Of a DNA stretch of 64,000 bases, positions 1 to 64,000 are shown one piece after another. The translations under genes were made by a program, and so were the position numbers. Source of the DNA: Eledone cirrhosa (Eukaryota); assembly GCA_964016885.1 (NCBI GenBank), contig OZ024742.1, positions 132,432,001 to 132,496,000 of the forward strand. The letters are read 5' to 3'. The notes under the pieces are model-generated. The model ran no database searches. It was not told the DNA's origin and saw only the letters and a list, made by a program, of their open reading frames with translations. The stretch's first letter is position 1. The number at the start of each line of letters is the position of its first letter.

Positions 1-96
1 ATCATTGAGCCACATCATGAATGTTTGCCAAAACATATATATCTGTGACTTTGTCTAGTTTCTGTATATGTAACTCTTTATATATATATATATATA

Positions 97-530
97 TATT
101 ATTCAACATTTTTACAAATGGAAATATTCGCATAATTAAAATATATACTTTATTATATATATTTCAAAGGTACTGTGCTGTTTTTTTCAGTACGTCCTCA
201 TCAGACAAAATATATGATTTGATATACGACATACCACTACGGTCATGATTATTCTCTTCCCGTATTGTCAGAATTGAATAATCAAGACCGCAGCATTATG
301 TCATATATCAAATCATATTTTTTGCTGATGAACACGTAGAGAAAAAAACAGCACAGTACCTTTGAAATATTTACAATAAAGGATATATTTTTATTATGCG
401 AATATTTTGCGTTTGTTAACATTTTGAATAATATTAAAAACTCCAGGAAAACTAACTGTTGATTTCTTCTAACCTATTGTAAAACTGTATTCTTTGAGTA
501 ATCAACGAACCATATTAATCTTTGGTTATA
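97..530. mobile_element. Non-coding HHR-bearing repeat (family A), head-to-head inverted pair with 3' tail
   Basis: Imperfect inverted arms at about 97-255 and 275-433. The + arm continues to about 530 and resembles 27720-27940. Flanked by (TA)n. Confidence 0.75.
145..213 (-). ncRNA. Minimal type I hammerhead ribozyme motif (family A)
   Basis: Minus strand reads ATATTTTGT-CTGATGA-GGACGTACTG...CAGTACCTTT-GAAA-TATATA-TA-ATAAAGTAT. Stem I pairs and stem III is palindromic. A degenerate mirror copy lies at about 316-385 (+). Confidence 0.7.
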
Positions 531-532
531 TG

Positions 533-576
<44 letters not shown>

Positions 577-667
577 CATATAACCAAAGATTAATATGGT
601 TCGTTGATTACTCAAAGAATACAGTTTTACAATAGGTTAGAAGAAATCAACAGTTAGTTTTCCTGGA

Positions 668-672
<5 letters not shown>
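437..672. repeat. Near-perfect palindrome centred on a (TA)n tract
   Basis: 437-540 is the reverse complement of about 570-672 (aaaactccagg...tatgta / tacata...cctggagtttt). Confidence 0.95.
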
Positions 673-709
<37 letters not shown>

Positions 710-727
710 TAACATATATATACACAG

Positions 728-950
728 TTGACATCCAGAGTTGACATTGCACTCAGTGCTCCTTTGGGAGCCCCTACATGGACACACTAGAAGAGGAAGA
801 CCAAGGTTAACATATGTTGATGCCCTAAGGACAGACACTGGTCTGTTGGAGATGCAGGATATGGCAGCGATAATGAGGGACAGAGACCGCTGGAGAGAAC
901 TCGTCCATGGATCTCGGGAATTTTACCCGCCTTAGATAGATAGATAGATA
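728..950 (+). mobile_element. 3' end of an RTE-clade non-LTR retrotransposon with (TAGA)n tail
   Basis: Peptide LLWEPLHGHTRRGRPRLTYVDALRTDTG...MRDRDRWRELV matches the RTE C-terminal RGRP..W/Y.D...DR..WR pattern. The stop is followed by tagatagataga. Confidence 0.8.
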
Positions 951-976
951 CACATATATCTATATCTAAATACACG

Positions 977-1042
<66 letters not shown>

Positions 1043-1113
1043 TTTATTTATTTCTTTTTTATATTTATACTGTTGTAGAAAAATATACAAGGGAAAAACA
1101 CTCTGTCCATGTA

Positions 1114-1405
<292 letters not shown>

Positions 1406-1713
1406 ATATAAATATATATATATAAAAACAAATAACGAAACGAAATTAAATTTCGTTTCGCTTCTAACTCACTTTTGTATGACTGACGCTTAAACAATTA
1501 AGTTAAAGTGTACATCTACATATGTATACGGAAGTATTAGTATGCATATAAATACACACATGTATACATATGTACATGTACTCAGCTTTTCACTAGACAC
1601 TTTACAGTGAGTGTCAGCTAGTCTGTATGTAACCACACAGGCGGACCGGGTTTTAGAGTCATACGAGTTTTCAAGGAAACACATTTCCTCTATTCCCCAG
1701 AGGGCCAGACAGG

Positions 1714-1758
1714 AATATTGGACTAGTTTCGATGTTATTACATCTCATCAGCAATATT
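1714..1758 (-). ncRNA. Minimal type I hammerhead ribozyme, canonical core
   Basis: AATATTG-CTGATGA-GATGT-AATA-ACATC-GAAA-CTAG-TC-CAATATT. Perfect stems I and II, palindromic ACTAGT stem III, GUC cleavage triplet. Confidence 0.92.
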
Positions 1759-2182
1759 TACCCATCTTCCGGCTTCTCTGGAGAATTGTAAAAGCACATA
1801 TCGTTATATGCTTTTTCTATGAAAATTAGTAGTGGGTAGACTAATTTGCATAGAACGTGAGTCATTGTACGCACCGGTTCAGCGGAAACGAAAAAAACAA
1901 ATAACGAAACGAAATTAAATTTCGTTTCGCTTCTAACTCACTTTTGTATGACTGACGCTTAAACAATTAAGTTAAAGTGTACATCTACATATGTATACGG
2001 AAGTATTAGTATGCATATAAATACACACATGTATACATATGTACATGTACTCAGCTTTTCACTAGACACTTTACAGTGAGTGTCAGCTAGTCTGTATGTA
2101 ACCACACAGGCGGACCGGGTTTTAGAGTCATACGAGTTTTCAAGGAAACACATTTCCTCTATTCTCCAGAGGGCCAGACAGG

Positions 2183-2227
2183 AATATTGGACTAGTTTCG
2201 ATGTTATTACATCTCATCAGCAATATT
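2183..2227 (-). ncRNA. Minimal type I hammerhead ribozyme, second tandem copy
   Basis: Identical to 1714-1758, 469 bp away. Confidence 0.92.
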
Positions 2228-2385
2228 TACCCATCTTCCGGCTTCTCTGGAGAATTGTAAAAGCACATATCGTTATTAGCGTCAGTCATACAAAAGTGAG
2301 TTAGAAGCGAAACGAATTTTAATTTCGTTTCGTTATTTGTTTTTATCGTTTCCGCTGAACCGGTGCGTACAATGACTCACGTTCT

Positions 2386-2432
2386 ATGCAAATTAGTCTA
2401 CCCACTACTAATTTTCATAGAAAAAGCATATA
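2386..2432 (+). promoter_or_regulatory. Putative promoter module of family B (octamer + TAATTTTCATA + CATATA)
   Basis: ATGCAAAT at 2386-2393, TAATTTTCATA at about 2409-2419, CATATA at 2427-2432. The same module is on the - strand with its octamer at 1844-1851. Confidence 0.5.
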
Positions 2433-2589
2433 ACGATATGCATAGTGCATAGCCTTCAGCTTGCGATGTCGTCTTACCTACCAGGGAATCAGGTATAAAT
2501 AAGTGGGAAATCTATTTTAAGTATGTATGTCTGAGGGGGACATATCCTGCATGGCAGTGTGTATGGTATGTATGAATATATATATATAT

Positions 2590-2877
2590 ATATGGCGTAG
2601 GACAGAACGAAGGAGAGGCACAGAAACAAAGAAAGGAATCCCCAGTCACTGAAGAGGTCACAGAGTGTGTGACGAAAGAACTATGACTATATATAAACAA
2701 CTATCTGGTTGTGGAACCAACCAACCAACCAGAAATTTATAAATATATAATAAATTGAAGTGAAAGCAACTGGTGCGTGTGTGTCTTATTGGCAACATGA
2801 CCCTCCCAAAATATAACAATATCGGTTTCAACACACGATTTCAGATAAAGAATCTTGCTAAACAAATTCAGAAAACG

Positions 2878-2880
<3 letters not shown>
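2590..2880 (+). repeat. Dispersed HHR-bearing repeat (family E), second copy at about 22150-22470
   Basis: Shares ...ggttgtggaaccaaccaaccaacc...ggcaacatgaccctcccaaa...cagataaagaatcttgctaaac with 22170-22470. The 3' end abuts (TA)n. Confidence 0.85.
2644..2688 (+). ncRNA. Minimal hammerhead ribozyme motif (family E)
   Basis: AGTCA-CTGAAGA-G-GTCACA-GAGTG-TGTGAC-GAAA-GAAC-TA-TGACT. Stems I and II pair. Confidence 0.75.
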
Positions 2881-2965
<85 letters not shown>

Positions 2966-2972
2966 ATATATA

Positions 2973-3053
<81 letters not shown>

Positions 3054-3055
3054 TT

Positions 3056-3091
<36 letters not shown>

Positions 3092-3095
<4 letters not shown>

Positions 3096-3310
3096 ATTCA
3101 GCCAGAATCTTATTTCGGCGGGCAGGAAAAGCGAAGTGAAACGCAACAAATCAGAAATGATACTGCAAAGTGCTCAATAGTTAAAAAAACAGAGCCAAAC
3201 GATGTGTTAAAAAGCCATACAAAATTGAAAAGGTGGCCAAGAGGGCATTAACCACCCAAGCCAAAAAACCAAATCAAGCTAAAAGGGTCAAAACAAAATA
3301 AATGATAACA
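3092..3310 (+). repeat. Dispersed repeat related to 58975-59180 and (inverted) 62800-62905/63420-63525
   Basis: Shared attcagc.agaatc...tcggcggg.ag.aaa and ttaaccacc.aagccaaaaaac motifs. Confidence 0.55.
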
Positions 3311-3472
3311 AATAAATATATATATTGTATCTCGCTCTGTAGTACATATGATAATTTACATTGAACCTTTTCTCTTACAGGTATTTGGCTAGTGCTTAGT
3401 ACTGCCCTCCATATATATAATTATATATAAACCATATATAAGTATAAATATTATCATTATTACTGTATATAT

Positions 3473-3660
3473 TGGTGGATTGGCAGTATCGGTAGAGGTT
3501 CGGACGCCATGCTTTCCAGCATAGTTACGTCCCTTTACGATCTGAGTTCAAATCCCGCCGAGGTTGACTTTGCCTTTCATCCTTACGGGGTCGATAAAAT
3601 AAAGTACCAGTAATGCACTGGGTATTTGCTGGCCTTGTGCCTAAAGTAGAAACAATTATT
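3473..3660 (+). mobile_element. tRNA-type SINE (major family), full length with target-site duplication
   Basis: A-box-like TGGCAGTATCGG and B-box GAGTTCAAATCC, then gactttgcctttcatccttacggggtcgataaaataaagtaccag. attattactgtatatat flanks both sides. Confidence 0.85.
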
Positions 3661-3677
3661 ACTGTATATATATACAA

Positions 3678-3852
3678 GGCCGTAGATTGGCAGTATCTTT
3701 AGAGGGTTGGACGACATGCCTTGACGCATGGAGTTGTGGCCCTTGCCATTCTGAGTTCAAATGCTGTTTTTCCTTACGGAGTCGATAAATAAAGTACCAG
3801 TAATGCACCGGGTAATTGCTGCCCTTGTGCCAATAGTAGAAACAATTATTAC
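3678..3852 (+). mobile_element. tRNA-type SINE (major family), internally deleted copy
   Basis: Same head and tail as 3473-3660. Confidence 0.8.
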
Positions 3853-3877
3853 TATATATATATATATATATATATAT

Positions 3878-4071
3878 AACGAAGGAAATGTGGTAAGGAA
3901 CCAGGTGGACCATAACGCACCAAAGTACTCAATACTTGAGGTAGTAGAGTGGGTAATAGGAACCAGTAAGACCCCGACAGCTGAGCTCAAGCCGTTTCGA
4001 CGGCTAATTCTGTCCAGAATTAGCCGTCGAAACGGCTTGAGCTCAGCTGTCGGGGTCTTACTGGTTCCTAT
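3878..4071. repeat. Fold-back element with a perfect 57-bp-arm hairpin; homologue at about 56395-56545
   Basis: 3957-4012 and 4015-4071 are exact reverse complements around a 2-nt loop. Flanked by (TA)n. Confidence 0.9.
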
Positions 4072-4148
4072 ATATATATATATATGCATATAGTTTCTTT
4101 AATGAAAGTTGTACCACTTATAATTATTTATCTAATTTTGTTTTATCC

Positions 4149-4240
<92 letters not shown>

Positions 4241-4488
4241 CCTGCATACATACATATAAAAAAATATGCGTGTGTGTGTTAACATGATGAATAGTATCGT
4301 ATGTGTTAGTAGATTGTGGAAAAACCAGTAATATGGAAATGAATTGCAAACATACGGAATTATAAATTCTAGTAAGTTTATCAACATACAGTCTGATGCA
4401 AATATACATACAATTGGCAAATTTATGTCCCAATGCATATTTTGCTATAAAACAAAATCACCCTCCAAGACATAAACTGATACTACCC

Positions 4489-4573
<85 letters not shown>

Positions 4574-5021
4574 CATACATGTAGGTATATATTATACACA
4601 GACACGTCTATATATATATATATATATATACATACATATATGTGTGTGTGTGTGTGTCTGTGTGTGTTTGTGTCTGTCTGTGTGCACATTCAGATTACAT
4701 ATATATTTTTTTTTCTACATATATAAACAATTTATTTATTAGAAATGTTGGGGTGGCGTCGGTAATCAGACACTCTGCATCATCCTAAAATATTGATTCG
4801 ATGTTGGAAGATTGCTAAGAGGAATAGACGTCGTCTCTTTCGCATACACCGTGTTGAAATTAGATTCCGCCTGTCTGATTATAAATTAGCTTCTCCTGAA
4901 GAAAATTTGGAAAATCGTGAAGACTTAATTGCATATAAGTATAGATTTACACAAAATCGTACATAGTTGCGAAGTATTTACAATTCATATACGCTGGAGT
5001 ATCGACACTGAAACACACGCA

Positions 5022-5086
<65 letters not shown>

Positions 5087-5130
5087 TTACACACACACAC
5101 ACACGCACACACACATACACACACACACAT

Positions 5131-5179
<49 letters not shown>

Positions 5180-5515
5180 AGTGTGTGTTTGTTTATATAT
5201 ACATATATATATATATATATATTTATATTTATGTATGCATGTATGTATGTATATAATTGTACTTGCTTACACACATATACAAAGGCTACCACAAAAATAT
5301 AGTATATATTTATGCATGTATATATATATATATATGCATGTTTCTATGTATTTATGTATATATGTAGGTAAGTATGCATGTGTGTATATATCTACATACA
5401 TACATCTGTTTGTGTTTACGTATATACATATATATTGATTTATAATTTATATATGTATATTATATATTGACATTTGTATATAATTTCTGAAATTTCATAC
5501 GGGATTTGTTTTTAA

Positions 5516-5569
<54 letters not shown>

Positions 5570-5578
5570 TACTATTAC

Positions 5579-5617
<39 letters not shown>

Positions 5618-5626
5618 TACTATTAC

Positions 5627-5675
<49 letters not shown>
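5516..5675. repeat. (ATT)n/(ACT) trinucleotide microsatellite
   Basis: Directly visible. Source of the poly-I and poly-L ORFs. Confidence 0.97.
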
Positions 5676-8071
5676 TGCTTTTCTTCTCTCTTCTCATATC
5701 TCACGCCCACCTCTGTGTCGATGTATATTTCTATATCCGCCTTACTCTGCCCGATTGCATATATTTCTAGTAGCAGCTACTATTTTTATTGTATTATAAA
5801 TATGAAACCTTAGCATTTTATATTTGCTGAAATGTATGATATTAGCAACTATTCTGTCAATCCATAAGTATATGTTCTACATATTCTCTTCAATGGATGT
5901 CCAGTTTTACGCTTGCTATACCGTTTTATTACGCGATGTTTACATCTCCGTTTGATAATCGCCATGTTTCTCTCTTTTTATAATTTTTTTTCTGTGAACC
6001 TATTATTCTATAATTATGAATACAAATATTGACTCATTAAAGAAATAGAGAGTAGATATATATTTGAATACTTTTCTACATTTAATGAGAAGTGTTACAT
6101 GAAATATCTTCTGTATATGTACAGACTATCATATTCATCCAAGTAATGAAGCGTTGCACATGCATAACACCCACATAGAATATTACACACATAGTCACTA
6201 CTTAAAGAATAACACTTCTATTTAAATCTGAAATGTATTGAATGAAGTTAACCATATCTAAATATTTGAAAGAGAATTCTAATTGTACATATTCACGATG
6301 TTTCAGCAGATGGAATCCACGTTTCTTTCCGTCTATATTTAGTCTACATTGGAACGACATTGAGCATTAAACTTTATAAGTTGAAGTCTAAGTGTCATTA
6401 GTCATTCGTTAATACCGACGTGTAGATCTAATAATTTGAAACAAAAATATTAGCAATACATATGCGTTGTATTATAGCATATTTTTCTTCTGGCCCCATA
6501 CACAATAGAGGTGTATTATCCATACTCGTTTCTCGATTGTCTTTATACTTCTCTCCCATTTTCACTGTGAAAATTATATCGATGTCGATTCTTTGAAGTT
6601 CATGAACAACCATAGAAGTTCTTCCTCATTTCTCTGATCTTTGTCTGTCTGAGTTCGGTCAATACAAGACACAGTTTACCGTATTTTCGTTGTAGACTCG
6701 AAGTAGACTCTATTCAGAGTACCTGTTCTCACTCCCACCCCATAAAAAAACAAACATATGTGAATAAATACAGCTGTACACCGTGGGTCAAACTTTCCCC
6801 CAAAACTACCTGCTTTTATTTTAGGCAATTTCAGAATATATATTTATATATATATTGTTATATAAGTAATCAACCTAAGAAAGTCGTTTTTGTAAGTACA
6901 TTTCGTTTAATCCTTAGATTTTACATTTGAAATAAAGAGCGTATTACTATAGCTTTCTTCATAGGTTGAAGGATATGGATACCTCTTTATGATGAACCGT
7001 CAAATTGCTATAGAACATTTAAAAGGAATCCATACTGATATCCTGATTACTTAGAGAATGGTAACAGCGAATCATATAATCTGCCGTTGTACCTACTCAC
7101 ACACAATATTTATATATATGTATATATGTATGTGTGTATGTATGTATACATTATGTATATATGTATGTGTTTATGAATATATTATGTATGTATGAATTTA
7201 TGTATGTAAATACAGGAACAAGTGTAAGCACACACCTACACAGAATACACAAAGCATTTAACAGCATATATGTACCGTGCATATTTTATGACCGTAGTTG
7301 TATTCACAAACATTTTACTTCTAGGAAAATGTTTCTTCATCGTAGAGGAAAAAGAATCTAAATTAGATTTAGAAGAAGTATCTAAAGATTTGATTGTCGT
7401 ATTTTAGGGATTCTAATGTATCAATAAATAATTCTTTACAGAAATAATCCGATATTTGACAGCAATTCATCACGATATTTGTTAGAATGGATTTATCCTA
7501 CCAGCATGAGCATTTCCCGACAAACCTGAGAATGATATTCAACAAAAAGCCATGTGTATTATGTTTTCAAAACGAACGTTTCACATTTCATGCTTTTCTG
7601 TTTTACATACTTCACAAAATTAGCAATTTTTCATAACGATAATATTAAATATCCGGGATATTTTCTTCATAAACTACAGGGATTTTAATGAAATTTTATG
7701 TTTTGCTCATTTCCTTCAAATGAGAGGATGAGGGAAACGTTTTTTTCTTATTTAATTATAATTTGAAACAAACGCCCATTAATTAGATTGCGTCTTAACA
7801 AATGAGAGCCTGGGAATAAATGTAAAATAATACACACACACGCACGCACATATACATACATGCACAAACAGTTATATGTATACTTATGTAGATCTATAGC
7901 TACAAATATATATGCATGTGTGTTCGTATGTATTGCATATTCCCCTATTTTATTACTATTTTTCTCTGATGAAGTTTAGCAAATATGTATAGGCTTTAGA
8001 CACATAGGAATAGGAATAAATTCAATTACACATGACTGTCATTAACATTTAGACATAAGTTTCGTATAGGC

Positions 8072-8225
8072 CACGGATTGGTAGAGGCGACATAACACCG
8101 GATAGAATGCTTTATGGTATTTGTTCCGTCTCTCTGCTTTCTGAGTTCAAATCCCGCCGAGGTCGACTTTGCCTTTCATCATTTAGAGGTCGATAAAAAA
8201 GTACCAGTCTAGGACTGGGGTCGAT
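8072..8225 (+). mobile_element. tRNA-type SINE (major family), diverged
   Basis: ctgagttcaaatcccgccgaggtcgactttgcctttcatc...gtcgataaaaaagtaccagt. Confidence 0.8.
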
Positions 8226-8340
8226 TCTTTCTCTATATCTCCTTTTCATTTCTCTCTGTCTCTCCCTCTCCCTCTCTCTCTCTCTATATATATATATATC
8301 TTTCTCCCCCCATCTCTCTCTCGTTATATTTATATATATA

Positions 8341-8760
8341 TTTATTAAAATAACAGATTAAAGTTTAAGCAAAGAACCACCTAATAGAATATTAGTCTAA
8401 GACTTCATGTATACCATAATTGTGGTTGTGTCTTTGCGTGTAATTGTTTTCACCGCTACAAATAATAACGTATTATCTTCGTTTTTTTTTTCGTTCTTTG
8501 CCAGGGAACGTTTCCACGAACCAAAGTATCGTCTTCCTGTCTTCCTCCGGTTGCAACGTTTTTTTAAATATTTACTTCTGCGTTCACAGATTGACTATTT
8601 TAGTTTCAGAAGATCCCGTTAAGGGTGAAAGCAGCGATTCTTTGCTTAAACTTTAATCTGTTATTTTAATAAATATTTGGTCTATGGTTCTTATATATTT
8701 GATATATATCTATCCTTATCGAGCCCTCTATGTATTTTAGTCTTCACATTTATTATATTA
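8341..8760 (+). mobile_element. Family D repeat with short inverted 3' end at its 5' side; variant HHR-like core at about 8600-8645
   Basis: 8341-8376 is the reverse complement of 8638-8673. The body matches 60335-60625. Contains CAGAAGA-TCCC-GTTAA-GGGT-GAAA. Confidence 0.75.
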
Positions 8761-8762
8761 CA

Positions 8763-8884
<122 letters not shown>

Positions 8885-8962
8885 AAAAGGTAAACAGAAA
8901 TAACAACACAATCGGTACAGTATATGGAAGGTATATATTAGGTTAACGCTTGATATAGCAGT

Positions 8963-9005
8963 AAGAGGGACGTAACGTCTCAGACGCTAGTCCTTCATCA
9001 GAAGA
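8963..9005 (-). ncRNA. Degenerate minimal hammerhead motif
   Basis: CTGATGA-AGGACTAGCGTCT-GAGA-CGTTACG-TC. GAAA is mutated and stem I is unpaired. Confidence 0.45.
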
Positions 9006-9394
9006 AAGAATGAGAAATATAATAGATTGAGAGGACAGGCGGGATGGAATTGGAAAAAATATCTTTAGACAAAAATAACATATCTTGCAAAACTATATAT
9101 ATATATATATATATATAAATGGAATAGAATGAAACGAAATTTCATTTCTCACTCTTAGAACGGCACTTACTTAAATGTAAGTATGTATGTATACATACAT
9201 ACATATATGTATACAGACGTACAGTAGCATGTATATATATACATACAGGCACACATATATATATGCACGTATCAGTTTACCGAACATTTATTATAATGCT
9301 CGGTTTGTTCGTTTGTAAACAAACAAACGGCCTGAATTACGCCGTACAGTGTTTAGGCAACCACGTCACCTTTTTGTTCAACACTGACACAGGA

Positions 9395-9437
9395 ACGATG
9401 TACTCGTTTCAAGCTTATTAGCTATCGTCAGCACCGT
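9395..9437 (-). ncRNA. Minimal hammerhead ribozyme (family C)
   Basis: ACGGTG-CTGACGA-TAGCT-AATA-AGCTT-GAAA-CGAG-TA-CATCGT. Confidence 0.8.
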
Positions 9438-9751
9438 ATACCTTTCTGCCAGATGGTTGAACGTCCGAAAGTATATACTTTCCTTATGAAAATTAACGGC
9501 TGAGCAGCCTAATTTGCATATCTAGTGAGTTCAGTCGGCCAGGCGCACCGAAAACGATAAATGGAATAGAATGAAACGAAATCTCATTTCTCACTCTTAG
9601 TACGGCACTAACTTAAATGTAAGTATGTATGTATATGTACACACATATATGTATACAGACGTACAGTAGCATGTATATATATACATACAGGCACACATAT
9701 ATATATGCACTTATCAGTTTACCGACGTTCAACCATGTGGCAGAAATGTAT

Positions 9752-9794
9752 ACGGTGCTGACGATAGCTAATAAGCTTGAAACTAGTACATCGT
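9752..9794 (+). ncRNA. Minimal hammerhead ribozyme (family C)
   Basis: ACGGTG-CTGACGA-TAGCT-AATA-AGCTT-GAAA-CTAG-TA-CATCGT. Confidence 0.85.
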
Positions 9795-10111
9795 TCCTGT
9801 GTCAGTGTTGAACAAAAAGGTGACGTGGTTGCCTAAACACTGTACGGCGTAATTCAGGCTGTTTTTTTTGTTTACAAACGAACAAACCGAGCATTATAAT
9901 AAATGTTCGGTAAACTGATACGTGCATATATATATGTGTGCTCGTATGTATATATATACATGCTACTGTACGTCTGTATACATATATGTATGTACGTATA
10001 CATACATACTTATTTTAAGTAAGTGCCGTACTAAGAGTGAGAAAGGAAATTTCGTTTCTTTCTATTCCATTTATCGTTTTCGGTGCACCTGGCCGACTGA
10101 ACTCACTCGAT

Positions 10112-10162
10112 ATGCAAATTAGGCAGCTCAGCCGTTAATTTTCATAAGGCAAGTATATACTT
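10112..10162 (+). promoter_or_regulatory. Putative promoter module of family C (octamer + TCAGCCGTTAATTTTCATA + palindromic AAGTATATACTT)
   Basis: ATGCAAAT at 10112-10119 and TATATA at 10154-10159. Also on the - strand at 9512-9519 and 29322-29329. Confidence 0.5.
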
Positions 10163-10193
10163 TCGGACGTTCAACCATCTGGCAGAAAGGAAT

Positions 10194-10236
10194 ACGGTGC
10201 TGACGATAGCTAATAAGCTTGAAACTAGTACATCGT
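10194..10236 (+). ncRNA. Minimal hammerhead ribozyme (family C)
   Basis: Same as 9752-9794, 442 bp downstream. Embedded in the GTTCAAC...GTTGAAC extended stem. Confidence 0.85.
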
Positions 10237-10452
10237 TCCTGTGTCAGTGTTGAACAAAAAGGTGACGTGGTTGCCTAAACACTGTATGGCGTAATTCAGG
10301 CTGGTTTTTTTTGTTTACAAACGAACAAACCGAGCATTATAATAAATGTTCGGTAAACTGATACGTGCATATATATATGTGTGCTCGTATGTATATATAT
10401 ACATGCTACTGTACGTCTGTATACATATATGTATGTACGTATACATACATAC

Positions 10453-10504
<52 letters not shown>

Positions 10505-10554
10505 TAATAAAATAATGAATAAACAAAGGAACAGCTCCTTATATTAAAACAATT

Positions 10555-10694
10555 CATAATTTTACGATCGTTTCTAGGATATATATGTCTTAGAGTTGGT
10601 ATGCATATTCTATAAATCTATGTACAATATTTATACAAACTCTCAGAGGGAATATACATACCTACACATATATATGCTCTCTTCAGAAATAATG
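10555..10694 (-). ncRNA. Hammerhead motif with about 105-nt extended stem II in the PLE1 3' region
   Basis: CATTATTT-CTGAAGA-GAGCATATATATGT...ACATATATATCCTA-GAAA-CGATCG-TA-AAATTATG. Confidence 0.65.
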
Positions 10695-11331
10695 ATATTT
10701 GTTTATTGAAAAAAACAAAGATTCAATACAATAGGTCTGTTTGGGAACAGGTTTTGAATTGACCAATAGAGAGATAGTGAGGGTCAAGATAGTAATATAG
10801 TAGTAGAAGAACCTTAAATTATGGGTAGAGGAAGGTAGATTTCAGTTTTGGATGGACAAGAATATTATGAATGAAGGATTATTTAAGTGAAGAAAATAGG
10901 TCGTATGCTGACCTCAGAAATAATTTTATTTGTTCATTGAATAAAACCAACAAAGATCTAATATATTCTGTCTGTTTGGTAAGAGGTTTAGAATTAACCA
11001 ATAGAAAGTTAATAATTGGCCAAATGGTAAAATAGTAGTAATTGAAGCTTATTTTAGGGGTGAAAATAGGTCAGGTGGTCAGTAAAAGGTATACAAGCAG
11101 TTGCTGTTATAAAATAGTAATGCCAATGTAAATATCTAAGGAGACTAAAGTTTTAAGATAAGAGTGTTAGTGAAAAAAATACATCTATGAAAAGAATATA
11201 AATTATTTTAATTGATGGGTATATTTATATTGATAAAATTATACTAATACATATAGATATGATAATAAAGAGTTAGATGCAGTTGAAAAGTGCTGTTAGA
11301 GATGAGGGGAAATTAAAAGAATATAAAAATA

Positions 11332-11416
<85 letters not shown>

Positions 11417-11783
11417 CAAACACACACACATACACACATATATATATATATATATACACATATATATATATATATATATACATATACATGCATATATACA
11501 TACATACATATATACATACACACATACACATTTACATATACATATAATTATGGGGGGGGGAATTAAATTTATTAGTTAGAAATAATAAATATATATAGAT
11601 TTCAAGGAACATAGAGTCATAACCTGAAGTTAAAGCATTATATATGTTTACTTAATGGTATCAGTTTTAGGAAATGATAGTTGTAAGAAGGAAAGCAAAA
11701 TGATGTAGTTCATCAGTAGTAGAATATTAATTATAGGTTAACTAAATTAAAAACAGTTTATATATTAATTTCTAAAGTGTATA

Positions 11784-12308
11784 TTAATTAGGTTTATAAT
11801 ATTTAAAGGTTTTTCTCAGTTTATGATTACACGATATTATTAATTCCTGTCGCTTATTTAATAGGATATCCTTAGATTTCATTATTTCAAAAAGTTCTGG
11901 GGAACATAATCTACATTCATATCTACTATTTTGATAAGGAATGGCCCTTTTGAGCACACTCCAGGCCAGGTCATAATCTATATTCCTCTTTCTATAACTA
12001 TTAACTATTTCAGCTAGAGATGTTGTATTAGCTAGTGCGGCATTTTTAAAACTATGTTTGTGGGTATTAAATCTTATCTTAAATTTGTTAGAGGTATCTC
12101 CTATATATGAATAAATTGAGTCCTTAGTGTTAACTTTACATTTATATACTATGTTATTAACAAGGCAATTTCCTTTTAATGGACAGTTAGCCTTGTTTCT
12201 ACAGTTACAACTTTTCGTGAATCCTGTATCTGAGGAGATATTATGGTTAGTTTGATGTACTGGTGGTATACACATGGTTTTTTTTACATTTATATGCATT
12301 ATAGGCAC
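11784..12308 (-). pseudogene. PLE1 GIY-YIG endonuclease domain
   Basis: CNCRNKANCPLKGNCL, IVYKCKV...YIGDTSNKFKIRFNTHKHSF, CRLC, LNKRQELIISCNH. Confidence 0.9.
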
Positions 12309-12319
12309 TTATATTTTGT

Positions 12320-13305
12320 TTTATGTTTTTGGTTGTTGAGTAGGAGAATTTAACCGTTGATCTATTTAAAATTTGATGGTATTTGTGGTTTGGCGGGAAG
12401 TTTTTCTCTAGGATATTAAAGAATTTGTTAGGTATATTATCTTTAATTTGTAAATTAAATGGAGCATTATACCAAGTAACTCATCTATTACGGTTTCGAT
12501 GTTGTTTATTGTTTTTATAGGATGCATCCGGATATTTATTAGAGAATTATTGTTAATGACCTCACCACACACATTTTTAGTTAGATTTATTGATTTAGAT
12601 GTTTTAGCTTGTTTATTAGGAGTTTTATTATTAACATTTATTAGAGTTGTAGGATGAGTAGTTTTTTGAGAGTTACTATACTGTATATTAGAAGAGTTAG
12701 AGAAATTTGGTTTTATGTTGGTGTTTTGGGGTATAGTGTGAGTGGCATTTAGGTGTGTATGTTGCATTTGGTGTTTGTTGGTAATATTAGGTTGTATGTT
12801 TGTAGTGTTATTGGTAGAAGGTATATATACTAATCTATTTTTCTGGCCACTTCTAGCTAGAGCTTCATTATAAAAGGTCGCATTTTTATCAAATACATCT
12901 TGGTTAGACGAAAGTTTAGAAATTCTAAGTGATATATTATATGCAAGGTTTTTAAGGATAGAATTAGGGTGATTAGATTGTGAGTGTATGTTGTGTAAAT
13001 TTTGGTTGGGTTTATGGTAAGGTTGGTAGATACCCGTAGATAAGTCTAATGTTATTTCTAGGAAATTAAATACTTTACTTGTGTTTTCAAATGTAATATC
13101 TAGACTATAATAGTCTTTAAGGAAAGTTCTCATAAGCTTTTTATTTTTTTCTATCTCTGAGAGGCTAAGGTTATTGGAAAGAAGAAGACAGTCGTCACGA
13201 TATAAACCACCTTTAAGGTGGGGAAAGGAAGCATTTATGTTAAAAAGAAGAAAGAGGCCCACAAGATCAGTAATTTGGGCAGAATCGCTTGAGCCCATAG
13301 TAATA
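12320..13305 (-). pseudogene. PLE1 reverse transcriptase C-terminal half and linker (frameshifted)
   Basis: ORF 12408-13298 contains YRDD, YQPYHKPN and SNHPNSILK. The linker FPPNHKYHQILNRSTVKFSYS lies in another frame at about 12330-12405. Confidence 0.88.
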
Positions 13306-13437
13306 TCTTGACTCTGTTTTCCGTTTATTTTTCACCGAAAGTAGTTTTTGAATGCATCTTCTCTTTTCATGGTATCCGGATTACATTGAGTTCTTCATAC
13401 GGATCGGACACTACCGTAAACTTTTGATAGATTTATC

Positions 13438-13480
<43 letters not shown>

Positions 13481-13482
<2 letters not shown>

Positions 13483-14480
13483 GTTTTCGATGGATAAAAG
13501 TGGATCAAAAAGAGATGCGAGGACGTAAAAGTCAACCACAAGATCGGAAGGCCTTCAACAAGAAGGACTAACGCCAACGTTGCACGAGTGAGGCAGGTGG
13601 TGCGTGGTGATCCTCGTCTGACTGTTCAATTGATTGCAAGTGAATTGGGCTTGAACCGTGACAGCATTTGGAAGATTAACATCGAGGATTTGACTATGCG
13701 GAGGACCTACGCGAAGATGGTGCTGAACGATGACCAGAGGGAGTAGTGCATGCAGGTGTGTCAATACATCATCGAGTATCATAAATCTAAAGTTGACTAT
13801 GTGGGAGACTCATCACCGGTGATGACATATGGATCTTCGAGTACGACCGAGAAAACAAATGGCAGAGTCATAAATGGATGGGTCCAGAGTCTCCAAGTCC
13901 AAACAACGTGAGACAGTTGAAGTCCAATGTCAAACTTCATGTTGATCATGTTCTTCGTTGTGAGGGGAATCGTCTACAGAGAGTTCTTGACACAGAGCCA
14001 GACGACCAACCAGCTAGTCTACAAAAAGTTTCTACTGTGTTTACTTCGTTCAGTGAGCGAGAAGAGGCGAAAGTTGTTGCAGGACAACATCTGCCTGTTT
14101 CACCACGAAAACGCGCCGCCATACAAAGCCCAGATCAACTGGTAGTTCCTGGCCGAGAAAAACATAACCATGCTGGAGCAAACTTCCTGATCACGCGATG
14201 AGGCACCGAGTGATTTTTTCCTCTTCTCTAAGCTCGAGAGGGTCATCATGAGGAACCATTTTTCGGCCAGGGAAGCTCTCAAGAGGGCCATGATGATGGA
14301 TCTGTGAAGAGTCACGGATGAATCTTTCCAGGAATACATGGAGGTATGGCGGAGGACGATGGGAAATTGCGCTAGTCTCGAGTAGGATTACAGAGACGGG
14401 GAAAATATCTAATTTGAAGTTTGGATTAGAAATGTTTTTGGCACCCATAGTCTTATTTCTTTTCTAACTCACCCCGTGTA
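13481..14480 (+). mobile_element. Decayed mariner (Tc1/mariner) transposon, 5'-truncated
   Basis: Fragments PRSGRPST..NVARVRQVVRGDPRLTV (HTH), ITGDDIWIFEYD, LFHHENAPPY and a degenerate APSDFFLF. Right end ...ctcaccccgtgta. Confidence 0.88.
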
Positions 14481-14484
14481 TGTA

Positions 14485-14523
<39 letters not shown>

Positions 14524-16063
14524 ACGCACACACACACACGCACATATATATACATTTATATATATGTGTTGATTTTTAATGAGTTTTATGTTCGCCTCTT
14601 TTAGCTGGTTGTGCTGCATTACTCGAATGTGTTGCTGAGTTATTTCCCCTTACCTTATGAGACTCTTCCCTGCCCATTTGATGCTAAAATCACACGGTGT
14701 CTCGTCTATATAAGTGTGACATCACTAGCTTACTTTAGTACCACAGCGAGACAGTTTTCAATTGAACCCCAATTGATAGTCCTAAAAGAACATAACTACC
14801 GATGAAAACCAAGTATTTTCTTTTTTTTATTTTAACTATGGTAGTTCATATATTTTTCCTTTTTTAAACAGCTGTAAATATAATTAGTAATGTTAGTAAT
14901 GCTTTTATGTACTGTATATATTCTACTTTATGTGTATTAGTAATTGTTATTATTGATGTCTCCGTAATATTATCGCATGGGTATGCTTTGGATTACGATA
15001 TTTTTATCAATAATTTCCATTGAGCTTTTATGGAATAAAGAAATAAAGATCTTTTTGTTTCGATTTACTTAAACCATTTTTATATACTGTTCCTGTAGTT
15101 GGTAGACCTGTCCAACTTTAAGGTGTTGATGAGCTATTTCTAGCTCTCGTATGAGACTCTTTATTATGCATTTGGGTTCGGAAATCATTGGGTGTCAGGT
15201 CTATTCCAGTATGATGATACCTGCTTAAATTAACAATACATCGAGTAAGGTCAACTGAACCCACAATGGATAGCTTATGTTTTGTAGTACTAAAACTATA
15301 TGCCTGTTGTGCGTGGCTGTGTGTTTGCGTGTGTATGTAAAGAAGTGTGAAGAAATATATTACTTGATACTAAAAATACACCGAAACTACTATATTGAGT
15401 TCCTCGTTATGTTTTATAAATGTTCTTCTATAGAAGTTAACACCGGCGGAGACATCCACTGTTTTCTTTACACCGATCGCAGAATCCGGAGAATTTCATA
15501 TCGCATTAGGATATACCACCTTGGGTTATCGATGACTGCCCTCCACGACAATGCCATCGGTATCTTTTCCACAGAGTACAACTGAGATATAAACTCCAGT
15601 TAAGGGTCGAAGGTTTTTTTCCGACAACATTTCTCCTTCCATTTTTAATTTAGTTTTTCCCACACTTTTCATTTTCTTTCTCTATGTTCTCTATTTTGGT
15701 TTATTATATAAGTTGTGTTAAAATACTTCCATGACAGTATACCATAAATATTTGACACCAAACTAAATTAAAACTATTGGTTGGCGAGAAAATTCGTTTT
15801 TCGACAAAGAGTGAAGAAAAAAGCAAATCATCCACAGCAACTTAGAAGGCAAAATACATAAAAAAATATCATAAGAAACAAGACGGGTGTATAAGCCAAA
15901 TGAGGAAAAGTGTAATGGTGTTGGCGAGAAAGACGTGGCAGAACAATATTTTGATTGTTGTATTGGTACGTACATGTATGCATACACACACACATATATA
16001 TATTTATACATATATGTATATACATATGTGTATGCATATTTACACACACACCCACTCACACAT

Positions 16064-16141
<78 letters not shown>

Positions 16142-16166
16142 ATAAGTATATAATTGTACTTATGCT

Positions 16167-16204
<38 letters not shown>

Positions 16205-17548
16205 GATATAAATGACAGGATTTATTTCCTGTTTATGCTTGTTGTTGTTGTTCTTTTGGGCGTGAACATGTGTATGGTGTGTTTCCTATACACTAGCATA
16301 ATTTGCAGGGTTGCTTAGTTGCTTATATTCAGTATTAGAGCACTTTATAGAAAGAGATGGAAGAGGATGAGTTCCATTCATTTATCGAGGGACTAATAAT
16401 AGCCAATGCTATAGCACACCCGTTCAGTTCCGCTGTCATGCCATATATTTCAACGTACAGGTTATTTCAATCAGCATTAATGCAGGCATGCGTGAAAACT
16501 GCATCAGGTATTTGACAGTATTTGTTGCACTGACAGCGATAAAAATATTTTAGTATGTGAATGAAGGTGATGTATTCCGAACAAAATGAAGTATAATTTT
16601 ATACAACCACATTACGCAGTTCTCTGTGCTGACATACCCTGATCCAAAGAAAAAAAGTAAATATATATCCTATACATCATTTTCTATTTTCAAACAGCCG
16701 CGTTCACAGCTCTCACTAAACGTAACAAAACGATAAGCAAAGGCCAAACATCATATTGTCAAGAGATATTGTTCATCACGTTTTCTCACGTCAAGTAGCT
16801 GAAATATATACTACATACAGAAATGGAACTACGACTTTTACCATTAACATGACTGATCGAATGAAATCTCCGATGGAAAAAGACAGGCCCCTCCAAACCT
16901 ACAGATTGATATATAACAAATTCTATAATATAATAACGTTTACATGTCTGTTTTTAGAAAACAGGGGACAGAATTGAAAAATTAGCATTTTGTACCCGTT
17001 TATCTCTGGTTAAGAAGATGATTAACCGAATTCTGATGAAAGAGAAAGAAGCGAAAATCAGTCATGTCTATCTTGTACACACACACAAAGATAATTTATT
17101 TTCAACCCAATATCAACTTCTCATAGTAAGTTTAAAATGTGATCAGCAAACGACTACTTAGAACATTGTTTGCCCCGAGCAGCATATAGTGCTTCTGTTA
17201 ATTTCTTTAAATTTGTAGACACACACATAGTCGCACTTCTACTATGTGTAAATTAATGTAGACAAATTTAATTCCTTCCAAATTTATGTACACTTAGCTC
17301 TATGCTACTATTCTCTTGGTGAACAAGAAATTGGCAATCGATTTCTACCGAAGTGATAAAAATACGCTAAAATTTGTTCATTCACATTTCTCTGGGCAAT
17401 GAGTGGTATGGTTAACTAAGATTGGCTTTCTAAATTCATCCATACCCTAAGATATAACTTACTTACCCAAATGGCATCTAATGCCTATACATACATACCC
17501 ACATGCACATATACACGCACACACACACACAAATATATATATACATAC

Positions 17549-17552
<4 letters not shown>

Positions 17553-17581
<29 letters not shown>

Positions 17582-17668
17582 TGTATGTATGTATGTATGT
17601 ATGTATGTATGTATGTATGTATGTATGTGTGTACGTATGTATGTATGTATGTATGTATGTATGTATGT
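17553..17668. repeat. (GTAT)n microsatellite
   Basis: Directly visible. Confidence 0.95.
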
Positions 17669-19385
17669 AGAGATGACCCCTTAGCCTTTGTCAAGGCAGA
17701 ATTCTAGGAGAAGGAAAACTCTGATATAACACCTGCAACCCTGATGGTATCCAATGATGTTGACTTGTTCTTCTTTTTGGTAAATATCATCTTGGTTAAG
17801 AGAGTGGGACTGGCTTTGTGCACTGCCTTTGCTCACTATAAAAGCTTCACGGCAGAGGCATTGCTTTATATCTGGAGATCTCTCTGCACTTGTCGTCACA
17901 TGTTATCATGGGCCCAGCACTATGTGTCAATAATTGTCACAAGTGTAGTGTTTGTACCAGAGTTTTCAAGTCACTGGCTGGACTAAAAAGTCACACTCGT
18001 TCAGCGCATCGGTAGGGGTTCTCCTACATGGATATAAAGTAGTGGCCGTACTCGAAAACGAGTTGGCAGCCACCATGTATGTATGTATGTATGTATGTAT
18101 GTATATATTCATGTTTGAGGTACTGAGATCTGGTTCAGCACAAATCTGAGAAGTCCTCGATACATGGTATGATGCATTTGGAAAGGCCAAAAGCGCAGAG
18201 GTCGGGATTGATCCTTTTTCTTTCCTAATACACGTTAACACCCACATTTACATATGTATCCAAAGTCAGCGCGATAACATAGTTCTCTGTGGCGTTGATA
18301 TAAAGCGCTAAATCAAATTTCAAATAAAAGAAATCGAATGGAAAATGGGACAAGAGAGGGGAACCACTTGAAATATGGGATTAACAAATTGAATTACAAA
18401 GAACAAAATGATAGAAGGAAAGGATAAATAGCAACAAACAAGCGGAAAATTAATACCCCAATGGGCAAAAACATCGGATAAGGAGCGTGTCGTTAGGTTT
18501 GCACAGCTACACAACATGGAGGCTAAAACATATTTCTTTAATTTTCATTGTATCTTATTTTTAATGTGTTATATTGAATTGTAATGTCCTGAACACATAA
18601 TGAGGCGCATTAGTAATATTACTAGTATGACATTAATCTTAATGTTTATACATGCATTGACTCAACAACCGGGTACAGGTGTCTTAGTCTTGGGTAGGTG
18701 TAACAGTTTTAAAATTATGTTTATTTTCATCACTGTTGATTTTGCTGTTTGTTTTTGTTATTCTTGTTGATATTATTTCTGTCACTCTTTTGCGATGGAG
18801 AGCCACCTTTGTAAAATGTTGACAGAATTAAATTATACCAAGTATACTTGCTGAAATATATATTAAACAAATACCACTAGTTGTTACCCGGTGATACGAA
18901 ACTGTCTGAATTTCTCAAATTCCTTTTGCAGAAAAAGTATACTAGATGTTCAATGTAGCCATATGCTGGCTATAAAAATTGCGTGATGTGTTAAATATCA
19001 CACAACTACACACACACACACACACACAAAAAAAACGTACATATCCATATACATATGGTCGAGGGGTCGGTGACAAAACGGGCTCCACCATAAGATCATA
19101 GTTTTATAACAAAGATAAGTGAAACACCAACAATACAACACCAACAGCTATAAAAAAGGCAGATGAACTCTTGAATGTCAACGCCCGTCCAGCACAACAA
19201 TGGTTTGAATGGCCTTACCAACCCGTAATTGGACATGGGTAATGAGTACGACTATACCCCTGATATTATCAAAATCAAACAGAAAGCGGTGTAGGGGTTC
19301 CTCCAACAGGAGTGAGAAGGCCCTGGATTGGACTGAGTGCTCGACTAACTTTGGATATAACGATATATACTACCGATATTTTACC

Positions 19386-19431
<46 letters not shown>

Positions 19432-19469
19432 AGGAGGTTATAGTTCACTTGAAGCATTGTGTAATGAGG

Positions 19470-20038
<569 letters not shown>

Positions 20039-20041
20039 TGT

Positions 20042-20073
<32 letters not shown>

Positions 20074-20074
20074 A

Positions 20075-20107
<33 letters not shown>

Positions 20108-20112
20108 GAGAG

Positions 20113-20266
20113 ATAAGTAGCAACACACAGTTAGTTCACCATACCCAGAATAATTGTTTCACCTTAGCGGATCTTCAGCTCGTACTCCTGAAGTACAAGC
20201 TGAAGATCCGCTAACGTGAATCAATTGTTCTCGGTATGGTAAACTAACTGTTGTGTTACTACTTAT
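20113..20266. repeat. Short head-to-head inverted pair of HHR-bearing family F
   Basis: Arms at 20113-20180 and 20198-20266. Each holds CTGAAGA-TCCGCTAAGGT-GAAA-CAATT-like sequence. Related to 27575-27625. Confidence 0.8.
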
Positions 20267-20361
20267 ACCAAACTTGTCCCATGGACTGAGTGCTCTACCA
20301 CTACGGATATTACCTTCCAGTGTTCTCTCTCTCTCTCTCACTCTCTCTCTTTATATATATT

Positions 20362-20408
<47 letters not shown>

Positions 20409-20409
20409 T

Positions 20410-20627
20410 TTTACTCGATCGACTTTCGTCAAATCGGACAGAGGAAACAATGTTTCCATTGGTCTTTCCAATTGCTAATACTATCTATCGGTCGCAACTC
20501 CAGGTAGAAGGAGCAACGTGAAATAAAGTGTCTTGCTCAAGGACATTACGCATCGCCTGGTCCAGGAATCGAACTCACAACCTCAAGATTGTGAATCCAA
20601 TTCTCTAACCACACAGCCACACGCCTT
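20410..20627 (-). mobile_element. tRNA-derived SINE, second family
   Basis: Minus strand has GGCTGTGTGGTTAGAG (A box), GAGTTCGATTCC (B box), then tgtccttgagcaagacacttt. Confidence 0.8.
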
Positions 20628-20629
20628 CA

Positions 20630-20906
<277 letters not shown>

Positions 20907-20934
20907 ATAATCATATATACTAAAAGTATGTGTC

Positions 20935-21492
20935 TTTCAAATTATGAATTGGTGCCGTACCAAACTGCCTCAGAATGAATCAGTTATGGTTAGGAACGCT
21001 TGCAAAGGCGAAAGCACGTTGGACAGGTCAATATAATGCTACTAAAAATACCAGCTATACGAACGACCTAAGGTGTCTCTACCATTTGGGGAGAATAATA
21101 ATACAAGTATGTGTCCTATATGTAATTAATACATAAAGGGATACAAGTATAGTCCGTAGGCCTGTGTGGTTCAATAGCAAGTTAATCAATTAACAAGCCT
21201 GAACATATAAAATCAAGGGAGTGTAAACACAGAAATATCCTTAAAACTAATAAATAATTAAATTCAAAAAATTCACTGTACATACTATATCTGCCTTTAC
21301 CGCGGTTTCAGATCCCATATAAATAGACATTGCAAGTGGATATCCATTGAGAAAGAGATCATCGTCAGAAGGCTTTTCTCTCTCGGAGAATATAAAATTC
21401 CCGAGTTCAAATTACAAACTGGCGCCATACCAAACTGCCTCAGAATGAATGAGTTATGGTTAGGAACGCGTGCAAAGGCGAAAGCATGTTGA
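20935..21492 (-). mobile_element. Partial-tandem HHR element (family G), unit about 471 bp
   Basis: An about 85-bp terminal direct repeat at 20937-21021 and 21408-21491 encloses one HHR. Flanked by TA tracts. Confidence 0.8.
21293..21373 (-). ncRNA. Type I hammerhead ribozyme with long loop II
   Basis: GCCTT-CTGACGA-TGATCT...GGATCT-GAAA-CCGCGG-TA-AAGGC. Perfect stem I, palindromic ACCGCGGT stem III. Confidence 0.82.
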
Positions 21493-21612
21493 TTTTATAT
21501 ATTCTGGCTCAGTAATCATTTTTTATAATAACCCTAGAAAATGCTATTTATTTATATATATATTTATATATATATTATAAATAATTATATATATATTTAT
21601 ATATTATATATA

Positions 21613-21764
<152 letters not shown>

Positions 21765-21784
21765 TATATATTTATATATTTATA

Positions 21785-21861
<77 letters not shown>

Positions 21862-21941
21862 ATATATAATATATATATATATATATATTTGTATATATAT
21901 ATATATATATGTATATGTTTATATATATATATATATATTTG

Positions 21942-22052
<111 letters not shown>

Positions 22053-22149
22053 AAATAAGATAACAAGGACGACTGGTTACTCCTTCATAACGTTTATTGG
22101 TTGGTGACCCGTGGTAATGTTAATGGAATACTCCCTGTATATATATATT

Positions 22150-22468
22150 TCTGTCCTACAAGATGTCGTACGACAGAACAAAGGGAGAGGCACAAAGACA
22201 AAGAAAAGAACCCCCAGTCACTGAAGGGGGTCACAGTATGTGTACAAAGAAATTGACAATATATAAACAACCTTCTGGTTGTGGAACCAACCAACCAACC
22301 GGAAATTTATAAATTCCTAAATTTATAAATTTATTATTATAATACATTGAAGTGAAAGCAACTGGTGCGTGTGTTTCTTATTGGCAACATGACCCTCCCA
22401 AAGTATAACAATATCGGTTTCAACACACGTTTTCAGATAAAGAATCTTGCTAAACATATTCAGAAACG

Positions 22469-22470
<2 letters not shown>
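22150..22470 (+). repeat. Family E repeat, second copy (HHR degenerate)
   Basis: Matches 2590-2880. The core reads ctgaagggggtcacagtatgtgtacaaag. Confidence 0.8.
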
Positions 22471-22504
<34 letters not shown>

Positions 22505-22529
22505 ACTTGTGTGTTACACCTCTATTCTT

Positions 22530-22608
<79 letters not shown>

Positions 22609-22817
22609 GTTTTTACGTATCGAGAAATAGAAAAAAAGTGGAGGATAGGTGATACATATAGTTATTTGCCAAGTAGCGTATGCCAAAGGTGCTCGATATT
22701 AGTGCCGGCAGTATTAAATATTCGAAGTGTGAATATTTAGTGGGCTAGAGAGTTAGCAGAGCGTAAGCACGTGGGAAAGAGTAAAAAAATCGGAGAATAC
22801 ACCATGTTTATTTAAAA

Positions 22818-22860
22818 CAGCACCTACGTACGTTTTGCCTAGTTGGGCTTCTCAAGGGCA
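22818..22860 (-). ncRNA. Degenerate minimal hammerhead in the PLE2 3' UTR
   Basis: CCTTGAGAA-GCC-CAACTA-GGC-AAAA-CGTACG-TA-GG. The core is mutated; stem II and the palindromic stem III are retained. Confidence 0.45.
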
Positions 22861-23149
22861 TAAATAATCACACGTGTTCCTTATATTGCTCGGAAAGAGT
22901 TTTTGGGGTTAAATCCACATCAAGCTTCATTGCTCGCAAACATATCTTGTTTGATTTTGCAGCAGGTCAAGGGAAGTAACTCTGGCCGTGTTAGGGCAGT
23001 CTTTCCCGGACAATTTCTTTTTTCTTTTTGCCGTATCTGTTTGTCTGAGGCTGGGTCTGGTATGCAAGGATAGTTTCCTGGGTGTTATTTTGCAGGTGCC
23101 TGCCCGCCGGGGTGTTAATACTTGTTGCAGGGAGATCCGGTGTACGGTT

Positions 23150-23607
23150 TCACTCCTCATCCTTAACCCATCTGAAGAAGGATATTTTTAAGCGACGTGT
23201 ACAACTTATCACTGTTTCAGCTCTGCTGTTGATGAGCTCGTGGGGTGCAGTTATGATGTGGTAGAGCTCCATGAAGCAAATATCGCATTTCCTCTTGAAG
23301 TTGTACGGTGCAGCCCTGCCGACAATTTCCCAGTGCGTGGAGAAGCTGACGTTTAAGTATTTAGTGATGTGATGTAGTCCGCGAGCGAAGTGGAGTGCTT
23401 TAGTTTTCTATTTGTGAAAGATTGGAGATGTGTTCGAAACCTAATTTTGAACGGGCCGGAGGTTGCCCCTATATAATGTTTAACGCTATTGTGACTATTA
23501 ATAGTGCATCTATATATAACCCTATCAGTCAAGCAGTATCCTCTATGGGGGCAGCGTCCTCTGTCGCGGCAGTTGCAATTTCTGTCGCGGTTCCGTCTAT
23601 TTCCCAC
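23150..23607 (-). pseudogene. PLE2 GIY-YIG endonuclease (frameshift near 23355)
   Basis: VIYRCTI...HYIGATSGPFKIRFRTH, continuing in another frame as WEIVGRAAPYNFKRKCDIC...INSRAETVISC. Confidence 0.85.
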
Positions 23608-24397
23608 GGTAAGGCTATCATTGTTGCTGCCTAAGTTGCTACCTACGCTACCGCAGCTGTCGTTAGCACCATTACACCCACAGCACGCGGGGTGGTGCGA
23701 TTGTTATTCTGCACGTCATGTCCTGCATGTTCCCCAGTCATTTCGCAGTTATGCTGGTTGCGTCTGCGGATGCCGTTGCCAACACTATTGGATGCTGTCA
23801 GGGAGTTGTTAAGGCTGATATAGTTATTGTCAGGTGTAGGTGCGTCTGTGTCGAGGTGCTGTGTCTTGGTGATCTTACTGTGGTTCGTTGTTCCTATGAT
23901 GTCTGCTAGGTTAGGAGTAGTAGAGAAGGATATTTTTATATTGTTCCTATTAAGAATTTTTCTATACCTATGGTTGGGAGGGAAGTTCTTCTCTAAGGTT
24001 TCGAAGAACATCCGGGGTATGTTGGAGGCCACACTTCGAGAGTAGGGGGTGGAACCATAGGATGTTACGGTGGCGATTACGTGTCCTTGTACTTTTGCTA
24101 CGGGTGGTTCCATCTAGGTGACCGCTCTTATGTGTGTTAATGCGCAGTCGCCCGTTCGGTGCCCTTTCACTTTATGCTCGGGTGCACTCTTCCTACCTCT
24201 TCCATGTTTATGTACACGAAGATGTTGGTTGGAAGGCGTTGGTAGTAGGCCGTCGCCTTTGTTGGTTTTATAATAGGGGAATAGTTCGAGTAATATACAG
24301 TGTTCACCGTCGCCGGGGTCGTTATCTTTGGTGCGGTTATCTATTCTGTTATATCCGACTTCAACGAGGTCGCCGCGTGATCGGTTATAGGTATGGC

Positions 24398-25620
24398 TTA
24401 ATATAACGTTTGTTTTATGAGGGGGTGGTTTCTAGAGCTAGCGTTAGGGATGTAGGAAATTCCTCGCTTAAAGCCGGCGCTTAGGGCCCTATTATAGTAA
24501 TCTGCCGCTTGGTTGAAGATATCCTCATTGGCGGATAGCCTCGAGATTCTATGTGAGATACTATAGACTATGGAGTTGAGAGTCTGCTCAGGGTGGTTGG
24601 AGGCATAATTAATATAAGAGAGGCACTCTCCAGGCTTATGGTATGGCTTGTATAAACCCGTACTCAACTCGAGGGTCACGTCTCGGAAGTTGACAACCCT
24701 GTGGTTGAGGTCTATAGTTACGGATAGGCCGTATGACTTGAAGAACCTGAGTATATGTTTGTTAAGGTTCTCTATCTTACGGGGGCTATGGTTTCTAACG
24801 GTAAACAGGGCGTCGTCCCTATATACACCTCCTTGTAGGGCCGGTATTTCTTCCCTAAGCTTATGTAGGAGGTATATCCCGACCAGGTCAGTTGCTTGCG
24901 CTGAGTCACTGGACCCCATCGTGACATCGAAGTTATCAGGACGGTTGGTTCTGGTCCAGTGGGAGCCTTCGAACTGGATAATGGTTCTACGCGCCACTAG
25001 AATTATGTCTATTTCTCTTTTAGTGAGGCTAGTGTTAGATCTAGCTAAGATAAGTGCCTTATTTAAGAGTATGGTGGAGATAGAGGCGTACTAACTATCT
25101 ATATCAAACCGGATGAATTTCAGGGTGGCTTTATCCTGCAACTCGGTGAACCAATTTATGACCTGGTCGGTGTTGCCCCAGAGGCAGACCTTAGCCTTTC
25201 TATTAAGCTCCAGTAGTACTCTGTCAAGTATCACTTTACTAATCTTACCTATATCTGATGTAGAGGGGCATATTAGTCTAATAGAGGGGCTTTCATTAAA
25301 GTCATATATGTGATCCTTAAGAGAGAATTAAGGTGTCAGAGGGACGTACGGGTTAGTGTACTTTTCTATTTCTAAGCTGGTGACTATATCCTTCTCTACT
25401 CTATTTATGTCATTTAGGGTACTAGAGGGTGTCTTTTTGTAGTCTTTGTGTAGTTCCTTATAGATGAATTTTTTATACTCATTCGCGTCCATCTTGTACA
25501 GCTTTTTGGTTTTGTCGGAGGTGACGAAGAGGTGCGGGTCATTCTTGATCTTAGTTATTAATGTATCAAGGGACGTTAAGAATGGATTGCTGCATTGGTG
25601 TTTCTTTCTGAACTTAACGT
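24398..25620 (-). pseudogene. PLE2 reverse transcriptase (interrupted)
   Basis: ORF pieces 25328-25620 and 24398-24997, with SLKDHIYDF...IRLICPSTSDIGKISK and FIRFDID in between. Confidence 0.88.
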
Positions 25621-25746
25621 TTTTTTTACTTTCCCACGTATATATATATATATACTTTCCCACGTATATATATATATATATATACATACATATATACATA
25701 GATAAATACTTTTATACATACATACATACATACATACATACATACA

Positions 25747-25780
<34 letters not shown>

Positions 25781-26159
25781 AGTGTTTGTGTAGATACTTA
25801 AGTATATAATTATGTTTGTTTGTGTGTGTATATACGGATGCCCAGCAGATATATTCCGACTTAGTTATGAGAAATTTAATTTATAGACATGTATGTATTA
25901 AGATCTTATAGGCACTTGCATCTAGGCAAACATAAACATAATAGCATACATGCATTGCGAATATACGTTGAAAATTAAAAACGCGTTTTCAATGAATATA
26001 TTAATATAACATGAATTAAATTATTGGAAAGTCTTTACAAGCAGACAGACACACAGAGAGGCCAGCGTTAAATATATAATATGTGTAGATACTTTGCTCA
26101 GGTACATATCCATATGTATGCAGGTACATATCCATATTTACAGATGCTTGTATGTACAC

Positions 26160-26238
<79 letters not shown>

Positions 26239-26272
26239 ATATATAATTTTATATATATACTATACATATATT

Positions 26273-26336
<64 letters not shown>

Positions 26337-27123
26337 TATATAATATATATATAAATATATGTATAGTATATATATAAAATTATATATAATATATATAAAT
26401 ATATGTATATTATATATATATATATTCTTATATTAGGTAGCTGAAAAAAGCAGCCACCTGCGTTTATAAATATACCTTTAAATAGAAATATGCTAACATT
26501 CATTCTTCGATCTCTCAATTATGCAATTATGTAAGAATTTTCTTCGAATCTAATTGCATAAATAAAAATAACCAACCTCCGACCTTCAGTCACAGAGGCG
26601 CTACACACACACACATGCAAACACGAACTCACAAACCCCCACATACACACACACACACTAACACACATAGATATATATGCAATTGCCAGTACGTATTATG
26701 TAACTTTGTGCATTTTCTGCTATTACCTTATATATATATATATAATTAGTTACAACAGTGACATATACAAGTATTTACATTTCCTCGGGTAAAACACCAC
26801 AACCCATTCACCTTGTTATATGAAAAGAAAATGGCTGCGCTCACTCAACGAATTATACTTAACTCGTCCTATCGAGTCCGTGCTCTTATTTCTACCAAAC
26901 TTGGATATTTCTACCAAACTTCTACTATATATATATATATATATATATATATTTCACAATTGAAAATTGCAAACTTTACTGAAGTTTGCGAAAGCCTGAA
27001 GGTACTTGTTCAATTAAAACTTAACATTTAATATTCTACCATACTATTTCATTAAAATATAATTATAATTTTAAAGGATTGTAAATAAAACGAGTAAATC
27101 AGACACAGTTGGAATTATTTTTA

Positions 27124-27172
<49 letters not shown>

Positions 27173-27203
27173 AGATCAAAAGATGGTTAAAGGAGTTCCA
27201 TAT

Positions 27204-27272
27204 ATTTTATTATGCGCATTTCAAAAACAAACATCATCAAGCAATAATATTTGTGTTTTCATCAGATAAAAC
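27204..27272 (-). ncRNA. Hammerhead ribozyme motif (family A relative)
   Basis: GTTTTAT-CTGATGA-AAACACAAATATTATT..GATGATGTTTGTTTTT-GAAA-TGCGCA-TA-ATAAAAT. Confidence 0.72.
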
Positions 27273-27394
27273 AGGAGAACATGATATGAAGGCTAAAAAA
27301 CACTTGTGGATAGTGCAGTTTTAAATCAACATATCGTGCTTCTCATCCGATATCTGCATTGCTTTATTGTACTACAATAAAACTCACCTCCTAC

Positions 27395-27458
<64 letters not shown>

Positions 27459-27585
27459 TATATATATATAACAGGGTGAATGAGTTGGGGTGTTTTACCC
27501 GAGGTAATGTAAATACTTGTATATGTCACTGCTGTAACTAATTGTGGTATATATAAATGGTAACACAAAAGTTTCTACACCATAC

Positions 27586-27623
27586 CGAGAACAATTGTTT
27601 CACCTTAGCGAATCCTCAGCTCG
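27586..27623 (-). ncRNA. Minimal hammerhead motif (family F)
   Basis: CGAG-CTGAGGA-TTCGCTAAGGT-GAAA-CAATTG-TT-CTCG. Confidence 0.65.
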
Positions 27624-27651
27624 CAATGGTCATGGTTATACGGAACATGTA

Positions 27652-27944
27652 TAGTAGATGGTTAAGTTTCAGTCATAACTACCATGACTGAATCTTAACC
27701 ATCTACTATGTCAGGGTATGTCCTGCATCATTTTATTTTATCTGATGAGGACGTACTGTTGAACTTAACTCAGTACCTCTGAAATATGTATAATAACATA
27801 TAATTTATGACAAGAATATCTATTTTGTTAATATTTTGAATTATTATTAATAACTCTGGAAAACATTTATATTGAGTGCTTCCAATCTATTGTAAAACCC
27901 ATTCTTTGATGTATTCATTGAACCTTGTTTAACTTTTAAATATA

Positions 27945-27945
<1 letters not shown>
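27652..27945 (+). mobile_element. Family A repeat with short 5' fold-back and HHR at 27734-27800
   Basis: 26-bp-arm hairpin at 27652-27709. TATTTTAT-CTGATGA-GGACGTACTG..CAGTACCTCT-GAAA-TATGTA-TA-ATAACATA. The tail resembles 385-530. Confidence 0.75.
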
Positions 27946-27983
<38 letters not shown>

Positions 27984-28055
27984 TGAAATTTCCGTTGAAA
28001 ACAGAAAAGGTCATAGAAGTGAAGAGTGCTCTATGTAAGTACCAGAGCAAAATTT

Positions 28056-28725
28056 AATGTATAAAAATCAATACAATATAATTACCTCATTACCAGAGGT
28101 TTCCCGAATGAGGCGAATACGAAAGAAACGTCTTCATTCGTTCGTCAGATGAGGCAATATAAAACATGGCTAAATACTTGGAAAGTCTCATCAAGAAAAG
28201 CAAAAAAAAAATTATATAAATATAGACAAATGAATTACAATAGCCATATGAAATATATAAAAATATTTCAAGAAATATAGTTAGGTATGTGTATATGTAT
28301 GTATATACGCTCACAGATGTACACTTATGTGTATGTACAAATGTATACGTATAGTGAAAAAGTGTGCGTAAATATGTGTTAGGGCAAGTGTATCTGTGTA
28401 TCTATAAACTACAGACAGACATGATGTGGTTTTTTTGTTTGGCGTACATACACATATGTGTACATCTGTGAGCGTATATACATACATATACACACACCTA
28501 ACTATATTTCTTGAAATATTTTTATATATTTCATGTGGCTATTGTAATTCATTTGTCTCTATTTATATACTATTTTTTGCTTTTCTTGATGAGACTTTCC
28601 AAGTATTTAGCCATGTTTTATATTGCCTCGTCAGACGAACGAATGAAGACGTTTCTTTCGTATTCGCCTCATTCGGGAAACCTCTGGTAATGAGGTAATT
28701 ATATTGTATTGATTTTTATACATTA
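28056..28725. repeat. Inverted repeat with about 280-bp arms and about 110-bp spacer
   Basis: 28056-28335 is the reverse complement of 28446-28725 with few mismatches. Confidence 0.9.
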
Positions 28726-28747
28726 TATATATATATAAATATATATA

Positions 28748-29899
<1,152 letters not shown>

Positions 29900-30134
29900 A
29901 GAGGAAGAGAGAGGTAGCGTGTGGTGTCGAAACCGGGAATGCTCAATGAATGAAAATATGCAGTGTCTATAGGGAAAGTTATATACCTGACCGCGATGTC
30001 TACCCTGTATTCAGCATGCCTTTTCATGGGAGACTACCCTTTACAAAGGTTTGCTGACCATAAGCCGAAACCGGTAGTCGTCGCGTTAGGGCTTATACAT
30101 TAGCTTCTCGCTCTCACACTCTGTTTCTCCCACG

Positions 30135-30218
<84 letters not shown>

Positions 30219-30234
30219 ATATATATATATACAC

Positions 30235-30520
30235 ACAGATATCCACGGTAAGTTGTCGGGTCTAGTCTGCAGGAAGAACTCAATGTAATCCATATGTTAA
30301 AAATGTTGTAGGTTAAAATAAATCCCGGAAAACAATAAAACATTAAAAGGAAAACAGAGTCATGATATAAGTTAAAACAATGAAATAAAAATTTAAGTCA
30401 TTAGACATATACTTCACTGCTTTACGATCGTTTCTAGGTGATGATACTACATCGTAACCATACTTCGTTATCGATCTATGTAAGGTTAGCTACAAAATAT
30501 TAGATAAGGAAAATATTTAC
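30235..30520 (-). repeat. Isolated PLE1-like 3' tail with the 3' half of an HHR
   Basis: tttacgatcgtttctagg is shared with 10561-10578. 30240-30370 is similar (inverted) to 13301-13430 and 33320-33385. Confidence 0.6.
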
Positions 30521-30949
30521 TTACATGTATATATATATATGTATATATATATGTAAGTAAATATATATATATATATAGAGAGAGAGGTATATATATATAT
30601 ATATATATACATATGCATCTGTATCAATACTATAAAGGAAGCACATATACCACAGGTGTTTCGCCACATGTTTGCAGTGTAACACATGGAGTGTATGCAG
30701 TGTATTCATAACAAATTAATATATTTATGGTATTTCAATATCCCAGCCCTTACAAATTAAATTGTATTTCATCTATGAATATTTGATTTATCACAACCCT
30801 ATACAGGTAGATTCATCATACCTTTATATTCTTTCTAAAATAGAACACGGAACTATATATTTGCTGCTCTCTCAATATAAACATACATCACAACATCTAA
30901 AACTCTGTGGAAATATTAAGATATTCATTTACATGAATATTTCCAGTTG

Positions 30950-31007
<58 letters not shown>

Positions 31008-31081
31008 CAAATAAACATACAACACAACACACACGCGCGCGCGCGCACACACATACACACATACACGCACACACACATATT

Positions 31082-31137
<56 letters not shown>

Positions 31138-32114
31138 TAAACTTGGGAATCAATTAAGTCAAGCACTGCAACTTATCTATAATGTAAGTATCTATACGGA
31201 ATTCCCATTTCGTAAAAATTTTCATAATTCGTTATTAAAATATTCATTGAATATGTTGTAGTTAAAGTTTAAATTATTTATTTATTCATGAAACGAATGA
31301 TGAAAATAAATATGAAAAAAGGTAACTGCTCATTACCACCTAGCCAAATATTTTTCCTTGAAATAAATAAGTTTTTAATGTATCAAGTCAACTCCGTCTA
31401 AAAGCCCTGCTAGCACATTCAAAATCAATAAGTACTGCAACAGATTCGCATATAACACAATGCCAATAGCATGAAGTCCAGCATGAAATCAGCGTTATTA
31501 CTGGAATGACAGCTAGCCATCCCTAAACCACCTTTAAGAATGTTCAACGTGGACACAATCATTTAAATCAGCCACACTACCAACTCGAACTTACCACTTC
31601 CTCCTACCATCAACTGAACTTTAAGCAGCACTATCACCATCTATTCCAAAACCTCTTATAAGTTTAATTGCAATAGTGTCACCACTTATTTGTTTACAAT
31701 GTTACTACTAGGAATCCAACAGCTCTCACACAAATAACAGACCTTCTATTAAGATAGCATAAACGAAAACGATTCAAATTTTCAAACAACTCATGAATTA
31801 TCACCATAGCCGAGGGGAAATTCTACACAACACCCTACAAAAATAACAAAATTTCTACATCTCGTTTTGCTTGGTGACTTATGTAGAAAATGTACTTATA
31901 TCATAAAGATTCAGCATTTAAGCGCATCTTAAGTTCAAAATAGTAACAGCTCTCTAGTTTGGGATAATAATGTCTGTAGACTGAGGGCCATACAATGAAA
32001 GCTTAGAATCCTGCTAATTTTCGGAGAGACAATTTTAGATAACATAAACCGGCTTTTATCATTAAACAATATATATATAACTGAATATTCTATTATTCGA
32101 TATATATATATACA

Positions 32115-36380
<4,266 letters not shown>

Positions 36381-36399
36381 ATATATATATATATATATA

Positions 36400-36727
36400 T
36401 ATATATGAATGTATATATAGTGTATTTTGCAATACACTGTATGCTTAATTAAAAGCATTTTGAAGACCTTACGCTATTGTTTTAAAGTAGCAACAATGTC
36501 ACTTACTTCTATTTTCAGCAAACATGTGGAGATAAGTTGACAGAGTTTGTTTCATACTTGTTGGTACTTATCAAAGCTCAGCACTCCTCCTGTCTACTTA
36601 TCTCCCCTTGTTTCCTGAAAGCAGAAGTAAGTGACATTGTCACTACTTTAAAACGTAAGGTCTTCAAAATGCTTTTAATTAAGCATACAGTGTATTGAAA
36701 ATACACTATATATACATTCATATATAT
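36400..36727. repeat. Fold-back (MITE-like or PLE-type inverted pair), about 140-bp imperfect arms
   Basis: 36400-36544 versus 36590-36727, with TA flanks. Confidence 0.8.
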
Positions 36728-36762
36728 ATCGCTATTTCAGAGCACCAATTCTAATTTATTAA

Positions 36763-36803
<41 letters not shown>

Positions 36804-36818
36804 TGTAAGTATGCATAC

Positions 36819-36901
<83 letters not shown>

Positions 36902-36941
36902 CACACAAACGCACATAAATATATATATATTCATACACACA

Positions 36942-37190
36942 TATGTACGAATCGGTTATATCGAACATAATAATATTCGATTCATTTGTAAAAAAAACAG
37001 CCCGATTAAAGTTGTGCTGTGCCGATGACAAATCGTCATCCATCTGTTCAACACTGACATTGAGGAAGAATCAATATGTTTCTCGGTCACTACCCTTCAT
37101 CAGGACTGTATACATCTCTCAACCTACTGAACGGTTGAAAATATATATTTTCTGAAGTACACATCTGGTGATTAGCCTCATTTGCATCAT
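36942..37190 (-). mobile_element. Highly diverged family C relative retaining octamer, TATA palindrome and HHR core
   Basis: Minus strand: ATGCAAAT (37180-37187), AAAATATATATTTT, CTGATGA-AGGGTAGTGACCGA-GAAAC, then tgtcagtgttgaaca. Confidence 0.7.
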
Positions 37191-38402
37191 AATAATAATT
37201 ATACCTTCAGTATTTTTATGTTTAATCATTTTGCTACTATTAATATCATTATCCATATATGGTAGCTAGAAATTATTCGGCTTTTTAAAAGAGTATCATA
37301 AACTGCTGGATTTTCGTAGCAAGAAAATACTATGAATTCAGTTGAGCGACCTAACGTGGAAATCTATTTTCTTCGCCCCCCCCCCCCCTTATTGTTGCTT
37401 AAGATTCGGGATTGCCTAATATTGAACCGAGGCTGGACGAGGCAGAAAACAGCTTTCCTATCAAACGTCTTATATCGAAAATACTACTACAATTTGATAA
37501 TTTTTATAAAGGAGTTTACTCATCTGGGACAGTGCGTTTCTTAATCCATGTGTATTTCGAATCCTAGCCGATTCTATTTTCAGCATCAGAATAGTGTCGT
37601 ATTGGATGCTTCTTTATCAATGTTCATAAAATATAATGAGAAATAGTAGCTTGTGAACGCTTGATTTCAACTTTCTTGGCACTTGAGTATAGCAGGTGTT
37701 ATAATTGGTTTTGCTTATGCTGTTTATGCTGAAGCTGTGTATAATATTTTAGTTTATATTCTGATATTATTACATCTTCCATATTTATTCGCTATGTCTG
37801 TTGTGGAATTCCATATAGAATTCTGCAGTTATCCAGGTTAAACGTAATAGCAAATAGCTGTTTGATGTTGCTATGGGGAACTATGAGTGGTCAGAGGTAT
37901 GTAAACTAGTGGATTCATACATTTTAGATTAACTGCTTCGTATCATGTTGGTTCTGACCTAGCTCTCTATAGAGATGGCCGTCTAATTTTATCACGTTTA
38001 TTCAATAGAATCCCCTTAAATATATGTAGAAAAGATTTAATTAATATCTTCAGGATGTTTAATGTAAAATTAATAGTTACTATTAATATTAAAGTTTATA
38101 ACTTTCTAGATATAACATTAAATCTAAACGCAGATAAATATTTATCAGATAGAAAATCAAAATATATTATCTAATCATCACTCTTCAGTGTTAAAAACCT
38201 TCTTTAACAACATAGGTAAAATCATTTCAAATATTTCATTTGATGAACTTCAATATAACATGCCATATGGAGGAAATATATGGTGTCAAATGAAATCGAA
38301 TATAACAATGTCAGTTATGTATAATGGAGAGCACCTTGATATTAATTTTCAGATATAAGCATAGACACACGCACACACACACACACACACTCTCACACAC
38401 AC

Positions 38403-38469
<67 letters not shown>

Positions 38470-38548
38470 ACCAATGAACCAATACAGGAATGCAACAATA
38501 CATAGTTATATTAGTTTAACGGTTGGAGGAAATAGATGCGTGTTTTAC

Positions 38549-38617
<69 letters not shown>

Positions 38618-38639
38618 TATATATATTTACTGATACATT

Positions 38640-39110
38640 TTCATGTGTCAGCCAAAAGCCGGCTTACATCTAGGAAAAGATTCCTAAAGAGGAATCAAAC
38701 ATCCGAACATCAAGCATAAGTAGTGAAAGAGTCACTCGCTGGGAAGAAAAAAACTTAACAACCTCCCAGCTAAAGGCGAGGCACTACCCCCACACTCACA
38801 CACGGAGCAGATACAAAGTATGCATTGTGGAAATGCCTCAGCCGATTAAGATCTGGTGTTAGTCGTGCAAAAGCCAATTTGGCAAAATGAGGATATTTAA
38901 AGAATGGGAACGTTGTGTGTGACTGAGGCAGCGAACCACAGACTACGCTGCACCTCTTGATATCCCCCCTGCTGGAACACTCCTGCACAGCATTGAACTT
39001 GGCAGATTTTAATGAGAAAGGACATCAATGTGTTCAGCTGTGGCAGAGCCACATCTAACCAACCTTTGTAGCCGACACTCTTGTGGACACATTAAGAAGA
39101 TTACGAAGAG
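38640..39110 (+). mobile_element. 3' end of an I-group (Ingi/Vingi-like) LINE, decayed
   Basis: RLTSRKRF, then LWKCLSRLRSGVSRAKANLAK*GY...CD*GSEPQTTLHLL (degenerate C-terminal CCHC). Confidence 0.7.
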
Positions 39111-40021
39111 GTTACGTTCTCAAACTAGAAACTCTCCCACACATCCCTGCAAAATCTATATATTAATTTATAATGCACAATCATTTTCACATTTGAAATT
39201 ACAAACGCACTGAATGTTTTGAAGCTCAGAATTCACCTAGATACAAATCTCATAAGTTTCGAAATACAGTTCATCTAAATTTTGCTGTCCCTCCATATGA
39301 ATGACTATTTGGTTGTCCCATAATACGAATCAAAGAATATTTGCAGGAAGTTTTTTAAAATTACGGTTACAAAAATTGTAAGGTTTAGAATCAAAACTGT
39401 ACCCTATTCGTACAAAATGGTATTTGGCCTTTGAATTCTGAAATACATTTTCTATTTGGGAGATTGTTTACTCCATCATTCTGAAACTCTTTCTATAGAA
39501 ATAGTTCCCCCTTGAATAGGCTAACGGCTAAATAATTTTTGTGGTTGTGTTTTATATTTACATCATGCACTTTGTGATTTTCAATACAGAGGAATAGAAT
39601 TTTTCCATCTCAGTAATCTGTGCTCTCCGTCATTCTTACAACGTATATTTAAAGAGTATATTCTCTACAAAGAACAAAGAAAAGGCAGAAAGAAATTCTT
39701 TTGTATGAACTCACGTAACTGAGATATGTTTATGGTGTCTTTCATGAACTTGTTGCTTATTGGCGAAACCTTACAAAATGTTAGTAATATCAGATATAGG
39801 AGTAAGAGAGATGTTTTTTAAACTGTTGTATCATGGAAAACCATATTCTATTTAAATTCATTGATATTTGGTTTTTGAGATAAGGGGTACTTTGATGATT
39901 TTCATTTCGTGTCGACCGTGAAAGAATACATTCATTATGCTATATGAGCAAAGGGTTAGATTCAACTGAAACATTTTCTATCTTTCATCGAACAGAATTC
40001 CAGAACAAACGTTATATATGC

Positions 40022-40086
<65 letters not shown>

Positions 40087-40141
40087 ACATATATATATGT
40101 ATATATATATATAGTTATATATACAACATGCATATACAACA

Positions 40142-40193
<52 letters not shown>

Positions 40194-40589
40194 GCGTGCG
40201 TGTGTGTGTGTGTGTCCGTGTGTTTATGAGTGTATGTGAGCGTGCCCGTGTGTGTATGTGTGTATGTATTTGAGCGTGTGCATGTGCGTATGTGTGTGCT
40301 TGTGCGAGTTAATGTTGTGTAAATGTATAGAATATAAAATATACATGTCGATGATCGATTCAACTTGAGAACTATTTGGTTATGTAAGAGCCTCATATGT
40401 ATTGTAGAATAAGAACCATTTATATTTTCATATCTTCCTATTTTTTACTTCTCTAAGATAGATTGCATTATATATTCCCCACTATTTATCTACTTACACC
40501 GAAGTGGTGAAACACTGCTTAAATATCTACATTATTTTACTGAATAATGGTTTCAGATTTAGGTACAACGCTAACAATTTTGGGTGAAG

Positions 40590-40762
40590 GTGAAAATTGA
40601 TTAAATCGATCCAAGTTTATTATTGATGCCTTATTTCATCGTTCCCGTAAGGATGAAATTCAAAGCTAACCTCGTCGTGATTTGAATTCAGATTGTAAAT
40701 AAAGGAACGTAACTCTATGTGACAAAACATGGTATCAAACACTCTACCGAAACTGCCAACCC
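40590..40762 (-). mobile_element. tRNA-type SINE (major family), decayed
   Basis: gtaaggatgaaa...aacctcgtcgtgatttgaattcaga...ctctaccgaaactgccaa. Confidence 0.6.
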
Positions 40763-41616
40763 ATAACCCTTACTTAACTGAGTGATAATATCCGATTTCA
40801 AAAATAAAAACAACAAAAAAAAGGAGTGTTTCATGTTCAGTAAAAATTATTTTAAAGGAATATTTTTCCGTGTGAAATATAGTTTTGAAAGGAAATTAAA
40901 AAGGTATGAATTACATGATAACTTTTGTAAACAATATACAATGCATGGCATTGCTGATTTGGCGTGCATGAGATGATTGTCGGATTATCATCGTATTCAT
41001 TTTACAAAAATGCAGCATCTAAAATTAAACTGTTTAAAGATTTAATCTAACAAGGCCTTGTAAAAAGATAATTATTGATAATTAGATTGAAGTAAATAAA
41101 TTTACAAATATGCTGAGATGGACAAGAACAATATCTTTAGCCATCAAGACATAAAGGATTTCTCAAAAGGAGTTAACATAATTTCGTTCCAAACTGTAAA
41201 CAATTTTGTACATAAAGTTGCTTGATTGTTTGTGAAAACACGTCATTCACTATCATTGCATCTAAAAGATAAATCAAAACAGAATATGTTTAAAAAAACA
41301 TATTATTATTGCATACGCATAGCTAGATGGTTTAAAAAGGAAAATGTCAGATTCGAACATTCGCAGTACTTTTTCAAAGCCAATGAATCTATTCATCACA
41401 CTCATTGATGAGTGTGATGAATAGATTGCAATCGACTCACAGAAATATGAAAATTCTTTTAGTGCCCGGCTTTAAAAATAAACCATGTAGAAATAATTCG
41501 CTTGAAACTCAGTTTGGTGTTGATATAAATATTCATATAGAATCAAAATCTCTTAGAGCAACTTGAAATAATAAACACATTGTCACACACATTGTCACAC
41601 ACACACACACACACAC

Positions 41617-41682
<66 letters not shown>

Positions 41683-44609
41683 GCGCACACAATATCACAC
41701 GTACACAAATGTGGGCGCGCACACCAACACGCATACTTCCACGATTTGTCTAACAATGTATTCGTGTTTTTAAAAAAAATATATAAAGATTTGCTTCTCG
41801 GCCAAGTCCTAGTAGCCATACTTCACATCTGGTTAGCTGATTCCAACCAATCAATGTTCAGTGTAAATCATTTAACAAGAAAGTCCGATTAACAAAATGT
41901 TACCATGTAATTGTCAAATTCCCTACCATCAACAATTAATTATCAACTTTAGTTTAGCCATCATCTATAACTCAGCTAACATTTTTCAGACTATTGCAAT
42001 ACTCTAGCTATCAAAAAAATATCAACTCAAACGAACATCAAAATTATTCTCATGCTTTCCCTTGAAGAGCAACATGAAGCAAAGTTACCCTAGAGTCTAG
42101 GGCCTAGACAGTTTCATCTCGTTCATTTGTAAATAGACTAATTGGTTGACAATCTCTGGTTGAAATATATGCCCATCTCTTTATATATTTTAAGGATTAA
42201 GAAGTAAATTTCTTTAATTTAACAGTGGCTCGGTAACTGACAGCATTCAAATTATATAGTACAAAGGTTTAATCCTGTCCAGACATAATAGGAACATGCG
42301 TTTTAATGAAAGGATGCTATTTCCTGTCTTCTGTTCAAGAATCGTGTAGTTTTAATCAGTATATAGATGAACAGAGAGAAACTTAGTTTCTCTCTATATA
42401 TATGCGGGAGCTGTGCCCCAGATAGTTCATGCTGTGGATACATTTTCATGACATTGCTTATTATTTTCTTGGCATATTCTGAAAAAGAGACCTATATGAA
42501 TATATGCATTGATACTATCGGATGTTAAATTTTCCTCAAATCAACTAAAAATTGCTTTATTTGTATTATACACCATGTCATTAGAATGGCAGGACCATTC
42601 AATTGACTGAAAGATTGGATCATGTTTAAGTAGATACTCCTAAATATAATCGGCCATTTATGCTGGTAGTGTAGTTACAATATAATTGTTAATGGGGTTT
42701 GGTTCGAAATATAGAATTAGATCCTAACCTGGTCACTACAACGAAACTTAGTCATGGTGCAGTTAGAATGATTTTGATATTTCTCTGTGGCTCAGAAATC
42801 ATGCGTGAATTAGACAAGAAATATCTAGGTATGAATGGAAACCTTACGTGAAATTAATTTTTCTTTACGCTGCTATAATGTTTGTATATTCTTTACAAAT
42901 ACGCAATAGGAGGTTGTACAACATTTGTTTTGTATAGATTACATGAATACATGAACCAATGATACACACTATGCATGGTTGCTCTACAATGGCTGCCACA
43001 GAATCTCCCTTGTTTCGCAGACCCCTATCATCAATATAAGGATGCATTTTATAATGCAATCCGGGTAATACTGCACCTGAAAGAGAGAGACTGGATGACC
43101 ATGATTAGAATGACACTGTTTGATAAAGCTGTAAATCGCATGTTTATCGTTACGATTGTTCGACCTTACGTGATTCTTCATCGGTCACATCCTTTGCGAA
43201 TAATTATCAAAATCCCTGGGTAGTATTTAATAAGGCTACCGCAAAGACCCTATCCAGCTTTAATCACGAGCAATAAGGACTGAACTAGCATATGTACAAC
43301 TCGCTTCTACAGAATCTGTATAAACATTGCAATATTATTACGTTTGTTTTCTAACAGCGCTGTCTAGGAATATGTAACAATATTGACAAAATACTTCGAC
43401 GGAAATTCAATTTCCTTTTAAACGTTCATATTGAATGTAGAATATGTATCTAATTTCTTATTAATGTAAGCGGTGTGCTGGTAAACATGTTACATATACA
43501 CAGGAAATAAAAATCTATACAATATTAATCTATTAATATATCTACGATTTTGTATGAATCACGTTAGTCTTATATTTCAAATTTTAATATTAGTTGTTCC
43601 ATAGAATTTGATTGTAGAGTTGGTGGAACACTGTTTGTAAAGCTTAATCAAGGTAGATTACGTGTTATGTTCAAAGCTTAGCGATTTACGTCTTGCCATT
43701 CCTTTGTCGTGGGTTGATAAAATGAGTGGCAATCAAGTAATGGGGTTGCTTTCATCGATATGTCATTAACTATAACTTTATATCGATGTGCTTATAAGAG
43801 AATCCAATATTTCGTTGTTTTCTTTATTGATTGAAACGATCTTCATAACTACATGACTGAAATGATATATTTCTGCATACAGTGATGCAGGTGAGAATAC
43901 ATAAAAAAATATGTTCAATTGTTTTTCTCCATGTTGCAAGTGTGAGACAGGAAGATTTTTTGGAGAGGAGATGTCTATTCTTCGATGTATTACTATTTTA
44001 AACATGTAATTTCCTATTTCAGTAATAAATTAAATCAAATATGATGGATTAATTGTCCCAAAACATTATTCCTTGTGTATTCTATAAATATGTTGCAGTA
44101 TTGGCGCGGAATGTAGATAGAGAAAACTAAAGCAAGAAAAACCTGAAGAAGTATACTTCGCATCTCCCCAAATAACTGGAAAATATAACAAAATATACCA
44201 CCATAAACAATGATATTGAAATTCATGTGACGTGCTAGAAACAACCGTCAAATCTCCCTCTGTTCACAGTGTACCTCCACAAACCATGGAATGACATTGG
44301 GAATCGTATGGCTAGATATAAATAGATAAAAAAAATGGTGATCATGGCTGTAAACATGTTAATCATTGTTATGATGGATAGGGATGACTTGAAGCTTGAT
44401 ATCAAGAACCAAAATATTCACATACTAATATTAAACGTTTATAGTTAATGCAAATCAAAGGTATTAGTAAGGTGAGATTATCAACAGTAGCTTCCTTGCT
44501 GCAAGTTTCGCATTTAGAATAAAGATCCCATAACTCCTTGTAGGGGCACCGTCAAAAGGCGTGTCTAGAGAACGTTTAAACCTGCCGGAGCCCAACACTA
44601 TCTATAGAG

Positions 44610-44778
44610 GAATAATCGACCCCAGTACTAGAGACTGGTACTTGTTTTATCGACCTTGAAATAATGAAAAGTAAAGTTGACTCAGGCGAGATTTGAACTC
44701 AGAACGCGAAATGAGGTGGGACAAATACCGAACAGATTTCTATCCGGCGTCTAAACGACTCTGCCAATTCGCCACCTT
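44610..44778 (-). mobile_element. tRNA-type SINE (major family), diverged
   Basis: actggtacttgttttatcgacc...aaagttgactcaggcgagatttgaactcaga. Confidence 0.7.
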
Positions 44779-45486
44779 AAGCCTGATCAAACTAATCTGC
44801 ATCTTGATATAATTTGTATTTACGTGCGTATTTGTTCCATCGGAAATCTGAATTAGATGGCCGATTCAACAACATATATATGTAGCTCGTGGGAAACTTG
44901 CACAGAAATACTACTGATTTTCTTTTAAAAATACAGATTTGTGTTATCACCTCGTATTACCTCAATGCACTGCCAACCAGTTCGAGTACCATCAATCGAA
45001 ATAATGCTACCTTCGACCACGCAGGCTGATGCAAAATTCCCGAATCCCAGTAGAATTCGGATGGCTTTAACATCTCTAGCTTTTGCAGTAATGAGTGAAG
45101 AGAAAATCCTTAAAGGAGATCCAAGTCAAAACACTTTTAACGGATCGTACAGGTTGATGAAAATCGTTTGCAATAGGCACCCTTTTAGTGGGAGGTACAA
45201 GTAAAGTAATCGACGCGCTTATATCTAGAATGGCACTAGCTACAACAAAGAGAAGGAGAGGTCAAGATTTGAGGGTCTATGAAGAGCTATATAATGTATT
45301 CAGCTGGATCTTATGCGTTCTGAAGCTAGGTTGATTGATCAACTTAAATACGCAGTGCGTAAGAAGTGATGGTTGTTATGGATACACGTGCCGGTCAAAG
45401 CATACAGCTTTAGTTTATTTGTATATATATATATACTCAAACACACCACGGCCATAGTTGTATATATATATACAGTATATATATAC

Positions 45487-45526
<40 letters not shown>

Positions 45527-45719
45527 AATATATATATATATATGGATATATATATATATATATATACATACATATAAAGAGAGAGGGAGAGTGGGAGAGA
45601 GTGGGTGATATAGATAGATATCAGATACAAATTACACACACACATATGTATATACATACATACAAAGTTATATATATATATATTGGAACATGTCTGGAAT
45701 CCTTGGTAAAGTTATATAT

Positions 45720-46236
45720 TTAAAAAAAGGGAAAATAAGGACTTCACTTGTAGTTCTAAGCAATTTAATTTAATTTTATTTTATATTATCAGATTTTTAC
45801 AATTTACTTTCGTACATCTAGTAAGTTCTTTGTTAACTTCGGTGCGGAGATTTTTTAAAGATTCCTGGAACCAGCAGTGGGGCATTTACAATTCCTTTCT
45901 AAAACACTCCTTAAACACTCCAACATCTCCCAACTCCACTCCCAATCAATTATCTTGCTCTTACCATTCACTATTTTCTAGCATTAATTCCTTTAAATCT
46001 TCACCAACACTCCTTCATCCCATGCGCATTAACAGCCTCTGACACACCCAAATCTCTTATATATAGAGTCACATATCACAACACAACCTGAGGTCAGTAT
46101 GGCCATCGCCACCGACGAATGCTCCCACCGAATTTAATAAAGAACTTACTAGATCTACAAAACCAAATTGTAAAATTATAATATTATAAAATTAAATTAA
46201 ATTGTTTAGAACTACTAGTGAAATCATTCTTTACCT

Positions 46237-46245
<9 letters not shown>
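45720..46245. repeat. Old inverted repeat, about 125-bp arms and about 280-bp spacer
   Basis: 45722-45850 versus 46121-46243 (ctagtaagttcttt / aaagaacttactag). Confidence 0.7.
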
Positions 46246-46291
<46 letters not shown>

Positions 46292-46380
46292 AGTTATATT
46301 TAATTTGTTGGGTTAAAAACAAGCAGATATTTTTATAACTGATATAAAGCACTCAACAAATTTTTGGAGTAAAAATACGA

Positions 46381-46740
46381 TATATTAATAAATGGAAACT
46401 ATATTTATAAAACCCTATTTATTTCATTATACATATTTCAAGGACACCAAGGCAAATTATCGTGCGCTTTCATCAGATAAAATATAATATAGATCAGTTT
46501 TATAAACAAATATTGACATACCCTTAAAAGAATGCGACCATGTCTGTTGGAACAGACTATCCAGGTGCTTCCATCAGACATTGTCGCATTCTTTTAAGGG
46601 TATGTCAATATTTGTTTAAAAAACTGATCTATATTATATGTTATCTGATGAAAGCGCACCATACTTTGCTTTGGTGTCCTTGAAATATGTATAATGAAAT
46701 AAATAAGGTTTTATAAATATAGTTTCCATTTATTAATATA
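46381..46740. mobile_element. Head-to-head pair of a family A relative; HHRs at about 46420-46485 (-) and 46638-46700 (+)
   Basis: About 165-bp arms. TTAT-CTGATGA-AAGCGCACCA..TGGTGTCCTT-GAAA-TATGTA-TA-ATGAAATA. Confidence 0.85.
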
Positions 46741-46741
46741 T

Positions 46742-46796
<55 letters not shown>

Positions 46797-47067
46797 AGAC
46801 ATGTTGTGTGTGTGTAAATAGGCATCTCTGTGTGTAGATATACATATACATACACACACACACATACAGGCATACATTCATACAAACAGAACTACAGACA
46901 CATTTATATTATTTATATACCAACTTTTTTGTTCCTCAAGAGAATTTCTTTCCATCATATATTATGAATATAATATAATATTAATATGAACATATATTTC
47001 AGAATATAGTGGATATGTAACCAATCTTTATTCACATTTCTTCCTCTCCGTCTCTCTCTTTCTCTCT

Positions 47068-47154
<87 letters not shown>

Positions 47155-47184
47155 CCTCTCTCTCTCTCTCTGTCTCTCTCTCTC

Positions 47185-47234
<50 letters not shown>

Positions 47235-47259
47235 TATAGATATACACACATATATATAT

Positions 47260-47326
<67 letters not shown>

Positions 47327-47331
47327 CACAT

Positions 47332-47396
<65 letters not shown>

Positions 47397-47401
47397 CACA
47401 T

Positions 47402-47450
<49 letters not shown>

Positions 47451-47454
47451 TATA

Positions 47455-47554
<100 letters not shown>

Positions 47555-47996
47555 TTTATTCTGCTTCTGCATAATTGATTGATATTCTCTTGAGAAGTGT
47601 TAAAGGAAATTTGCTAAGTTCAGCCGCATAAAATCTACCAATAAAAACCATTTACCACTATATATAGCTTTCAGGGTAGTGAGCAGCACAGGGACAAATC
47701 TTTCGTTTAATGTTATTGCTAGACAGACACCTGTCTCATTTATTTTACACATTCTTTTTCTCGTTTGTTTCGGCTGATTGAAGCTACACAATTTAAACAT
47801 AAATATCCTTGTCACCTTTCCGACTACCTAGCTGTCTAAGTTTATGTCTATCGATCTATCGATCATATCCCACAAATAACCCTCTATATATCCATTTACG
47901 TATCATTTTATCTATGAATCTACGTCTGTGTATCATTAAGGTTTATGTATCGCTACATATATCTGTAAATTGTTTTTATTCATGTACGCACGAATT

Positions 47997-48478
47997 TATG
48001 TATGTATGTATGTATGTATGTATGTATGTATGTATGTTTGTATGTATGTATGTATGTATGTATGTATGCATGTGTGTATGTATGTATGTATGTATGTGTG
48101 TATGTATGTATGTATGTATGTGTGTATGTATGTATGTATGTGTGTATGTATGTATGTGTGTATGTATGTGTGTATGTATGTGTGTATGTTTGCATGTATG
48201 TATGTATGCGTGTATGTATGTATGCATGTGTGTATGTATGTTGTGTATATATGTATGCATGTGTGTATGTATGTATGTATGTATGTGTGTGTGTATGTAT
48301 GTATGTATGCATGTATGTGTGTATGTATGTGTGTATGTATGTGTGTATGTTTGCATGTATGTATCTATGTATGTGTGTATGTATGTGTGTATGTATGTGT
48401 GTATGTATGTATGCATGTGTGTATGTATGTATGTATGTGTTTATGTATGTATTTATGTTTGTATGTATGTGTGTATGT
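47997..48478. repeat. Degenerate (GTAT)n/(GT)n microsatellite
   Basis: Directly visible. Confidence 0.95.
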
Positions 48479-48484
48479 TCTGTG

Positions 48485-48996
48485 TTCGCCGAGGTTAACT
48501 TTACCTTTCATCCTTACGAGGTGAAGAAAATAGAGTACCAGTAATGTACTGAGCATTTGTTTGGCCTTGTTCCAAAAGTAGAAACAATTATTCTATAATG
48601 GGGCGCTGGATCGGTAGTATCAGTAGAGGGTCGGATGCCATGCTTTGACGCATAGAGTTACTGCCCTTGCCATTCTGAGTTCAAATCCCGCTGAGGTTAA
48701 CTTTGCCTTTCATCCTTACGAGGTCGATCAAGTAAAGTACCAGTAACGTACTGGGATAATTGCTGGCCTTGTTCCAAAAGTAGAAATGATTATATTATAA
48801 TGGGGCGGTGGATTGGCAGTATCGGTAGAGGGTCGGATGCCATGCTTTGACGCATAGAGTTACGGCCCTTGCCATTCTGAGTTCAAATCCCGCTGAGGTC
48901 AACTTTGCCTTTCATCCTTATGGGGTCGTTAAAATAAAGCACCAGTAATACACTGGTTGATTGCTGGCCTTGTGCCAAAAGTAGAAACAATTATTT
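48485..48996 (+). mobile_element. Three head-to-tail SINE copies (one partial, two full)
   Basis: Units at about 48485-48595, 48598-48795 and 48800-48996, joined by attat..tataatggggc. Confidence 0.87.
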
Positions 48997-49131
48997 TATA
49001 TATTTTCACCAATAGAGGGGCGAATCCTAACATACATTCCAGATTATTTCAATGGAATTTAGACAACATTAACTAGGTAAAAATGCACGTATGCCTGCTT
49101 GTGTGCATGTGTTTGCATGAGTGTTAATGTT

Positions 49132-49207
<76 letters not shown>

Positions 49208-49909
49208 CGTGTATCTGTGTGCGTGTGTGAATGAGTAAGTGTGTGTGTGTGCGTATGTCTGTGTGTGTGTGTGTGTGTGTGCAGGTATGGATGTTATTGT
49301 ATGTGTGGATCTGTATGTTGTGAATTATATGTGTATACGTGAATTATATATGTAGTTATTACATGCATACATTTTGGAATGTATTACATATTTTTAGAGT
49401 TCCATTAATAGATTGTATTTGTAACTTCCTAATTAGTCATGTTATTTCCGGTTCTGTGAAGTCCACCTTCTCAAGATTTGTACTGAGGCAGTTAGTAACA
49501 TATCCCAGAGTCCAATGAAAACAGGTATACATCTGAAGGCATAACCACTGTGGAGTATCTGCAGATTCCTCATTTATTCAGTATAAATGTTCTACATTAA
49601 TATTATATTGGTATCTGTTGTGTCTCCCTTCTTTACCCTGTCCCATATCTCCATATTTGTCTTTTTCCTTGCATTTTATTTGGGTTTTAACTGGAACATT
49701 ACACCAGTACATTTTATATTATCTATGTATATGTCTTCCATATTGCAATACATTTTTGTATGTTTACTGTCAGGCGTATCCTTCCTGTGGATTGGATTGT
49801 ATAGTGTCTTGGCCACTACCTCATGCCGCATATTATATTATATTATATATATATATATTATATTATATTATATTATATTATATATATATTATATTATATA
49901 TATATATAT

Positions 49910-49952
<43 letters not shown>

Positions 49953-49981
49953 TATATAATATTATATATTATATATTATAT

Positions 49982-50024
<43 letters not shown>

Positions 50025-50299
50025 TATATATATATAAATAATATAATATAGAGAGGAGAGAACACACGAAAAAAATGTGTTTTCATTACAGGGTTATATT
50101 ACCACTAGAGTGAAAAACATAAAAATTAGTGAGACTCACAGCAAATACACTACAATCGAAAAGATTAATTAAAATAGAAAACATACCTTCATAACTACGA
50201 CACCTGTACAGTCCCAAGGGAGGATTGTCTCACTAAATAGTGTAAGAATCATATTTTCCATAGAACATCACCAGCTGTTTCAGAAAATATGTCATATAC

Positions 50300-50352
<53 letters not shown>

Positions 50353-50737
50353 TTGAGGACCGAATAAATTAACTGATATAAAAGATACAGAAGCGAAAAC
50401 CAACCAAACAGTGATTGTGTTATGTTATTAATTCTGGCAATATTATTACAATATATATTATATATATATATATTATTACAATATATATATACATTCCACC
50501 CGCCACCACCCCTACACACCCCACACCCTTCCACCACCTGTTTTACCCCCCTTTTAATTTCAGTTTATTTTGATCATGCTTTTATATTTAAATTTATTTC
50601 ATTCCTTGTATTTTGATCATGCTTTATTTTTATTTTTATCTTTATTTTTTCATTTTTTCATTCGCACCGTTTCCTTTCGCTATATGTCTCTCCACCACTC
50701 CCCTACACACCCTTTGAAATCTGTTCCCACACACTTC

Positions 50738-50772
50738 TCACCTGAGGAAGGGCTTATGCCCGAAACGTCGTC
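50738..50772 (+). ncRNA. Minimal hammerhead motif, PLE type
   Basis: AC-CTGAGGA-A-GGGC-TTAT-GCCC-GAAA-CG-TC-GT. Stem I is reduced to 2 bp. Confidence 0.65.
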
Positions 50773-50858
50773 CCCCACCAACACCCACTCTCCAGAGCGT
50801 GAAATTAATAAACATTCGCTGTACTGCCTCTCTGTTTTCTCCCTGTTCAAATGTTTCC

Positions 50859-50907
<49 letters not shown>

Positions 50908-51049
50908 AACAAGGGGAGAAGAATACTGCATGGTTGCACATGGATTACATATTATAAAATTAATCCCTCATCAGTGATTTGCCAACCATCATTGGTATTT
51001 CATCGCATTAAAATTCAGATACCTCAGGTTGGTATATATATATATATAA

Positions 51050-51402
51050 ATAGAACGAAATATCTGTTGATAAACTGAATCCTCCGTTCGATCACCAATA
51101 CCATGAGCTTGCCATGCACGTAAGTCTGATATTTGATTTCGGATTCAAAGAAAAACTTTAAACGATTGTTCGTTTGATTTGTCCAGGTGTACTTTTCTCA
51201 ACCTGATTAGTTCTATCGTTACTTTGGTATATATTGTGTGTTAGTTTCGCCTGCCACAATGTTCGATTTGTCAAGCTATTTAAACGTATGTTATTACTCT
51301 GAGGTCCTATCTTATCGTGTGATTTGCTAACTCATCATTTCATATAAGTAGTCCGAATCTACTTGCAAACCGCCAGAGATTCGATTTTACTGATTTCCAA
51401 TT
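51050..51402 (+). repeat. Dispersed repeat, second copy at 57928-58272
   Basis: Shared gtaagtctgatatttgatttcgga...gccagagattcgattttactgatt.ccaatta, ending at (TA)n. Confidence 0.85.
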
Positions 51403-51433
51403 ATATATATATATATACATATATATATACGTA

Positions 51434-51492
<59 letters not shown>

Positions 51493-51945
51493 GCTCACAT
51501 ACATGTATATATATATATATATTTACTTATTTATGCTTATGTTTGTAGGTTTCGTAACATACGTTACTATAGGGATAACACTAGTCCATACACTATCAAA
51601 AATATCATTTGTGTGTTTGCATTAGTTTTGTCACATACGCGAGTGATGCATGTGAGATTCCTTTTGTGTGTGATGAAGTGTTGGGACCGTTTTGGCGTCG
51701 ATTACTTTGTTCCATTTATTCCGACAACCGTTCTTATAGTGTTCTCCTTCCTCTTGATTTCCTCTATTAGTCTTCATCCTACGTCTGTTTGATGAGGTAT
51801 ATTAACGACAGACACAATGCCTTATGGATTTACGTAGGTCTCCTGTGTCATTGTGTACCAGTATATATCCACACACACACATATATATATATATACACAC
51901 ACTGACACCCTCCCCCACAAACATACACACATATATATATATATA

Positions 51946-52194
<249 letters not shown>

Positions 52195-53512
52195 ATTGGT
52201 TATATATGGATATATATATAACCAAGTGGTTTGGAGGCCATATTAGGTGGGTTCGAATGTAAAAACGTATTTCAATAAAGTAGTGGGGTTAATTAATTTC
52301 ATTGCCCCGAGCTGAGCAAATTTCTAGCCTTTGGTTACAGCTGAAAATCAATATAAGCAAACAAAACCATAATTTATCGGAGAATTCGTTAGTAAATACT
52401 TCTGTATACACAATATATTAAATGTAAGAATTGATTGGAAAACCCGCCGCATAATATATAATAGAAATGTTACTAATTGAATAAGTGAAATTTTCTGCAA
52501 AGTATTATAATAGGAAATATTCATGAAAAAATATAAAATGTTATTTATAATGATGTCTAGCATTGTTGAACGAGTATCAATATTGGGAAAAAATGTGTAA
52601 TCAATTAATCGATGAAAATATTTGAATGATTTTATTTAATCGATTATTGAAAGAAAAATTGAATCCGAGCCGGATTTGAAAATATATTTGAGTTAAATAA
52701 GAATTATATAAAATGTTGCCCTTCATTCATACGAATTACTTCTGTCAAAACCCAGAGACTAGCCTCGGTATACAGCCGTAATTTCACTTCAAACTGTGAA
52801 TGAATGAAAAACAAATCCCATACTTTCTATATATATAGTCTGCTAAGGTAAGAAGCTCGAGAATACGAATAATCTTGTTGCTTTATGTAGATAGATTTTG
52901 GAAGATGTTAGAATTTATCTGGCACAATTTTCTCGACATTTGAAAAGTGGGTAGTAAACTCGATTGATTTAGAAGCCAAATGAACATAGATGTACATCTG
53001 GGAGCGGTGACTATTCTCAGAAACTAACGTCAAAAGAGTAATTAAAGAGCTCAAATTTGGCAAGGGCCCTGGAGAAGATAGATTCCGTTCCGATATTTTA
53101 AAGGCCTTAAATAAAAAAGATAATCTCTGGCAGACGCGTAAGTGACGTGTGGACTGGATCAATGGAAAGACAGGCACCTAAGCAATGGCAATTGGGAGTG
53201 ATAATCCACATTTTCAAGACATGAGAAAAGTGTGATTTTTCCAATTACAGAAATATTTCCTTGTCAGGCATCCTCGGTAAAGTCTATACTACCTGTCTAG
53301 CAAAGAGATGTAAGAAAAGTGTTGAGTATTTCTGTACTGATAAATGATGCTAAATCGAAACAATTAAATGTTGGAGTCAGACTCCAAGGAGGGCATGTAC
53401 TGTCACCTCTTTTGTTCATTATTTTCATGCGCAGCCTAATTAGAAGTGGTATCACGACTGGTGAGTGTAGAATCAGCCGGCTGGAATTTGTCGACATTAT
53501 ATTAATCAACTC

Positions 53513-53905
53513 AAGGCGGTGGATCAGCAGTATCGGTAGAGAGTCGGGCGCCATGCTTTCCAGCATAGTTACGTCCATTTACGGTCTGAGTTCAAATCCC
53601 GCCGAGGTTCACTTTGCCTTTCATCCTTACGAGGTCGATAAAATAAAGTACCAGTAATGTACTGGGTAATTGCTGGCTTTGTGCCAAAAATAGAAACAAT
53701 TATATTAATCAACTCCGTGGATTGGCAGTATCCTTAGAGGGTCTGACGCCATGCTTAGCAGCAAAGAGTTACGGCCCTTTGTGGTCTGACTTCAAATCCC
53801 GCCGAGGTTAACTTTGCCTTTCGTCCTTACGGGGTCGATAAAATAAAGCACCAGTAATACACAGGAGTAATTGCTGGCCTTGTGCCATATGTAGAAACAA
53901 TTATA
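53513..53905 (+). mobile_element. Two tandem SINE copies inside the RTE
   Basis: 53513-53700 and 53716-53902. attatattaatcaactc occurs at 53496, 53699 and 53900. Confidence 0.88.
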
Positions 53906-54234
53906 TTAATCAACTCGACCAAATGTGAGCTCCAACTTGCACCTGATGGGTTTAATGCTTGTGATGCATAGATGGCAAGTAAATCAGTGCTGCGAAAAAT
54001 GAGACACCTCCTCCTATCAATAAAACATGTGACTGAAGTTCCACTGAAGCAAATGGAGATGTTTATATATCTAGGGATCGTGTTCACAAGTGATAGAAGG
54101 CAGGAGGCTGAATGAAGTGCAAGAATTGCGGAATCTTGTGCAGTAATGCGCCAGCTTCAGCATCCAATATTCAGAAGGGATGTCGGTGTAAAAGCCAAAC
54201 TCACTATCTTCAATTTGGTATTCATGCCAACCCA

Positions 54235-54614
54235 TGTAACGTTGGATGAAATAACACGAATAGCTGGTTTCGTTTTGATAATAAAAGATTTACTTAACAT
54301 CACTTCATAAATGAACAAAGAACAGGTTATTAAGAATTACAACGGTTGAAGGTGTTTTTGGTGTTGCTTCATGATGCGGGTGTATTCTGAGACGAGGAGA
54401 AAGAGTAAAAGTCTGTGGTTGTCTGTAGATTCCAGTGGCCTGTAGTTATAGGTATATGTTTTATATAGCTATTCTCTGGGGTACGGCTCCGATCTCTTTG
54501 TGTTAGAAGTGGGATGATACACGCACGAACTTGTTTACGCCGAAAAGGATGGTGACCTAGAATTTGACATTTAGGTGTCACCCAGGTTTCAAGGCGTGGA
54601 CAGATTTCGCTACA
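54235..54614 (-). mobile_element. Probable solo LTR (380 bp)
   Basis: Termini TGTAAC...GCTACA with flanks CCCA/CCCC. Splits the RTE motif PT|L.Y..SWVM. TATATAAAA on the - strand near 54460. Confidence 0.7.
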
Positions 54615-55572
54615 CCCCTAAGTATGTTCATAAATCTTGGGTAATGCAACTGACAAAATGTATGGATGTGTATGTGCATATGCATACATATATGTATATA
54701 TACAGTTGACTGTGCATGCATGCATATATGCAGACATGTCAATGTGCATGTACATGTGTGTGCTTGTATGTGTGCACACATGTTTGTACGTGTAAATGAA
54801 GAATGTACATGTGCCTGTGTGTGCATACTTTACACACTCTTTCAACCTACTCATTTACATTCTCTCTAAATCTTTACTTTATCCCATACCTTTCAATAAA
54901 GTAATAATTGATTCATTTATTCCTGCCTTTCTATGTAGAACCTTCTACAAAAACCAGTATACTTTTTTGTTCTGATCTCTATGCAGTATGCAAACACATT
55001 GTACATACTTCGTATCACTGGTTACCAAAACATATTAACTATTTTTATATTTTACCTGATCTTATTCGATCCTATTTACTAATTTATTTCACCATTTACT
55101 CATTTACTTTTATATGACCTTTGATTTGTTGATTTTATTATTTTCTTAAAAATACTCCATCGGCTTCTACACCCTCTCTATAAATAGCCTTACCCCTCAT
55201 CGCCTCTACTCCCTATTCCTATGACCATTATGCCTCATCTCCTTGTGTTCTACGCTTAGCCACTATTCACCTTCCTACCTTCTGCTGATCCCCTGCCTGT
55301 CCTGTTACATTTAACATCCGCCCGCCAGGTTCTCCATCAGACCAGTTTATTACAATGATAAATTCAACCAAAGCACAACCAAAACTAGTGACCTATTTTC
55401 TCATGCCCTACAAATATTGCAAAACCCTTAAAAAAGCCTGCTTACACACAGCCAAAACTGCTTGGCGTCACGGTCAGGATTTTACATCTCCCCAGGCATT
55501 GAGTACTCCCATGTTTACAGTTCTCCCCGGTGTCAACCCCGCTGTCTAGCTACATATATACACGCAGAGACA

Positions 55573-55658
<86 letters not shown>

Positions 55659-55709
55659 ATATATATATATATGTATTTATATATATATACATATATGCTT
55701 ATATATAAA

Positions 55710-55751
<42 letters not shown>

Positions 55752-55776
55752 GAACATATATATATATATATACATT

Positions 55777-55916
<140 letters not shown>

Positions 55917-56305
55917 TATATTCATTAGTTAAGCAAAACAAGACCACAAACTTCACAAGGAAGACATTATTAAAAGAGTGTCAACATATTTTAGTTTGAT
56001 GTAAGGAATGTAGAGAATAATAATAATATTAATAATAATAATGTCCGTTTACAATTGTTTCGCTACTCCATATAAAATTTCTGGATCAGATGACTATATA
56101 TCATAATTGATCTGGTTCAGTTGAAATTAATTAACATATTTAAAAAACAGAACCCAGCCACCTAGCTGCTTTCTACTGCATATTGTACATTGAGCACATG
56201 CCTCTACGTTTCGGCTTCTAACTAACTCACCAATCTCTCCTCTCATATCTCCTCTACTATCTCCATCTCTCTCTTTAAGATTGGTTACTCTTGAACTGTT
56301 TATAC

Positions 56306-56338
<33 letters not shown>

Positions 56339-56394
56339 GATAGATATAGATATAGATATATAGGTCGATATATATATATATATATAGGAAGAGA

Positions 56395-56545
56395 GGTAGA
56401 TAGGAAAAAGTTAGGTCCGGCTGTCGAAACGGCCGGAGCTCAGCCGTCGGGGTCCTGTCTATTATCTTATTACCCACTCTACTACCCTAAGTATCGAGTA
56501 ATCTGGGGCGTTATGATCCACTTGGTTTATTACCACACTTTCTTT
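56395..56545 (+). repeat. Homologue of the 3878-4071 element
   Basis: gtcgaaacggc..gagctcagc.gtcggggtc...tattacccactctactacc...gcgttatg.tccac.tggtt. Confidence 0.8.
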
Positions 56546-56566
56546 ATTATATATATATGCATTATC

Positions 56567-56755
56567 GTGTGGATTGGCAGTATCGGTAGAGAGTCGGACA
56601 CCATGCTTTGAAGCATAGAGTTACGTCCCTTTATGATCTGAGTTCAAATCCCGCAGACGTTAACTTTGCCTTTCATCCTTACGGGGTCGATAAAATAAAG
56701 TACCAGTAATGTACTGGATAATTGCTGGCCTTGTACCTAAAATATAAACAATTAT
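56567..56755 (+). mobile_element. tRNA-type SINE (major family)
   Basis: Full-length match to 3473-3660. Confidence 0.85.
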
Positions 56756-57336
56756 ATACGTTATATATATATATATATATATATATTCGAATGTGTGTGT
56801 TAGCATGTGAGTATATGAGTCTGTGTATGCGAGTGCCTGTGTGAGCTTTCTTAATTTCGTTTATTAGTTTTATATATTGATCTACAGTCATGCAAGTGCA
56901 AGATGTATAGTAGATCTTATCTTTCTCAGAATTTTTTATTTTATAGTCCCGGTATCGATTTCTATAACTTGCGTCGCAACTCTATGGTTCGCTACTTGAA
57001 GATATTCGATGTATATGCAAACGTATGCAAAGTAAAGATACTGAGACACATATGTGTTCAAATCTCGCTCACTTAGCTTCGCCTTTCACACATAAAGGGT
57101 CGATAAAGTAAAGTACCAGTAAAGTACGTTGGTGAGTTTAATCGAGAGAACAAAAAAAGTGTAAGAGAAGAAGTGAGAAAAAGATAAATAGGAAGATTTC
57201 ACACAATTAGTAAACTGGTATTTGATTTATCCACTTCAAGATAATGCAAAGCAAAGCTGACTTTGTTAATTCTTGGAATCAGAATGCAGTTGGTTAGACC
57301 GAACACTGAGTTGGAATATATACATATATCTATCTT

Positions 57337-57460
<124 letters not shown>

Positions 57461-57837
57461 AATAAAAGTGTGTGTGTGTGTGTATATATATGTGTGTGTG
57501 TGTGTGTTAGGTGTGTAAATACAGTTGAAGGCGGTGTGCTGTTCAAAGCACTCGATCCTGTTAAGAGGTCCATTTCGTGTGGGTTATGCCAATAAAGTAT
57601 GTAAATGCCGCCACAGTGACTTCGATTCTACTTAACCTATCTATCAATCTATCCATGAATGTCTCTCTCTCTCTCTTTATCCCCCCCTCTCTCTCTCCAT
57701 CTAACTATCTATCTCTCTCTATATATATACACACATATTTATATATACATACATATATATATATATATAGTCACTTTGCCAATTTTGCCAATATAAATTC
57801 ACATCAAGCAACAACCTTGTTAAACCGATACATATAG

Positions 57838-57871
<34 letters not shown>

Positions 57872-57927
57872 GATACGATTAGCAGCCGTGAGAGCAGCAA
57901 CATATTTTATCACTCCCGATCCTAACC

Positions 57928-58267
57928 AGAACGAAAACCTGCTGATAAACTGGTTCCTCTGTTCAGTCACCAATACCATGAACTTGCCACTAAAGTAAGT
58001 CTGATATTTGATTTCGGAGTCAGAGAAACATTTCAAACGTTCGTCTGATCTGTCCAGGTCTATTTTTCTCAACCTGATTAGTTTCTTCGTTACTTTGGTA
58101 TGTATTGTGTGTTAGTTTAGCCTACCACAATGTCCGATTTGTCAAGCTATTTAAACGTATGTTATAACTCTGAGACCTATCTTATTGAGTGCTTCGCTAA
58201 CCCATCACTTCATATAAGTAGGCCGAATTACTTGCATAACGCCAGAGATTCGATTTTACTGATTCCC

Positions 58268-58272
<5 letters not shown>
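57928..58272 (+). repeat. Dispersed repeat matching 51050-51402
   Basis: See 51050. Confidence 0.85.
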
Positions 58273-58317
<45 letters not shown>

Positions 58318-58458
58318 TCAGGTTTGAGGTTCACCACTGTATAGAGCTGGTCTATTCCGTATGGTCAATCGTAATGCAATAATATAGAGAGTACTCAACG
58401 TAAAGCAGTTCAACCGTCTTTGTTTTTGTAGTTGGTGGTGCTATTACGGAGTTAAATA

Positions 58459-58929
58459 TTATAATGAAATGACAGGAGGCTGGATTTGTGTAAATCCTTG
58501 AAAGGTTTATTATACTATGATCATTTCAATGACCGGGTTCCGTATGAATCCGGTGATATCATCAGGTATTCGAAATATAATACGTGAATGTAATAGGTAT
58601 TCTTTCTTTTTTTACCTTGTGTCATGAGATCGACGTTAACTTATGCTCCCATCCCTTTCTGTTTTCGTTTATCTGACCGGTAGTAGCATACTATAAACTT
58701 TAGCCACGTCACTCCAGGGCGACCGGCTGAGGTTGAAGGAACAGAATAGCGGTCGCCCTCGGGTCTCGATTTTCAGCCCCATGGATTTTACCTATTACAT
58801 TCACGTATTATATTTCGAATACCTGATGATATCACCGGATTCATACGGAACCCGGTCATTGAAATGATCATAGTATAATAAACCTTTCAAGGATTTACAC
58901 AAATCCAGCCTCCTGTCATTTCATTATAA
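58459..58929. mobile_element. Head-to-head pair (family H), perfect 141-bp arms; HHRs at 58512-58569 (-) and 58819-58876 (+)
   Basis: ATAC-CTGATGA-TATCACCGG-ATTCATACGGAAC-CCGGTCATT-GAAA-TGATCA-TA-GTAT. Confidence 0.9.
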
Positions 58930-58932
58930 CAT

Positions 58933-58964
<32 letters not shown>

Positions 58965-60061
58965 ATATATATATAAATTCAGCGAGAATCGCATGTCGGC
59001 GGGTAGAAAAAGAGAAACGTAACGCAAATTCCGAGTCATGCTGGCAAGCGGTCCATGGGATAAAAAGACCAGAGCAATTAACATAGGTTATAAAGACCAG
59101 ACAAACTGAGAGAAGGCGATCAAGAACCCATTAACCACCTAAGCCAAAAAACAATTCAAGGTCAGACAAAATAAATGACATATTCATATATATATATATA
59201 TATATATCAAACCTGGACCCTTGGAATTGATGGTTTAATCTAGTACAGGGTTTATGCGACACTTAAATCAATAATAGTGTCTGCTTAAAACAATAAGCTT
59301 TTGGTACAATGATCGAACGAGGAATATCACATTATCAACAGGTATTTTGTTCTGTGCCAGTGTTGTGGATGTCACAGTGTTTTGTAAAAGCACATGTGTA
59401 ACTAACAGGAGAAAAACCGCAGATTTTGGCAATTGGATTCAGTGTGTGTAAATCCATGCAAAGAAATTTCATAAATGGCACAAATCGAATAAGCTCTCGA
59501 CCGGGTTACACTGGGAGATCCTAGCTTGGGCTAGATCGTATACGGAAATGAAAGACTATGTGACCTCTGCGCCGCTGAGGCCCTGGAAATACTCTACGCC
59601 ACAGACTACATCTTAAACAAAAATCTGAGGCAATTTCGTCTTGTAAACATAAACTTCACAAAACTGTCCTGTATTACAGCCCCACGTTATACCCTAACGG
59701 ATAGTACGATCTATACGTGGATATTTTACGTCTCGATGTGGGAGCTAAGTGTATGTTTTGTTTATACCTTCACTTATTTGCATAGGTAAGTATATATTAT
59801 CCGTATGTTTTGTGAAGGCACGTATACCTTCTCGTACGAATATTTGATTGTTATGGCGTATAATTTTTTTATATATTCTGGTACATATGGTTCGGCTATG
59901 TGTATAAGGGAGTTTTGCGTCTGTGTGAGTATGCAGGTTCGTACGTATGTAGGGCGTGTGTATATGTGTACTTCATGTTTTGCTTGACTTATGTCTCCGA
60001 ACATTCGTGTATTTACATGTAGGTATGTGTTATATACGTATTTATTTATTTATTTACGTAT

Positions 60062-60092
<31 letters not shown>

Positions 60093-60331
60093 CGTATTTA
60101 TTTATTTATTTATTTATTTATTATACGTTTATATAATTATTTATGTATTTGTATACACGCTTACACACACACATATTTATATCTGCATGGTTTTGTTTAC
60201 CTATGGTAAGTTTTTGCGTATGCTTGTGTATGTACGTTTTTGTTTGCGTGTATGTATTTATTTATTTCTATTACTTCTGTATTGTATTTATTTACTTTGT
60301 TCTTAACTCCGTAGCGGAGATTCATTCGGTC

Positions 60332-60618
60332 TCCTAGTTAGAATTTAGTCTACGACTTCTGCTATACCATTTACGTGGTTTTGTCTTTGCGTGCTATTGT
60401 TCTCCACGCTCCACATATGACGTATTATATTCGTTTTTTCCCGTTCTTAGCCAGCGAACGTTTCCACGAACAAAAGTATCGTCTTCCTGTCTTCCTCCGG
60501 TTGCAACGTTTTTTGAAATATCCACTTCTGCGTTTACAGATTGACTTTGTTAGTTTCAGACGATCCCGTTAAAGGTGAAAGCAGCGATTCTTTGCTTAAA
60601 CTTTAATTTGTTATTTTA

Positions 60619-60625
<7 letters not shown>
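60332..60625 (+). repeat. Family D repeat copy
   Basis: Matches 8380-8673. Core CAGACGA-TCCCGTTAAAGGT-GAAA. Confidence 0.85.
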
Positions 60626-60653
<28 letters not shown>

Positions 60654-60730
60654 GGGAGAGAGAGAGAGAGAGTGAGAGAGAGATAAATATATATAGAGAG
60701 AGGGGGAGAGAGAGAGAGAGAGAGAGATAG

Positions 60731-60809
<79 letters not shown>

Positions 60810-60862
60810 ATAAATTAAAAAGATAAGAAATACAAAATTGATCTTCATTATTACGTAATCGG

Positions 60863-60983
60863 TTTGAGTTCAAATCCCGCTGAGGTTAACTTTGCCTTTC
60901 ATCCTTACGGGGTCGATAAAATAAAGTACCAGTAATGTACTGGGTAATTGCTGGCCTTGTGCCTAAAGTAGAAACAATTATTA
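60863..60983 (+). mobile_element. 5'-truncated SINE with target-site duplication
   Basis: attattacgtaatcgg before and attattaagtaatcgg after. Confidence 0.85.
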
Positions 60984-61285
60984 AGTAATCGGCGGAATCT
61001 TCAGTCAGCTAATTATTTTTAAGGCTTATTCAAAAGGCTATTTTCAGGACCTACATAGAAAAGAACACCGAGAGTTAAATATGTTATGTAGCAGAATAAG
61101 AATGCTTTTCACAATTTCACAGTTCCATCAACAGCCCGAAAACATATATGTATTCTTTCTATCTATCTACTCTCCTATCCATCACTCTCACTCTCTCTCA
61201 CTTTTCCCTTCTTTCTCTCTCTATCTACCTACCTATTCATCTCTCTCAATTCTCTGTCGCTCGCTCTCTCTTTCTCTATCTCTCG

Positions 61286-61321
<36 letters not shown>

Positions 61322-62067
61322 GGCCCTCAATCTATCTAACTATCTATATATACACCTATAACCCTACCCAAATCCATCCAAAATACGCTTGAAGGAAGAA
61401 GAATCATCATGGAAACGCTCAAGGAGGAACATTTAAAAAAGATGTTTATCATGAAGCTATTCACCGAAAAGTGTTTGTTTGAGTTTTGCTAGAGGTAACA
61501 ATTTTTGAGACTGCATCATATTTATTTGGCATATATTTGGTGAGTTTCAGATAAAATATTAATACACTATCGCCAGGTGTCTGTATGAAAATGTTAGCCT
61601 CCAACTGAATCGTTTAGTTAACAGATTAATATAAATATATATGCATACGAATACTAGCGAGGGCATGGCAGTGTGATTAATGAGTTCGCTTTGCAATCAC
61701 ATATTTTTGAGGTCTGTCCTGCAGCACTCGACCTCGTGCACATGTCCTCAACTCCAGACATCGATTGACCCATGCCATAAGTGGTATTTACATGTCTCCA
61801 TAATCACACCCCTAGATTCCAATCGCTTACTCTTGATAATTAGCAGCTTCTCTTACAACTAATACATGTCGACTATATATGCTCACTCCAATATTTCCCT
61901 TCACGGCACACCCTAATATTAACATACTTCTGCTCATAGCTTCGTACTTACATGCACAACTTACATGCACACATTATTTTACTCACAAATACACACACAT
62001 TTCTTCTTAGCTTCATACGGACGTATAATAACACACACACACACGCACAAACACACACACACACACA

Positions 62068-62119
<52 letters not shown>

Positions 62120-62282
62120 TGCTTACGTACGTGCTCAAGTATAGCTCTTTTTACAAAACGTATTTTTTTTCATTTCAGGTAGACGCGCTTTATCATCCAC
62201 TTTTATAAAGTATGAATCATACACAAAACGCTAGCACTAACATTTTTGCTAGAGAAGACAATCTATCTTATTCCTCATTCTT

Positions 62283-62312
62283 TTTTCTGATGAAGGGATA
62301 TCGTCCGAAACG

Positions 62313-62314
<2 letters not shown>
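62283..62314 (+). ncRNA. Minimal hammerhead motif truncated into (TA)n
   Basis: CTGATGA-AGGGA-TATCG-TCC-GAAA-CG-TA, then TA repeats. Confidence 0.55.
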
Positions 62315-62349
<35 letters not shown>

Positions 62350-62475
62350 ATAATAAATGTGAAGACAAAAAGTCCGAAGATGGATCGATAAGTATTGAAT
62401 GTATATCAAAAATATATAAACCCGTTCAGGGTGAAAGCACAGATTCTATTCTTAAACTTTAGTCTCTTCTGATAA

Positions 62476-62547
<72 letters not shown>

Positions 62548-62767
62548 GATGTAAACTTACTCATTGCGCATGCGTGCGATCTTTTGTTAGATTCAACAAT
62601 GTCTTCTTAGATGCACTTTACGCGATTTATTCTAATACAAGTAATACATATATTTTCAATGTGGAAAATATATTTTCCCATATTGTTATATTTTTGATAG
62701 TCACTTTGCCCATTTTGCCAATATAAGTTCATGTCAAGCAAGACTCTTTTTAAACCGATACATATAC

Positions 62768-62800
<33 letters not shown>

Positions 62801-63525
62801 TATAGCTCTGGTATCTTCATATCCATAGAGAGCCTGTCTACACAATACTGATGTTGCGTTTCGCTAATTTCTAGCTGCCGAAATGCGATTCTCGCTAAAT
62901 TTATATTTGTATTAATCAAGCGACAAATCAAGCGATTAACCAATTTTTTGTTTAGGCTTTTTAGTTAATTCTATTGACTGACTAATCGCTTAAGTTTATT
63001 TTAAAAACAACACGCTCGAGAGCTTAATTCGTTTTGTGCTATTTTTGCAAATTTTTGCAATAGCTACACATGCTGAATTCACTGGCCAAAATAGGGGTTT
63101 TCTCCCCTTAGAACCTCACATGTGCTTCAATACCCTGTGAGATTCTGGCGCACGAAGAACAAAATGCCTGTTGAGAAAGCGATTCCTTGTTCGATCATTA
63201 TACCAAAAGCTTATTATTTTTTATAAGCAGACAGTATTATTGATTTAGGTGTTGCAGAAACCCTATATCGGAGTATTCCATCTTCCCCCAGGGTCCGGGT
63301 AACTATTTCAATCACATCTTATTTTGTTTGAGCCATTTAACTTGTTCGCATTTTTGACTCAGGTGGTTAATGGCTTCTTAACCATCATCTCAGTTTGTAT
63401 GACCTTTTTAACTTATGTTTATAGCTCTGATATCTTCATATCCATAGAGCGCTTGTCTACACAATACGGAAGTTGGGTTTCGCCAATTTCTTCCCGCCGA
63501 AATTCGATTGTCGCTAAATTTATAT
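62801..63525. repeat. Partial-tandem element with about 105-bp terminal direct repeats (period about 619 bp)
   Basis: 62801-62905 resembles 63420-63525. The interior resembles (inverted) 58975-59470. Confidence 0.7.
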
Positions 63526-63635
63526 ATATATATATATATTAAGTTGTTAAACGATATTTGATGATTATGTCAAAGAATGAGTTTTACAGTAGATTGGAAG
63601 CACTCAACGGTAAATAATTTTCAGGAGTTATTAAT

Positions 63636-63800
63636 AATAAAATATAAGTATTAATAAAATAGATGTTCTTTTGATGAATTACATTTTATTATACATATTT
63701 CGGATGTACAACAGTATTTTGTCTGATGAGGACGTACATACGAAATATGTATAATAAAATGTAATTGATCAAAACAACTTTTTTTTTATTAATACTTTTA

Positions 63801-63808
<8 letters not shown>
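63636..63808. mobile_element. Short head-to-head pair of a family A relative; HHR at about 63715-63761 (+)
   Basis: TATTTTGT-CTGATGA-GGACGTACATAC-GAAA-TATGTA-TA-ATAAAATG. The left arm carries the inverted 3' half with TCC-GAAA. Confidence 0.75.
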
Positions 63809-63881
<73 letters not shown>

Positions 63882-63882
63882 G

Positions 63883-63950
<68 letters not shown>

Positions 63951-64000
63951 GTGTATGTATATTTGTGTGTGTATGTGTTTGTGAGTATTATGTAATATCT

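What the first reader, a model, noticed from the sequence alone, without database searches (positions are those of the whole stretch)
9117..10452. Self-promoted hammerhead mini-retroelements: octamer-TATA module linked to a hairpin-embedded HHR in tandem units
Seen: a 442-bp non-coding unit containing ATGCAAAT, then TATATA 42 bp later within the palindrome AAGTATATACTT, then GTTCAAC...[HHR]...GTTGAAC, then a T-run. The same order and 40-42 bp spacing recur in family B (1424-2440), which is otherwise dissimilar, and in the copies at 28748-29765 and 36942-37190. Known: minimal HHRs occur in PLE pLTRs and in tandem non-LTR retrozymes that yield monomeric or circular RNAs, and octamer plus TATA are parts of snRNA-type and H2B-type promoters. 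Inference: these are non-autonomous PLE-mobilised elements that carry their own external promoter, regenerated upstream by tandem duplication. I do not know of a description of this promoter-ribozyme architecture.
Basis: partly seen in the sequence, partly recalled or inferred. Interest (0 to 1): 0.88.

Follow-up and report, generated by a model that had tools for sequence, protein, structure and literature searches.

The report
Retrozymes with hybrid snRNA-type promoter
This is one copy of a very abundant, protein-free jumping repeat with a predicted self-cutting RNA, whose repeat unit carries DNA signals matching the host's own small-nuclear-RNA gene promoters and so likely switches itself on, a layout already reported for a newt repeat.

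Summary
The observation largely holds. 9117-10456 is two head-to-head arms of a 442-bp non-coding unit with a type I hammerhead, inserted in (TA)n. The 11-mer-to-TATA pattern has 23,366 genome matches against 610 for the reversed control; at least seven families place it 84-105 nt before a hammerhead. Family A arms end at two fixed sites 61 nt apart, with random 5' ends, often beyond one unit: the Penelope two-site 'tail' signature on a circular or multimeric template. The 'octamer' is part of an 11-mer found at -77 of host U6, U6atac and MRP genes. Sixteen bases on lies a YCAS word placed like that of host U1/U2/U5 genes, and TATA sits 4-6 bp closer than in U6. I read it as a hybrid snRNA-type promoter, Pol II somewhat likelier than Pol III; transcription is untested. 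The T-run is not conserved (104 of 110 copies lack it), and this locus has only one hammerhead after each promoter. Precedents: newt satellite 2 (snRNA promoter, Pol II) and retrozymes as non-autonomous PLEs. This scan reported the same module before on other DNA of this genome. New variant of a known kind.

The parts
9117..9725 (-). Left arm: 1.4 units of family A (unit position u183 to u350), 3' end in (TA)n
9725..10456 (+). Right arm: 1.65 units (u1 to u289), 3' end in (TA)n
10112..10122 (+). 11-mer ATGCAAATTAG, same word as at -76..-78 of host U6, U6atac, MRP genes
10128..10131 (+). YCAS word (TCAG), placed like the YCAGT at -55..-58 of host U1/U2/U5 genes
10154..10159 (+). TATA box; predicted start site 30 nt on, A at 10184 (inferred from host geometry)
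10169..10255 (+). Long hairpin closed by GTTCAAC/GTTGAAC that holds the hammerhead; its outer 5' arm lies upstream of the predicted start, so it would form only in read-through or circular RNA
10200..10230 (+). Type I hammerhead core, palindromic stem III (CTAG), predicted cut after GUA at 10230
9758..9788 (+). Second hammerhead core, no promoter upstream within the arm
9401..9519 (-). Left-arm promoter module (11-mer 9519, TATA 9477) and hammerhead (9431-9401, stem III loop CGAG)
10014..10074 (+). 61-nt 'tail' between the two fixed 3' end sites (u289 and u350)
10305..10312 (+). T8 run: copy-specific, not conserved (also 9862-9869)
1424..2440 (-). Family B (469-bp unit): 11-mer 1851, TATA-like 1808, hammerheads 2220-2190 and 1751-1721; short inverted arm 2278-2440 with 11-mer at 2386
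28748..29777 (-). Subfamily C copy (78-82% to A), two opposed arms, interrupted by another repeat at about 28840-29023
36868..37190 (-). Older family D copy (65% to A), 11-mer 37187, TATA +40, decayed hammerhead at 37103

Best explanation
These are non-coding hammerhead repeats (non-LTR retrozymes) that are likely copied by the enzyme of a Penelope-like element and likely transcribed from a promoter inside their own unit, built from host snRNA-promoter words, more probably by RNA polymerase II than III. Steps: (1) shown in sequence: 11-mer, YCAS and TATA in host-like geometry before the hammerhead; (2) inferred: transcription starts about 30 nt after TATA (A at 10184) and runs through T-runs into the next unit; (3) inferred: two hammerheads in one transcript cleave as a dimer and release a monomer that can circularise and now contains the promoter sequence; (4) shown as footprints, enzyme inferred: reverse transcription starts at two internal sites (u350 and u289), one on each side of a cut in (TA)n, runs round the circle or along the multimer and stops at random, leaving two opposed arms; (5) inferred: only arms holding a promoter followed by two hammerheads can be source copies; this locus is not one.
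For: Insertion anatomy: of 98 family A arms in 51 loci, 45 end at u346-350 and 41 at u284-298, mostly against (TA)n; 39 of 51 loci have two opposed arms and 33 of these 39 pair one end of each type (hand count); 44 of 98 arms exceed one unit, up to 1255 nt; 5' ends are uniform (KS p 0.65; 1 at the cut site, 2 at the predicted start, 1.55 expected). This matches the two adjacent internal initiation sites and 'tail' shown in vitro for a PLE (PMC11167929 passages) and the inverted copy, tail and (TA)n bias of PLEs (PMC8557442 passages). Hammerhead stems change sequence between families while staying paired, stem III palindromic in A, B, E, H. Promoter: 11-mer at -76..-78 in 5 of 6 Pol III-class promoters examined (U6 x3, U6atac, MRP; not RNase P) and 0 of 16 Pol II-class ones; YCAG at -55..-58 in 14 of 16 Pol II-class promoters (13 U1/U2/U5, U12; not the two U3 types) and 0 of those 5. 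Elements: YCAS at -54..-57 from TATA+30 in 15 of 16 representatives, a word the pattern did not select for. Between families A, B, D, E identity is 0.90 (11-mer), 0.75 (YCAS), 0.83 (TATA) vs 0.27-0.40 in flanks. For Pol II: 11-mer-to-TATA is 40-43 vs 46-48 in U6 class; the region after the 11-mer beats shuffles on a Pol II matrix in 10 of 13 non-G representatives (p up to 0.05) and on the Pol III matrix in 0 of 13; units hold T4-T7 runs that must be read through; in insects the 3' half of the proximal element sets polymerase choice (PMC1761439 abstract and introduction). Promoter plus two hammerheads occurs in 5 of 21 loci collected without the promoter in the query.
Against: No RNA evidence was obtained. 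The strongest conserved word (the 11-mer) belongs to the host's Pol III class, and with it included the Pol III matrix scores 15 of 16 representatives above shuffles; families A, B, C score negative on the Pol II matrix (-8 to -11 vs 3.7 to 32.9 for real genes); the Pol III matrix rests on 5 promoters and separates them weakly without the 11-mer. No host gene examined has this hybrid. In vertebrates TATA selects Pol III. The 11-mer also pairs with a downstream arm in most families, so RNA structure could add to its conservation. Among young family A copies the module is not measurably more conserved than flanks (3 of 318 vs 13 of 692 upstream; too few changes). Family A's stem II opens with U-U instead of G-C. 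The partner PLE was not identified, and in the in-vitro PLE study hammerhead cleavage was dispensable, so circles are not required: uncut multimers explain the arms too.
Confidence: 0.6

Rival explanations
1. Same element, but the module is a compressed U6-type (type 3) Pol III promoter, with leaky termination at T4-T7 giving the multimers.
For: 11-mer is found only in Pol III-class host promoters; clear TATA; family G keeps U6 geometry (11-mer -77, G at +1); family A's usual unit has few T4 runs and one lies just after the u350 end; schistosome hammerhead repeats use Pol III.
Against: Spacing 4-6 bp shorter than in 5 of 5 host promoters with the 11-mer; YCAS in Pol II position; B has T5-T7 inside arms that are copied through; host Pol II snRNA genes also have TATA, so TATA does not decide.
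Confidence: 0.25
2. The module is kept as an RNA hairpin or protein-binding site of the circle (or a POU-factor site); transcription comes from neighbouring host or PLE promoters.
For: 11-mer pairs with a downstream arm, with TTAG/CTAA in B and TGAG/CTCA in E; predicted circles are highly paired (z -7.7 and -10.4 on 30 shuffles, inflated by TA-rich palindromes); 17 of 19 hammerheads in the 800-kb sample have no such module, so it is not needed by hammerhead repeats in general.
Against: The 11-mer strand stays fixed while its partner varies, whereas true RNA stems of the hammerhead change on both sides; three words keep host promoter spacing; host U6-class promoters have the word with little or no hairpin (-0.8 to -2.9 kcal/mol).
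Confidence: 0.12
3. The units are ordinary pLTRs of a coding PLE.
For: Same insertion anatomy and hammerhead type as PLEs; coding PLE fragments are common in the window; vertebrate retrozymes resemble pLTRs.
Against: Arms that pass upstream of the promoter continue as unit sequence, not coding sequence; of 41 PLE C-termini in held DNA (38 with at least 400 nt downstream; three protein queries only) 2 have the 11-mer within 900 nt, at 755 beyond a TA tract and at 819 as a decayed family-F-like copy.
Confidence: 0.03

Closest known systems
Newt satellite 2 (Epstein and Gall 1987; Coats, Zhang and Epstein 1994; Cremisi et al. 1992). Originals not held; seen only as cited in PMC2220036 and PMC6765202
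   Same: Tandem non-coding unit with a type I hammerhead and an internal snRNA-type promoter, reported as Pol II. That its promoter includes an octamer-like word is recalled, not seen in any call.
   Different: Here several diverged invertebrate families, dispersed as inverted arm pairs in (TA)n; promoter words matched to this host's own genes and mixed from its Pol III and Pol II classes; TATA present; activity untested. Sequence homology to satellite 2 not tested.
Metazoan non-LTR retrozymes (Cervera and de la Pena 2020, PMC7229834, passages; Li, Clavereau and Pollet 2026, bioRxiv 10.64898/2026.07.22.740005, parts 1-3 of 5)
   Same: Small non-coding tandem units with type I hammerheads, predicted well-paired circles, proposed non-autonomous partners of PLEs.
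   Different: In what I read neither paper analyses promoters, and the PLE link rests on co-occurrence and pLTR likeness; here copy ends show the PLE two-site signature directly. Circular RNA is shown there, not here.
Penelope-like elements: pLTR, tail and inverted copies (PMC8557442, PMC11167929, PMC4209133, passages)
   Same: 5' truncation, inverted copy, tail at one end, AT-rich targets, palindromic stem III hammerhead, promoter in the upstream copy driving the next.
   Different: No ORF; tail 61 nt rather than 30-40; sampled coding PLE ends in this genome lack the module.
Schistosome Sm-alpha hammerhead SINE-like repeats (as described in PMC6765202; original not held)
   Same: Promoter followed by hammerhead; single copies are dead ends and tandem copies are needed for propagation.
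   Different: Described as a Pol III promoter of SINE type; here an upstream snRNA-type module.

Membership tests
Non-LTR retrozyme | Type I hammerhead in each unit of a short tandem repeat | tested here: met
   Cores 442 nt apart in A, 469 in B; arrays of 6 units in L162
Non-LTR retrozyme | No protein-coding frame, no LTR/PBS structure | tested here: met
   No ORF of 130 aa or more over the locus; arms are unit sequence only
Non-LTR retrozyme | Canonical hammerhead with loop 1-loop 2 contacts and G10.1-C11.1 | tested here: inconclusive
   Extended stem I with internal loops; G-C opens stem II in B, U-U in A; below Rfam cut-offs
Non-LTR retrozyme | Self-cleavage and circular monomer RNA | not testable with these tools
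   No RNA holder listed; arm statistics need a circle or a multimer
PLE-mobilised non-autonomous element | 5' truncation with adjacent inverted copy | tested here: met
   39 of 51 loci have two opposed arms; uniform 5' ends
PLE-mobilised non-autonomous element | Two internal initiation sites / tail at one end | tested here: met
   86 of 98 3' ends at two sites 61 nt apart; 33 of 39 two-arm loci pair one of each
PLE-mobilised non-autonomous element | AT-rich or microsatellite target | tested here: met
   3' flanks are mostly (TA)n
PLE-mobilised non-autonomous element | Identified autonomous partner sharing the ends | tested here: inconclusive
   Coding PLEs present; none of 41 sampled 3' ends carries the module as its own
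Autonomous PLE (pLTR) | RT plus GIY-YIG ORF joined to the repeat | tested here: not met
U6-type (type 3) Pol III promoter | Host U6-class proximal word | tested here: met
   TATGCAAATKAG shared with U6, U6atac, MRP
U6-type (type 3) Pol III promoter | Host spacing 46-48 bp to TATA and G at +1 | tested here: not met
   40-43 bp and mostly A at or next to TATA+30 in A-F and H; met only by family G
U6-type (type 3) Pol III promoter | Conserved oligo-T terminator after the ribozyme | tested here: not met
   104 of 110 copies have at most T3 there
Pol II snRNA-type promoter (newt satellite 2 kind) | Host U1/U2/U5 core word about 56 nt before the start, 24-27 before TATA | tested here: met
   YCAS in 15 of 16 representatives; host has YCAGT, elements lack the final T in most families
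Pol II snRNA-type promoter (newt satellite 2 kind) | Overall likeness to host Pol II promoters | tested here: inconclusive
   Above shuffles in 10 of 13, but A, B, C score negative; upstream TACYTCCCTT word absent from A and B
Pol II snRNA-type promoter (newt satellite 2 kind) | Transcription shown, alpha-amanitin sensitive | not testable with these tools
   needs RNA data or bench work

The most novel reading that the evidence does not exclude
A whole radiation of retrozymes has built a chimeric promoter that no host gene has, joining the host's Pol III-class 11-mer to its Pol II-class core and spacing so as to recruit SNAPc strongly yet read through T-runs, while a sister family (G) keeps U6 geometry: a natural polymerase switch by a 4-6 bp spacing change, carried inside a viroid-like circle that the PLE enzyme copies from two fixed internal sites.
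Probability: 0.3. Interest if true: 0.7.

Novelty: new variant of a known kind. Interest (0 to 1): 0.45.

Why it matters
How animal retrozymes are transcribed is largely open; the papers read here give one Pol II case (newt) and one Pol III case (schistosome). Tens of thousands of copies in several families, with host genes as controls, give exact, testable predictions: start site, polymerase, which loci are sources. The paired u350/u289 ends are direct genomic evidence that the PLE two-site priming acts on a retrozyme, one site per DNA end. As a by-product the host's snRNA promoter grammar (11-mer for U6 class, YCAGT for U1/U2/U5, TATA in both) would help build expression tools for this animal group. 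The architecture itself is not new in kind.

Tried and rejected
Expression: no RNA holder listed; two runs of unknown kind gave contigs only and say nothing on transcription. Rfam scan was swamped by TA-repeat miRNA hits. The shared arm start at 'ACGTTCAA' in window copies A and C looked like an RNA 5' end but is chance: 5' ends are uniform over 98 arms. T-run as Pol III terminator rejected. Twin priming on a single RNA as for L1 rejected as the general rule because outer ends, not inner ones, are fixed. H2B-type octamer-TATA promoter was not tested against host histone genes. Within-family conservation had no power. Pfam recognised only 1 of 5 PLE fragments (RVT_1), so PLE ends were collected by tblastn with three fragments. 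Rows dropped in the promoter comparison: of 20 U6 loci, 10 array copies were represented by one, 6 have another repeat inserted before TATA and 2 lack the promoter; 4 of 5 U6atac loci were not used; near-identical U1/U2/U5/U3 array copies were collapsed (13 of 39 U1/U2/U5 loci used); 9 of 30 loci were self or duplicates. Families F and H were found by the pattern and so were left out of the between-family conservation figures. Literature searches for a prior description in invertebrates found none; the 1992-1998 newt and schistosome papers are not held and the supplements of the 2026 preprint could not be seen, and either may bear on novelty.

Full report
Observation. The stretch 9117-10456 lies between two (TA)n tracts and is made of one 442-bp unit read in two directions: a left arm of 1.4 units on the minus strand and a right arm of 1.65 units on the plus strand, joined at 9725. 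The hairpin is more stable than 200 of 200 shuffles in A, B and E, not in the decayed D copy. B, C and D show the same order with TATA at +43, +42 and +40. The T-run is not part of the design: 104 of 110 A/C copies have at most T3 there. B is a distant relative rather than unrelated (66% over 259 nt).

Abundance. The genome is about 3.0 Gb and AT-rich; earlier notes of this scan call the animal an octopod, which I did not test. The pattern ATGCAAATKAG N28-38 TATAWA has 23,366 matches against 610 for the reversed control. Downstream of such matches lie hammerheads of at least seven families (A/C, B, D, E, F, G, H), 84-105 nt after the 11-mer; E and G units are about 300-330 bp and no family was seen joined to an ORF in the loci read. 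In 800 kb of evenly spaced stretches, 10 of 11 exact 11-mers were such modules, while only 2 of 19 hammerheads found by a strict structural scan had the 11-mer upstream. The module marks one group of hammerhead repeats, not all.

How copies are made. I mapped 98 arms in 51 family A loci (30 collected with promoter plus hammerhead, 21 with the post-hammerhead part only; the window's locus is one of them). 45 arms end at u346-350 and 41 at u284-298, mostly directly against (TA)n; 39 loci have two opposed arms and 33 of them pair one end of each kind, only one pairs two of the same kind; 44 arms are longer than one unit. 5' ends are spread evenly over the unit, with no pile at the ribozyme cut or the predicted start. 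A PLE studied in vitro starts reverse transcription at two adjacent internal sites, which leaves the 'tail' seen at one end of genomic copies, and extends both DNA strands (PMC11167929, passages); PLE insertions carry inverted 5'-truncated copies, a 30-40 bp tail and a (TA)n bias (PMC8557442, passages). The match is close, with a 61-nt tail here. I infer PLE machinery acting on a circular or multimeric RNA that contains the promoter sequence. Stem III is palindromic in A, B, E and H, the mark of dimer-cleaving hammerheads (PMC4209133, passages). The units are not pLTRs of a sampled coding PLE: arms run on as unit sequence, and of 41 PLE C-termini only 2 have the 11-mer within 900 nt, both far out and best read as separate insertions.

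What the module is. Host U6 (three promoter types), U6atac and RNase MRP genes have TATG(C/G)(A/T)AATKAG at -76..-78 and TATA at -30; RNase P does not have the word. U1, U2 and U5 (13 promoters) and U12 lack it and have YCAG at -55..-58, with TATA-like boxes near -30 in nearly all; U3 has neither word in place. The elements have the 11-mer, then YCAS 16 nt on, then TATA 24-27 nt after YCAS, so the 11-mer falls at -70..-73 instead of -77; family G has the 11-mer at -77 and G at +1 like U6. Between A, B, D and E, none of which was picked by the pattern, identity is 0.90 over T+11-mer, 0.75 over YCAS, 0.83 over TATA and 0.27-0.40 elsewhere. The 'octamer' is best read as the 5' part of a host proximal element, not a separate enhancer.

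Which polymerase. For Pol II: core word and spacing of U1/U2/U5 type, A at or next to TATA+30 in most families, T4-T7 runs inside copied arms, a Pol II matrix that beats shuffles in 10 of 13 representatives against 0 of 13 for the Pol III matrix once the 11-mer is left out, and the insect rule that the 3' half of the element decides (PMC1761439 abstract and introduction). Against: the 11-mer is Pol III-class in this host, A, B and C score below every real Pol II gene, the matrices rest on 13 and 5 promoters, and no host gene examined has the hybrid. I put working promoter at about 0.8, and Pol II over Pol III at roughly two to one. A rival is that the 11-mer is kept as one arm of an RNA hairpin; the hairpin is predicted in most families, but its partner strand varies while the 11-mer does not, and host promoters have the word without it.

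This locus. Each of its two promoters is followed by only one hammerhead before the arm ends, so it could not yield a unit-length circle on its own; promoter plus two hammerheads occurs in 5 of 21 and 3 of 30 sampled loci. Those would be the source copies. This is inference.

Comparison with what is known. Newt satellite 2 is cited as having an snRNA promoter that drives Pol II transcription (PMC2220036, passage; PMC6765202, passage); the originals are not held. The same review describes PLE promoters in the upstream copy and schistosome promoter-plus-hammerhead repeats that need tandem copies. Non-LTR retrozymes and their circles are described in PMC7229834 (passages), and a 2026 preprint argues they are non-autonomous PLE derivatives (parts 1-3 of 5). 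An octopus repeat annotation does not mention ribozymes or promoters in its main text (passages and counts); PMC6155905 and PMC8490949 (passages) added nothing on promoters. Nine searches found no description of this module in an invertebrate. Earlier notes of this scan report the same module at other places in this genome; they are not independent evidence.

Verdict. Real feature, known kind (retrozyme with internal snRNA-type promoter, as in newts), new variant: hybrid promoter geometry checked against host genes, and clear PLE two-site footprints. Transcription, cleavage and circles are untested. Interest 0.45.

Noticed in passing
host snRNA loci L051-L077, L164-L175, L256-L262: U1, U2, U5, U3 and U12 genes of this animal nearly all have TATA-like boxes near -30, unlike vertebrate Pol II snRNA genes; class seems set by YCAGT vs the 11-mer.
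   Followed up: partly
L145, L146, L240, L248: Family G retrozyme (unit about 300 bp) keeps U6 geometry: 11-mer at -77, TATA at -30, G at +1; candidate Pol III-driven sister family.
   Followed up: partly
L263: RNase P RNA gene lacks the 11-mer and has ATCAGTG 32 bp before TATA, fitting neither host class.
   Followed up: no
window 22978 (-); L203; U1 L066, L070; U6 L031, L032; U2 L051, L054: The word TACYTCCCTT, seen about 255 nt upstream of several snRNA genes, also lies in the 3' non-coding part of a coding PLE; only 10 vs 5 in the 800-kb sample and control, so weak.
   Followed up: partly
window 11784-13331 (-), 23177-25090 (-), 34232-35914 (-): Broken coding retroelement frames of PLE type (RT-like and endonuclease-like parts); only the last gives a Pfam hit, RVT_1.
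   Followed up: partly
window 28840-29023; U6 array loci L037, L038, L040-L043: A short dispersed repeat interrupts copy C and the same kind of repeat sits directly before TATA in 6 of 16 sampled U6 array copies, replacing the proximal element.
   Followed up: no
window 8600-8760 and 1249-1420: Both A and B lie beside pieces of another (TA)n-associated repeat with a hammerhead-like CAGAAGA...GAAA word; such repeats cluster in shared TA tracts.
   Followed up: no
L176-L255; window 28148 (-), 21368 (-): Many further hammerhead repeats with long stem II, close to (TA)n and without the promoter module: 17 of 19 strict hits in 800 kb.
   Followed up: partly
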